A DNA stretch of 64,000 bases, from positions 434,001-498,000 of the forward strand of contig CDLV01000010.1 of the NCBI GenBank assembly GCA_001244265.2, written 5' to 3'. The notes under the pieces were generated by a model. That model searched no databases. It saw only the letters and a program-made list of their open reading frames with translations, and had not been told where the DNA came from. The position numbers were made by a program, and so were the translations under genes. Origin of the DNA: Microbotryum violaceum (lineage: Eukaryota). Shown here one piece after another: positions 1 through 64,000 of the stretch. Within the stretch, counting starts at the first letter, position 1, and every line of letters begins with the position of its first letter.

Positions 1-212
1 GGAGGGAGCAACCGTGGGTGGGGGGGACTTGAACTCGGATGTATCGGGTTGGTCTGTTCTGCTAGTTACAGCTCATCGAGCGGCGGTTGGGGTTATCGTC
101 GTGCATACTGGGCAGCATCTCCTTTAGTTCCGTAGGGGGTTTTCTCGTCTTGCAAATTAGCGATGAGTTCCATACCAAAAATAAATAAATAAAACATAAA
201 AAATAAATAAAA
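1..212 (+). mobile_element. 3' end of a diverged LINE subfamily (copy B) with A-rich tail; runs off the left edge
   Basis: Shares ordered motifs with the main element's 3' UTR (GGGAGCARCCG, ACTTGAA, GTATCGGRTTGGT, GGCGGTT, TTATCRTCGT, TTCCGTAGG). Ends CCATACC (170-176), followed by an A-rich tail at 177-212. Confidence 0.7.
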
Positions 213-780
213 TCCAGTTCTGCTTTCGTTGCTCATAGACCGGCTTGCGATTTGGGATTGACTCGACGGTGGCTCGCGCTCTTTGGCTTCGGGATTCTGA
301 GTCAAGGGAGGGATCAGCAGACACAGGCAGAAAGAGACAGTCGGCTTTGAGGGGCCAGGGACTGCTGAGGTGGAGGTTTTGGGGGGCCTCCACTGCGTCT
401 TGCTGTGAACGAGCATAGACTTGGGGCTTTGTGGGTCAGGGTAGTTGCTCAGTCGCTCTTCAGTCTTTGTCTCGACCGAGTTGGGAAGTGGGTGCGGGGT
501 GGGCCTCTTGTCGTTAGTAAATCGTTTGATTACTCTTTCTCTTTCTCTCTCTCTCTCCTCTCTCTCATTCGTCTCCAGGGGGGGAGCAGCCGCTTGGCTG
601 GGGCACTTGAATCCCAAGTATCGGATTGGTGGACACCGGCCCGTTTCTCGCATCTTGCGGGCGGTTTGTTTATCATCGTCGACTTCCATCGAGTTTTTCC
701 GTAGGCCAACTAGGGGGATCATGAACTGGGGGCAATATGATGGACAAGTTCTACCCCGCCCCCCCAAACAAAGGAAAAAA
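211..780 (+). mobile_element. 5'-truncated copy (A) of the main LINE, 3' UTR only
   Basis: Close reverse-complement match to 3348-3885. Ends GTTCTAC (748-754), then a decayed C/A-rich tail. Starts directly after copy B's tail. Confidence 0.88.
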
Positions 781-899
781 GGTTTCTGACAAACAAAAAG
801 GCCAACATGAACGAGCTTTAGTGTCGAGCCTGTCAGTGGGTGCACACGGCCGTCTGAGACCGAGGTAGTTGCTATACATTTGAGCTTGAGCGATTTGAG

Positions 900-2490
900 C
901 TTTGAGCCCTGCGCACTGGCCTTTGCGCATTGGGCGATCGGGCAATGGCCGGCCAGAGAGGATCGTTCCTCTACCGCCTCGGAAGATTCAGCGTCCATCT
1001 CATCGCCTCACACCTCGGGACCTGGCATCTCAGCGACTCGCAACCCACTACCTCATTATTCAGGTCGGGGTGAAATATACCGAAAATGCGGATTGGGAGG
1101 TGAAGTCTCGACCATCGCTCGCATACGCTCCATTCCGATGCTTGAAACCCCCATGCAGCCTAATGATAGTTCACCAACATCTATTGCTTCACAAATATTT
1201 TTTACTACAGTCAATTCCTTCTGTCTTCCAAGACCGTCGTCAGGGAAATCGGGAAAGCTGCCATGCTCGCCATTCGCGGTCAAGCTACGAATACCACTTA
1301 GAGACCCTCAAAGATCTCTCTCGGCCGCGCCGCCGCACGCCACCAGACCACGGTGGTTTCGGTTTGAGTGTTTTCCCTCGTCCCCCCCCCCTCCCCCGAT
1401 TGATCACGCCAAGCAAGTCTTTCAACTCTTCGACATTCGTCCAGTCGGCAAACCAACGCAACCACTTCACCATACGCAAACTGTCCTCCAACCAGCATTG
1501 TCGCTCTTGAATCTGGATCTGGGGGGCCTACTTTGCCACCCTCTACCTAATATAGGACCATACGGCGAAGAGGACGAGTGAACTGTTTTCTCAACGCTGG
1601 GTCCGCTACTTCGAAGCCTGGGCGTCGGTGGCAACACTGAACCCCCACCCCAAACTTTCCAAGGTCCAGAACCTCGAGGAACAGGCAAACCACGTGCTCT
1701 TCTTCCAGCGGGCCACGAAATTCACTCTCCGTGAACCCGACGTTCTTCCGAGGCCCTGACGGCGAGGTACAGCGATGACTCCGTCCTCGTTTGTGAACGC
1801 GTCCAAACGCCACCACGCCTGCCTGTACCCCTTGATTGTTCCTTAAGGACATCTCAAAAGAACTTCGATTCCCCGATCAATGCTGGAAGTCGTGGTGGAA
1901 GGCCTTGCGGAAGATTCGTAGAGTTCACTCGGATGTCAAAGATACCGCCAACTTCCACTCCCTGGAATCCCTCAAGCCAGGTCAACAACTCGTGTCCCCC
2001 AGCTACGCCCACGTCAATAATTCGGTCCACATACTGTGCGATGTGCTTAACCAACGCACCCGAGTTTCTGGCATACTTTCAGTCGGCTGCCCGCTCGCTT
2101 GGCGGTTTTGGATCGCTCTTCCTCCGGCCCCTCCCCCCGCCTTGCCCGTCTTCGTATGCCCGGTCGGCTCTCACTCGGAGCATCGACTGGTTGTTTCCAC
2201 TCGATCTGGAAGCTCTCTCGCCAGCGCCGATTCTCGTCGGAACCTTTGGAACCGATGACCGAAATGACTTTCGAGGATCTTCGAGCGTCTATCCTGATGT
2301 TCAAGGGTCGCCTCGTATCATTGTGACACCACCCGAGGGAATTTTTGTGTGCATGGTCGATTCTGTTACAACAAGGCCAACAAGTCCTACACTACTGGCG
2401 TGGCCGGTGTGCTTAAATGCACTCCTCCGGACTTTCCGAAGATATCTAGGCCTTCATACAATTATGCTGTTACAGGAACCTCTTAGGTAA
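900..2490 (+). mobile_element. Decayed 3' part of ORF2 from a second L1-like family
   Basis: Fragments in shifting frames but correct order: HYLIIQVGV (YLG-like RT motif), TNIYCFTNIFYYSQF, TPPDHGGFGL (GGLG-type motif), WKSWWKALRK, degenerate zinc finger CAMCLTNAPEFLAYF..VGCPLAWRFW. Boundaries approximate. Confidence 0.6.
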
Positions 2491-2808
2491 AGAAATCCAT
2501 GGCGGTTTCATATGGTCCGCTTCGAGTGTAGCGAAAAAGAAATCGCGGATTTATGGAGTATTGAGGTCTGAGTGAGAGTTTGGAGTATTTGTGTATTTGC
2601 TGGCAATTGGGTGATTACATTGGTGTTTGTTGAAGGGGAGGGTACCGCGGCTTGCTCGCGCGAGCGCGGTCGAACAGGAGGTGTCTGAAAGGCACAGATC
2701 GCTTCCGAGCCTGACTGATTCCGAGTCCAAACAGAAAGGATCAAACGGTGCAATCCGCAGGCGAAGAAAGACTACTAAAAGTACTTAGGTCAAGAGACGC
2801 CCGTGGCG

Positions 2809-3054
2809 CCGAGTGCGTCACAGAGCACGCCCCTTGCCGCGATCCAGACGTTCCGCGAGTCAACGCAACCGAAAAAGTAGTGGTCGGTGTCGTCCACCGG
2901 CGCTTCGCAGACGAGGTACGCGGGAGAAGTGTCGTGATTTTGTTGGTGTTGCAGCTTGTGCGTTGGGGTGAAGCGGAGAATCAACTTGAACCAAACTTCC
3001 CTCTCCCTCGCTGTCAGTGCCTTCGAGTTGACTGCCTTCCAGAAGCTCCTGAGG
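2809..3054 (-). mobile_element. Internal fragment of the main LINE ORF2 (C-terminal zinc-finger region)
   Basis: Near-identical to 4259-4503; encodes VCEAPVDDTDHYFFGC. Confidence 0.9.
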
Positions 3055-3055
3055 A

Positions 3056-3316
3056 TTTTTTATTTTTTTTGTAGAAAACGTTCATCGTATTGCCCCCAGT
3101 TCCTGTTCCCCCTGTTTTGGCCTACGGAAAAACTAGATGGAAGACTACGATGATAACACAAACCGCCCGCAAAAGTGCGAGAAACGAGCCAAGTCCACCA
3201 ATCCGAGATTCGGATTCAAATGCCCTAGCCAAGCGGTTGCTCCCCCCAGGAGACTAATGAGAGAGGGAACGAGAGATGAAGAGAAGAAAAGAAAGAAAAG
3301 AAATGTACTAACGACA
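3056..3316 (-). mobile_element. 5'-truncated LINE copy (C): last ~250 nt of 3' UTR plus poly(A)
   Basis: Diverged repeat of 3348-3596; T-tract 3056-3070 on + is the A-tail on -. Confidence 0.88.
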
Positions 3317-3994
3317 GAAGTAACTTTTTCTAAGGGTTTTTTTTTTTGTAGAACTTGTTCATCATATTGCCCCCAATTCCCGTTCCCCTGATTGGCCTAC
3401 GGAAAAGCTAGATGGAAGTCGACGATGATAACACAAACCGCCCGCAAGATGCGAGAAACGGGCCGGTGTCCACCAATCCGATACTTGGGATTCAAGTGCC
3501 CCAGCCAAGCGGTTGCTCCCCCCAGGAGACGAATGTGAGAGAGAAGGAGAGAGAGAGAGAAAGAGAAAAGAGTAACAAAACGATTTACTAACGACAAGAG
3601 GCCCACCCCGCACCCACTTCCCAACTCGGTCGAGACAAAGACAGGAGATCGACTGCGCAACTACCCTGACCCGCGAAGTCCTAAGTCTATGCTCGGTCAC
3701 AACAAGACGCGGTGGAGGCCCCTCAAAACCTCCACCTCAGCAGTCCCTGGCCCCTCAAAGCCGACTTTCTGCCTGTGTCTGCTGATCCCTCCCTTGACTC
3801 AGAACCCGAAGCCAAAGAGCGCGAGTCACCGTCGAGTCAATCTCAAATCACGAGCCGGTCCATGAGCAACAAAGGCAGACCTGTAATAGATGAAAGATGA
3901 AAGCAAGATATTTAGTATACAGTGTTTTGTTGGAAGATGAAGCGTGATGGTGTGTGTGTGTGGGGTGTGGTGGGGGGGAAATCGAACCCAGCCT

Positions 3995-6900
3995 CTACTG
4001 CCCTCGCCCGCCCCCTGCTCCTCCCGCCCTCAACTTCATCCTCTCCTCCAGTACCACCCTCCTCCTCTCCACGTTTTCCATCCTCGTCCCGTGCTTCTGT
4101 ATCCTCCATCTCCCACTGCTGATCATCTCCAAAACCATCCCCGGAAGATCTCGATTGTCCTCCCCGCCCCTTCCTGTTCGCTGAGCTTGGCCTTGAGCTT
4201 GGGGAGGCCAAAGAGCCGTTGCAGTGTCGTGTACCGGGCGTCCTCAATCGTGTCGCACCCGAGTGCGTCGCAGAGCACGCCCCTTGCCGCGATCCAGACA
4301 TTCCGCGAGTCAACGCAGCCGAAAAAGTAGTGGTCGGTGTCGTCCACCGGCGCTTCGCAGACGAGGCACGCGGAGAAGTGTCGTGATTCTGTTGGTGTTG
4401 CAGCTTGCGCGTCGGGGTGAAGCGGAGAATCAGCTTGAACCAAACTTCCCTCTCCCTCGCCGTCAGTGCCTTCGAGTTGACCGCCTTCCAAAAGCTCCTG
4501 AGGTCGTCCGGCTGCGGTGGTCCCTTGAGCCCGAGCGTGTTGGTAAAGGCCTTCGCGTTCAGGACCCGGCGGATGCGACGGATGGTGTACGGTCGAGCCA
4601 TGTTCAGCAGCTTGTACTGGCTCGCCTGCTGTGGAAGCACCGGGTCCGGAAGGCGCTGCTCCATTGCGAAGCGGGCCACGGGCTTGGGGAGAATCGCCTC
4701 GAGCGGTGCGCTGGTGCCGATCCGGGGAGGCACGTTGAGCCGTCCTGCCGCCACCGCCACCGCCAAGGGAGTGTTCTTGTGTCGATCGACAGTGAACCGG
4801 TACCAGGCCGCGATTGCCAGTCGCTGCGGGAGCCCGCGTCGATCGTACTCGCTGTTGTCGCCGAGCACATCCGCCGGCGGCGTCCAAAGGTGAAACCCCC
4901 CACCCGCATACAACTCGCGCCGGTAGAGATCCGCCACCTTCGGGTAGCCCTGGAGACGAAGGTAGTCAGGTATATGAACCGCGTCGATGGTCTGTCTCCC
5001 TCTGATGGGGGTGTGGAGGCTGCCGAGCAAGGTGGGAAGCGCGAGCAGGTTCGCGGTGGTCAAGGTCCTCGGGTTGACCTGCGCGTCTTGCTGTTTTGGA
5101 ACCCCAATGCCGCTCGCCATCGGGGATGGAGGTCGCTGGGGATGGGAGTGGATGGATGTGGCCAGAGATCGGTGGCCAGGTCGAGGTCGGACTGAGCTCG
5201 CTGGAGTGCCGCGCGCGCAAGTCCTTGCCAGATCGCGCCCGAACCGCCGAGAAGAACGTCCCAGATCCGTGCCGCAACCGCGTCCACGACGTCCCGCATC
5301 CTGATCACCCCGAGTCCCCCCTTGAGCTTGGCTGTGAACACGATATCTCTGCCGTAGCTGGTCCTGCCCTTGCCCCCACGGACGAAATCGACGAGCATGT
5401 CATCGAGCTTCTTGACGACTTCGGGCGGCGGGATGTCGGCTGCAAGGAAGTGCAGGATCTTGGGGATGGCGTACCGATTGACGTAAAAGGCACGGGTGTG
5501 GTGTGTGAGCCAGCGATGCTGAACCCCTTCCAGCGTCGCCTCGAGGCGTTCGATGAGATTCGCGTAGGCGAGTTCGGTGTCGCCGCTCGGGTCGAAGTGG
5601 AGGCCGATCCACTCGAGCGACTCGCCTGCGGCCTTGACGACGAGCGGGCGTTGCCCCGGGTCCCAGCGGCGTCCGATCGGTAGGACGACCGTCTTGTCCG
5701 TGTTGAGCCGGCCATTCGTTGCATGCCTCCAGTCGAGCGCCAGGTCATCGAGCAAGTTGAGTGACCCCAAGCCCGCGACGGCGACGACAACGTCATCGGC
5801 AAAAGCAAGCGATGTAATGGCGCGGCTCTGTGGGTACGGATGAAGTGCAGGTATGGAGAGATTCAGCGCGATGTTTCGACGGTGTAGAGCATCCAGAAAC
5901 GGCTGAAACACGATGTCCCAGACCGACGACGACGCCGGGTCCCCTTGGCCGAGCCCACACGTCAGTCGTACCGGCGCCGTCAAGAACCCATTGATGATGT
6001 AGCGGGCCGAGGTCGAGTCACCCGAGTAGAGCATCCTCAGCACGCGAAGAAAGGTGGCAGGAGCGCCCAGAGCGTCAAAGATGGCAAAGATCCAGTCATG
6101 CTCGACGAGGTCGTAGGCGGACGATTGGTCAAGAGATAAGGGTGCGGCCGCGGGGAACTCGGTCCTGCGCGCGCCAACTTCCTCGATCAGGAGACGAAGG
6201 TGTAGTGCAGCGTCAGCCAATCGGCGGTCCTTGACGAATCCGTGCTGCTGCGGCGGGAGGAGATCCGGTAGAATTTGGTTCAAACGGGCGACATAGACCT
6301 TGGTAAAGATCTTGTAATCGCACTCGCGCAGGGTGATCGGCCGGTACGACGAAAGTTCGGCGCGATCAGCATTCTTCTTGTGTCGCTTGAAGATGAGGCG
6401 CACGAGTCCTTGGCCCTGCTTGGGAGAGAGTGAGCCTCGCTCTATCATCGCGTTGTAGGCCTTGGTCAGCACCTTGGCCCACGCCTTGGGTGCGGTCTGG
6501 TAGAGTTCGTAGGGCACGCCCGACGGTCCCGGCGATCGCGGCCACGACCTCGTCCTCGGTGATTGGTCGCTGGAGTAAGTCGATCTGCGATTCCGAGAGT
6601 CGGCGCAGAAAGAGAGGATCCGAGCGCGGGTCGTCGCAAGTCCGCGCCGCCCTGATCGGCGCGAGGAATTCGTCCCGAAGTCGGTCGACGCGGTCCGGGT
6701 CACGAGGCTCGATGTGGTAGAGGCGCTGGAAATGCGCCTGCGTGTGGTCAAGAGCGACATCAATGTCATGCGTTAGCTCTCCGTTGCTCAAGCGCAGTGC
6801 TGTGATCTTGGAGTCCGAGTTCCGCGCCGCGAGCTTGGCGTGGACCGGCCGCGACAGTCGTTCCTCGGAGGCGATCTCGGGTACGTGGGCTCGGATCCGG

Positions 6901-7987
6901 AGTAGGCGCGCGCGCTCCTCGACCGCCCGCTTGAGTTCCTCGGACGTCCTTGTCCATTCTGCCGTTTCCGCCTCCCCCCATTCCGGTATCGCCTCCAGAT
7001 CCTGCACCCTCCCCACCAAATACTCCATCCGTTCCGTCCGCTCCCGATGCAACCTCCTCGCCATCTCCCCACCCCTATCCCTGCACGCCTTCAGAATGAC
7101 CTCGAGCTCCCCACCGGTTCCTCCCCGCTTGCCCCTTCCAACCATCCTTCCATCATCCGCTGGAATTCCACCGTCTTAAAGGTTGTGGTGTTGATTCGAT
7201 GTAGTTGGTTTGATGTGGTAGGTAGGCTGAGCTGTGGAGGGTCGCATCAGGATCGTCTGAGAGAGCCAGCACAATCAAGACCGGTCGGTGATCGGAAAGC
7301 TCCTTGGGATAGTCGTAGATCGTCGAGGCCTGATCGAGTCTTTTTTGGTGTGTCCGTTGCAGGAGAAAGTAGTCAAGCCGGGAGAAGGAGTTGGGTCGCT
7401 TGCGATTGGGATTAGGTCGAGTGAAGGATGGGGTGATGGGGTGTTTGTAGCGGATGCAGTCCGTGTAGGCCGAGTCGAGCTTGCCGATCAGGATTGGCCA
7501 GTGGTGGCCGCGCCGACTTTGGTTCCGCCGATCGACTTCTGGGCGCGGGCAGTCGTTGAGATCACCGCCAAGGAGTCAAAGGTGGGATTTCTGTGTTTTG
7601 TGAAATAAGAGTTTGTCAAAGAATTTCGCTCGTTGCTTTGGGTCAACGGGCGCGTAAACGTTGTTGATTTCTAGAATTTTGATGTCGCCCCGCAGACGAA
7701 AGGACGTGACGAGGAGCCGGCCGTCGAGTGCCGAGTGGGTGCGCAAGAGCTCGGCGTCGATCAGGGGGGAGTCAGCCGGAATTAGAGTCAGACAATGTTG
7801 GTTGATGAAGAGCTTGCCCTCGTACTCGTCCTTGATGAGTTGCCAGAGGTGCGGTCTGATGAAGTGCTCTTGTATGAGAATGGCCGATGCTTTGGAAAAG
7901 GAATAGGTAGTTGTAAATGTCACGTCGTTTCTCCGGGACCCCCATGCCCCTCCTCACGTTCCAGGTGATGATGGTGTGCTTAATCAT
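3995..7987 (-). pseudogene. LINE ORF2 (APE endonuclease - reverse transcriptase - CCHC finger), ~1330 codons, disrupted as assembled
   Basis: EN motifs ITWNVR, LIQEH, NVYAP, GGDLN, SRLDY, SDHRPV. RT motifs [44 protein letters not shown] (5792-5803), GGLG. Zinc finger CLVC..DHYFFGC. Several frameshifts and an in-frame TGA at 7576-7578. Confidence 0.92.
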
Positions 7988-10257
7988 TAATGGGTAGTTG
8001 AGGTCGAAGCGCTCTTGGCGGTGGTGACGTCCTCAAAGAGGGGAGGGCGGGCAGGACATCGTCCTCGGGCTCGTGGTCGGACCATCTTTTCTCCTCGGCT
8101 ACCCCTTTGCTTTCCCTCGGTCCACTTTCGTCACGCCAACCGGCATCGCCGCCGCCGCTGAAATCGACCTCGTCACCCTCCGCCCCTCTGTTCCATCCTT
8201 GACAACGACGCGGCTCTTCCCTTTGATGATCACTCGCTTGGCGTCGGTCGGTTCGTCACTAGGGTCACTGAGGTCCGCCGCAGTCTGCGACCTCTTCATT
8301 ACCGGCTTTTTGAACTTCGAAGCGGTCCCCCTGATATTGATGGAACGTATCTCACCGTCCTCATCCCACGTGGCAAAGTTGTGACGCACCAAAGGGGTTT
8401 CAGCGTCGAGCCTCCTCTCGATGCTTTGGTCCCGCTCGAGTCGTGCCTGCTCAACCCAGTTAGCTCTGATCCTGTCCCACTCCTCCCCTCGCGAAGCGAC
8501 TTGGCAAGAGTTTCGGGTGACAAAGGTGGGGTTGGTTCGTGGGGTGTCGATTCGCGGGAAGCGGTGGCGGCGGTTGCTGTTGCGTCGCTGTCGTCGTCAT
8601 TGTCCAGCCTGTTCGTCTCCCCTAAGTCCGTCGCTTCCGCGTTCTCCGCTTTCGTCGCTCCCCTGCCTCGTCCACATCGTCCACCTCCGTCGCCACCTCC
8701 TCTTCCTCCATCTCCGTCGCCACCTCCCTTTCCTCCATCTCCGTCGCCACCTTGCCTTCTGTTTCGCCCCTTCCATCCGCCATCACCTCATCCTCATCAA
8801 TCACCTCTCCATCGGATCCTCCGCAGTCCTCTAAAACCGACTCGTCCTCGCTCTTAAGTTTGATGACCTCCGTTTTCACGGTCGCCTCTGATTCCATCTC
8901 CGAGTCCTCCGAGTCCTCGTCATCCGCCTTATCACCAGCGTCCTCCTCCCCGATTCCTCTGGCCCCTGTCCGCTCTGGGCAGTTACCGCTTCCTCCTGTC
9001 CCTCCTCAACCTCGAGCCCGGCGAAGCGATTCTGTGATGCGATCCTGTTAAAAACCGGCACAGGAATGGGGCCTCGGCCTCCGCAATGTTGGTGTCGTTG
9101 GTGATGGTGTTCTTGTTGGCGTTGGTGTTGCCGTTGCCGTTGCCGTTGTGAGCCTCCTTTCGTTTGCTCTCCTGATCCAGTCCGCAGGTTCCCACGTGAC
9201 CAACGAAGTGGCACCTACCGCAAGCCGCCTCCTTCTCATAGTCATGGCGAAGGGCGGTGACCGGGATGCCTCGAGTGGGAAGGCCGATTCTCGAAGGTAG
9301 GATCTCTTTCAAGGTCGTGTTAGGGCGTTTGAACAGGGAGTCGTCATCGAAGTGTAGGAAAGCTGAGTAGTCTCCGGCAACGTGGGCAAAGGCCGAGGCG
9401 TTGTCCACGCTGATAATGCGCAGAACCTGCACAAGTTGGCACGAATGTCCCTTGCCTGACAAGTCCTGCACTAGTAATTGGAACGATTTGATGATGGCAT
9501 CCATGGAAGGCACTCCTTGAACACCGACGTTGATTCGAAGCTCGACCATGTTATGGTGGAACCTGTGAGATTTCGCGAAGCGGGCCTTCGCCGATCGCCA
9601 AGTGAGAGCAAGGGGCGTCGTAAGCGCAGCGTCACGTGCCTCGCCGGTGACGAACCCAACCGTAACGCGATGGTGAGCCGCCCCATTACGCAGGATTGAT
9701 GAATGTTGTACGCCTAGGATCTGTGGTCGATAGGCTGCAAGGTGGTCCGGCAGAGGAACTCCAGGCTCAAAGCAGATAGGAGAGATCGGCGATAACAGCC
9801 TCGTGACGCAGGCCACGAGATCGGTCTTGTCGGCATGAGACGCTCGCGAGGCGCTCTGGTGAGACAGAGTCACTTCAAGGGCGTAATCAAAGATGTTCTC
9901 GACAGACCGGTTCGCGTTCAAGGCCGAGAATTTCAGCGATGTGGCGGTGGCGACGGGGTAGAGTTCGGCGAAGTAGATGGCCTGGACCCAACGATCCATG
10001 CGGTTTCCGGGTACAGCACCCATGGCTTGTAGGAGGCTGCCCAAAGCCTTGGCACGCTGTTGTTGTTGTTGCTGTTGTTCAGGTGACTGAGTCGCCTGAC
10101 TCGCAGCGGCGGCATAGTTGGGTGCGGCGGTGGCGGGGCCCGTGACTTGCGTCTTCTTCGAGCTTATCGGGATCTGGTCGCGGGGTGACTGGACGCTGGT
10201 GGCGGACACCGGTGGTGGCGGTGCCGGCGGTGGGGACCCAGGGTCTCCTGTAGACAT
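7987..10257 (-). pseudogene. LINE ORF1 (nucleic-acid-binding, gag-like), ~750 codons after frameshift repair
   Basis: Lies upstream of ORF2. Pro/Gln-rich N-terminus, zinc knuckle [13 protein letters not shown], acidic region with VATEMEE repeats. ORF-track pieces 8983-10257, 8876-9214, 8622-8897, 8299-8523 and 8099-8392 join when one base is added at G4/C4 runs. Confidence 0.8.
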
Positions 10258-10313
10258 CTTGTCGGTGTATCACTTGTTAACTCGAGTATCGAAGACTGCG
10301 GTAGGGCGATTTC

Positions 10314-10438
10314 GAAGTGAAGTGAAGTGAAGTGAAGTGAAGTGAAGTGAAGTGAAGTGAAGTGAAGTGAAGTGAAGTGGGGTGAGGTGAGGTGAAGTGA
10401 AGTGAAGTGAAGTGAAGTGAAGTGAAGTGAAGTGAAGT
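10314..10438. repeat. (GAAGT)25 / (CTTCA)25 tandem pentamer array at the LINE 5' end
   Basis: 125 nt, 25 units, three variant units (GGGGT, GAGGT x2). Confidence 0.97.
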
Positions 10439-10539
10439 AGAGGGGGTTTTTTGTATGTTTTTTTTTTTTTTTGTATGGGTTGGGGCCCATAAACAATGAT
10501 GATATATATTCAAGCCCGGCCTCCTAACCATTGCTCGCT

Positions 10540-10655
10540 GCCCGGATGGTCTAGTGGTATGATTCGCCCTTAGGGAGTTAACAGTCTTGTGCCTTCTTGC
10601 GCTCTGGATGTATCTACTTTGGGCGAGGTCCCCGGTTCAATCCCGGGTTCGGGCC
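10540..10655 (+). tRNA. tRNA-Pro(AGG) with 44-nt intron (10576-10619)
   Basis: Acceptor GCCCGGA/TTCGGGC, D-arm TGGTCTAGTGGTATGAT, anticodon stem CGCCC/GGGCG with loop TT-AGG-G^T, T-arm CCCGG-TTCAATC-CCGGG, discriminator C, T-rich terminator ~10670-10677. Confidence 0.95.
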
Positions 10656-10923
10656 ATTGCCATGCCGTGTTTCTTTTGCTGCATTGAAGTCACAGTTTTT
10701 GCTTCGCCAATATATTTCTCATCCTGTTGGTTGTTTATGTATGCACATTACCGAATTACGCCATTCCACAGGGGGATCTCTTCACAGCTAAATCTAGCCG
10801 GGTTCGTCTGCTTCCGGACTTTCAAGGGCTACCAGAGCCTCCCTGGTCGCACGAAGAAGTCTACTTTTTATTGGAAAACCAAGGTATCATGGCACTAGCA
10901 CGTATGCTTGCGCAACGCACCCC

Positions 10924-12952
10924 CTATCGTCCCTCACGTGCATCCCAAATGACGTCGGCCCTCTCATTCTCCTGATTCTTGTGCTCGAGTCTTACCACCC
11001 CCGATTCTAGATGTCGCACGGCCGAGAGATAATACGTGCGCTTCTCGATACTCTCATGCTTCCCCGGTCGAATCGGATGGAACGTCTCGAACTCCCACCA
11101 TGTATGTTCGGAGCGGTTTAATTCGGACTCGGACAATGCCCTCGCTTCGATCGAGATGCTGTAACCGAGACTGACAACGACTTTGCCGTCTTCGAAAACG
11201 TAGCGTCGACCCCAGTTGTTACCCCGACGGCTTTGGCTGCTCGTCCTACGAGACTGATGCTCTTCCGTAGATCTCCGCTCCCACTCTCAGACCATGGCGG
11301 GAAAATAGTAAACCAGCTGCGAGCACATGGCAGAGTGATGCGGTCAGTAAAAATTGGCCCGGTGCAGTGAGTGCAAAATTTAGCTCGGCGCGACGGACCT
11401 GCCCCAATGATGAAGTGATGTGATGAGGAAACCGGACTGGAAGAATCCTGTTCCATCTCCACGGATGTCAAGTTGATGTAACGTATCATCGAGGGTCAAA
11501 ACGTCTTGAATGTCCTTTTTGGTAGCCAAAGCTGCACAGTGCGCGACCATTGCATCACCACCGAACGCCGAACCAAATTTGTCAAGGCATTCTTCGACTG
11601 CGATCCATGTGATCTGTCAGCTACTTCCCAATGCGCCGTTCGAAAGCAAGCTCTACTGACTTTGGCCCGGGCCGTTGAAAACGTGCAACATCGCTCGGCT
11701 AACGAAGATTCCTGCACCACCGTAACTGATGTGACCCCATTGTTTGACCTGAAGGGTTCAGCAGAAACTGACTTAGTCGGGAGATGCTTGATCAGAAGTT
11801 ATCTATATATTTTGGCCACTCACTTGATGGACGGCTTCCGAGAGGGCGCCGATGAGGATGGGTTTTGCCGGATCGTGCTCTGACAGCATCCTCACCACCG
11901 AGTCCCAGTCGGGAAAGAAGGTATCATCGTCACTAAGAGAAGGCCGACATTGCAGCGTGAGAGCTCTCAGCTTCAACTCTAGCGCGTTGGATAAAGTGTA
12001 TCGCGACTCACCAGAACACAAACCAGTCGGTCTCGACGCCATGAGTCTTTTTCTTCCTTTGCGCTTCGGCCCACATCTCCTTGGCGAGCATAAAGTACCT
12101 CGTCTCGAATCGGTCCGCTTCCTGCTTACGCATCACGACGTTGATACCGAGCCCATGAGCCTCCTCGACGGCTTCGGTGATGCGAGACGCCTCGGTCGGG
12201 TTCGGTGGATGTGTCAAAATCAGGATCTCGGGCACCGCCAGTGTCGCCGATGAATGCCCCGAAAGGTCAATTCTCTCCTTCGATGCCGGCACCCAGTGCG
12301 ACCATACGGGTAGTGAGTAGAGCGCTAGATCAGGCGTGGTCGACATCCCGAACATGATTTTGCTATCCTTCCATGTTCTTGGAATTTCTGCGCGCGGACT
12401 AGACGGCACCCGATGGACGTGGCAAAGCTGCCTGCTTTGCTCGGGCTTGTCCGCGTGGTCCTGTAGCTGGGGGTGATGGAGCTGCGGAGCCCCGAGCAGT
12501 GTCGATTGTAGGAATCGGAGGTCGTGCGGCTGGGACGTGAAAGGCAGGAACTCTGCCGAATCAGAGCCTCCAACCCAGTAGGTGCGATTCTCTGTCCGAG
12601 CATTCGCTCCATCAGCCTGCAGGATCACGGTCGGGGTGTGGCGCTTCGATGTCGAGTGGGGGCAGAAGAAGAGCGAGTCCTTTTGCGACGACTGGTTCGA
12701 CGATGACGACCCACTGAACAGCATCAAGGTTCCTGATACGAGTATGATCACGAGCGCCAGTTTTCGTATCCGACTGCGACGTGGTCCAGAGAACTTGCCA
12801 GCGCTGGGCATGGGCTTTGACGGCGGTAGAGCTCGACCACTCGACAAGGACACGGGTTGCTCTGCGGGGGCGGGGGTGAAGGCATCGAACCCTGTTCTCC
12901 GGTTGCGAGGGGTTCCATTGATGGGCAAGATCGGTGATCTTGGTGTCGCCAT
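10924..12952 (-). CDS. Glycosyltransferase family 31 (fringe-like) type II membrane protein, multi-exon
   Basis: N-terminal TM segment LALVIILVSGTLMLF; IMFGMST; spliced TDWFVFC-DDDTFF (DxD); IGALSE; SYGGAGIFVS; LHQLDIRGDGTGFFQSG..SLHHW. Apparent 1-nt frameshift at C4 run 11222-11225. Confidence 0.82.
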
Positions 12953-13540
12953 CCTCGGGGGCTTCTTGCTTGCTCTGGCTCGGTCGATGAGTCCTGCGGA
13001 GCGAGCTTGAGCTCTAGGTCGCGGGGAGGCTGAAGCGAACTCCGAGAGCGCGGAGCCGCCGTGTGGGGTGGGAACCGGTAGTCGGGCCACTGTAATCGAA
13101 CGGCGCACGTTTAGTAGGAAACTGCGAGCCTTTACGATGAGGACGGGAAGCTGAAACGACAAGGTTCGTGTCGTGGAGGTGCGGATAGTCGACGGATGTG
13201 ACGCCGCGGCGAGGTTCCAGCTCGGAGTCCGGATTCAATTCGTCGGCCAAGTTGGCACAGAATCGAGGGCGGGACGACCCGAGGAGCCCGGCGCGCCACT
13301 TTCGACCCCAGTTTTCCTTGAGCAAACCTTCAGCTCTAAAGAGCTAAAAAGCTTCAGGGATTACTAATGTTGAGATTGTCATCAATTTCCCCAGCTCGCA
13401 CCCCCTCAATTTTCGTTGAACAAACCTTCAGCTCTAGAGAGCTTCAGGGATAAATGGCCCCTAAACGAGAAACAGGCTCAAAGACAAGACTACATATCCC
13501 GTTCCGCACAGCAGAGACGCACGGACTCGAACTCGGATTT

Positions 13541-16500
13541 TCATGCTTCAACCTCCATCCCCGGAGCCATCCCCTCGTAAAACTGCTTCCCACTCTCGGT
13601 CGCGGTGATGTAACCCTTGCGAATGACAAAGTCACCAAAACGTTCACCGTCGTTGCGCTCGAGCGCGTACTCTTTAAGCATCGGCCTCAAGATCGCCAGG
13701 ATCTCTTCTTCGTTCACCGACTCGCGGTAGATCTTGTTCAGGCGTTGACCCCAGTACCCACCGCCAAGCAACATGAGGTACGTGCCTGGTGCCTTGCCGA
13801 CAAATGCGACTTCGGCGGCCCATGGTCGTGCGCACCCGTTGGGGCAACCCGTCATCCTCATCGTGATCGAGTCGTTGCGCAAGCCCTCCTCCTCCATCAC
13901 CTTCTCGACTTTGTCAATCAGGACGGGGAGGTATCGCTCTGACTCGGCCATGGCAAGACCGCAAGTCGGGAACGCGACGCAAGCCGCCGACGACAAGCGC
14001 AAGCCGGAGAAGTCGACCTTGTCGAGGTTGTACTTGGAAAGAATCGACTGAATCGTCTTCTCCTCCTCGACGGGGATGTCGGAGATGATGAGATGCTGAT
14101 TCGCGGTGAGGCGGAACACACCCTTGTGCGCCTTGGCGATCGCAGCAAGACCGGTCTTGTAAGGTCGTCCCGGCTCATCCTGAACACGGCCGTTCTCGAC
14201 GAAGCAGGTAAAGTGCTTCTTGCCGTCGTGGCCGGTCTGCCAACCAAACTGATCGACGTTGGACGTAAACTCGAAACGCCTGGCCGGCTGGAGGTTGTAC
14301 CCGAGGCGCTTCTCGAACTCGGCCTTGAATGCATCGATGCCCATGCGGTCGACGGTGTACTTGACACGCGCGTTCTTGCGGTTCGCACGGTTGCCGTTAT
14401 CGCGCTGCGTCGTCAGGACAGCCTTGGCGACCTCGAGGCCTTGCTCGGGCGTGCAGAAACCGACGACATCCGCCAAGCGAGGGTAGGTCGACTTCATTGA
14501 GTGGGTGACACCCATACCTCCACCGATGGTAATGTTGAAGCCGAGAAGCTCCTTGTTCGCGTCGAGGATGGCGATGTAACCGAGATCGTGGCAGTAGACA
14601 TCGACATCGTTCGTCGGTGGGACTGCAATGGCGATCTTGAACTTGCGAGGCTGTTAGTGAGTAAGCGGTCAGCTGACTTGAAGGGACGGATCCAATATTG
14701 GCAAGCCGCTACAACTCACCAAGTAGTATTCGCCATACAGAGGTTCCACATCCTTGACGGCCTCGCCGACAATCTGCTTCTTGTCAAGCCAAATCTCGGC
14801 GTAGGCGCTCGTCTGTGGCATGAGACCGTCCGACAACTCCTTGGCAAAGTCAAAGACCTTGCTATGCAGAGGGCCGAGGTTGGGGTTGGCCGAGCACATG
14901 ACGGTTCGGTTGACGTCACCGCACGCAGCGATGGTGTCGAGCAGCATCTTGTTGATCTCTTGCATCGCGGGCTTAAGGTTGGCTTTGACGATGCCGTGGA
15001 ACTGGAATGTCTGGCGCGTCGTAAGCTTGAACGTGTTGTTACCTCGGCGGTCGGCGATCTCGTCAACGGCAAGCCACTGCGACGGGGTGCACACGCCAGC
15101 GGGCAAGCGCATGCGGACCATGAAAGAGTAGGCGGGCTCGAGGCCGGCGGCCTTGCGTTCGTCGCGGATATCTCGGTCGTCTTGTTGGTAGATGCCGTGG
15201 AACTTGGTCAACTGACCATCGGATTCGGCGAGCGCACCCGTCGTCGTGTCCTCGAGACCTTCCTTGATCGTGCCTCGGAGGTAGTTGGACGCAATCTTGA
15301 TGTGCTCGTTTGTGATGGGCTCGAGCTCGGGTTCGTTCGACTCGAAGCCATCAACGCCAAGCGCCTTCCACATGGCCGGCTCCCAGACCTTATAAGCGGT
15401 CTGCGGTCCATCCGGGTCCTGGTCGTCTCCGAGACCGAGGGGCACGATCTCTTGCGCGTTCAACTCGAGCAGGGCTTTGTGCAGATCCTTGCACGCCTTG
15501 TTGTAGTAGTGCGCATCCTCTTTTCGCGGCCAGTAGTGCGAGTCACCGAGACCGAAGACGGAGAACTGCACCTCGGCGAGGTCGGGGACCTTACGCGCTT
15601 GGAGGGCCTTCCACAGCTCACGGCCGTTCTGAGGGAATTCACCCTGTCCGGCGACAGAGGTGAAGAAGGCAATGTTTTTCTCAAAGGGGACATCCTCGAT
15701 CGGCATGTCGTCGAAGGCAAGGGCGCGAGCAGCGACACCGCGCTGTCGGGCGCGACTGACGAACTTTTTCGCAAGCTTCTCGGCGTTACCACCATCGGAC
15801 GCGAAGAGAACGAGCAGAGGAGGACCCTCGAGCGCGTTGGAAAGGGCGTCAAAGGCCTCTCGTGCCTTCCTTTTCTGCAGAGCGACCAACTTGGTGCCAG
15901 CGCCGCTCTCGAGCGCCTCACCGAAGGTCGGTAATCGCGCACTGAGCTCGGTCAGGTGGTTCTGGCGATCGAGGAAAGTCCTCAAATCAGCCTTGATCTT
16001 CTCCGAGTCGAGCTCAAAGACCTCGGCGCCTCGAGCCTCGGCCGAAGGGTCCCATCGATACAAGGGCCATGTGCCAATCTCGATCGCCTTCTTCGTCTGC
16101 TTGAGAATTTCGAGCGCACGGGTCGAGTCATTCTCGCCTCCGGGCAAGTACGCGAGGATGATCGAAGGGCCCTTGTACGCATCGGCTTCGGCAAAGGCGC
16201 GCAAGGTCTGCGAGAAATCACCGTAAACGGCGACGGATGCGACGTAGGCGTTGCCGTACGTCATGGCGTACAAGCCCGCATCCTTGCGGCGTTGAGAAGG
16301 TGTGGGTCCTTCGCCGGGGAGAGTATAAGAGGTCGTGTCGATCAAGAGCAAGTTGACGTCGGCTCCCGTCGAGAGGGCGTGGTGCAGACCCGAAGCACCG
16401 AGATCGTGGGACCACGCCTCGGAGCCAATAATCCAGTTAGACTTGCGACCAAACTGGGCGTCACGGAGCGAAGACGAGGCAACTTTGGCGGCAGCGTCCG

Positions 16501-17893
16501 AAGCAGCCTTGACAACCTTGTCGCTGCGGTCGTCCTGCAGCCACGCGGTAAGCGCCTTGGCTGCAGACTCGTCGATCCCCGGTGCAGCCACGGCCTCGCG
16601 GACAGTTCGGCGAAGCTCCTCTCGCTTCTTTTGCGCGCCAAGGACGTGTCCGAGGGCGTACTCAGGTGAAGTGGCCGAGATGGTCGAGGTCGAGGTCGAG
16701 GGGAACAAAGAAGAGGGCGCGTTGGCCACCCACAGTCGCTGGCCGAAAACTTCGTTCAACAAGTTCGTGTATGTGGACTCGTGTTTGGGAGGGACAGCAG
16801 TCGCCGATGTGAACGCAGATGAGCCTGAGGGCGAAGGGACGGTGCCAATTGTGATGGGGCTCGATCCAATGGCGACGGCGTCTGGCGGCAATCGACGGAG
16901 AGACGGTGAGATCAGCCTTTGGCCATCGGGGCGTCACTCGCTACGTTGGAGGAAGCACTGCGGATCAAGCTCACCTTGGATAGCCTTGAACGCCACGTTT
17001 CCATCTTGGACTTGGCCAAGCGTTGCAGAAAGGATGGTTGGGACCTGCGCCTCATCATCGCTGTCCGCGAAGGCTCCGACGACGTCGAGGAACAGGGGCG
17101 ACCACTTGGCGGTCTTTTGGTAGTTTTGCTCGAGCACGACGATGTTCGATGTGCCCGATGGAACAAGCTGACGCATACGTTGCGCTGAGAGAGGTCGGTA
17201 GAGGTTGAGCGAGACGAGAGTGACATCGGCGGGGAGCGACGAGGCCAAAGCAGCGACGTCGCCCAGCGCCAACACGACCGTCGACCCCGAGCCCGACGAG
17301 GTGACGGCCGAAGCAGCGTTCGAGCTCGGCAAAGCGCCAAAAGCCGATTCAAACGAGGCCAGCAAAGCATCCGCAGTCGAAGCTGCGTGCGAGTGGCCAT
17401 TCGAAGAACCGTTCGCGAACTTGCCATTGGACTGCGCAGACGAAGCGGCGGCGGCGGCGGCACCGAGGACCCAGTCTTGCGATACACTGGCATTCTGTCC
17501 CAACGAGATGGCATCCGCAGCAAACTCGCCAAAGTGCAGGACGGCACGACCTTGGGCGGCTACATGAGCTGCGACGAGCGCGTTCGCGTCGGCTTGCTGC
17601 TGGTTGGCCGAGTACAGCAAGGGGAGGCCGGTCGAGCGCAGGGCAGTGACAGCCGAGTGATCCCCATTCGAGGCAGCAGTCGAGACTTGAAGAACGACGG
17701 GCGATCGCAACAAAGGCTTGAGCGACGGCAGCAACTGGACGAGCTCCGATGGCGAGAGGACTACGAGCGCTGGTGGCGAAGGCGTGGGCGCGGAGGCGAA
17801 CGAGGCCGGCGAAAGTACGGCGCTCGAAAGCAACTGCGCGCCCGGGATGCGCGACGTGCTCGAGACGGACGAATGCAGGCTAGAGCTCGACAT
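13541..17893 (-). CDS. MET5: Assimilatory sulfite reductase beta (hemoprotein) subunit
   Basis: Flavodoxin domain (LFASDGGNAE..FGLGDSHY), TKFHGIYQQDDRD, LTTRQTFQFHG, ACGDVNR, spliced YL-PRKFKIA, siroheme/4Fe4S motifs CVAFPTC and GCPNGC. Introns ~16974-16882 and ~14719-14652. Confidence 0.95.
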
Positions 17894-18599
17894 GGTCAGG
17901 CAAGGAGTACGAGCCGGGCCGAGGCAACGAAAGTAGGGGCACAATCGTGCGCGTGCGTAGCGAGCAAGAGGAAGATGCAGAGAGCGGCGATGGAGGCGAT
18001 CCGACCCGCGAAGCCCAACGCGACGACGATCACGCCTTCGCGATCCGGACTGACATTCGGCGAGTCTTCATTGGCCTACCTGGCTCGCTTCGCGATCGCC
18101 ACTTTGTCTGGCTTCGTCAAATCCAGTGGTGATTTCCTCACTTTCCCTTTCAATCGCGTTTACAAGTTTTCCTGATTATAAGCATTCTGCTATCACGTAG
18201 AATTTTGCGCGCTATGACACTCGGGCGCGGACTCCCGAATTTCGTAGCTCCGTGTTTCAGTCCGTGGCGCTGTCAAGCCTCGCTGCGACTGAGCGCGCAC
18301 CGAGACTCGAACTCACTGCGAAACCCGTCAAAGCCCCTGACGAAAGTATGACAGCAGGGGAAGTAAGCACTGCGCCTAGATTAGCCCTAATTATCCGCCA
18401 GGACGTGCCAATGTCACCAATTCTCATGCTGCCCAGGGGCCAGTGTCGAAAAGGAGCAGTTTACCTTAAGTGAGATTCCTCTTGATTATTTCTTCAGTCT
18501 AAGTAAATCGCTGCCAGCTGCCAATAGCCCTCTGGCGCGGGTCGGCCGCGGCGCCCCCTTCCGACCGAAGCAGCAGATGAATCGGCGAAAAGGGCGTCA

Positions 18600-18609
18600 G
18601 TCACGTGAT
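18600..18609. promoter_or_regulatory. Palindromic E-box GTCACGTGAT (Cbf1-type bHLH site) ~700 bp upstream of MET5
   Basis: Exact motif seen; function inferred from S. cerevisiae MET gene regulation. Confidence 0.35.
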
Positions 18610-18722
18610 TGACTTGACCCGGTCGACCCTCAGCGGAGTGTCACAGCAGATGATGTTTTTTTATTTATTTAAAATGATATACTTCATTAACAGCATAATT
18701 ATACTAATACGCAATCAAGCGT

Positions 18723-19727
18723 TCATGTGATATCCAATCTTCTCCTCTCCGGAGATGCCACCAATTCGCTCGGACCACCTTTCATCAGCCCCTCCCCGGA
18801 CTCGTCCCAGAGCGCGCCCTCCGAACCCTGCTTCGCCTCCAAAGCAGCTGTTTGCACAAATTTGGGCCACCCTTTCCCAGCCCACCACTTTTCCGACCGT
18901 TCTCTAGTCCTTTCTTTAGTCTCACCAACACTGAGCCAATACTTGGCGGCGCGTTCCCTCATCTTCTCATCGCCGGTCATGACCTCGATCAAGTCGATGC
19001 CGAACTCGTTCGCGAGACCTCGTCCTTCCTTGAGCAACAACGATCGTCGGTAAACCAGGCGTTTGACGCCGCAGGTCAGGAGTAATGGGAAACAGGCGTA
19101 GCACGGTGGGAAGGTGATGTACGCGGTCGAACCTTGAAGGTTGATACCTCGGGAGGCGGCGACGGAGATGCACCGAGCTTCGGCATGGAGTTCGGTCTGT
19201 TTGCTTTGCAGAACGAGGTAGTGCTTGGACGAGCTAGCCAAGTGAGGGTCATTTTTTGTATTCCCGGGAGTATGCTCCATGGGTGAGGGCAAAGGGGTAT
19301 TGTTGGAGTGCACGAGGACGGAGCCAAGAAAGTCGAAAGACTTTGCGCCGAGCTTAGAGTCGGGATCCCATGGTCGGATGGATTGGTCGGTTGGAGGTGG
19401 CTTGACGAAGATGCAGGCCATTGATCCTCTTCTGGACATGGACAACCTCGAGTAGATCAAGGCGAGCGTCAAATAGTGCTCGTCGAGCGAGGTGCCGGGT
19501 TGGGAGAGGTCGGGAGTGTAAGACGGCAGGTGGTTCGTTTGGAAGTCGAAGCAGTTCGAGATCCATGACGAGCTCTGATTCCTTGTAGGGGTAGCAGCCA
19601 GTGCAGACGTTGAAGCCACTGAACGATCTGGATAAGCAACCGACAGTGTTAGCCCCGATTTCGTCTCCACCTGCCCCACATCCCACATCCCATGACCCCT
19701 TGACTCACCGACGTCATGCACGGCCAT
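18723..19727 (-). CDS. Cytidine/dCMP deaminase-family zinc-binding protein
   Basis: ELHAEARC..YITFPPCYAC..GVKRLVY (HxE/PCxxC). Probable short first exon MAVHDV, then a GTGAGT..CTAAC..CAG intron. Confidence 0.8.
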   Translation of the reverse strand: MAVHDVGESRGHGMWDVGQVETKSGLTLSVAYPDRSVASTSALAATPTRNQSSSWISNCFDFQTNHLPSYTPDLSQPGTSLDEHYLTLALIYSRLSMSRRGSMACIFVKPPPTDQSIRPWDPDSKLGAKSFDFLGSVLVHSNNTPLPSPMEHTPGNTKNDPHLASSSKHYLVLQSKQTELHAEARCISVAASRGINLQGSTAYITFPPCYACFPLLLTCGVKRLVYRRSLLLKEGRGLANEFGIDLIEVMTGDEKMRERAAKYWLSVGETKERTRERSEKWWAGKGWPKFVQTAALEAKQGSEGALWDESGEGLMKGGPSELVASPERRRLDIT

Positions 19728-20057
19728 CCTGGGCGAAGTAGTGTTTATCACGCCCTCACGAACGCCTTGAGTGCAGCCGATGGTGCTCTGGGTTATCGCT
19801 ACTGTCACCGAGTAAGCATTCGAAGGGGAATGCAGGTGGAAGGAGGCCGAGCATGAGCTCCGCAGCGCTTCGACACGGCTCCGTTGCAAGCTCGCGCCCG
19901 GACACTTGCAGACACTCGCACGGACTCTCGCAGACACCTGCACTCTCTTGCACTACACTTGCTTGCACGCGGTGACGTGACGCGACTAGACGCGGACGCG
20001 ACCTGTCGCCTTCCTTCACTTCTGCACCCACACCCACCATAGACTAAACCCCCCACC

Positions 20058-20734
20058 ATGAACCCTTCCACTTCACGACGGAGGTCCTCTACGCCACCCT
20101 CGTCTCCACCTTACTCCTTCTCGAACGGGCACCACGAGCCTTTCGGCTCCTCGCTCTCTCAATCGACTTCCAAACGCCCGACCCTGTCGACCGTCAATTC
20201 AGGCATCAACACCCCGACCGAACAAGACCACTACGACATCTACTGTATACCCTGCACATGTCCCTGTCTATCCGTGCCGCAAACAACGGCCTATCCCTCC
20301 GCTTCTTTCCTGATAGTGCATCGACAATCAGGGATGGCTACAGGTCTGGGCGTACGATTCGGGATACAGTCCTCTTCAACTTCACCCGAGGCGTTGATAG
20401 GCGTTGTTGCCGATCCGGGATTTTCCTTACATCGCGAAGAAGGGTTCGACAAAGACAAGGCCGTTTTGCTCGGTTGGGTCGAACAGGAACGCCTCGGATT
20501 CTTGGAACAAATTATTCGAGCGGTCGAGATACCCAAACCACAGGTACGGCGATCGGCAACAAGGAGCTGTTAGGCACGCTCAGAAGTCTGAGCTGACTGT
20601 GTTGGAGGTCTCTACAGAACGGGAGAGAGATGCTTGATTGGCTCTTGGCCGTCGCTCGGGTGTTGGAGTACGAAGGCATAGCCGCCAATGGCGAATTGCT
20701 ACTCGGTGACATTCTCGACGCACGAACGGCATAA
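20058..20734 (+). CDS. Hypothetical protein, two exons
   Basis: ATG ORF; phase-0 intron GTACGG..CTGAC..TACAG (~20544-20617) joins IPKPQ to NGREMLDWLLAVARVLEYEGIA..TA*. Confidence 0.6.
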
Positions 20735-20895
20735 CAAACCCAAGATGGAGGAGAATTACAGTTGGAACAAACATCTAATCGTCCTTGGATACACGGAAGG
20801 ACTCAATTCCGCAATGACTAGTGTACAAGATTACGAACAAGGAAGGAATATGCAATAACATCGGATCGGGAGGAGGAAACTGGCTTCGTCCATAT

Positions 20896-23622
20896 TCAAG
20901 AACTGCAAGAGCATTGGAGTCCCAACAACTCCTTCTTGCCCATACCGCACAACCTCCTCCTCTCTCTATCCTCGTCGCTCTCGACCTTGCATTCTCCTCC
21001 CTCGCCATCCTGAGCGACCTCGACCTCACCATAGGCCTCAAACGGTGCCTCACTCATGCACAAGACCCTCTCGAGCCCACTCAGATCCGGATCCTGATGC
21101 GCCAATCGCTCAATCGTCTCCTCCAATACCCATTGACGCAAAACAAAACGAGGGTTGACCCCGTCCATGGCCTTGCGCCTCTCACTCGGGGAAAGCTCTC
21201 CCTCGGCCGAGAGACGCCGCGCATATCGGTCGAACCAATTCGTCCAATCCACCCGCGCGTTCGTAGGGATCAGCTTGCTATCGCTGGGGAGGATTAGATC
21301 GAGGTACTTTGAAAAGGAAGGTGCCGAGTTTGAAGAGGGAAATTGGGACAGAAGGCGAATTGTAACGTGGAAGTCGAGCGAATGCAATTCCATCAAATCG
21401 AGGAGTGACGAGACGAGGTCAAAGTCACCTTCTCCCACCGTTGAGAACCCCAGACGCTGCAGGTTGGATCAAGAAAAGTCAGACACCGGATACGCCTCCA
21501 TATAAATAAAGGCGTCAAACGGCTTACCAAACGCATGAGGCGGGTATACTCGGCCATGAAGATGGTCACAAAGTCCGTCTTGACGGCCTCCACCTTTTCA
21601 TTCCCGAGCTTGCGCCACCCCTCCATCTTACTCTCATCTTCGCCCCACCCTTTCTCGGCTTGGACGTATCCAGACATTCCTTCAGTCGTGAGAGAACTTT
21701 CGGCGCCAATGAGTTCAGCAAGAGCGGTGCCGAGCTTGGTGATGGCAAAGAGACCCATCGTCGGCTGGTTCCTGTACGAGTATCGTCCGAGGTCGTCGGA
21801 ATGGTTGCATATGTGCGATGAGTCGAATACGTCCATGAAAGCGTATCTATAAAAGAATAAAGTTTGAGACCTTTAGTGATCGTGCACCTAGTAGTGGTGC
21901 AATCCAAGCCATCACTCACGGTCCATAGTCGATGCAGGCTCCATTCATCGCAACGTTGTCAGTGTTGATCACACCATGCTGGAAGCCGTAAGCTTGCCAT
22001 CCAGCAACCAAGATCGCGGTACGCCTCGATGCTTCGGTCAGCACTGCCAGCGACATCGAACGAATTCCTGCCTCTGTGGGAGCTTTTCCATCATCAAAGT
22101 CGTAGACTTGACGCCCGACGAAGTTCGAAAGCGCCAAGAGCGTGTCCCATTGTTCGCGCGTGCGTTGAATTTCAAAGTTGCCGATGCGAATCCACGAGTC
22201 CGAGACCCTCGTCACGATAGCCGCGGTCTCGATCGTCTCACGACGCACTTTGATACTCGGCAGACCGACCAGAGCAAGCGCACGTGAAGTTGGGAGCTTG
22301 AGGGCCGCAACCGCCTCGGCCCCGAGATACTCTCGGACCGAGGATCGGAGAACGGCGAGGCCGTCAGCGAAGCGAGAGTAAGGAGTCCGACCCGCGCCCT
22401 TGAGTTGCAGCTCGAGCGACTTGAACTGTAAGCCGTCGACGGCAGGTGTCGAAAGGATCGAGATGGCTCGTCCATCGCCAAGTTGACCGGCCCAGGACCC
22501 AAATTGATGGCCACCGTAGCACAGTGACCAGGGTGCAAAACCTGGTTTTCCCTCTCGTGCGAGCACGGTCTTGCCACCCAGCACGTCGACGAGTAGCTTG
22601 CGCGTTTCACTTCCGGGTTCACCGATGTCGAGTTGTGGAAGCCATTCGTCGCGGCACTTTTGCGAGATGGACAAGAGCTGCGGCGTTGGGAACTTGGCGC
22701 TCTGGCGAACTTTGGACGAGAACGCCGAACGAGTCTCGGAATCTTCCACATAGTCGGGTGAAACCTCGAACTGCGCCAGAGCGGTTTCAATCGTTCCTAG
22801 AATCGATGTATAATGAACCCAAGTTAGTATAGCATCATCGCCGGCAGCAGCAGTGACCATTGACCTTGATCACGTCGATGCTCGGTGACTTTGAAATTGA
22901 AATCGCTGAGCTCGGGGTTTGAACTAACCGGCTGTAGCCTTGGTTTCCTTGCCGACCTGTTTCTCCTGCTGCGGTTCTCTCAGCTCCTGGATATCATAAG
23001 GAAATTCGAGCGGCAAAGGGGAAACGAAAGTAAAAGCGCCTCCTTCACCGATCATCCTCGATCGACGCAACATGCTCGGCGGGATCTTGTCAACGCCGAC
23101 CTTGAGCGCGATCTGGCCACCCGCGGCAAAGTCCTGTGGGGGCTCATACGACGAGAAATCGAGCAAGGCTTGCGGCGTAGGGACGAGGGGATCGGCGGGG
23201 AGGTGGTAGATCGGTGCACGGGGTGAGATGGGTAGTCGGGAGATTGGGGTGGGGTGAGATGGAGCGGCTACAGCTGGTGCACCGGTTGGGCCGGACATGG
23301 TGACCCTTGAGATGGTGCAGGCCGAAAACTGACGGTCGAAGCGGACTACGGGCGATGACGAGAGGCTGCGATGCAGCTGCTGCACGACTGGTGGGCGGAA
23401 TCGAGCAATTGTGGCGATGGGGTTTCGCAGTGGCCAGTGGTGGAGTTGTGGCGAGACAGAAGGTAGGGGGCAGCTCGACGCCCCACAGCGCGATGACGAA
23501 ACCGGGCCCGGCAGTGGCCCGGCTGACAAATTCGCACCGATCGCGAGTCGAAGGCGTGATCTCGAAAGTTGCGATAAACGACGTTGCAATAAAAAGTGGT
23601 GTCCAGATAGATGTGAAAACAT
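20896..23622 (-). CDS. FMP40: SelO/YdiU-family AMPylase (Cys-type selenoprotein O homolog) with probable mitochondrial presequence
   Basis: YGGHQFGSWAGQLGDGRAI, LQLKGAGRTPYSRFADGLAVLRSSVRE, GFQHGVINTDN, IDYGP, NPRFVLRQW, C-terminal CSCSS. Arg/Ser/Leu-rich N-terminus; alternative start ~23298. Confidence 0.93.
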
Positions 23623-23659
23623 ATCTCAAAACGCAATACAGCACCTCAAGCTTTTTCAA

Positions 23660-26088
23660 TTACAACGTCTCGTAGGATGGCAGACCCGAATTGGCGACAT
23701 CATAATGAGCCGGAAGCTCAGGGGCTGACGAATGCGAATCCGAGTTCGTGGATCCGCCGTTTGCATGAGGGAAGGGCGAGTCCCCAACGGGGAAGGGGGG
23801 TGCGTCGTCCAGATCACCTCGGATGATTTGCACGGGTACTCGAAGCGCGTAGAAAGACGGTTGATCGAAGGGATGGATCGTCACACTGATGATGTACTGT
23901 GGCGCAAGTGGACCATTTAACCGGATCAGCAACATGAAGATCGTTCGATAAACGCCTCGAACAGCTCACTTCGAGTTCGACATTCGGCATCCTACAAGAC
24001 AGACCCATTCCTTTCCCTGGCGTAAGAACCTTCCCGTTCGTTCCTGTCCCATTACTCTGCATGTCAAAGTCGATGCGAAGATCGGCACCATTGGCGTCCC
24101 CGAGAGAGAGCATCAACACTCTTCGCTTGAGCCCATTCAGGGGCATCGTCCGACTGCGCGATAGGGCATTCTCCATCGTGTTAATGGGTGTAATCGTTTC
24201 CATAGTAGGTCGAATCTCGTCGTCGTACAGGTCCACGACCTCTCGTCGCATTTCGTCCATGTGAAACTGTGAATGGCGACTCATCTTTTCAGCAGCACAC
24301 ATCACGCAGGCGGACTGAGATACCTCACCTTGGGTCGTTCCTCACGCCCCGATCTCAACAATAGACGTCTTGACAATACGACAACGACTTGCGAAACTTC
24401 AAGTGTCCGAGCTGGAGTCGACGTCGTATCCTCTTTGGAGGGGAGGAACGAAAAGTGCAGCAAGATGGGAAGAAAAGGACTGTGGCGTGCCAACATGAGT
24501 GGCCGTCGAACGGAGGTCTGCAGGAGTACAAGAGGTAAATCAACGTCGGGTCCTCAGCGAGCGAGCCTACTCGACCTAAATAATCATACCTCAACTCGTA
24601 TCCACCCTGTTAACCTCCCCAGCTTGGACTTGATCCCCTTTCTCTTTTCAAAGCTCGTCCACATATCCCTCCCGCCAAGCCTATCCACCAGCTTGCCCTT
24701 CATGGACCGTTTCGGTCCCATATTCGACCCTCCCAATGCTTCGTCCCTCGGATATCTCCCAAACTTAGGCACGATACCCTCGGTGACTGGCCGATCATCC
24801 TCGATTTCGTCCAGATTGAGTCCATTGTACCTCGCGACCGTCTCGGACCATGCACCCGTGGCTGTGGGCCGCCAAAACGAATACAAGTCCTGTGCATCAT
24901 GATCCGAAGGCTCAAAGGGGAATACAACTCGGTGCACCTGTAGATTCGGACTGGAGCTGAGGAATCCGAACTCTGAATGTCGGCTCGCCGGATCAAAAGT
25001 TACCATTTCAAAATTGGGCAGAGAATCGTCGTCGTTCATGTCGATTGGTGCAGGAGGCACTGCCAGGTCCTCCCCGGGTTCATCGAGATCCTGGAAACGA
25101 ACGAGCACTTCAGCGATCCACTCCACTGCCACCGCTCCGTGTTGGGTCCCAGGTATGGAAGGGGTGGGCGTGCGGCGATATGTCTGCAGTTCTACTCGCC
25201 CCGGAATGCGATTGTTTAAGGAGTTCGAAGTCGATATCTGCACTGTAGTCGGCAGTGTAAAGGCGAAGGGCAGTGAATGCGGTTCGTTCGGTCGTGCGAC
25301 TGGTAATATTGGTATCCTCTGTTGTTCTTCTCCTAGCAAAGGAAAGTCACCCTCGACCTCGCGTTGAATTTCCTCGAGCTCGCCGCCGTGCCAGATTTCT
25401 CGTCCCGAGCCACCGTCGATATATGCTCGATGCCATTCGCCCTTGATCTCGTTGATGGCCGTGATCCCACCCGCACCACTCGTCTTCAGTTTGTAAAACA
25501 GACCCGTTGCTGGTTCTGACGTCTGCACGAATCGATACGCCGTGTAGACGGTGTTGCTCTGGACGTAGACGCGCACGATCACGCTTGAGATGGCCTTTTG
25601 TGAGACCCCGGGTATCGGGTCGAGTTGGATGAAGCCTGACAGGGTCTCGCCGCTTCTCCAACATCCTTCCGAGTCATTTCCAGTCCTTCCTTGATGATCC
25701 AAGTTGAGCGCGACGTTCCAACCTGATTCGTGAAATGCTGGCTGAGACGAAGACGTCGACTGCTGATCCGGAATGCCGGTCTCCGTCGCCGGTGAGATCG
25801 GAGGTTCGCACTCTATCAGCGAAACGACCTCATCTGGCAACGGGCCCGGCACGGTGGCGGCGGTGAAGAACTTGAGTGGGGGGATGTTGTTCCACCGCTT
25901 GTCCCCAGGGGATTGTCAACGATGGCGGTGCCGACGACGATCTGCGGAATGGCTTCGAATTGCTGGCTGAGGACGTTGGACCCCCTGAGCGCCGCGGCGC
26001 CTGCTATGGAGCTCAGCACAGAGTTGAGTCCAATGACCGACGGCGTCGACATGAGGTTCAGGGACATGCCCTGGGTCGGGATCGGCAT
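23660..26088 (-). CDS. Arrestin-like beta-sandwich protein, multi-exon
   Basis: GETLSGFIQL, HSLPFAFTLP, VEWIAEVLVRF, spliced NVELE-YIISVTI, C-terminal LPSY (PY-like). N-terminal ORF 25816-26088 joins through a 1-nt frameshift at ~25903-25911. Confidence 0.55.
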
Positions 26089-26628
26089 CGTGGGAGTCGA
26101 GTCAAAATACGGCCGTGGACTTGACCGAGTTCGATTTCGTCAGTTGTCAGGTGTACAGGCTGAGCGGGGTTGCCCAGTCGCCATATCCCCCGCATTCAAG
26201 GTCCAGGCTCTGGAATTGGCCCGATTACTAATGCAAGGCGTGGGGATGGCACGAGATTAAGTTAATGAAATCTATTAGATAAAAAAAAAAAAAAAAGCGA
26301 GGCCCGAATGTATTTCCCACAGCGTCAGTCGATGGCACGCCAAAGTGATCTAGGGTAGAGCTTAGATTAGGAACGTAATCCAAGGGAAGACTTATTGCTC
26401 TCCATCAAAAGCCACACCGGCCTTTCCGCAGAACATATGACGGTGACTTTATTCGCGCCGCGGATGGCTTGTCTCGACGAGTCGCGCGCTGGGCTGGGCT
26501 GGGCTGGGCTTCAGCTGGCTTCAGGGCATCGAGGCGCTGCAGCGGGAGGCACGGTTAGCCCAGCTCCTTTGCCATCAACTTCACTCATTGGACTCCGCTT
26601 CACCCTCTTGGTAACGAAGCGACACGGC

Positions 26629-29600
26629 ATGGCGTCTCGTGAGGCCAAACGCAAGCAGTTGGAAGCGCTCAAGGCGGCCAGGGCTGGTGGTGGACGTGTG
26701 TGGGAGGTAAGTGTCACGCCGGAATCTCACTGCGCGGTCGACGCGCCGGTGTGGGCGACGCGTTGCCACGGGCTCATCTACACGGTCACGCGTTCGGCGT
26801 CGGGGAACAATCACTGGACTCGTGCCTCGAACAAGATCAACTGACCATCGAATCTCACACCCATGTACAGAACAAGGAACAAGCCCCCGTATTCGATGTT
26901 GTCGACGAGGAAAGCTATCGCTCCGTCGTCAAAGGTCGTTTGGCCGAGGACGACTTTATCGAGGAGGACGGAGGCGTCACGGGCTATGCCGACAACGGCG
27001 AGGATCATTGGGATCGTAGTGATGAAGAAGGGGATAGCGATGACGAGGAGCGAGGTGAGTCTCGTTGTCCCAGGAATGCTCCACCGGCAGTAGAATTGGT
27101 CGCGACGCGTCGAGGCGCGCACGCGGCGGATCTTCACCCCCAATGGCTGACCCCCCTCCGCGATGGTCCCGAACGCTCCACCAGAACTCAGAGAGGCTGC
27201 CCAAAAGCAGAAGAAAAAGGAACGTGAGGCGAAGAAACAACAGTCGGCCGCCGCCCTCAAGCGCAAGGCCAAACAGCCCATTCTCGCTCCCGGAGCGAAC
27301 CCTTACATCAAGCCAGCCAAGGAAGAGGCCGAAGTCGACGACTTTATGGCTTCGCTCATGGGTGACCTTGATGGGCAAGAGGCCGTTGTCAGCAAACCCA
27401 AACCCAAGCCCCAGCCCGCTGCAAGCACGTCGAAGCTGGGCAGGTTCGCCAAAACGACCTCACTGAGCAGTTTGAAGCGACGCGCTGGCGCGGACGACCC
27501 CATGGGTGCCGAACGCGGGATCGCCAGAACGACCTCGTCCTCGGACGTGCATGCATCGGACCCGCTCTCTTCCGAAGCTTACTACGGGAACGGACGCGAG
27601 ACCGGCCCTTCGAGTGATGGAGACGATGCTGCAGCGGTGCTCCACGTTGTGGGCAAGAAGGCCCGCTTCAGCGAAGTCGAGCACGACCTGGGCGGAGCTG
27701 TGCAGAGTTTGGCTTTCGCGGAATCGAAGAAGGGCAATGAGATTGAGCAAGACGTTGACGCAGCCAACACTACCATCGTCAAAGTCAAAGCCGAGGAGGA
27801 CGCCGAGGAGGACGCCGAGGAGGACGCCGAAAAGGACGACGATGACTTTATCGTCAAGCCGTCAGCACCGGTGGTCAAGCCCAAAGGAGCCCCCGTGCGC
27901 CGCCAGCTCGTCAACACCAGCGCCACCAAAGCTGCCGCCGTCAAGTCCGAAAGGATCGAACTCAATATCCCTGGCTTGCCCGCCGCTCCTCCTTTGGCAG
28001 TCGATGCTAAAGCCAAGCCCAGGGGAACGGATTGGCGCACTGCGACTTCCCACCTCGCTGCGGTCGAAATGCCTGCAAACTCGATGGACGATGTCAACAT
28101 GAGCGATGCCAGCCTCGGCGACGATGCCGACAACCCTTTGCCTGTGCCTGAGTCGCTGCGCAAGGTCGTCAAGACAACCGACGTTGTCCTCGAGCAGGTC
28201 CAGAGCAAAGAAGAGGACGGGTCCCTGCGCTTTTACTGGTTTGACTACGTCGAGCCGAGCCCCGGACAACTTTGCCTGGTCGGAAAGGTCAAAGTTACGT
28301 CGGCTCAGACCGACAACAAGGGCAAAGGGGCCTCCAAAGCCGATCGATACGCCAGCGCTTGTCTAACTGTCACCGGACTCCGCCGCAAACTCTTCGTCTT
28401 GCCCCGCGCCAAAGCACTCGACATGGACGGGAACGAGATTGACGACGAGGACGGGCCAGAATTTGATGATGTCGTTGCCGATTTCGATGATACGGCCGAG
28501 TCCAAGTGGAACGTAAAGAATCTCGAAGTCGTCGGTGAGACCTGGGTCAAGAAGAAGTATTCTTTCGGTATCAAAGGTGTTCCTCGCGAAGAGACGGATT
28601 GGGTCGAGTTTGCTTCGGATTTCCCTGGTGCGTGGACAGGGACCGTGCCAGTTCTTCTCATGCGATACAGATGCTAATTTGTCGAGTCCCTCAATAGCCA
28701 AATTTGCCGTCGATATCCCTCTGAACGCCTCGGGCGAGCGGTTCAGCCACGTGTTTGGTTCCACTGCGAGCGCCTTTGAGACGTTTGTCGTGGCGAACAG
28801 GATCATGGGACCGTGTTGGCTCAACGTCAAGGCACCCGTTTACAGCGACCCGAAAAAGGCCGGTGCGACGTGGACCAAGCTCGAGGTCTCGGCCGATCAT
28901 TCTACAATCCATCCCTTCTCTGACCAGGATCCGACCGCGCCGACTGCGGCCCCTCCGCTCACGATCATGAGTCTCAGTACGCGCACGGTCGTACATATCA
29001 CCGATAACAAGCGGGAAGTCGTCTGCGCCGGTGCCCGAGTTTGGACCGATGGTGCGTTTACCTTGTCGGCAACGTCCCATGTCAGACCTGCTGACCACAG
29101 TGCATTGTGCCAACCTCTTCTTAGCAAACATCGACGACCCCACACCTCTGGAAAAGCAACCCTCGCAGATGACGAGCATGGTTCGCAACCTCTTTACCCC
29201 TTTCCCCGTTGGTTTCGAAGCCGCCGCTCGAGCGACAGCCAAGACCTCCCGAGACCGCATCATTTCATTTAAGGACGAGAAGGCGCTCTTGACCCAGCTC
29301 GTGTCGATCATCTTCCGACACGACCCTGATATCATTGTTGGGCACGACTTTGTAGCTGGCGACCTCGACGTTTTGCTCAATCGCTTGAAAGAGCTCGAGG
29401 TCGAGACGTGGTCCAAAGTCGGACGATTCCGAAGGCCCAAATGGCCCAAGCTCACCGCGGGTCGTAACCTAAAGTTGCTCGATGGTCGATTGACTTTGGA
29501 TCTTTCGAGTGACAACTCCAAGGTGAGTGTCGAAAGTTGCTGAATTTACTAAGAGACAATACTAACAGATGAATGAGTTGAAATATACAGGCCGTTATCG

Positions 29601-32251
29601 ACTCCACGACGTGGACTTTGACTGAGATGTGCAAGACCCATCTCGACATTGATCGGGAGGACATCGACCCCGAAGACACGGCTAAGTACTTTGACAATGT
29701 GCACTCGACTGCGGCGCAACTTCTTCATTTCGTACAGCACTGCGGCGCAGATTGCTACCTTCAGATGGCCGTCGCGTTCAAGGTCCAAGTCTTGCCTCTC
29801 ACTCGACAGCTCACAGTCTTTGCCGGAAACTCCTGGTAAGTGTTTCCAGCCCACTAAATGCGGTACGAGCCACCACTGGCGCTCAATTTTCTAATGTTTT
29901 GTCTAGGAATAAAACACTCGCCGGAAACCGAGCCGAGCGTAACGAGTACGTCTTGTTGCACAAATTCACGGCGCTTGGTTACATCTGCCCCGACAAAGTC
30001 GCTTCGTGGGAGAAGAAGGCCCAGATTGCCATAGAGGATGCCAAATCTAGAAAGGGCAAGAAAGGCAAGGCCAATGAGGAAGGGGAAGCTGTCGTCAAAG
30101 TCGAAATGAAGAAAGCCAAGTTCACTGGTGGTCTCGTCTTTGAACCGATCAAGGGCTTGTGGGATCGCTACGTGCTCGTGATGGACTTCAACTCGCTGTA
30201 CCCGAGCATCATCCAGGAGTTCGATATCGACTTTTCGACTATCGACTGGACTGCAGATGAGGCGCAAGATGTCGAGACTATGCCTGAGCGACGACCCTGC
30301 GAGGGCGAGCCGCAAGGCATTTTGCCGGACCTTATCGCTGGTTTCGTCAAGCGTCGTCGCCAGGTCAAGAACAACATGAAGGACAAGAACGTTTCGCCAA
30401 GCAAGATGCAACAAGTAGGTGTTGGTGCCGACTTTAGCCATGGGTAGTCATTAGCATGCTGATACACCGACCAACGCTTGCAGTACGACATCACGCAAAA
30501 AGCTCTCAAACTGACCGCCAATTCTATGTACGGTTGTCTCGGATATGAGGGGTCGCGTTTTTACGCCAAGCCGCTTGCCGCTCTGACCACGTTCAAGGGT
30601 CGAGAGATCTTGACCAATACGAAAGCCGACGCTGAAAGCCTCGGCCTCAACGTCATCTATGGTGACACCGATTCGGTCATGATTAACACGAACCAAACGG
30701 ACATCCAGGCCGCATTCAAGATCGGCAACGACTTCACAAAACTCATCAACGATAAATACAAGAAGCTCGAGATTGACCGGGATGCAGTGTTCCAACGCTT
30801 GCTGTTGCTCAACAAGAAAAAGTACGCTGCGCGCAAAGTCGAGGACGACGGTACCATCAAGACCGAAGTCAAGGGTCTTGATATGAAGCGTCGAGAATTC
30901 TGCGCGCTCTCCAAGGGTGCATCGCAGTTCGTCCTCGACTGCATCTTGTCCGGCGAGTCGACCGAGGTCGTGATCGAGCAGATCCACGAGTACCTGTCGA
31001 CACTTGGCGAGCGCATCCGTGCTGGTGTCGTCCCCGTTGACGAGTACATTATTTTCAAACGACTCGGAAAAAACCCGCAGGACTACCCCGACGCCAAGTC
31101 ACTCCCGCACGTCCAGGTCGCGCTCCGCATGCAAGCCAAAGGACAGTCGGCTAAGAGTGGTGACGTCGTCCCTTACATCTTCTGCCTCCCCGCTGATGGC
31201 GTTTCGGCCAAGAGTGCCAAAGCCGTCAACGCGCACCACCCCGATGATGTGCGACGCCAGGGCTCGATCCTCAAGATCGACTTCGAGGTCTACCTCGGTG
31301 TCCAGGTCTTGCCTCCCATCGAGCGTCTGTGCGAGCATATCGACGGTACCGAGAAGGCGCGCCTTGCCGAATGCCTCGGACTCGATGTGACACGATATCG
31401 CTCGACCGTTGATGCTCCGGAGCGCGATTTCAAGACGCTGCAGTCGCAGGTGTCTGACGCGCAGCGCTTCCGCGATGTCGAGCCGCTGCGCATTCGGTGC
31501 AGGGTTTGCGAGACCGAGTCCATTTTTGATGGCTTGATCAAGAATTCGGTGAGTGATCCACGTCCATCTATCTTTACAAAGGGTCACGAACCGCGGACTG
31601 ACCAGAGAACACGATCCCCGCAGACAAACATGGTCTCCAAATCGGGCTTCTTCTGCACCAACACGGACTGCCTCGAGCCGCTATCGACTGCCTCGATCGC
31701 TATCCAGATCGACAATCAAATCCGGGGTGCGATCGCCAAGTTCTATGAGGGCGTCATGGTCTGCGACGAACCGACATGTGGCTACAAAACCCGCATGATG
31801 AGCGTGTACGGTAAGCGGTGCCTCAACCCGGGGTTGACGTGCCGTGGAACGGTCCATTTCGAAGTGAGTCGAGGGCGACGAGCATCCAACGGGAAGCATC
31901 CTTGCGGCTGACAGAGCTCCTCCGAACTCGCTATCAGTACAACGACTTGCAGTTGTACAACCAGATCCTGTTCTTCGACACCTTGTTCGACCTCGAGCGC
32001 GCACGGACAAAATCTGCTGGCACAACAACACAGGGTACATTCGCTTAAGCTGGCTGCCAGTGTCTTCTCCAGGTTAAGTCTAACCCACAACTTTACAACG
32101 ACGTGCAGATCAAGTGAATGAGATCATGGACGCGCAGAAGCCTACGTTCGAGACGTTGCGCTCGGTGATCACCAAACACCTCGAGAAGAACGGTCGACGA
32201 TGGGTCAACATGCAGTCCTTGTTCGGGTTTATGAGCGTAGTAAACCGGTGA
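26629..32251 (+). CDS. POL1: DNA polymerase alpha catalytic subunit, multi-exon
   Basis: N-terminal [29 protein letters not shown], family-B motifs [38 protein letters not shown], and C-terminal zinc fingers. Confidence 0.97.
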
Positions 32252-32535
32252 CGAATAAAATCATCGCGTCTAATGAGTGTATGAATGTGCTTTGTTCTTG
32301 TACAAGAGCCTATTTTCTCCTTGAGTGTTGGCATGTGTTGGTCTTGCTTAGCATCTCGTTCCGTGTAATAGACCACGTACACTTTCCGCCTACTTCATAT
32401 ATCGCGAGAATGATGCCTATTTTATTTTGGCTGGCGGGAGGCGTGCCCCTGACTTGGCCGCGACGAGCTCGCCTTTCCCATCTTCCTCACGCCTGACCAG
32501 ACCAACTGCCCGGCCAGGTATATATCGCTCCCACA

Positions 32536-35500
32536 ATGAGCACACGTCAAACGCGTACAGTGCGTACATCAACTCACGATGGAACCTCTGCCACCTCCTC
32601 GGCGATCCCTTCGTCGTCAAAGCGCGGATCATTGGCCGTAGACGGTGCATCAACCGGCGCGTCGACGACCGCCCCGCGCAAGCTCGGCAGCCTCTGGGGC
32701 TCATCCACCACCGCTCAAGCGAGGGCAAGTCCAGCACCCGGAGTCAAATCAACTCCTCGACCCTTGTGGAGCACCAGCCGTGCCAACGACGTGGATACTG
32801 GCTCGGCACCGAATGCGACGCCGTCGTTGAACTCGAGACGATCGGCCTTCAGTCTCGGCGCACATTCCAAGCCCCCTCCGGCCAAGTCGAGTACGGCTCA
32901 GTCGACGGTTTCACATGTTCCCGTTCATCGTAGTAGTATGGCACCCCTGAATTCCTGTCGCCCTTCCAACGCCCCCACGAGCGGGCCCAGCGCCGTCGAA
33001 GAGCAGACCGTCGAGGCTTCGGCGCAACCCCCACACGCGCCTTTGGCCGTCGCCGATTGCGAGAAGCGAGGATTGGAGGGCTATGACCCGATACGAGAAC
33101 CCATTAAGGTTAGTGTAGCAAATTTTTCTAGGCCTCACACGCTCCCTAATTCTCCTCCTGGTGCGTCGATAGGCCTACCTTCGAGTGCGCCCCGCTCCGA
33201 CCGGAGTCCCACAGTCCGCCAATTACATCCAAGTCATCAGCGACAGCGAAGTGCTCATGACGCCCCCTGCTGACCATCGCCTCAACTCTTCGACGTCAAG
33301 TCTCTTCTCGGGTCCCCTTTTGCGTACCTCGGAAGAGGCCACCACTCCTGGCCTCGCCCCTCAGCATGCTTCCGCGCCCCTCGGGTCCATCTACAAGTTC
33401 ACCAAAGTGTTTGCACCTTCCGACACGGTCGCAGAGACGTCTCAGGCTGACTTCTTCAAGGCCACGACCCTGCCGCTCGTGCATGACTTTTTACACGGCG
33501 AGAACTGTCTGCTTTTCGCGTATGGAACGACGGGCAGTGGCAAAACGTGGACGGTGCAGGGAGAAGAAGGAGACAAGGCCGGTATCCTCCCTCGCGTTAT
33601 GGACGTCGTCTGGAGGAGCCTGGAGGGCAAGTCGAGTACCAGCAATGTGAGTCGTGTCTTACAAAATGTGAATAAAACTATTACGGTGCACGAGCTCATC
33701 TTCCCATGCTCGAGCAGCTGCGACCTTCTCGCCTCGCGGGTGTCGAGATGACAACGGAGGCAGATCGAAAGCACCCCGTGACTTGGACCCCTAGCAAAGG
33801 TCCGACCGGGCTAGGTGTCAAACCTGTATCGAGTGGTCTTGGTTCTTCGACTGCTTTGCTCGAGATTGTCAACGTCGACGACAACTTTGAGTACTCGATC
33901 TGGGCCTCGTACGCCGAGGTCTACCTCGAGAAGATCTACGACCTGCTTGAATCGCCCGTTGCGTCGCAATCGGTATCGACGTCTTCGACCGCCTCCGTGA
34001 CGTCAAACATGTTCCAAGCCGGTCTAGGTCTGTTCAGTGCCGGTGGTGCTAAGGCCAAAGCGATGGTGAAAGGGTTCCAGACGGTGAAACGCAACGCGCT
34101 CAGCCTCAAACACGACAAGTCCGGTGGCAACAAGTACGTGCACGGCATGCGCGAGGTAAGAGTCCACAGTGCCGAAGAGGCTCGCGCCCTTCTCGAAAGG
34201 GGCCAAGTCAATCGACGCGTCTTTAGTACCCTCGCCAATCGAGCTTCGTCGAGGTCCCACTCGGTCTTTACGATCAAGATCATTAAGATCCGAAAAGGCG
34301 CGAATGTAGATGACCCGGATGCTGCGACGACGAGTCGATTCAGCATCGTTGACTTGGCGGGGAGTGAGCGCGTCAACAACACGCAAGCGTTTGGAGAACG
34401 ACTCAAGGAGGCAGGGCAGATCAACAAGTCGTTGATGGTGCTGGGACAATGTATGGAGGTGTTGCGAAAGAATCAAGAACGAGGCGAGGGTCGAAAGGTA
34501 CGTTCTCTTCTCTTGATTTACGACCACCGCGCTCGACTTCCACTCACCACCTCGACAATTTATTTCCATAGCCCGCACTGGTTCCTTTCCGCCACAGCAA
34601 GCTGACCGAGCTGTTCCAAAGCTTCTTCATTGGCGATGGCAAAGCTGTGAGAGAAGCAGCCCCGCATCTCCCCGTCATACTTCGACTCACCCTACAGGCC
34701 TTTTGCTGCAGGTGATGATTGTCAACGTCAACCCCTATGAGACGAGCTTTGACGAAAATTCGCATGTGATGAAGTTCTCCGCCGTAGCCAAGGGCGTGAT
34801 GACGATCAAGAACGACAAGCCTGTAGCCGTACCTTCAACAACGGTGGCATTGACTCCACAGCAGAAAGAGCCCCGTATTGTGCGTGTTTCGATGTACGAA
34901 GGTGCGGAGGAGGAGGATGTGATCTACGAGGAAGAGGAAGAGGAAGAGGAAGCGGAAGATGATGAAGAGGACGAGTTTGTCAATGCGCTGTTGGATGAGC
35001 TGAGCACATTGAGGAAAGCTGTGAGTTCGCGCTTACAATTGTGCGGGACACTGCAGGAGAAAATGTCTGACTCTACTTTGCCACTTTGTAGCTCTTCGAA
35101 TCGCAAATGAACTCGATGCTGGTCGAATCCCAAGTTCGTGCCCGCGTCGTTCAAGAGTACGAAGCCAAGATGATCGAGATGGAAAGAATCTACGAGGAAC
35201 GCTTGCACGAGGAGGCAGAAGAGGCCGAGACGATGCTCAATGCCAAGCTCGACATCCTGACCCGACTCAACGCCACGAGTGCTCGAGTGCCTACACCAGT
35301 CGAGCATCAGCAGAATGAAGTCGGCACGCCTTCGACGACGTACGATGACTCGGATGAGGATGAGAGCATGGTCTCGGAGGATAGTCGGGGTGCGGCGAGT
35401 ACGGTCGAAAAAATGCTGTTGAGTGGTCCGGGGTCAGGACGTCGAACACCTGCGTCGCCCTCGCCGTCGCCTTCGCCTTCTCCGCTTGCTGCTCGATCGA

Positions 35501-36192
35501 CGACGGTTGACATTCGGTCGCCTCTGAGTCACTCGGTCGTGACTGCTACCTTGGACGCCGAACGCGATGAGGAGGGACGCGAGGAGGAAGAGGATGAGGA
35601 TGAAGAGGACGATGAGGCTGAAGACGATGAGGACGATGAGGATGAAGACGATGAGGACGATGAGGATGAGGACGATGAGGATGAGGACGATGAGGAGGTC
35701 GAAGAAGACGACGCCTCAGATGAATATGAGGAAGCTTCGTCAGAGTCGGAGGACGAAGACGAGCTTATTCCCGTACCGCGCAGATCCACTGGGCGCGCAT
35801 CCACGGCACGCACTTCCATGGCACGCGCTTCACTCAACGCCAGTACACCCGCGAAAATGCGAGCTCCGATGGTCGAACGCTCACAGCCTGTCTTGCCTGA
35901 TTTCGAAGAAGAGGTCGTCATCGACGTGACGACCAAGTCCGTGCTCAAGACACCAGCAAAGGAGCGCGTAAGCAGCATCGCTTTAATCAACTACACGGAA
36001 CAGGACGAGAATGACGAGATTGTTCTCGGCTCGCCGATGAAGTCCGTCAAGAAGAAGCGCAATCTCGGTGGGAGTAGCTCGTCTCGGTTCAAGGACGTCG
36101 ACGACCTCGATGCGATCGCCGACTCTCTGGCGCCCAAGACCCCTGTGGCGAAGACCTCGATTGCGGCTAGCATTCGATCACTTAAACGCTAG
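32536..36192 (+). CDS. Kinesin motor protein, probably kinesin-6 (MKLP/Klp9-like), with acidic tail
   Basis: AYLRVRP, P-loop AYGTTGSGKT, SSRSHSVF, DLAGSER, INKSLMVLGQC, VPFRHSKLT, MIVNVNPYETSFDENSHVMKFSA. Confidence 0.9.
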
Positions 36193-36392
36193 CAGTTCGT
36201 CGTTGACAGCGTCCAGAGCTTTCGAATCTCGGAGGCATGATTTTTCCGACATATTCTTCTTGCTTCGTGATTCTGACTCTACTTGTGAAACTGACATTAC
36301 TACTTGTGCAATACTCCCGGACCTGCCCCAGACCTGTACCGGGGTCTAGAATTGAAGGATCGTCGAGTAGATTGGTTTTACCGATCATTCCT

Positions 36393-37437
36393 TCATGCTC
36401 TTTCAAACAATAGTAAAACGTTGCCCTCCTCATCCTGGTTGATGCTCCGCTTGTTCGCTTGGCATTTCTTGTGGGGAGTGGAACGGTGATTCTCGCTGAC
36501 TTCATGCTTGGATGCGATTTCTGTACAATCATTCCTGCGAGAGCAAGCTTTTTGTCTCCGCTCGGCCGCTGGAGGTTCCTTCGAAGCAACTTGGGCTGTT
36601 ATTGAAGACGACGAATTGTCCACCTGCGCGACACTGGAATCTTGGTACGCTGGACTCGCCTGCTCCGCGAACTCCACCTCGTAACCAAATCCATGTTCTG
36701 AGCGCCTTTCGAACCACCCTTCCCTCTCCTCCCGGAGCTGATTGACTCCTCGTTGCACCTTGTAGAACGCCTCACTCTCGACAGCGGTCATCCGATCCAG
36801 CTTGTAACTCAGCTCCGACACTCGTTGAAGAAGTACCTCCATCCGAGCAGTCCCACGCTTCGCAAGCTCATCAAACTTTGTATCGATGTACTGCCGTTGG
36901 GTTTGGCCCAGCTCATGGAGAGAGCGCAAGATATCTCGACCGACCGAGTTGATCGAAGCTTGAACCGAAGCGTTGAATCGGTCCGAAAGGACATCTGTTG
37001 ACCTTGTTAATATTCGCACAGTTAATTCCCCCTTCCCGTACAATGTCACCAGACCGACCTTGAGTAGCCTGAAGCGATTGAGGCCCGAAGAACTGGGCGA
37101 CCTGCTCTTGCAATGCCTGAAGCTTTTGGGGTACTTGAGACAAGGGGGAGTCCGGGGCGAGCAGGTCCTTGATCGCCTCCAGTTCGATGCCGAGCTTTTC
37201 AATTTGCACCAGTAAGCGAGCTCGATCGAGAGGTGTCGAAGTGGTGCCGCCTGTAACAGATCCAAAGCTGTTGGAACCGGTGCTAAGGGGTCTGCCCTGG
37301 CCGATTCGAGATGCTCGTCGGAGATTTGACCGAGCGGCGGTCGGGGCCGAGGGTTGTGGCTGGGACTGGGACGGGCCCGACTGCCAGCACTGCGACGGCG
37401 GCTGTGATAGCGAGTGCAAGGTGCTTGTAAACGACAT
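36393..37437 (-). CDS. Hypothetical protein with Ser/Gln-rich N-terminus and coiled coil, two exons
   Basis: ATG at 37437; intron ~37058-36996 (GTCGGT..CTAAT..CAG) joins QATQ to DVLSDRFNAS..; heptad-like helical segments. Confidence 0.6.
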
Positions 37438-37721
37438 ACTGGTTGGGGGGCGATGGAACAGAGCTTGATGAGCGAGGCTTCGTGACTGAGAGTCACGTCG
37501 CACGAGGTCTGGCTTCTTGGAAGGTCGCTCGGCGGCCGGGTTCCGCCTGGTCCGAGCCCGAGGCGCTCAGGAGACAGCGTTGACGGTGCATGACAAATTC
37601 ACGCCGCGCGCCGCGCGCCGCTCGGACCAGTTCGGATCGTTCTCCACGCCACTCCGCGCCAGTGCCCGATCCGCTCTTTTGACGCTTTGCCTCAACACCA
37701 AGCTCAGTCGCGCACTGATCG

Positions 37722-38833
37722 ATGCCCTCGTTGAAGCCGATCAACTTTACCAAATGGGTCGAGGAGAATGGGGATCGACTCAAGCCACCGGTCAACAACT
37801 ATTGCTTGTCAGTACTGCACGCCTCTAAGCTCGGGTCGGCGCTGAGCTGGGGCGTAGCGCGAAGCACGACGAAGCTGACCAACTCCGTGGCGCGCTCCCG
37901 CTCGATACAGGTACGATGGGGGTGATGTGACCGTTATGGTCGTGGGAGGACCGAATGCACGAAACGGTGAGCCGTCAAGCTACTTTTTCTGGAGGTCCAT
38001 CTCGCCGTACACCGCTCGACCTACCACGGTTTTGACACACGGCGCATTGTCATCGGCGCGTCCCACCATCTAAATCGGGAATCGCAGCTGCAGCCGAATC
38101 GATCGACTCTTTCAACAGCAGTCGCCAGCCGCGGAGTTTACCGAGACATTCCGGCTGACCCAATCTGTTGGCACGACTCAACAGACTACCACATCAACGA
38201 GACAGAGGAATGGTTCTACCAAGTCAAGGGTCCGATGACACTCAAGATCGTCGAGGGCACCACACGATCGACCGACCGACATCCCACCCCGGAGGGACTA
38301 CAGGCGTATCAGGTCCAGGGGGGGACGATGCGTAATATTGAGATCGGGGAGGGGGAGATGTTTTTGTTACCAGGTAGATTCAGGCGAGGATGGTGTCAGG
38401 TTCGTCGTGATATGGTTGCTGACATCGCCTCCAACTTGACAGCCAACACACCGCACAACCCGTGTCGATATGCCGACACGGTCGGGATCGTGCTCGAGCA
38501 GGTTCGGCCCGAGGTCACAGTAGGCGAGTCTACGGCCAGGTCATTACACCATATCAGCCCCAAGTTGACCCTCTATCGCACCTTCAGACCGCCTGCGATG
38601 GTACTGCGACAATCCTGCCCACGAAACCTTGACCCTGATTCGAGAAGTCACGTTCCACTGCACCGATCTCGGCACACAGCTCAAGCCCATCATCGAGGTC
38701 AGTCTCGCGCAGAGAAGAGAGAACCTGAAGCTGTAAGCACACTGACAGATCTACTTGTTCTGTGTAGGAATGGATGACCACTCCCTCACTTCGCAATTGC
38801 GGCGAGTGCGGCAAGGAAGCACCGGCGAAGTGA
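37722..38833 (+). CDS. BNA1: 3-hydroxyanthranilate 3,4-dioxygenase, multi-exon
   Basis: [79 protein letters not shown]. Confidence 0.95.
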
Positions 38834-39186
38834 TATTAGATCCGCGCACATTGGCCGTATTTTTATCATTAATCGCGTAACATCCGCGCGCATCTATACC
38901 AACTTTCTTCCTCAACTTATTCCTTATCATCTTCCCTCGTCTTGTCGTGTGCCCTTATTTTTTTTGCAAAATTACATCAGTGGTTCAAAAAAAAAAAAGC
39001 GAGGGATAATGCAGTGCGAGACTAGGGGGTACGACGAAAGAAGTGGTGCGAGAGAATGTGAACAAGATGGCCTCGGAAGCAGAAACAGGAAACGAGCGCT
39101 CATGGGGAATCAAGTGAAGCAGATGATGCAAGAGGGAAGGTGTTCAAGGCGCACAGCGCCGATGACGATGGTGCACTGCCAGATGC

Positions 39187-40011
39187 CTAGGTCTCAGCAA
39201 CATCGCTCACCTTGCCGTCTTCTCGTTCTTCTAGCTCGTCATCTTCGCGATCCGAATCACCTTCGTCATCACTGATAAACTGCCTCTTCTCCGGAAACGG
39301 CGTCGGGACGAACGATTTCGTAGGGCGGAAACTCTTGACGACGAGCGTCGGCGTTTTGGCCAAACCTAGATCTTCTTTACTCGGCGTGACCGCTGCGGAA
39401 GCCATTCCGATGACTTTGAAGGGGACGGTGTCATCAAGAACTTGTTCGAGAGGTGGGGAGATCTTCAGATCCGACAGCGCAAAGATGTCAGGGCGCTTCC
39501 CGCTCGCGACGGACGATCGTCGTCGAGCGAGCAAGGAGCCACCTGCGGTCGGGGTCGTGGCTGACGTCGGTGATATGGTTGTCGGGATCCTCTGAGACCG
39601 CTCACTTTTTGCAGGGTTTTCGTTTAGAGGGACAAACCCGGTTGACTTGAGCGATTTGGTGATGATCGTCGGCCTCTGCGGTTTCGTGTCGGGCGCAAAG
39701 GAGCATCGCGACTCCTGGTTGCCGCTGCCAGCACTCGAAGCGACAGGGGCGGTAGGTGAGACGTTCGAATGGTCGACATATGACGCTTCTCCGAAGCTAA
39801 AGATCGACTCGGAAGGCGAGGGGATAAAAATCGAATTCGGACTGAAGCGAAGGACAGGGCTGAGGATGATGCTCGAGGTCGAGGTGTTGCGTCGCAAACC
39901 CGGCCGCGGGAGCGTCGAGGTCGTGCCTGACCGATGACGGGGGCTACCCGTCCATTTGTTATTGCAGCTCGTGGCAGAAGGGCTGGGAGGGAGGTGCAAA
40001 ACGCTAGCCAT
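39187..40011 (-). CDS. Hypothetical Ser/Pro/Thr-rich protein with acidic C-terminus
   Basis: 274-codon ATG ORF in good context (AAAATGG); no family recognised. Confidence 0.6.
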   Translation of the reverse strand: MASVLHLPPSPSATSCNNKWTGSPRHRSGTTSTLPRPGLRRNTSTSSIILSPVLRFSPNSIFIPSPSESIFSFGEASYVDHSNVSPTAPVASSAGSGNQESRCSFAPDTKPQRPTIITKSLKSTGFVPLNENPAKSERSQRIPTTISPTSATTPTAGGSLLARRRSSVASGKRPDIFALSDLKISPPLEQVLDDTVPFKVIGMASAAVTPSKEDLGLAKTPTLVVKSFRPTKSFVPTPFPEKRQFISDDEGDSDREDDELEEREDGKVSDVAET

Positions 40012-43000
40012 TTTAGGTCCAGATAAATTGGCTGTGCTGAACGAGCAATAGAACGCGGTGTGAACGGGTCAAGGTCGAGCTGGGTTACCGGCGGTGGCTT
40101 CTGCGACGCCGACGTCTGTGGAGTAAGCAGGGGCCAAGGATTGAGATCGCCGAAGGAGAATCAGCGTGAGACCTCCACGGCACGTTATCACGGGATTCTC
40201 CGATCTCGCTCAAAGAAAGTTACCGTTGATACGGTGATGTAGAGCATGAACGTAGGCTTACCAGGTATTCAACTGCGACAGGCACGAATCGATGTATCTT
40301 CTGGTGATTGAGCGGACGGTGGGAGAGGTGCAAGAGATGGAAGTGTTGGTACCCGTTCAAAGAACGTCAACGACGACCGGCGATGAGCACATTGATCGAG
40401 GGGCGGAATCGGCGCCAGTGAGCGGGCGAGTAAGGACGGTCTTACGAGCCCGAGGCGGGCAGTCGCAGGCGTTGGCCGCGGTGCGAAAAAGGTTTTAGTG
40501 CGAGTTCAGGCGGTGAACCACCCCCGTTTTCGCGTTTTGTCTTGCTCTAACCTCCTCGTCCTCGAGCGCGTCCGGGACAAAATCCGACGACCCGTCTTTT
40601 TTGCGCACACAGCGCAGGCCGACGTAGGTACGGGCTGGGTTTCAAAGTGCCCACGTCATCGACGTCATTGGGATACCTGAAGCGAGATCAGCGACAATTA
40701 CGGATATATTGTCAAAAAATGCCGTATCCCCTGTACAGCTCACTCCAATGCAAATTATTTCCTCTTCCTCGGGAGGTTGGGTAGGTTGTTGATCAGCACA
40801 GCATTCAATTGAATCGGAAGAACGACCCCGAGCGGGGAACGTTGGCGAACGGTCCCCCAAAAAGGTCGGCAGCGGCAGCTGGCCGCGCCGCGAAGAGCCC
40901 TGTTCGGCCGCAGTGCTCGCACTATACGCAGGATCGGTCGCGGCACGGCTTTCACCACGGGCCACGACGCAGGTCGCGGGGGAGCCTTTGGTTTCGATGT
41001 CCTCGCGTGCCGGCGTGGGGTCTCAGCACTCTATCGAGCTGTGGGTATGATATGAAAATGCGGGCGGAGAGCGTAGGATCTTCGAACGTTAGTCTGCGGA
41101 CTTCGCCGCATATTTGTAGGTACGTAGGGCGGAACGGTAGGTAGGTACTAGGTAGGGCATCGGGTAAGCAAATAGACTTTCGAGGGAATAGATAAATCGC
41201 TGCGGGGAGCCGTTTTCTTCTCGGTCCGAGCGCGTAGACGCCTCCTACTGTACTGATGAGACGCAGGGCCTTGGTACTACATGACCAGTAGTGAGAAGTG
41301 CTCGAATTGAGCTGAATCCGATATGTGCGCAAGGGGAAGTTCGGCTCTGCTAGTATCCCAGCGAGAATCGTGTCATTGCCCTCCGAGCAGCGCGTACGGC
41401 ACTACTCGAACCTGCCATCAAAAAGGGGCTGCGCTCCGCAGGCTTGCGGTGTCGATCTCGGAACGGGGTCCCACACAATGCTTTTCTGCTGGCAGACAAG
41501 CTCGCATTCGTCCCCAGTAGACCAGTGTCATAGGGTGCACTTCCATTTTCCTCGTGTCTGTGAAAAAACGTTTTCTTCAACTTGGTGCAGTGACGGCCGC
41601 TCGTGCCGACGTGCACGGACGGCCGTTCTTGCACTCCGAATCCTTAAACCGTCGGTCGTAAGAACTAAGTTGCCTCGCCTTTCCTCGGTCTTGAAGTTTT
41701 GGAGGGTCGTCGATGGTCATTATTATGAGACTGAGGTGAGTTTTCAACATTTAGTTTCTCGGCGAGGAACCAGACAGGTCGGGTGTAGGCGCGGTATGTG
41801 TGCAAGTGACCGAGTCGGTCACAATGACAGCACAAAGACTAGACAAGCTATAGCTACAACTTGCCGGGCGGCGGGAGCGGATGTTCTGCTCACTCTTTGT
41901 CTTGAGCGCAGGGGCCATGCAAAGAGAGCCGCTGGGCCCGGCGGGAACTGCCACTGCTCCGAGTCCGGACTCGCCGCTTCCTGAGCTTCAGTATCCGGCT
42001 CCCCGTGAGCTGGCATGGAAAATGATTTACCTCGAAATCTTCAATAAATTAGATCAAGCGCGCACCGAAAGCGCCGATGAACTGTTTGTTCGTCTGCGGC
42101 ATCGCGATTTTCGGTTCGGGGGTTCTTGGAAACACTCCCCCGCCCACAACTCCAAAGCCGGGCGTCGCGAAGGATTGATCCGAGCACGCACACTCGAGAA
42201 ATAGGACGCCCGTTCTCCTCATTTGAGTCCTCTTACGAGTCCTAGCACCCAGCTCAATTCGTTATGCCCAGGTTGTAGTACACTCAGTGGGGAGCGTCTG
42301 TCCCCAGCCTTTGAGCGGGTGCCAAGATTTAGAGCGTGTCCGACCGGGAATCCTACGACGACCCATACGGGATTCCCTCAGCCAAATTAGAGACTGAGGC
42401 ACTTTTACCAGATTCAAAATCTCATACGGGAGAAGAAGAACCGGCGAGTGCGATAGGGCGGACTGTTCGGCTACTTTTCGGTGCGAGTTGGGCAGCTTCA
42501 ACAAGTTTTCCCGGTGTGGCGCGTCGTGTCCTCTATCGAATTTGATTTCAGTCAGTTTCGCTAAAGCATAGACTCAAAAAATCATCAGTACTTGAGGTCT
42601 CCAAATTATAGTGGAACTAGACATTCTCGATGTACGAAATCTCACCGTCCTTCGAGCGGCTTCGGGCGCCTCGGGCGCCGAGATCTTTGTCGGCGATCGA
42701 AGCGGCGCCATGTTCAGATGTAAGAGCACTGTTCGAATAGGTAGAGAGCATGTATGAGTGGTCACTCCCACCAATTTCACTATGAGAGATTTCCGTAAAA
42801 GGGTTTTACCAGCCGGACAAACTCTATGTTAGACAATCTTGAAGGTGGGCGGATGCCGCACTGATCACGTGACGGCGGGAGCAAGTTCAGATTGGCAATC
42901 GCAACGATGAATGCCCGCCAATGCCCAGCGATGCCGATCACAGGACACGAGTATATGCCATCAAGAGTGTCAGATAAGTGAACAAGAGGCCTTAAAGGCC

Positions 43001-43252
43001 ATGTTAAATAAGCTTCATGCAGTGCTAAACGCTCGGCGGTCGGCCCATTCTGCCGAGAACCGAGCCGTAATAGGTCTCAGCCTGGATGGCAAGCGCTATC
43101 GGCGTGCCGTCGCATCGATCCGTTTTGGGAACCAACGAAGCGAGACGAAGCGGTGTGGGGGCAGTGACCTGGCGGGTCCTTGTCGTTACCGCACGCGGTT
43201 TCGCCCCTTTCTCTACTGTGCCTTATACTGCAACAACTCAACTCATGCCACG

Positions 43253-45265
43253 ATGCCTTCCACTGTCGTCCCTCAACTGAGCAAACGCGGCGTGAACGCG
43301 CTGCATCGACCCCCTTTGCTGCGATGTGCGCTGTTCGACTGCCAGTACACGAGCAGCGACACGTCGGGGCTGATCAACATGGGCGTTGCCGAGAATTCGC
43401 TGCTCACCGACTGGCTGCTCGAATACTTTCACTCCAACTTCAAGCTCGAGTACAGTGATTTCACCGTGAGTCGGAGTGGTATTTATTCTACCTGTCTTTG
43501 TTGATGCGCCCGAGCATCCCCTGCACGGACGCCAACTTGTGGCTATTACTGTGCTCGTCTCCGAAGTCGGCGAGACGATTGTCTCGTTCGGGGAAACCCG
43601 AGCAGAACCGCGCGCTGACCGTTGTCGACCGCGTGCTCCAACTCTGAAACAGTACGGTACGGCCCTCGGAGGTGAGTAGGAGACTCGACAACAACAGGAA
43701 CACCTCGTACAAACAGCTCATCTACCCTCCCATCTTCAGGCTCCATCCGACTCTTCAAGGCGTTGAACCACCTGTTCGACAAATACTTCCACGCCCGAGT
43801 GCCCGTCTCACGAGAACACATCGTCGCGGGAACAGGATGTGCGTCATGACGAACAAAATTTTCTCGATTGCCCTGTGAAGCGTGGCTCACATGTGGTCAT
43901 GCGTACAGGTGGAACTGTAATCGATTTGCTCGTTTCCTGCCTCGCTGATGACGGGGATGGAATCCTGGTGTGAGTCTCCAAGATTCCCTTACTTTGATGC
44001 TCCTCACTGAAACAATCGGTTGCGATGGCAGTGCTTTGCCCCACTACAGCGGCTTCGTGTCGAGCTTCGGATGCCGTAATCAGGTCGTCGCTATTGGAGT
44101 CGAGCTCGAGCAGGGTCAGGAGGCCGATGCATCATCGCTTGAGCGCTTCGAAGCCGAATTCGTCGAGAGCGAGAAGAATGGTGTCCCAATCAAAGCCGTC
44201 ATGCTTTGCAACCCTCAAAACCCTCTAGGTCAGTATGTGTGCGTATCGGTAGTCTGGTAGGATCGGAGCTAATCAAGATTAGTGACCGCCACAAGGCTTC
44301 TGCTACTCGAGAGAGACAATACTGGCTTATTGTCGCTTTGCCGAAAAGCACAACATCCATCTCATCGTCGACGAAATCTACGCCCTGTCCACCTTCAGCA
44401 CACCCGAATACCCCGACGCCGTACCCTTCACCTCGATTCTCGCGATCGACACCCTCGGCGAGGCCGGTTGCTCCCCTGCTCGCGTGCATGCCGTCTACGG
44501 TGCCTCGAAAGATTGGGGAGCGAACGGCCTTCGTATCGGAGCGTTGATCTCGCAGGCGAACCCGGAATTGCACATCGCGATGGAATCGAGTTGTCTGTTG
44601 ATGAAGATCTCGTCCCCCGCCGATGCTTTATGGTCCAGTCTATTGCTCGACCCCGTGGCGCTGCCCAAATACATCGAGATGAACCAGTCCAAGTTGGCGG
44701 AACACTACCAGGTGGCCGTGGATTGGTTGAAGAGGCATGAAATCCCGTTTCGACCGAGCAATGCGGCGCACTTTATTTGGATCGATCTGAGGAAGTGGTT
44801 ACCGACGCAAACGAGGTAAGGGATCGCAAATGTTCAACCCTGGTGCAGGACTAAAAGCGGACTAAAAGCTGACATGGTTGTAATGGTTCGACCGTTCCGA
44901 TAGTGATGGTCAAGCGATCGAACCGGGCATGGCACAGGAAGCAGAGCTTGCCGCTCGCTTCGCCGAGCAAGGTGTCGTTTTGGTCAGTCGTCGCTGGAAT
45001 GCTTATTGCCGGTGGGGAAGCCCAGCTGATTGTTCCCTTTCTCTCTTGCCAGGCTCGAGGTGCGGCTTACGGCCACTCCGTCGCCGGCTACTTCCGCTTG
45101 ACCTTTTGTCTCCGACCCGAAGTATCGGCAATCGGACGAGGTCGTGTCGAACGGGCTTTGGGACTGCAGTTGACGCAGAGGGAGGTGAAGGTGAAGGTGT
45201 CGAAGGAAGATATGAGGGCGCTCAAGGAGGTTGAAGATGCGTTGCATGATTTGGATACGCAGTGA
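43253..45265 (+). CDS. PLP-dependent class I/II aminotransferase-fold protein, ACC-synthase-like, many exons
   Basis: GLINMGVAEN, LCNPQNPLG, HLIVDEIYA, PLP-lysine motif YGASKDWGANGLRIG, HFIWIDLR, GYFRLTF. Confidence 0.85.
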
Positions 45266-45629
45266 GGAGCTAAAGGGGCGTGGGGTATTTGGTGAGCTTA
45301 GGGGCTGGGGGTGCCCTGGCTGGGAGGCGGGGAGTCTCGGATGGCGTTTCTTGTTTCTTTCTTGGGTAGTCTTTTGGGTCACGTCTCTTCAGTAACTTTG
45401 CGCTGTTCAGTACGCGTACGCGGCATGACGGCATGACCGATTGGCTGACTGGGCCTCTGCTCGGTAATTCACCACTAGCAATCGACGGCGGAGCTTTGAA
45501 AGCGTGTTCGGACTTTCGCAAACCCCGCGACTGGACTGCGGCTAAGCTTCACATGCGCCCTCCTCGTCTCGGCTCGTCTTCGCTACGGCTCACCCCACTT
45601 CGAACGCACCTCCTTTTGATCTCTCAACT

Positions 45630-46158
45630 ATGTCTTTCTTCGGCACCGGTGCACGTTCGGCGCCCGCGGCGGGTCAATTGGACCAACAACGGCTCGGCGA
45701 AGCGGCGATGGAGCTCGAGGCGGTGTCGGACCTGTTCAACCGGATCGTGTCGTCGTGCCATGCCAAGTGTATCTCGACAAGGTACACCGAAACGGAGTTG
45801 AACAAGGGGGAAGGGGTTTGTGTGGATCGGTGAGTTGGAGAATCTGGAATTGGCGGGGATGAGGCAGGGAGAAGAGTTGGGTTCACTTGGGATGCAGGGA
45901 GGTGGTGGTGGTGGTTCAGGCCGTGGTGCTCCAGTGGGGTGTAGGATAGTATGAGCTGACAAGTTGTTGCGTTGATCCAGATGTGTGTCCAAGTACTTTG
46001 CCGCGAACGAAAAGGTTCAAGAACGATTACAAAAGTGAGGCCGGGTTCCGAAAGGGCTGACGAGGCAGGGCAGGTGAAGGGGGATTACTGATCAGGTATT
46101 GCTTGTTCGACTTGTCTACAGTGCACAAAAGGCCGGTGGAGGAGTCGCTGGGATGTAA
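45630..46158 (+). CDS. TIM10: Mitochondrial intermembrane-space small Tim chaperone
   Basis: ELEAVSDLFNRIVSSCHAKCI..ELNKGEGVCVDR-CVSKYF (twin CX3C); three exons. Confidence 0.92.
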
Positions 46159-46704
46159 ATACAACGCGGGGCAGTACGAGACAAGAGCTCGGATTTGCAG
46201 GTCGGAGGGAGGTGGAAAGCAGGAGAGAGGACACGTCCTGGACTGGGAAGAGACGAGAGAGATATCATGCACTGAGCAACCGCAACCAACAATCACAACT
46301 TCACATGTTCCTTGTGCGGCGGGAGAAATGCTCCTCCGAGACGGGAGAACTTGGCTGTGAATAAGGCAGTCTTTTCCGATCGAGAGCCTCACTGCGCGCG
46401 GGGTGGACGCAGGGCAAGCTTGCAACACAGCGGATGCAACCTCAAGAAATAGAGTGATACGGTGATCGTGTGAACAGCGTGATCAAGTAGTGGTCTCGCT
46501 CCGAGTCGTCGATTTGAATTCGGTCGAATATAAAATGAGCGAACCGCAGCCGGCTTTGCAATGGCTCGTGCTCTTCACCGGCTTCACCCCCTCCCATCTG
46601 CTGCCTGCCTGCCGTTCGAGCTGTTGCACGCACCTACCCCCTTCGCTTTGTGTCGCTTCTCGTGGACTACCTAGCGAGACTCTGCTCATCCACGCAGTCA
46701 AAAC

Positions 46705-48163
46705 ATGGTACGTCGCCCCGAATTGGATGACGAAGGCTGCTGCGACTCGTCGAGCTGACGCGTCACCGCGCTGCTGCACCTGACCCTCCTCCGCCATCTC
46801 ATCTCGCACTCGTGACACCTCGAACAGTCGTCGATCGGAACAGGATACGATCTCTCGTCGTCGACCTACTCCCCCGATGGTCGCATCTTCCAGGTACGCG
46901 CATGCCCCCCACACGGCTCACGGCTCCGTCCCTTACGTCGCACCGTGAACAGCCCCCGGCGACCATGTTCAACAGGACTGAAATATTCCTTTTGCCCTCC
47001 TGCCCCAACAGGTCGAATACGCCAACAAGGCAGTCGAGAACTCGGGCACGGCGATCGGATTGAGGTGCAAGGACGGCGTAGTGCTCGCCGTCGAGAAGCT
47101 CGTCACCTCCAAGCTGCTCGTTCCGGGCGCCAACAAGAGGATCGCAACAGTTGATTCGCATGCTGGTGTTGTAAGTTGAACTGGTTCTCGCTGCGGAGAC
47201 TCACTGGGTCCTCCCACGTGAAGGCGGCAGAGGGATGACGAAGCTCTCGCTCGTCTGGGCCGGCTTGCTGCGACGAGTCCTTCACGATCTTTAATGCTGT
47301 CATAATTCGTACCGACTCTTTCTTCCATACTCCCCACACACCACCATCACAGGCAACAGCTGGCTTGCTCGCCGACGGTCGACACATCGCGAACCGCGCG
47401 CGTGACGAATGCGAGGACTATCGCAACAACTACAACACACCCATCTCGACAAAGGTAGACAAGAGCCAATGCAGCGATAAGCTGTTGTTTTCCAAACTGA
47501 TCCTATCCCTTCTCTGCTCCCCGCCGCACAGATGCTCTCCGAACGACTATCCCTCTACTTCCAAGCCTACACGCTCTACTCGTCCGTACGACCGTTCGCC
47601 CTCTCTGCGATCGTGGCCGGATGGGATGCACCGGATGGTATCGCCGAAAAGAAAGCCGAAGGGTTGCCCAAGCTGTTTTGTATCGAGCCGAGTGGAGTGT
47701 ACTGGGTCAGTCGCGGCGTGGAACCGCCGTTTCACATTTGGCTTCGGTGATGACTGACCAAAGCGTTGTTCCAAAACTCTAGGGCTACCGAGGGTGTGCG
47801 ATTGGGAAAGGACGACAATTGGCACGGACCGAAATCGAGAAGCTCAAACTGGAAGAGTTGACCGTCAAAGAAGCTTTGATCGATGCCGCCCGAATGTGAG
47901 TCCAGGCGTATACACTTCGACCAGGACCCACGCAAAAGCCGATTGCTGATTATGGTGGGTGGATCTTGCGCGGCTTTCTCACACACCGTCAACAGTATAC
48001 ACCAAGTCCACGACGAAGCCAAGGACAAGGATTTCGAACTCGAGTTGTCGTGGATTTCCCCGGCTAGTGGGTGGAGGCATCAAGCCGTGCCCGGGACCTG
48101 GCCGACGCGGCCGAGAAGAAGGCCAAGGAGATCTTGGATGCCGAGAATGAGATGGAGGAGTAA
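46705..48163 (+). CDS. PRE10: 20S proteasome subunit alpha-7 (PSMA3)
   Basis: [62 protein letters not shown]. The acidic C-terminus needs +1 nt at 48090-48095. Confidence 0.93.
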
Positions 48164-50299
48164 GACTTTTTGAGTTCGGTCTGACTTTTTGAGGTTCTGA
48201 AATGCGACAAGATCGTCGTTGTAAATGCGTGGAAGAGACTTCAGACTGAACCTTGGATCGGTTCAAGCCGTTGCACTCCCCGCATCATTTTCAGGTGACC
48301 TTGGTCACCGAACGTTCCCTCCTGCTGGGTCAGTTCCTCACTGAACAGCAAGAACGACGACATCAATGCAGGCCTCTCCAACCGAAGGCAGATCCGAGGT
48401 GTTGCTACATATACCTCTTGTCAAGGCCCCACAGGGCCGGTGCCGGGGCCCGGTGGAATGGCTGCACACCGACCGCGTGCGACGCCGAGCGTGCTTCTCG
48501 GCCGGGTGGAGGACAACTCATTACACGCAGCATCGAACCCCGGCTGAGCTACTCAAGGCCAAGATGTGTTTGGGCAGCTGAGCCAATCCGAACGGTCTCC
48601 TTTTTGGACCCGAGCCGCAGGATATGATCACCAGTTTGCAGTGGCGTTCGGATTAGCCCAGCTGCCCAAACACATCTTGGCCTTTAAGCAGCTCAGCCGA
48701 TGGGTTCGATGCTGCGTGTAGCTTATAGAATGTCCTCCGACCGGCCGCCGAGAGAGCCTGCTCGTCGTCGCACGCGGCGGGTGGAAGTGACAATATCAAT
48801 CGCCATCTCGACAAGCTGAGGCTTCTAGCCGGGGATCTTGCCGTCGGCAGTCCAGTACTTAAGGAGACACCCGCCCCGCCAGAGGCATCGCTTGGCCGCA
48901 AGAACGGGGAAGAGGAAGATAAGTACCCGAGGAGGGAGTCAAACTTCACTGTAACCCAGCGCCTTAACTGCCAGGCAACTCGTCCTCGTCTTATAGGTTT
49001 CTGCTCCGGGTCGGTCGACAACGATGACAAAGCGCCCCGTGCGGTCCGTGCAAGGCTGCCACGTACGACGGCACGTTCCTGGCCGTTGGAGAAGTGGCAG
49101 TCGACAGACAGATCGAAATGGCTCCGGTTGTCGCCCCCAGGCTCTTTGAAAGTGATGGCACTTCAAATTGTTGGCGCAGCGAGCTTGCCAGCAATCGTTT
49201 ATGGAGCCTCCTCTCAGTCGGAAGTAAGAAATCCGCGCGTCTTTGTCGGTGGCGAATTACTCCTCAACAGTAGGAAGGTCCGACTTTCGGCCAAGACTAC
49301 CTATTATAGTCGTTTGGTGAGGTGTGAGAGAGCGAGTGTGTGACAAACGAAGAAAGAACGGCGGGGGGGGGGGGGGGCGATTGCGAAGTTCTCAAAATGT
49401 CGCAATCGCACCTCCTCTCTTTGTGGCCCGTCGGCAAACCGTACCGCCTCACCCGCGGTCAGCGTTTGGGCCGCGCCATGCGGCAGAAACATGGGGAGTG
49501 GGACTGATGCAATGTGAAATTCGATCACTTCGCTAAAGAGCACGAAACACTTTGGTGAAAACTACGAATTCGAGCCCAAGACGAGTCTGTACCAGACACA
49601 AAAAAACTCTGAGCTATCCAAAGCTATCTAAGGAAACTCCAGGGGGCTTATATATCTATCTTAGATAGATATCTGGCCCTTAAATAAGATGTCATCTTTA
49701 TCTAAGGGGGATGTTGATAGTATCTTTCCATCTAATGAGAAACCCTGCTGAGCATTCTCCATCGCGATCGCTTCGACGCAGGCGAAGCCAAGCAACTTTC
49801 GCTGTTTCGCTGTGCGACAGTGGAACGGCGATCGAGCAGTCTCGACTGGTGCCGAGGACAATAGGGAGAGAAGGTTATCCAATGGGCGCATAATTGGTGC
49901 ATGGCCTTCGGTAGGACTCTGTTCTTCAGGGCCGCTTGAAAGCTCAAATAGGGGCTGGCAAGGTTGTACCGTCTCCTAGTAGGCGCGTGATGCACATCTG
50001 AATCTGGTATGTCCAGACGGGAAAATCTCACCAAAGTTTCGAAAAACTTTCTCAAAGCACTCGGGTGGAAGCTAAAACGCAGGTAATCAGATGGAACCAT
50101 CGCTTGCACTTTGAGCTTGGACCCGTCCTTCTCGCGGGCCAAAATGCCCAAATTGCTGCACGGCAGGCGAGCCTTGGGCGGGAAAGCGACGGCGCGATGG
50201 CTTGCCAACTTGGGGATTTCGCCGTCGGGCCCAGAGCGCGCGGAAGTCGACGCGCAGGCGTGGGCCCAATTTCTCTTCCTTACGCTGCGTACGACAATC

Positions 50300-51994
50300 A
50301 TGTGAGTGATGCGCCGCCTACGACGATGACGACCATCACCGACCCCGACCTACACTCCGCTTGGGCGATCCTGACGACCACGATGAGACGAAGCTTGCCG
50401 TCGGTTGTTGATGTGGTCAGGAGCGAGCGCAGTGTAGGCGTGCGGCGGCTGGGATGGGTCGTCGTTGGCCGTTCTGCGAGACCGGCCATGGGAGGGGAGA
50501 CGATGGCCTGCGTCGAGGCAGGCGCAAAACGCAACTGCTGACCGTCGACTATGCGCCGCGACTCTCCGCGTGCTATGACATTGTGACTCGTACAGGGCAC
50601 GTGGACCCAAGAAGCACTTGAAGCGATTGGCAGCTCCTTCATCATGGATGTTGGACAAGATGGGCGGTGCTCACGGTCAGTTTTACCCTCCGCTTGCGTG
50701 CCGCGCTCGTTGGCTGGCGGGCGTATTTTGGCTCAGGCCGTTCCCGCGCCTCGTCGAGTGCTCGCAGCCAGAGCGGGCGCTGGGCGGGGGCAGCCTCTAA
50801 CCAGGCGGGCGGGCGTACTCTGCCTAACCTACAAGAGCTGACCTTTCTGCTCATTCACCGCGCATTTTGAACAATCGTGCTTCATTCTTTCCTATCCAGC
50901 GCCCCGACCTTCGTGAGTTGGCACACAATTCGGACCCGCTGATTGGCAATATCGCGGACGAGACGCTGACCATCCCTCCGCGTCCTGCAGGCCCGGTCCT
51001 CACAAGCTCCGTGAATGCCTGCCCCTTTCCGTAAGCTATTGCACCTGCTCCATGGGCTCAGCACCGTTTCCTGGCGTCGAAGGGAGGCATGGAATAGGAG
51101 ACGTTGCAGGAGGGTGGTGTGACGCAGTCGGTCGACGGCGGTCAGGAGCTGCATGGCATTGACAGAGCGCAGCAGGACCTTCCTTCCCCACGCTCATCCG
51201 CCTACCCTATGAAGCCTGCGACTGACCCTCGTGTATGCTCTCAACAACGCAGATCTTCCTCCGCAACCGTATGAAGTACGCCCTTACCGGTCGCGAGGTC
51301 ACTCTTATCGTCAAGCAGCGTCTTATCAAGATCGACAACAAGGTCCGCACCGACGAGACCTTCCCCACCGGTTTCCAGGACGTCATCACGATCGATAAGT
51401 CGGGCGAGAACTTCCGCCTCATGTACGACGTCAAGGGCCGGTTCTTGTGCCACGCCATCACCGCCGAGGAGGCCAACTACAAGCTGTGCAAGGTCAAGAA
51501 GATCCAGCTCGGCGCCAAAGGCGTCCCCTTCCTCGTCACCCACGACGGCCGCACGATCCGTTACCCCGACCCGCTTATCAAGGTCAACGACTCGGTTAAG
51601 ATTGACCTGACCGAGAACAAGATTGTTGACTTTGTCAAGTTCGAGACCGGCAACTTGGTCATGGCTACTGGTGGCAGGTAAGTTCTTTTAAGAGGGCGGA
51701 GGGAGTACTGCGCTGTAGTATTCCATCTCGTATGAACGGATCTTTGACCGCGTCCTCTCGTCGTACAGGAACATGGGTCGATGCGGTGTGATTGTCCACC
51801 GGGAGCGACACCTCGGCGGCTTCGACATCGTCCACGTCCGAGACGTGCTCGACCGAGAGTTCGCTACTCGTGTTGGAAACGTCTTTGTTCTTGGCCAGGG
51901 CAGCAAGCCGTGGGTGTCGTTGCCCAAGGGCAAGGGTGTCAAGCTCTCGATCGCGGAGGAGCGTGATCAGAAGCGCAGGGTCGCGGCCAAGTAA
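50300..51994 (+). CDS. RPS4: 40S ribosomal protein S4 (eS4), six exons
   Basis: AT^[83 protein letters not shown]. Exons 50300-50301, 50596-50675, 50900-50912, 50991-51030, 51253-51677, 51769-51994. Confidence 0.96.
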
Positions 51995-52342
51995 GCGGGC
52001 ACGCGAGAAGGGTTGGAGAGAGAACGAGAGCAGAATTGGGGTTTTCTCAAAAGGCCATTCCATCCGATGATGGGTCTCTCGGACTTCCGACTTGGCGCGC
52101 CTCTGCGTCAGGGAGAGGGATTTCGTACGTCACGATGGGTGGCTCGCGGAGGAGCTCGATATGATCTCGTATTCTCAAGCCTTTGAAATACGAGTCTGAT
52201 TGAACTTCTACATCATACACACTTTTTGCCCACACGTGCCGGAGTCTGATAGCCGACCGGGTTCACAACAAGCCTATTGTGCTGGGCTGCGTGCCTTCTG
52301 GGCGGGCGGCCGCACTTGCGGATTGTCGACGCTGTCCCACCT

Positions 52343-55300
52343 ATGACAAAGGTATGCTCATAAGGGTGACGAAATCATTGCAACTTCGGGTCGAGTGTCA
52401 GACAACGCCCTTCGTGTTCACTTCTGGCAGTTGTCTGGCAGTTCTCCGCTGTCCTCCCAGCCCCGCCAGCGCCGAGCGCTTCTACCCTCCCACCACCCAC
52501 CACCCACACCCACCCCACTTGCCGACGACCAAGACGAAGACGACTACCGCGCACGATCGGAGCTCCCTCACCCGTCGGGTGATCCTCAACCGTCAAGCTG
52601 GCGTCGTCGACTCCCCTTCTCCCACTCGAGCTTCCTCCGTTCACACTTCACCCGCTACTGTCGCCCGTCTTCAGTGCCGGTGCGACCGCGAACACTGCGC
52701 TTGGTGCCTCGGGCGCAGTGGCCGTGGCCGTTGGCTCACCCCTCGGCACCCCTGCCCAGCAACGGGGAGCCGGTCCCGCTCGATCGTCCTCGCCTCCGTC
52801 GACACCATCCAGGTTGAGCCAGCTTGTTTCCAATGTCGCGCTCGTCGCATCAGGGGAAGCATCGCCCGCTAGCGTCGTAGGAGGTGCAACCACCGCCTCG
52901 ACCTCGACAGCCTCAGCGACGGGCATCAACCTTGCCAACGTTCGCAGCGTCGACGCGTCCCAGGACCGCATCTACGTCGGAGCGAGCGATGGCAGGGTCA
53001 GGATTTACACACCCAACAGCTCCGATGCGGACATGCTGAGCCTGATCAAGCCCAGTGCGGGTATGTGGACGCCAAGACCGGCTTCGCCTGCGCTCAAGGC
53101 TTCGGGCTCTGGCTCGAGTGGGGGACGATCCAATCCGGCCAGTCCTTCCTTCAGCGAGGTCAGTAAGATGTACATCGTTCGATCTCGATCGATAGGAGAG
53201 CTAATGACAGTCCACGGTTTGTTTTGATTGCGCAAGGGTCCCCAGATCATCGCTCTGGATCTCGTCGACGAGATCTCGGTGACAGCGACACGGAAAGCGG
53301 CAGATCGAGTCGCCATACTCGCCAGGCTCAACATGGCCGTCATACTATCAGGTGCGTACTCCTCGGACTGTAACGTAGCGATCCCTAGCCCGCTGACGGC
53401 CTAGCTCTGCCACTTCAACAGAGGGGATTCTGACGTTCCATGCTCTGCCCTCGCTCGCGCCCCTCTCCGTTCATTCGTTTCCTGCCCTGCGTGGTGTGAC
53501 CACCTTCGCCCTCGACGAGGATGAGCTCTCTGGCGGAGGAGAACCCAACTCGATGCGACTGTGTGCGATCAAAAGGAGGAGCGTGAACGTACTCAGAGTC
53601 ACGTGCGACGGGCTGTCTCAGCTTCGGGTGAGCTGTCGCAGATGTCGGGCTCTGGAGATTGGGAAGAAGTTGCTCAAGTTGCTGATGTGATCCTACGTGC
53701 GCTTCGAAACATCTAGGATCTGCCGTTGCGGGGTGGTGCTGTGCTGTGTGTGCTCCGGAGAGGGCACGTTTGCCTCGCAGACACCGAAAACTATTCCATC
53801 ATCGATCTCGATGCTGCGGTCGCCTTGCCGCTCCTGCCGATATCCCAGGTAAGCCGACGAAGCACGACCCCTTTCGTTTGGGCGCCGCTGAAACTCTCGT
53901 GCATCATGCCCAGGCTCCGAATCTGGATGATCCGCCTGACGTCCCGCCTGGAGGCATCGATCCGCGACAGCGGCCTGCGATTGCTTGCGTCGGAACCAAC
54001 GAGTTTCTTGTGGCGAGCCACACGGCCAACACGACGCTCGGACTGTTCGTTAACGAGAGCGGAGAGCCGTGTCGGGGTACATTAGAATGGGCCAGCAACG
54101 TTCGCAGTCTCGGTAAGTTCATGTCGACTACCCATTTGACTCGGTGCAGTTCGACCTGACGTCCGTGAGCCCGCCACATCAGTTGTCGACCCATCGTACG
54201 CCATCGCTCTCTTGCACAACAACACGGTCGAGATCCACTCTCTTCGAACTCAGGAGATCGCACAGGTCGTACATCTACCCACCTCGTCCTCACCACTCGG
54301 GTTACAACCCCGGTCGTTGGCCTACTCTTGGTCGGGTGTCGATTTAGGAGCGGCGTCGGGCGCGAACAAATACGCACTCGTCTCGACACCACTCCTGCCA
54401 CTGGCTACTCTCGCCTCGCCTCGACCGAGTACGCCGACACGATCCAAGGGTGGCCAAACGTCGATGCCCTCTTCGCCTGCCGCGAATGTAAAGAGCAGAG
54501 GTCGAGGCTCGGTGACTCGGACGTTCATTGTTGGCAAAAACAGTCTCTACGCTTTGACGCCGCTGACCCTCGCCGTGCAAGCGGATGCATTGATGGACAG
54601 AGGGAGAGTGGACGATGCCTTGGCTTTGGCCGACCAATTGGAAAAGGGAAGCAAAGGCGGGCGGATACAGGTAGGCGGACACGAAGAAGCTGTCAAATTA
54701 GGCCACCGCCTGGAGAGCTGACCGGGCGCCAATTGTACCCTCCCAGAACCCCGAGCTAGCCTATGTTTATTTACGGGCCGCTTTCCTCTCCCTCGCGCTT
54801 ACGCACTTTCAGGATGCGTTCAAGCTCTTCCTCCGGGCCGGTAGCGACCCGCGGCTAGTCATTCGTCTCTTCCCCGACCTACGTAGCCCTTTGATGGGTC
54901 CAAGTGATCATCTGTTGGTGTGCCGTGGCGTGTTGAAAGAGGTGCAAGAGGGGAAGAGCGTCGATGAGTATAGTGAGTATTAAGACCCAGGAGCTTGGGG
55001 CCGACCCAGCGCTGATCGTATCGTTTGCCCGACCGACAGTCATGGCCAACCTCGAAAAGAATTACGCGCCGCATCTCAAGCCCGACGTCGAGACGGCACC
55101 ACCAACAATGGAATTGCGAGCGACGCTAACCATGACGGCTCGAGATTGCTTGATTTCGTACCTCCAGACCTGGCGCACGACAAGAAGTGAGGGCTCTCAC
55201 CGCGAGAGGGTTGATGATTCGAGAAAAGTCGACATAACCGTCGATACTACTTTGGGCCGGTTGTACGCTGAAGAAGACCGGAGAGACGATTTGATGGCCC

Positions 55301-56780
55301 TACTGGAGGGCAAGAACGATTGCGTCGTCCAGGAACTGGAAAAGCCGTTGCTTGACAATGGGTCGTACGATACGTGGGCGACGATTTTGCTCCAACGAGG
55401 CGAGACGAGTCGAGCATTGGACGTGTGGACCAAGATCCTCGACGGCACATACGAGGATGCACAATACACTGGAGGGGCGGAGCGGATATTTAACCTTTTG
55501 TGGGAATCTCAGGACAAGAACCTTCTCGACCGCTTTGGAATCCCTTTGATCAAGCACGATCGCCAGCTTGGACTGAGGCTGTTCCTGGACCCCAAGCAAT
55601 CGATCCAGTTCGAGACGAGGCAACTGCTCGAACGAATACAAACGGTCGATCCTGAGGCAGCAGACGTCTATCTCGAAGCCGCGGTGTTGCAGGGCAAGGA
55701 TACCGATGGCCGGTTGCAATTTGACCTGGTAACACGGTACATTGACAGCCTTGGCGAACTGCTGTCCAACGCGTCGATCCTGGTGCATGCTCGCAACCAG
55801 ACCACGGCATATACCTCCGTCGAAGACCGCGCCTCGTTCCTCTCCTTCATCTGCTCGCGCGTCGATCACGAGGCTCCACACGCCGACTTTGATCGGGTGC
55901 GGCTCAAGGCGATCCTTTTCCTCTCAACGTCCAATAACTACGACCTCGCAGCGATCAAGACCAAGCTCGAATCGGGCCCGCGAGCGAGTCTAGTCTTTGA
56001 ACGAGCAATCGTGTATGGACACTTGGGACTCCACCGACAGGCCTTGTTCTTGCTCATTCACTCTCTGGGAGATCTCGTCTCGGCTGACCTGTATGCGCGG
56101 CAAAACGGGGATCTGCTTGATGGGCAAGATGTCAAGAAGACAGTTCAAATCTTGGCTTTGCCTATGCCTCCCTCGTCTTCTTCGTCAGGAACGAGCAAGC
56201 GACGCGGTACAGAAGCGGAAGTGAAGCGCAGGGAACGCGATTTGATGCGCCTCGTCGTAGATTTGTGTTTGACCTCCTCGGAGCAGGGTTCGACGACACC
56301 GATAGAGGCGAGTCGGGTAGCGGCATTGGTGCAAGCTCAGGGCATGCATTTGGATCCTCTATCGGTGCGTTCACCACATTTCTCCTCAATCACGATGCTT
56401 TGACCTTGCTCATCGCTCGTTCTCATCCCATTTAACAGGTCCTAGAGCGACTTCCCTCCGACTGGCCCTTCTCGCTGACGTCGACGTTCTGGGCACGCTC
56501 GTTCCGCCGCTCCTTGGTCGCGCAACACGAAGCGATGTTACTCAAGGCAATCGCCGCGCGCGAGAACAGCGACGTTACCGAACGCGTAGGTAATTTGTAC
56601 CTCTCCCTACCACCGACGGTTCAGACTGAAGGACCGACGGCTTGGGATCGAGGAGGGGATGGCGGGGAGAAAAAGAAGATGGGAGGTCGACCACGAAAGG
56701 ACGAGGAGAAGGTCGTGACGGAGGTCAAGGTTGTGAATGAGGGGTATCGCGTTGACGAGGACGAAGTGGATCTGTCGTAG
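52343..56780 (+). CDS. CNH-domain vacuolar/endosomal tethering protein (Vps39/Vam6/TGFBRAP1/Vps3-like)
   Basis: PPFTLHPLL, RIYVGASDG, VCLADTENYSIIDL..LPLLPISQ, LGLFVNESGEPCRGTLEW, DPRLVIRLFP, VDTTLGRLY, ERAIVYGHLGLHRQAL, LPSDWP. The start is tentative and needs +1 C at 52613-52616. Confidence 0.8.
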
Positions 56781-57177
56781 GATTTGTAGAGACCGATCTT
56801 TGTAATACCCAAGAGCGTCCAGTAGTTATATCTTCGTTGAACTCTGCATGTGATTCGGGAAGGGAAAGCACAAGCCTTGCAGGACAATACAAGCCAGAGA
56901 GACATATAGTATATACGACAAGAGACCAAATATGTGAAAGACAAAGCACGGAAATATGGAAGCAACACACAAAGAGGGAGGATGATATAGACGCAAGCCG
57001 GGGTAAGATCGCAGGATATGTTGGAGGTGGGCGTGTAACTCGACGCAGGAAAAGCGAGCGCGGAGGCGCGTATAGGATGTTTGAAGCAGGATGGAATAAG
57101 GAGATCGTATATATGTATGTCGAGTCATGGGAATGGGAAAAGATGAGGAAAAGTCATAGATGAGATGCTCCTGCAAA

Positions 57178-59311
57178 TCAATTGTGCACCTGAGGCGCAT
57201 GGTTGGTCCTTCCATCCCAGTCCCTCAATTTCTCATTGAGTGATTGCGAACAGTTACTCGGCTCAAGATACGACGTTCGGTTCGAGGCGATGAAGTTATT
57301 GGTCTTGCCGCGCTTGGACTCGTCCAGGGCCTCGAGACTGAGGTCGTTGAGATCAAAGGTCGAGCTGAGGGGGCTCGGAGTCCCGTTCATGTCGAAGGGG
57401 GAGGGCGAACGAGAATGAGCGGGGGCGTCGAGTGAGTTAAGGCAAGAGCTAGGGTGTAGGCGTTGGGCGTCGAGAGCAGCACCGAAGCCGAACGCGGACG
57501 CGGTAGTCGGATCATCCGGTGAGGATGACGACGTCGGTGGCGCAGAGAGGTGATCTGCCCAAGACTGCGACATGCCCAATCGACCGCCGGTGCGACGCTT
57601 GATCGGCGAGTGGCCGGGTCGAACAATCCTCGGTGCCGAGGGAGGGGCGCTACCGAACGCGGGCGCCAGGTTCTGTACGCCAGTAGGGAACGATGTCTCG
57701 AAAGGCGAAGCCAGGCTGAGGGAAGGCGCGTCCTGCAAAGCCAAATGATGGTGCTTGGCTCGCTTTTGCGAAACGGGCGAAGGGTACGCCGCCCCCGCTG
57801 CAGGGCTCATGAATGCGCTGCCGAGTTCCGATCCTCGCTTGGGCGTGACGACCGGACTGGCGTAGGCTCCAAAGGAAAGGTCAAAGATCGAGTTCGAGCT
57901 TGATGACGAAGGTTCCGACCAGAGCATTCCCGAGGTCGAAGCGCCGGGCGAAGGCACGTGGGCGAACTCGGCGTGGTGCAGGCCCGTCGAATCGGATCCG
58001 ATACGTTGCATGCGAGGGGCCTTGATTGGTGATCCGGGAGGCCGAGGACGCATCGGTGCTTTCGGCGGCTGGGTAGGAGAGCCGGCAATCGAAGAGAGGG
58101 ATGCAGTACGGAACGCACGCGGACGTGATGTGTACGAGTTGGTGGCCGAAGCAGAAAGTGGCGGGCCAGCTTGTTCTGCACGACGCAGCTTGGATCCGAG
58201 CCTGGTGGGGAAAAGAAGAGGTCAGCTTTGAAGAACTCGCCAAGTTCGAGGAAATCCCGCTGGAGCTTACCTCGCGACGGCGGCGACATTTCGAGCCTCG
58301 GGCAAGAAGTCCATTGACCCTTGACGAGCCAGGGGCTTGCGACGCGGTGTGTCGTCGAGGTCTTGACGCGGCGTGCTCTCGATCGCCTCGTGTTGTCTCT
58401 CCTTGACTGCGCAGGGTGAGGATGCGTAGAGGGTCAGAATGGGACGTCACGTGGAAGGCGGGAACGAGTGTAAATATGACTCACCCATAGCCAACACCTT
58501 TCTTCGCGTGCTTCGCACTCCATGTCGCCACTTTTGAGGACGCGACTCGTCCTTTGGCGCCACTGTACCGTTGGCCTGGGCCTGCGATAGAGTGCTCGCC
58601 TGGAGCTCGAGCTTGTTCGCTCGCATGACGGCACGCGCGACGAGCGAAGTCAGATTGGAAGGCGGTGGACCCGTCGACGAGAAGGGGGCGTGTTCGACCG
58701 ACTCGATGTACTCCTCGAGAACCTATGCGCCGGGTAAGGGTCAGCACGAATTGTCATTGAGCCCGGGGCGGGTACGCGCAAGCCGAAGTGGGAGCACAGC
58801 CAGTTGTCACGACAAGACAACTCACGCTCTTGATCTTGTTCTGCTCTTCGCTCGTCCACTCGACCGTGTCGTCCTCGTCGCCGACCGAGCTCGCCGCGGA
58901 CGAGACAGAAGAATCTCGGCGCAGCAAAGAAGGTCGTCGCCCGGCGCCGGCGCCAAACAAGGCCAAGCTGGTTCCGGGTGGATGGGTCATGAGGGGTGTA
59001 GTCGGGGGTGTATGGTCGTGCATGGGTGTCGAAGGGGAACCTCTGAGGCCATGAGAAGGGGCCAAGCAAGTCCAAGCTAATGAAGGAGCGGCGGGCGCGG
59101 CGGCCGAGGCGAGGAGAGTGTCGTCATCGTTGATCGACGGATGGCTCGTCGCGTCGCGTGAGGCGAATGAAGACGACGACGACGCCGACGACCCGGACGA
59201 CGAGTGTGATGACGACGGCGTCGAGGCCGAGGAGGTTCGCGTCGCATGGTCGATGGCCATGGCCAATGAGAGTCGGGCAGGCATCTCAATATGCATGTTG
59301 GTCGGTCGCAT
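57178..59311 (-). CDS. Uncharacterised protein with a short helical core in long disordered regions, multi-exon
   Basis: Exons splice in frame through canonical sites: EWTSEEQNKIKS-VLEEY..APFSSTGPPPSNLTSLVARAV..KWRHGVRSTRRKVLAM-VKER..PLARQGSMDFL. Confidence 0.7.
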
Positions 59312-60867
59312 CGTAACGAGCAGTGGCGGGTTCGGGCACTCGGCTGGGCGGTGGGCGGCGCGGACGGGCACGCGGCGAGAAGAGAGCCGCGACTTGGCGG
59401 CGCCGACGACGGAAATCGACGATCCGACGACTTGGAGAGAGAGGGGCTAATTGGGAACGTGAGTCGGGCGCGGTGGAGAAGCAAAGCAGGGTGGTGGTAG
59501 ACTCTCGAAGTATGCACACGTGTTTGGGGTGGTGTGTATGATGGGGTAGGGGGGGGGGGGGAAGGAGGATAACAGCGCAAGTCGGTACGAGGTAGGAGGC
59601 GAACCACGGCTGCGACTTCTCGAAGACGAAAGGCTGCTCGCTAGAGTTCAAGAGAATCGCGTCGCGTCGCGACTAGGAATTCACGCGCTCGGCGGTGCGC
59701 GAAAGTCAGAAAGGGCGATCGGCAGCGAATCGGGATTCACCACTCTGCATCGACTAGCTCGCCCCGACCGAGGCTACCGACGATTGCGCACCAATCAGAA
59801 GGCCTTCCGCCGTTTCGCCGCCGTTTCGGAGACAGTGATCCATGGAAGTCGGGGTTCAGTAGCATATGCGACCATCTTGGAAGCATCGGCGATCAGAACT
59901 CGGCTGCCCTCTCCGGCGCCGCTGGCCTTCAGTCGGCCGACGCTCTGACTCCCGAGAAGTAAGAGCTCCTGAGTAGATGATGATGTTTCGCTTCGGATCG
60001 ACGGGCGATCCTGGCTCCTGTGTACAGGTGACTCCTCTCGATCTGAAACCTCTTCCCTAATCGCTGCACCATCGGGTAACGTGGTGAGCACACAAGGCAA
60101 TTTGCTAATCGGTCAAGCTTTTTGCCCCTGCTGGAAAAGGCGACCTTCTCGATCGATCCGGATCGTGATCATCCACGCAGCAGCGGCTTTTCAACTCCTT
60201 CCCGCAACACTTTCTTGCATGACCCCTCAAGTAAGTCAAAGAGAATATCACCGAATCGAGTGCAAAAAGAGGGGTAACTAGATGAGCGCCAAAAAAGAGT
60301 TCATCGCACCGGGGCCATCACGCCGCATCTTCAAGGCAGCCCTCGACAAAGTCAAGGAAGCGACCACCAGCCAAACGATGCTCTTGTCGATAGAAGAACC
60401 TAAGGCTGAGCGCGCACCGCCTGCCCCGTTAACCGGTCTGGCGGGACTAAAGAAAGTTCATTGGAGGGCCAATGATACGCGTCAAATTCAACCCTGAATC
60501 ACCCTGCCCGCTTGCGCAGACGGGCTTCAAGGAACCTCGAGTTCACGACTAGATCGCTAAAGGCTTTTAATCCCCAATCCAAGGATTAGGATTGGCGAGC
60601 AACGGATAGTGAGTCCCAAATGGATCAATGCGACGTTCCCTGAGGGACGACCATTACAGCCGAAATGCTACGGCGGCTGCCACGTGAAGTAGTAGGACGA
60701 GCGAGACGGTCGAGAGACGCGCTTGTGGTGCAAATTCACTTTTCCTTCCCTTTCTCCTCTTTTACACAGCACGGACGTTCTCTTCGAATATCAAAATATG
60801 TGTCGAGTTGAAATTTTGAACTGCTAGACTGGTACTGCACTCCAAAACCACGGTGTTGAAACTACGT

Positions 60868-62695
60868 TCAAGACGACGGCTCGACTTTGCCCTGCGCCGC
60901 GCGCACCGGTTCCTCGGCCAGGAACTTGAACATGGCCGCGTTCTGTTTCCTCGACTCCCTAGAGGCGAATGCGTCACAGGCAGGTGTCAGCAAATCATCA
61001 GATAAAATATCTGGGACCGAACGGAACGAAAAATAAGCAACTTACTCGAACCTCGGCTCAAAGAACTTGGCAGTCTCCTCGAACCTCAGCCTGTACGCCT
61101 CGAAATTACCGTAGCCGACGCACTCACTCCAACCTCGCGCAGCGACAAGGAACTCAGCATCATCAGATCGATGGGTGATGTCATTAACGGCCGAATGGAT
61201 CGCATGTTCAAGTCGCTCTTCGGAACGGAAGAGGTATTCTGCGACACCGATCCAGAATCGGAAAACGGGGGTCGCGCCAATCGCCAAATGGTCGAAGGGA
61301 CGGATCTTGAGCGCATGCCAGCAGTCAACCATGGCCAACAACGACAAGTGCGAGTTCGCTCTCGGGGCAGGGCTTGCTTCAGGTGCGCCAATCTCGAACT
61401 TGTCCAAGGCTTTGTCGGACAAGAGGATTGGTGCGGGTGAGTTGCCGTCGGCATCGCGCGTAAAGACGTAATCGCGAGCCGCGAACACTCGTTCCCTCAA
61501 CTCGTCCTCCTTTCCGATGATCATGAGCTTGAACAGCTCGGAGACACTTTGGGCATATTGCTTGATCTGCTTCTTGGCGGTCGGGTTCAGAATCGCGAGG
61601 CCGGCGTAAACGTGCCACTTGGCTGCGTAGATCCGGAGCGCGATGTTGATCTTGACGACCTCGATCCCACCGATGTAGCGCCCCGTCTCCCACGGGAAGG
61701 ACTGCATACACCTCCAAGCTGTCCCCATGCTGTCTCAACCTGACTCAAGTCAGCTGCTATGTCAGGTTCCGAATTGATTGAGTCACTCACGTCAAAAAGG
61801 CGGCATGGGTGACGGCTTGAGTGTTGGCCGTCACCTCGTCGTGTTCGTCATAGGTGAGGTGGACGTAGCGAGATTTGAGCGGCGCTAGGATTTGCTCGAC
61901 AATTCGCACCTCTGCTTGCGAAGCCCGATGTTGGATGATGATCTGTGTGAAATGAAATGAGATGTCACAACGGCGGCGCGATCAGGATCGTCAGGGTTTT
62001 TATATCTCACCAAGGCCTGCCCCTCGGGGGAAACGGTCGGCCCATGCAGCGAATGGATCGACACAATCTTGACGTCGCTCGGTAGATGCTTGTCAAACGC
62101 GGCTCGTTCTGGCGCCTTGACCGAGGTCTGTCCTGCAACAATGGCTCCCATCTTGGTTGCTAGAGGGAGTACGTTCCACGGTGAGCTCCTTTTCAGAAGC
62201 AAAAGATGCAGGTCCTGTCAACTAAGAAAAGACTAACATGGACCGTACTGTTTGACGACGGCATCGAGGTATTCGGCTTCGACGGAGTAGACGATGAAAT
62301 CACTCGATCTCGAGACGTGATGACCATCGACCATGGGGACCAAGCCTGGCTTGCCTGAGGGAGGGTCGTGTGAAAGTGTCAGTCAGGTAGGGTGGAGTGG
62401 GGGCGAAGAGCACCTTGGGCCGACTCGGGGTTCGCGTAAGCGGGCGGATTTCGATACCTTTGCAGTACTCGACCAGTTGATCATACTTGGAAGGCAAGTC
62501 ACAGACATGTATTCTGCGTCCGTCAAGCACCCTGAGTATCAGCTCCGAGCTCTCGGGAGGAGCGGGGAAGGGGAACGAAATGGTGACTTACGTGCTGCCG
62601 CCCGCTTTGGACAATGCCTCGGCGTACATCTTGCCCATCTCACCCATACCGATCAGTCCGATGATCGGTCGGCTGGACTGGGCGTTGGCGGCCAT
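60868..62695 (-). CDS. TYR1: Prephenate dehydrogenase (NADP+), multi-exon
   Basis: IGLIGMGEMGKMYA, GHHVSRSSDFIVYSVEAE, GQTSVKAPE, HSLHGP, HDEVTANTQAVTHAAFL, KWHVYAGLAILNP. Confidence 0.95.
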
Positions 62696-63070
62696 AATGT
62701 TCGAAGTATGTTTTGTGATGCCAAGTCGGTGAATGGGCTTTTGATTCGCGCGATTCGGCTGCTCGGACGGGCTTTGAAGAGTTCAGATGGGGAGCAGCTT
62801 AGGGTCTGGGGAGAGATGATCGTTGAACGTGGTGAACCAAGTCACGGGGGGGGAAGGCGAAAATGCTGTGCGCTATCCTGGCTGGAGTGATGTGGGGGAG
62901 GGGAAGACTCAATTGCCCCGGGCACGAACTGCCACAAGTCCGGTCGCCTCCGCGCGCTTCGGACCGAGAAAAGTGGAGCCCGGCCGAGATCGCAGCCGAG
63001 TCCGTCGTCGTCGTCGTCCTTCCAGGATGGCCCTTCGCCTTTTCCGAACCCCACGCACCGCATCGTAAAA

Positions 63071-63762
63071 ATGGTCGCAGGCGAGGGAAAAGAAACGCCA
63101 GAAATGGCCGCCGCTCGATTAAAGTACCCACCAGGGACGGTCCTCAACCCGGATGGAACACCCTGCAAGGTAACGTCCACCGTCGGCCGGGGCTTCGTCA
63201 TCGGCCGCCAACACCACTCTCAACCAGTAGCGTTTCAAGAGCTAACGACTTCTGCCTTGCGCAGATCTGTACTTCATCGGCTGCATGGTCCACATTTGCG
63301 GGCAGGACCAAGAAGAAGATACCCAAGACAGGAACTGCAGCAGGAGCAGGAGCAGGCGCAGCTGCCACCACTTTGGCCTCAGTAGACACGACCGAGTCGA
63401 TCGCTTCCCCGACCGATTGTCCCCCAGACGTCGAACAACTCGGTCGCCACACCTGGACTTTCCTCCACACCACCGCTTCTTACTTTCCCCCGGCTCCCTC
63501 GGCGCACCAACGTACCTCGATGCTATCTCTCCTCAATTCTCTCCCGACTTTGTACCCCTGTGGGATGTGCGCCGACGAACTGGGCAAATACATCCAACAA
63601 CACCCCCCTGAACAAGCGGTAAACGGAGGGAGGACTTCATTGGAACTTTGGCTTTGTCAGGTACACAACGAGGTCAATCAACGACTGGGGAAGACACCTT
63701 TCGATTGCGATAATGTCGGCCAGAGGTGGAGGGATGGGTGGAAGGATGGGAGGTGTGATTAG
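63071..63762 (+). CDS. ERV1: Mitochondrial FAD-linked sulfhydryl oxidase
   Basis: Spliced shuttle motif PCK-IC, DCPPDVEQLGRHTWTFLH, YPCGMC, WLCQVHNEVNQRLGK..FDC, RWRDGW. Confidence 0.94.
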
Positions 63763-63849
63763 AGACGAAGCACTTGGTAGCATTAGATGGAATCAACATT
63801 GTTGTAATCGGGTATATCAAGATCCCCCTTCATTTCAAAAAATCAGAGT

Positions 63850-63999
63850 CTACTCTTCCATCGCTTTGTTCTCTCCTTCCGCACCGGTCTGCAAGTTCTT
63901 CAACCTTTCCTGCTCCAACTCCAACCTCCTCTGAATCTCGGCCCTCCCCGCCGCCCTCTTGCCCTTTCTCTTCCTAAAGGCATCCCCCTCCTCGGCATC
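63850..63999 (-). CDS. 3' end of an unidentified gene entering from the right edge
   Basis: Open frame DAEEGDAFRKRKGKRAAGRAEIQRRLELEQERLKNLQ..MEE*, converging on ERV1. Confidence 0.45.
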   Translation of the reverse strand, partial: DAEEGDAFRKRKGKRAAGRAEIQRRLELEQERLKNLQTGAEGENKAMEE

Positions 64000-64000
64000 C

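Follow-up and report, generated by a model that had tools for sequence, protein, structure and literature searches.

In Dictyostelium, TRE5 elements insert 40-54 bp upstream of tRNA genes; ORF1 binds TFIIIB, and the upstream tRNA gene enhances the promoter (PMC5911963). For Ty1, Ty3 and other LTR elements, the 5' flanks of tRNA genes serve as safe sites (PMC5911963). A table in the same 2018 review gives tRNA-gene targeting by non-LTR retrotransposons for dictyostelid amoebae only (PMC5911963), and our searches of the literature found no tRNA-targeted non-LTR element for fungi or Microbotryum. Zorro3, a member of the L1 superfamily from Candida albicans, inserts into poly(A) or A-rich tracts and has A tracts on both sides (PMC7175516). 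No chromosomal or tRNA preference is known for it. Human LINE-1 is characterized by 5' truncation, target duplications that start with A, and transduction of flanking DNA. L1-clade elements have been reported from Microbotryum violaceum (Hood 2005, as cited in PMC3956500), with no mention of a target-site preference in the PMC3956500 passage.

The window examined here, a stretch of 64,000 nucleotides analysed over its whole length, contains a LINE that shares features with several of these systems. Like Dictyostelium TRE5-A, it has an ORF1, an ORF2 that encodes APE, RT and a zinc-finger-like region, and an oligo(A) tail. It also resembles TRE5-A in its position some tens of bp 5' of a tRNA gene that is transcribed in the opposite direction, with apparently repeated insertions at one tRNA. 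However, its 5' end lies at -97, at least one other copy (on metagenome contig L001) is far from any tRNA, and the host is a basidiomycete. With Zorro3 it shares its nature as a fungal L1-type LINE and the A tracts at both flanks, whereas its long 5' leader with a pentanucleotide array and the L001 target, which is not an A tract, set it apart. With human LINE-1 it shares an ORF2 with APE and RT, 5' truncation and, going by L001, the transduction of flanking DNA, and its candidate target duplication would likewise begin with A; its ORF1 has no detectable Pfam family. Ty1 and Ty3 differ from it in being integrase-based rather than dependent on target-primed reverse transcription.

Judged from its sequence, the element is a young, multi-copy L1-type Microbotryum LINE in which ORF1 is followed by APE, RT, a Cys-rich tail and poly(A) (Table 1). 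The sequence-only reading had called it an APE-type LINE, and the Exo_endo_phos and RVT_1 matches bear this out. The APE-like domain is N-terminal to the RT domain, LTRs are absent, the 3' end carries an A-tail, and 5'-truncated copies exist (P1 and E1, both consisting of 3' UTR only). The tails are A11 in the full copy, A-rich in E1 and A10 in L001. Pfam assigned no family to the other five of the eight LINE pieces. Against the PDB, the RT piece matches L1 ORF2p at E values of about 3e-15 to 1e-14 and R2 proteins slightly better (3e-17), so that sequence search by itself cannot place the clade; PDB searches with the APE piece and with ORF1 gave nothing usable. The RT piece is 99% identical to gene models of M. 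silenes-dioicae, and copies this alike suggest that the family has been active recently. The window copy shows gaps of a single base in runs of C or G, which may be errors of assembly. Its depth in read-derived contigs is, by rough arithmetic, 12-30 times that of the spacer upstream of the tRNA gene, or roughly 12-30 copies per genome. The LINE is very likely of the same family as the L1-clade elements of M. violaceum, or of a sister family. Fusions to LTR-retrotransposon domains are found in 10 of 101 long gene models of the LINE family, and in several cases 3-6 models share a contig, which suggests build-up in TE-rich regions.

Table 1. Features of the repeat block and the adjoining tRNA gene, in window coordinates
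Feature	Position	Strand	Evidence or remark
3' end of another retroelement-like repeat, very high-copy	1-212	+	(AAAT)n A-rich tail 179-211 (TRF); cut by window edge
P1, 5'-truncated LINE copy, 3' UTR only	215-754	+	blastn 91.2% over 545 nt, to 3883-3348
Degenerate A-rich tail of P1	755-780		
Sequence between the two arrays, of no assigned class	781-2808		LINE-unrelated, partly repeated elsewhere in genome
E2, internal LINE fragment	2809-3054	-	blastn 95.1% over 246 nt; corresponds to 4259-4503 of full copy; lacks 3' end
E1, 5'-truncated diverged LINE copy (3' UTR)	3060-3316	-	blastn 84.5% over 264 nt; A-tail 3060-3070; start 3316 by alignment
Candidate 9-bp target-site duplication GGGTTTTTT (on +), left copy	3334-3342		exact string match
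Full-length APE+RT LINE	3337-10443	-	Pfam, blastn, TRF
LINE A-tail	3337-3347		T11 on +
LINE 3' UTR	up to about 3911	-	
zf-RVT-like region	within 4123-4965	-	weak Pfam match, E 0.0085, below cut-off
RT	5060-6772	-	Pfam RVT_1, E 1.8e-21
APE	7153-7953	-	Pfam Exo_endo_phos, E 6e-06 in piece 7153-7575
LINE ORF1 start	10257	-	
LINE 5' leader array (GAAGT)25	10314-10438		TRF
Candidate 9-bp target-site duplication GGGTTTTTT, right copy	10444-10452		exact string match
GTATG-T15-GTATG	10453-10477		as read on +
Native spacer 5' of tRNA-Pro, 62 nt	10478-10539		TATA-like run 10503-10509
tRNA-Pro(AGG)	10540-10655	+	intron-aware ARAGORN (-i); 44-nt intron 10576-10619
T-run terminator of tRNA-Pro(AGG)	~10671-10678		follows the gene

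The 5' end of the full-length LINE (10443) is separated from +1 of tRNA-Pro by 97 bp, head to head, as the sequence-only reading had noted in placing the most complete copy nearest the tRNA with its 5' end facing the 5' end of the gene. That reading had also taken this tRNA for the only one in the window, and tRNA-Pro(AGG) is indeed the sole tRNA called by ARAGORN in the 64 kb at default stringency when introns are allowed. Default ARAGORN and Rfam at its gathering threshold each return no tRNA in the window; both miss the gene because of its 44-nt intron, and these misses are not evidence of absence. Four additional "tRNAs" from relaxed ARAGORN (-ps90), within the LINE and coding genes, have non-canonical arms and were discarded as false positives. 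In three of four sequencing runs the single-copy flank contigs begin at 10626, 30 nt before the end of tRNA-Pro, as expected for a multi-copy tRNA exon. The spacer itself is at about single-copy depth (read-derived contigs, rough arithmetic). Next to the LINE 5' end, 34 bp (10444-10477) consist of A-tract material that can be parsed as duplications, and the remainder is native spacer, its length of 62 nt depending on the parsing chosen for the A tracts. The candidate duplication GGGTTTTTT accounts for part of this material, with six of its nine bases being homopolymer beside the tail; no target-site duplication is evident at the E1 or L001 junctions. GTATG-T15-GTATG together with the T6 that follows can be read as an A-only insert flanked by an 11-bp duplication, and it may possibly record an aborted, tail-only insertion.

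To the left, the block is more heterogeneous than the sequence-only reading had proposed. That reading described two truncated copies behind the full-length one; both are real and lie on the same strand, but E2 lacks a 3' end and is internal, and is thus not a simple 5'-truncated copy. Of the converging plus-strand array that it proposed (1-212, 211-780 and 900-2490), 211-780 contains the one true copy, P1; 1-212 belongs to a different element, and 900-2490 is unrelated to the LINE by tblastx and Pfam. The 1-212 repeat has no similarity to the LINE by blastn or tblastx, and its depth at 71-113 reaches about 180 times that of the single-copy flank (contigs, run X1). Between the two arrays, 781-2808 gives no tblastx match to the LINE and no Rfam match at E<=1, and none of the eight ORFs in 1-2800 has a Pfam family at E<=1. 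Contigs of single-copy depth cover 642-1626 and 1787-2743, with look-alikes adding summed depth. Identities of P1, E1 and E2 were computed by blastn against the full-length window copy.

Our data show target-primed reverse transcription as the LINE's mode of insertion, with nicks made at A/T-rich tracts. A tracts at both flanks and insertion into a pre-existing tract are found for the full copy, P1 and E2, and not for L001; the E1 junctions are ambiguous in this respect. These junctions are what would be expected if A-tract targeting of the L1 or Zorro3 kind acted alone, with the element nicking T- or A-rich tracts anywhere and the tRNA being incidental but for a T-rich tract upstream of it. 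Under such a model no target is better than the poly(A) tail of an earlier copy and head-to-tail stacks result, while purifying selection leaves copies in gene-poor places; A-tract insertion could by itself build such a stack without a tRNA. In element orientation the full copy has A6-CCC on either side, P1 begins right behind the (AAAT)n tail of the preceding, different element, and E2 begins right behind the A-tail of E1. Three of the six A/T runs of at least 8 nt in the window are in or beside the LINE stack (two LINE tails and one T15 tract), and Zorro3 of C. albicans likewise integrates into poly(A) (PMC7175516). However, the full copy sits 17 nt upstream of the 5' end of E1 and not in a pre-existing tail. 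The long A runs in the gene-rich part are also empty: of 23 A/T runs of at least 6 nt in the window, those in that part, A16 at 26281 and A12 at 38987 among them, carry no LINE piece.

A second copy bears on the choice between this model and a preference for tRNA genes. A metagenome scan for further LINE copies yielded one locus, the 12.4-kb contig L001; none was found in the viral contigs (protein search and 3'-UTR pattern) or in the genome contigs searched (profile and pattern). Here a LINE unit with a 5' extension interrupts a Copia gag gene, the Retrotran_gag_2 match resuming at profile position 64 beyond it. The Exo_endo_phos match of this copy (E 3.5e-05) is just under the curated Pfam cut-off. 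The extension consists of a 62-nt spacer (2818-2879) and a tRNA-like piece of about 29 nt on the opposite strand, head to head with the LINE as in the window. This 29-mer holds an exact 12-mer of the A-box/D-loop of the window tRNA, which occurs once in the 64 kb and once in the 12.4 kb when at most one mismatch is allowed. None of 2000 shuffles reaches the alignment score of the window and L001 29-mers, and none of 1000 reaches the local alignment score of the spacer-plus-tRNA region. No homology links the two spacers of 62 nt, whose alignment score is reached by 426 of 2000 shuffles, and the acceptor arms of the L001 fragment and the window tRNA differ at four of seven positions. These two differences lead us to read the source as a different tRNA locus that matches the window in orientation and spacing.

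ARAGORN at default stringency calls no tRNA on L001, and the four calls from its relaxed setting (-ps90) are false positives with non-canonical arms. Rfam at E<=10 gives no tRNA match in the extension. Several other origins for the extension were rejected. Template switching of the RT onto a tRNA would give the sense orientation and no genomic spacer; twin priming does not fit, as the 12-mer is absent elsewhere in the LINE; the extension contains stops, and the gag profile continues across the insertion, so it is not part of gag; and the non-homologous spacers speak against derivation from the window's own locus. The extension looks like the trace of a second, independent tRNA-flanking source copy, judging by the alignments.

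A-tract targeting alone gains from L001, since this copy demonstrates that the family can land far from a tRNA, and from the nesting of many gene models with LTR elements. Yet the L001 target is not an A tract, and the model leaves the tRNA fragment and its 62-nt spacer to a coincidence of about 5e-4 per copy or to a tRNA-adjacent master copy. We regard it as a rather doubtful explanation, though one with a substantial chance of being right.

A non-exclusive, TRE5-like preference of the LINE family for tRNA 5' flanks is the reading we favor, at close to an even chance and slightly under it. Such a preference would be real without being exclusive, directed to the region some 60-100 bp 5' of tRNA genes, the 5' end of the element facing the tRNA. 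It is consistent with the divergent position of the LINE 5' end, 97 bp upstream of the sole tRNA in the window, and with the absence of LINE pieces from the long A/T tracts of the gene-rich part. The 5' end faces the 5' end of a tRNA in both the window and the L001 extension (n=2, the window locus having been chosen for adjacency). Of the two complete 5' ends that can be read, one is at a tRNA and the other, in L001, is away from one but carries the tRNA flank of its source. The distances are a 62-nt spacer in L001 and, in the window, 62 nt of native sequence plus 34 nt of A-tract, which puts the true 5' end at -97. Targeting of tRNA genes has evolved repeatedly in compact genomes (PMC5006619; PMC5911963). 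With 134 tRNA genes (PMC4469406) and a genome of about 25 Mb (from run sizes), the chance of a divergent tRNA within 100 bp of a given LINE 5' end is roughly 5e-4, a figure to be read with the fact that the window locus was picked for that adjacency. Among the contigs listed from four runs, none joins a LINE 5' end to its flank and none spans 3337-10443 as an empty-site joint; the contigs break at the microsatellite and at the tRNA and are therefore uninformative about presence or absence and about other flanks.

Some observations run against the preference. The window 5' end at -97 lies outside the ranges given for TRE5 (40-54) and NLTR-B (39-64) (PMC5911963), and the L001 tRNA-like piece is only about 29 nt long and goes unrecognised by Rfam. 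The sequence-only reading had supposed that repeated insertion pushes older copies outward. The near-consensus copy is indeed nearest the tRNA, and its RT identity of 99% against 84% for E1 suggests that it is the newest; however, the order is not monotonic, with the outer E2 (95%) lying beyond the middle E1 (84%), contrary to a simple age gradient.

The border at the tRNA could also arise with no targeting at all, if the block were the margin of a larger field rich in repeats, low in recombination or heterochromatic (a centromere or mating-type region, for example), with the tRNA marking or enforcing its limit. In fission yeast, tRNA genes serve as chromatin barriers. The repeat block runs past the left edge of the window with at least three repeat families, LINE-family gene models cluster on some contigs, and gene-dense housekeeping DNA begins immediately right of the tRNA. 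There, as the sequence-only reading had it, LINE-derived pieces are missing: tblastx of the LINE against 10501-64000 gives no match, and by Pfam none of the 20 long ORFs has a TE domain, nine having ordinary housekeeping families and 11 none. A field edge of this kind nevertheless predicts neither the fixed orientation nor the spacing of tens of bp nor the transduced tRNA fragment of L001, and no centromere or mating-type marker is seen in the window, which makes it unlikely. It is very improbable that tRNA-Pro came in with the element as cargo from an old 5' transduction: L001 indicates that spacer and tRNA sequence can travel with the element, but the right copy of the candidate 9-bp duplication, at 10444, closes off the element and leaves out spacer and tRNA, the tRNA is complete with intron and terminator, the spacer is at about single-copy depth against 12-30x for the element (a rough figure), and the window and L001 spacers are unrelated.

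If insertion is directed to tRNA 5' flanks, the zone upstream of tRNA-Pro would have been hit repeatedly, first by E2, then by E1, possibly by an A-only aborted event and lastly by the near-consensus full-length copy, each insertion displacing earlier ones outward. TFIIIB/TFIIIC might tether the element and thereby cause the bias, or the element might exploit the accessibility of the T-rich DNA that precedes Pol III genes. A copy next to a tRNA gene could give rise to transcripts that begin within that gene, on its opposite strand, and its daughter copies would then have gained the spacer and the first ~29 nt of the tRNA by a 5' transduction of the kind seen in L001. The fuller proposal is that a fungal L1-type LINE convergently evolved position-specific, TRE5-like integration, its 5' end pointing at the tRNA gene from a site ~63 bp upstream, and that it uses the open chromatin of the tRNA gene for transcription; some transcripts would start in that gene, antisense to it, and carry its flank to new sites. 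We hold this more tentatively, as a possibility that falls clearly short of an even chance.

Should the preference not be real, the locus would be an ordinary cluster of nested LINEs where a repeat block ends. If targeting is real, the LINE would be, as far as literature searches show, the first tRNA-targeted non-LTR element outside the dictyostelids. Target-primed reverse transcription directed by Pol III genes would then have arisen independently in a compact genome, which would favor the view that elements converge on "safe havens", and the LINE would provide a second, genetically tractable system for learning how an endonuclease-based element reads the Pol III transcription complex.

The LINE beside the tRNA gene is a 7.1-kb minus-strand element (the full copy), in which Pfam detects an APE-type (apurinic-endonuclease-like) domain (E 6e-06) upstream of a reverse transcriptase (RT; E 1.8e-21), with a weak zf-RVT match beyond the RT. 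ORF1 matches no Pfam family, and a CX2CX4HX3C motif can be read from its translation. The element terminates in a run of A's, and its 5′ leader contains 25 copies of a pentanucleotide. Gene models of M. silenes-dioicae match the RT piece at 99% identity, and those of M. saponariae and M. intermedium at 85-96%; the source of the window is a Microbotryum (anther-smut) species. Several reading-frame breaks interrupt the element. At eight coding-region breaks, the window and the read-derived contigs disagree by a single base, the contigs having one more or one fewer; all aligned contigs carry the difference at six of these sites, and five are C4 or G4 runs. Because of these single-base differences, the apparent frameshifts may in part reflect homopolymer assembly errors rather than decay. 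ORF1 is open over 806 codons in a related copy on the metagenome contig L001. The APE region of the full copy is also split by an in-frame stop. All aligned contigs have G instead of A at 7578, giving a sense codon, and the stop is either a private nonsense change or an assembly error.

The adjacent tRNA-Pro(AGG) gene was missed by default ARAGORN and by Rfam at the gathering threshold (0 calls in the window). Intron-aware ARAGORN returns a canonical cloverleaf with a 44-nt intron after position 36, and a T-run terminator lies downstream. The gene is real, though easily overlooked, and at default stringency it is the sole tRNA in the 64 kb, as the sequence-only reading had held. That reading also described a stack of LINE pieces to the left of the tRNA, which blastn against the full copy bears out only in part. 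The plus-strand piece P1 is confirmed at 91% identity. The truncated minus-strand copies E1 (84%) and E2 (95%) are likewise LINE-derived, but E2 comes from the interior of the element and lacks a 3′ end. The segment between P1 and E2 has no LINE similarity by tblastx and no Pfam family, and the leftmost repeat belongs to another, much more abundant element, of which it forms the tail. This repeat ends in (AAAT)n, and its contig depth reaches ~180 times that of single-copy flank, far exceeding that of the LINE; it could be SINE-like or the 3′ end of another LINE. No SINEs (0) are listed in the published annotation of M. lychnidis-dioicae (PMC4469406).

Coordinates of features in the window and on contig L001
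Feature	Sequence	Positions (strand)	Compared with
Tail of a different repeat	window	1-212	
LINE piece P1	window	215-754 (+)	full copy
Segment formerly assigned to the LINE array	window	900-2490	
LINE piece E2	window	2809-3054 (-)	full copy
LINE piece E1	window	3060-3316 (-)	full copy
Full copy	window	3337-10443 (-)	
A6-CCC flanks of full copy	window	3334 and 10444, on +	
Single-base differences coinciding with LINE frame changes	window	9067, 8947, 8659, 8484, 7894, 7235, 7108, 4371	read-derived contigs
In-frame stop in APE region	window	7576-7578	aligned contigs
Pentamer array of leader	window	10314-10438	
tRNA-Pro(AGG)	window	10540-10655 (+)	
Short repeated or tandem stretch	window	13360-13451	
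Deaminase-domain ORF	window	18723-19952 (-)	
A16, T8 and A12 runs	window	26281-26296; 38958-38998	
Copia-type element split by LINE (gag, pre-integrase, integrase, SH3-like domains)	L001	259-2781 (-) and 9009-9368 (-)	
62-nt stretch of 5′ extension	L001	2818-2879	
Hexamer-like units of leader	L001	2880-2906	

Junctions of the window copies were read on the element strand. Outward from the tRNA, a 62-nt spacer is followed by CATAC-A15-CATAC-A6-CCC and then by the full copy; past its tail come CCC, 17 nt, and E1. The 9-bp A6-CCC flanks the full copy on both sides and is plausibly its target duplication, though most of it is homopolymer. CATAC-A15-CATAC-A6 can be read as a duplication of 11 bp that encloses nine additional A's, and may record an aborted insertion of a tail alone. 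The start of E2 adjoins the tail of E1, and the start of P1 adjoins the (AAAT)n tail of the leftmost repeat. Because of these A-tract junctions, which directly support A-tract nicking, we conclude that the family inserts at A-rich tracts. Such insertion can by itself suffice to build head-to-tail stacks. L1 likewise inserts at A-rich tracts. The same has been reported for Zorro3, an L1-superfamily LINE of Candida albicans (PMC7175516).

Contig L001 (12,388 bp) carries an independent copy with a complete 5′ end. Its identity to the window LINE is 77% across the 5′ 4.3 kb (leader, ORF1, and APE) and 90% across the 3′ 1.9 kb, and there is a deletion of ~0.9 kb; the split in identity suggests mosaic subfamilies with swapped 5′ modules. 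The element breaks an opposite-strand gene for a Copia-type polyprotein, whose gag match resumes at profile position 64 beyond the LINE and is followed by integrase domains. The contig has no tRNA at default stringency, and four relaxed-threshold calls are structurally non-canonical; the L001 copy is therefore not located at a tRNA. A segment of ~100 nt separates gag from the LINE 5′ repeat; it is not part of gag and has no counterpart in the window leader. It comprises a 62-nt stretch and an opposite-strand 29-mer aligning to positions 1-29 of the window tRNA (0 of 2000 shuffles score as high), within which the A-box/D-loop 12-mer of that tRNA is exact and occurs once in each sequence. The 62-nt spacers of the window and L001 show no homology (426 of 2000 shuffles score as high), and the acceptor arms of the 29-mer and the window tRNA disagree at 4 of their 7 positions, most of the changes being transversions. 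The simplest reading of this arrangement is a 5′ transduction, in which the source copy would have stood head to head with another tRNA gene, 62 nt upstream of it, and transcription of the copy would have begun within that gene. tRNAs whose first base is U are typically those for Glu or Asp. The leader array itself is unstable (25 pentamer units in the window versus ~5 hexamer-like units in L001), and short-read contigs break there without spanning the 5′ junction.

Taken together, a real but non-exclusive preference of the family for tRNA flanks is a tentative reading that we hold at just under even confidence. Two unrelated tRNA loci show matching orientation and matching 62-nt native spacing. 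The chance of a divergent tRNA within 100 bp is ~5e-4 per LINE 5′ end. This estimate uses a genome size of ~25 Mb from sequencing-run sizes and 134 tRNA genes (PMC4469406). The newest copy lies closest to the tRNA, which also favors guidance by tRNA genes; that the age order is not monotonic counts against it. Against guidance, only two tRNA-linked 5′ ends are available, the first chosen for its adjacency; the L001 copy is itself off-target; and the actual 5′ end of the full copy is at -97 from the tRNA. That A-tract targeting explains the insertions and the tRNA is incidental is a serious possibility, if a less probable one. The long A/T runs in the gene-rich part of the window are empty of LINE pieces, which favors guidance and would be slightly surprising were poly(A) tracts the sole target.

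A boundary or retention effect is unlikely. The family does cluster with other transposable elements, which counts against guidance, and the transposon block ends at the tRNA as first described: rightward there is no LINE similarity by tblastx, and none of 20 long ORFs has a transposable-element domain, while nine match housekeeping families in Pfam. That the tRNA is cargo is very improbable; the lack of homology between the two spacers speaks against it.

Two further features were observed in the gene-rich flank. A short repeated or tandem stretch shows a depth increase of ~5-fold, with contig joints stepping back 40 in two runs. One ORF encodes a zinc-binding domain of the cytidine/deoxycytidylate deaminase type (E 3.6e-08), weakly matches MafB19-like deaminase, and is probably an ordinary housekeeping deaminase. 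Microbotryum transposable elements are said to bear C-to-T hypermutation.

The Microbotryum LINE resembles Dictyostelium TRE5 in outcome (upstream of a tRNA, divergent, tens of bp away) and Zorro3 and L1 in nick-site habit. A table in a 2018 review places tRNA-targeted non-LTR elements in dictyostelids only (PMC5911963), and full-text searches of open-access papers gave no report of them for fungi or Microbotryum. Contigs over the LINE 5′ half have a k-mer depth ~12-30 times that of single-copy flank (four runs, three organisms), a depth that does not equal copy number. At E<=1e-3 the family includes 101 long gene models, with 3-6 models on each of several contigs. The family is therefore abundant, and its members frequently sit within repeat-rich DNA. 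Ten of the 101 models are fused to LTR-retrotransposon domains; together with the split Copia-type element, this indicates that LINEs and LTR elements are commonly nested in these genomes.

Follow-up and report, generated by a model that had tools for sequence, protein, structure and literature searches.

A predicted two-part RNA fold before the poly(A) tail of L1-like LINEs in Microbotryum violaceum: a candidate template-recognition signal

Results

LINE stacks next to a tRNA gene

The window, by which we mean the whole stretch of 64,000 nt that was analysed, comes from Microbotryum violaceum (contig CDLV01000010.1, positions 434,001 to 498,000). It contains a full-length but frameshifted LINE, D, which spans approximately 10446 to 3337 on the minus strand. 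The 5' end of D (10314..10446, minus strand) has a head of 25 copies of a 5-bp repeat (10314-10438) and is followed by a frameshifted ORF1 region (7991..10257, minus strand), which was delimited by tblastn with P0007 and in which no Pfam family was found. ORF2 (4034..7990, minus strand) contains several frameshifts and encodes an APE endonuclease, a reverse transcriptase (RT) and a zf-RVT domain. The 3' UTR of about 680 nt comprises a region at 3524..4030 (minus strand), with a CU-rich tract just upstream of the structured element, and the element itself at 3348..3523 (minus strand); poly(A) follows at 3347-3337. The element of D is contiguous with an ORF2 of the APE-RT-zinc finger type and ends in poly(A), and the LINE has the features of the L1 clade (L1/Tx1): besides ORF1 and a poly(A) tail, it carries an ORF2 with APE and RT domains and a zinc domain at the C-terminus. 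Proteins named from Microbotryum saponariae and M. silenes-dioicae share 96-99% identity with the RT in the window, and the nearest solved structure is human L1 ORF2p (E 1.9e-25), before R2 (3.7e-18).

The 5' end of D faces the 5' end of an intron-containing tRNA-Pro(AGG) gene (10540..10655, plus strand; ARAGORN with introns). Past the poly(A) of D lies the 5'-truncated tail copy C, which belongs to a second abundant type and has its own poly(A) (3060..3316, minus strand; element 3246-3071), and then E, an ORF2 fragment of the zinc-finger region without a tail of its own (2781..3054, minus strand), which is 95% identical to D over 2809-3054. This D-C-E stack starts about 60-95 bp upstream of the tRNA gene and is oriented away from it, in a TRE5-like arrangement. 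An opposed stack occupies 1-754 on the plus strand. It consists of copy B, the 3' terminal element of a divergent tail type (1..176, plus strand), which is cut by the window start, its A-rich tail (177..214, plus strand), and copy A, a 5'-truncated 3' UTR of the D family (215..754, plus strand; structured element 580-754), the truncated 5' end of which is joined directly to the tail of B. From the opposed stack, a further Pol III gene is predicted beyond the left border of the window. Head-to-tail fusions of different LINE families, as in the stacks of the window, also occur in public gene models.

Between the tRNA gene and the 5' end of D (10443-10480) there are two short units with ends like the B tail, each followed by an A-run, and they may be insertions of the B type with extreme truncation. 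Both ends of D (10443-10480 and 3334-3347) are flanked by an A-run with CCC behind it, which may represent a target-site duplication. The roughly 2 kb that separate the opposed stacks (755-2780) contain open frames of about 250 codons, and no Pfam family was found there in six frames. Ordinary host genes occupy 13541-63762, including those for sulfite reductase, a deaminase, SelO, DNA polymerase alpha, kinesin, 3-HAO, Vps39 and Erv1.

Tail copies, lineages and family assignment

A sequence-only reading of the window had proposed four copies of a conserved structured RNA at the LINE 3' end. All four are present at the places it had named; they represent, however, only three lineages, i.e. A/D, C, and B. 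A and D are 91% identical over 545 nt and 93% within the structured element, C and D are 84% identical over 264 nt and 87% within the element, and B and D are 60% identical over the element. The local alignment of B and D scores 109, compared to 47.7+-5.9 for shuffled sequences, and this score was reached by none of 300 shuffles. By this similarity, B is a true homologue of the D tail.

The families behind the tails could be assigned with different degrees of confidence. D is the P0007-type tail, as its contiguity with the coding region reveals. C is probably the tail of P0018, based on its abundance and on a weak, one-codon match to the gene model P0006. No coding partner of B is present within the window, and no ORF2 family for B was retrieved by tblastn of 219 proteins, by a 7-mer peptide search, or by a protein search with one B reading frame. 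By elimination, B is likely the tail of P0045/P0049, the ORF2 of which is about 49% identical; alternatively, B may itself be a SINE or belong to a fifth family. In an RT tree of 26 rows, which was built without named references from a selection of the 219 proteins together with the window RT, the window family, P0018 and P0045/P0049 fall into one well-supported clade, and P0060 lies outside. The P0060 family shares these stacks, its ORF2 is about 41% identical, and its tail, which was reconstructed from two gene-model frames that overlap with 0 conflicts, has no detectable similarity to the element. P0060 was rejected as the family of B, as its tail scores like shuffles against the four copies (100-202 of 300). 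The dissimilar tail also indicates that the fold is not a general requirement of this LINE group. The tail of the P0060 family (P0015, P0075) has a strong 6-bp hairpin of its own (probability 0.98); a likeness of one hairpin to helix P5 of the element (see below), seen by eye, was not significant and was rejected.

A scan of metagenomes for related loci retained 80 of 426 confirmed loci, all of them distant L1s, of which the best was 46% identical and ended inside the RT. Three loci came from prokaryote assemblies and none from viral contigs, and a DNA pattern search of viral contigs gave 16 matches. An nhmmer search over 83 loci yielded no homologue of the element (best E 4), and a covariance model run over the window and 99 loci recovered only the four training copies. 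Thus, no homologue outside Microbotryum was found in the 99 loci; with a single exception, these loci are distant or unrelated.

Contigs of four public sequencing runs (of 24 listed), including X3, X7 and X13, were compared over positions 1-800; run X15 is RNA by assumption only, and X3, X7 and X13 are not marked as RNA. The B and A tail types both occur in all four runs at a depth well above that of single-locus contigs, which suggests many copies, although the depth itself is not a copy number. Window B departs from the usual B type at eight majority sites in the four runs, copy A has private alleles at 589, 691 and 719, and C-type alleles at 680/682 make up approximately 37-43% of the depth in X3, X7 and X13. 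A contig of X7 is identical to 141-269, which includes the junction of the B tail and A. The tail of A itself (755-785) is degenerate, C/A-rich with a C-rich sequence instead of poly(A), and it competes with P1 in folding; an X7 contig matches 640-800 exactly, so that the C-rich tail is not an assembly error. In X13, a joint of positions 155 and 608 connects a B-type end and a short A-tail with an A-type copy truncated at another point, and the same stacking therefore arose independently elsewhere. Record 18 of X3 (window 45-112) is a diverged B-like piece on a 3.4-kb contig of low, single-locus-like depth; it has A at position 83, which would give a U-A pair in P1, and similar alleles occur in X7.

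Predicted fold of the terminal element

When majority-allele B, majority-allele A, C and D were folded separately, one common topology was predicted. In domain 1 (about 82 nt), helix P1 closes a three-way junction from which a long arm and the short side hairpin P5 extend; the arm is composed, in this order, of P2, a small internal loop, P3, an invariant UG bulge, and P4. Domain 2 (about 71 nt) consists of one long hairpin with interruptions, and its closing stem, P6, lies about 10 nt upstream of the poly(A). In B (plus strand) the predicted helices are P1 at 9-15/83-89, P2 at 17-23/57-63, P3 at 25-29/51-55, the UG bulge at 30-31, P4 at 32-38/44-50, and, with the majority alleles, P5 at 72-74/80-82; domain 2 has P6 at 96-102/160-166 and an apical stem at 117-123/134-140. 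C, the best-folding copy, has P1 at 3238-3232/3167-3161, P2 at 3230-3224/3193-3187, P4 at 3216-3210/3206-3200, and P6 at 3153-3146/3089-3082 (minus strand). For D (minus strand) the predictions are P1 at 3514-3509/3441-3436, P2 at 3506-3501/3466-3461, P3 at 3498-3495/3474-3471, P4 at 3492-3488/3479-3475, P5 at 3453-3450/3446-3443, and P6 at 3428-3422/3365-3359. Inspection revealed no conserved pseudoknot.

In energy, the sense strand has an advantage of 5-17 kcal/mol over the antisense strand for each domain in all four copies; by z-score, it is no better than the antisense strand in domain 1 of A. The whole element is no more stable than shuffled sequences in B, A and D (z of +0.17 for B and +0.74 for D), and only C reaches -2.5. 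The z-scores of domain 1 range from -1.1 to -3.0. A sliding search of the 3' UTR of D (3524-4030) found no unusually stable window of 82 nt (z of -1.0 to +2.2).

Addition of the upstream context separated majority alleles from private ones. The A type with majority alleles retains every helix with probabilities of 0.75-0.97, P1 and P2 are lost in window A, and in D the probability falls to about 0.4 for domain 1 and domain 2 no longer forms. P1 and P6 have probabilities of 0.73 and 0.93 in majority B versus 0.38 and 0.35 in window B. Robust folding of the majority alleles and loss of helices in individual dead copies are to be expected if the active lineage is under selection and its copies then decay neutrally. 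In C and D the CU-rich tract upstream of the element (3524-3600; 3247-3316) pairs with the 5' G-run with probabilities of 0.82-0.88, and this predicted pairing possibly insulates domain 1. A closing helix of the 5' G-run with the 3' end was rejected, as it forms only without context and the upstream CU tract takes over when context is present.

Compensatory changes and randomised controls

All stem strands that the sequence-only reading had quoted as evidence for covariation were found where it had placed them, and two of its examples represent true two-sided changes, i.e. the inner stem (G26-C54 versus C-G) and the apical stem of domain 1 (C34-G48 versus U-A). Two further two-sided changes, which it had not named, are located in the arm helix of B at 17-23/57-63. 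The other examples did not hold up. The side hairpin had been given as GCTC/GAGC versus CGCA/TGCG, but the usual B type has the same CGC/GCG hairpin as A, C and D, and thus there is no covariation: position 73 is G in all covering contigs of all four runs, position 71 is A in 73-100% of the depth, and position 78 is A in 51-100%. G589 of copy A, in P1, and G98 of B, in the closing stem of domain 2, are private bases, as all covering contigs of the four runs read A instead, and only one-sided changes are left in either stem. The examples at the side hairpin, 589 and 98 rest on private or minor alleles and therefore are not family-level covariation.

Among 31 pairs of P1-P6 compared in B (majority alleles), C and D, a count that omits the seven pairs of the domain-2 apical stem, for which the tabulated register was judged to be one base off, 19 are unchanged, eight have a one-sided change, four have a two-sided change, and none is broken. 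The register of P2, which is rich in G-U pairs (4 of 6 in B), was taken from the fold of each copy and is one base off the MAFFT alignment. A pair counter applied to the raw four-row alignment found 93% of cells paired and seven two-sided pairs, and 1 of 500 shuffles was as high, in a control that ignores relatedness and uses a structure derived from the same four rows.

The fold was also tested with a randomised-substitution control, in which the same letter-to-letter substitutions and indels were placed randomly in a reference copy, which was then refolded. Nine ordered comparisons were made for both domains with 400 replicates each; the comparisons are not independent, the domain borders were chosen after inspection, and the evidence base is three lineages. 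For domain 1, the minimum free energy fold of each copy recovers 26 of 26 or 29 of 29 pairs, with a slip of up to 2 nt, in all seven comparisons that involve B (versus A, C or D). Controls recover about 5+-6 pairs, and at most one of 400 matched the observed value (0-1/400). Between A and C, 23-24 of 400 controls matched. A strict position-wise count for domain 1, which was reached by 0-19 of 400 controls in the B comparisons, is weaker than the fold-based count. Conservation of the predicted domain 1 fold beyond chance is thus well supported. For domain 2, the B comparisons were matched by 0, 2, 13, 15, 46, 67 and 77 of 400 controls, those of A and C by 114 and 256, and the strict position-wise count by 8-292 of 400 (B comparisons), so that the case for a conserved fold of domain 2 as modelled is mixed.

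The sequence-only reading had also regarded TTCCGTAGG as an invariant motif within domain 2. It occurs in all four copies, but it is displaced by 8 nt and lies in different fold contexts: it is downstream of the domain-2 closing stem by 25 nt in B, where it forms the loop and 3' strand, and by 17 nt in A, C and D, where it forms the 5' strand and loop. Its presence in all four is improbable by chance, as a shared 9-mer arose in only 142 of 20,000 shuffles in a post hoc test. Either TTCCGTAGG is a sequence signal that has slid, or it is a short internal repeat and the structural register is homologous.

Known RNA classes

In a search of Rfam 15, no family matched at the gathering threshold (0 matches). 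At E<=10, positions 1-4200 gave four matches, none of them to a ribozyme and all far below gathering; those that touch the copies are HOTTIP_2 (9.1 of 80 bits) and snosnR64 (18.1 of 38 bits), both antisense. No Rfam 15 family (SRP, snRNA, 5S, tRNA-like) came near its gathering threshold, and a likeness to the SRP Alu domain, seen by eye, had no Rfam support. In agreement with the earlier statement that no known ribozyme core is present, the core patterns of hammerhead, twister, pistol and hatchet are absent from the sense strand, and no HDV loop-plus-junction pattern occurs in the right order and in common to the copies. An HDV-like pairing of the domain-1 arm with the domain-2 loop can be drawn in D and in a shorter form in C, is absent from B, and was rejected. 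Facing U-runs flanked by stems, as in an ENE, were found 0 times in the four copies and the 3' UTR of D. Upstream of their tails, A and D lack an AATAAA-like signal, and the matches to it in B and C are inside the A-rich tail.

Discussion

The analysis indicates that the last approximately 170 nt of L1-like LINE RNAs of Microbotryum may form a selected two-part fold before the poly(A), which would serve as the template-recognition signal for ORF2p. By analogy with other LINEs we hold this to be the probable explanation, with considerable room for doubt. For domain 1, compensatory changes connect diverged families, in three lineages only. The ORF2 protein would bind the tail fold, the bound fold would mark the RNA as "self", and it would bring the poly(A) to the nicked target for target-primed reverse transcription to begin at the tail. 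Drift of the sequence at constant shape would allow coexisting families to keep distinct signals. As copying would start at the 3' end, the shortest insertions would carry the element, and this would account for the piling up of tail copies in the stacks. Of the functions proposed by the sequence-only reading, template recognition by ORF2p is, on this analogy, the most plausible for a conserved sense-strand fold at a LINE 3' terminus. The contrast drawn with L1, which was said to need only poly(A), is incomplete, as TRE5-A needs a predicted 3' stem structure (PMC3159450) and a plant L1 lineage keeps a 3' hairpin (PMC3747384). With about 500 nt between the ORF2 stop and the element downstream of it, a role in the translation of ORF2 is unlikely.

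A selected fold could also serve the metabolism of the RNA and not ORF2p, e.g. by forming its 3' end, by protecting it against decay or silencing, or in export or packaging by ORF1p. The direct neighbourhood of element and poly(A) and the missing AATAAA-like signal upstream of the tail in A and D would fit, and stabilising 3' structures are known from plant and fungal transposons (ENE; PMC12501189). However, the element is not an ENE, as the facing U-runs are lacking, and stem mutants of TRE5-A kept their transcript levels (PMC3159450), so that we regard this explanation as unlikely, although it deserves to be taken seriously. Ribozymes are known in retroelements in general, and an undescribed catalytic or self-processing RNA might cut or define the 3' end, or let single copies be released or copied out of the read-through transcripts that head-to-tail stacks upstream of tRNA genes would yield. 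A multi-helix junction with invariant unpaired bases (the UG bulge) would suit such an activity, but no Rfam ribozyme model scores, no ribozyme core pattern is common to the copies, and the HDV-like pairing of D fails in B. In addition, the copies end in poly(A) and their 5' truncations are unrelated (215, 3316, and 608 in X13) and reveal no fixed cut, and self-processing is thus very improbable.

It is also conceivable that the fold has only a part of the proposed function or none, i.e. that domain 1 is inherited G/U-rich complementarity, domain 2 reflects composition, and the RT needs only poly(A), which appears to be so for Zorro3. The controls for domain 2 are often non-significant, the whole-element z-scores are near zero, four two-sided changes over three lineages are a small number, and the copies land at A-rich junctions. 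Of 30 new Zorro3 copies, 3 stopped short of the natural 3' end, and all carried poly(A) (PMC1965478). A RIP-like process gives a C-to-T bias (PMC3318451), but the control preserved the substitution spectrum, so that this bias was matched, and domain 1 still stood at 0-1/400. Moreover, none of the 31 pairs is broken and majority alleles fold better than private ones, and we consider this explanation rather improbable. The reading as an ORF2p recognition signal, if true, would bring a fungal L1-like lineage into the small set of L1-clade elements that have a structured 3' signal (TRE5-A and one plant lineage). It would bear on the question, raised in PMC3747384, whether stringent recognition was ancestral in the L1 clade, and the three diverged tail types at common landing sites would be suited for studying how RTs and RNA signals are matched. 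In the open literature we found no description of a structured LINE tail in Microbotryum; these families may already be contained in transposon libraries that supplement the genome papers on Microbotryum.

Comparison with known systems

Structured 3' elements of transposon RNAs are of several kinds. The triple-helix forming ENEs are also 3'-UTR structures near poly(A), but they are tied to LTR elements, and their U-rich internal loop is absent from the Microbotryum element (PMC12501189). Zorro3 of Candida albicans is, like the LINE described here, a fungal L1-clade element with A-rich junctions at both ends; in contrast, the accessible text on Zorro3 reports no 3' structure, and its targets are poly(A) tracts near promoters (PMC1965478, PMC3956500).

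Precedents for structured tails exist in R2 and in the L2 clade (PMC5135761, PMC11601368). The R2 3' UTR also has two structured parts with a short hinge directly before the priming site, and a common architecture despite divergent sequence, but R2 differs in its single ORF, restriction-like endonuclease, insertion into rDNA, and pseudoknot (PMC11601368). The stringent LINEs UnaL2 of eel, ZfL2 of zebrafish and SART1 of silkworm (PMC5135761), as well as the maize/sorghum L1 lineage LINE1-1_ZM, which retains a 3' hairpin with compensatory changes (PMC3747384), share with the Microbotryum LINE a terminal bulged stem and compensatory changes. However, all four have single hairpins of about 40-50 nt (PMC5135761, PMC3747384). 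These hairpins are often shared with SINEs, whereas no SINE or reporter sharing the Microbotryum tail was found.

The closest parallel is offered by TRE5-A and TRE5-C of Dictyostelium, a likeness of architecture. Like the Microbotryum LINE, they have APE, RT, a zinc finger and an oligo(A) tail (PMC3159450), and both are located upstream of tRNA genes in opposite orientation (PMC5911963). TRE5-A is an L1-like, poly(A)-tailed element residing upstream of tRNA genes that requires a predicted 3' stem structure: point mutations in the C-module stem lowered retrotransposition by 98-100%, and the RNA level was not lowered (PMC3159450). An L1-like element that needs a 3' structure would therefore not be unprecedented. 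The TRE5 structure is about 50 nt long and essential by mutation, in contrast to the predicted fold of about 170 nt in Microbotryum with its junction and long hairpin; in both systems, two families have a similar predicted 3'-terminal fold despite sequence change (PMC3159450). Taken together, the structured tail is real and moderately well supported, and the element would be a signal of a known kind that exceeds the usual hairpin in size, and not a new RNA class.
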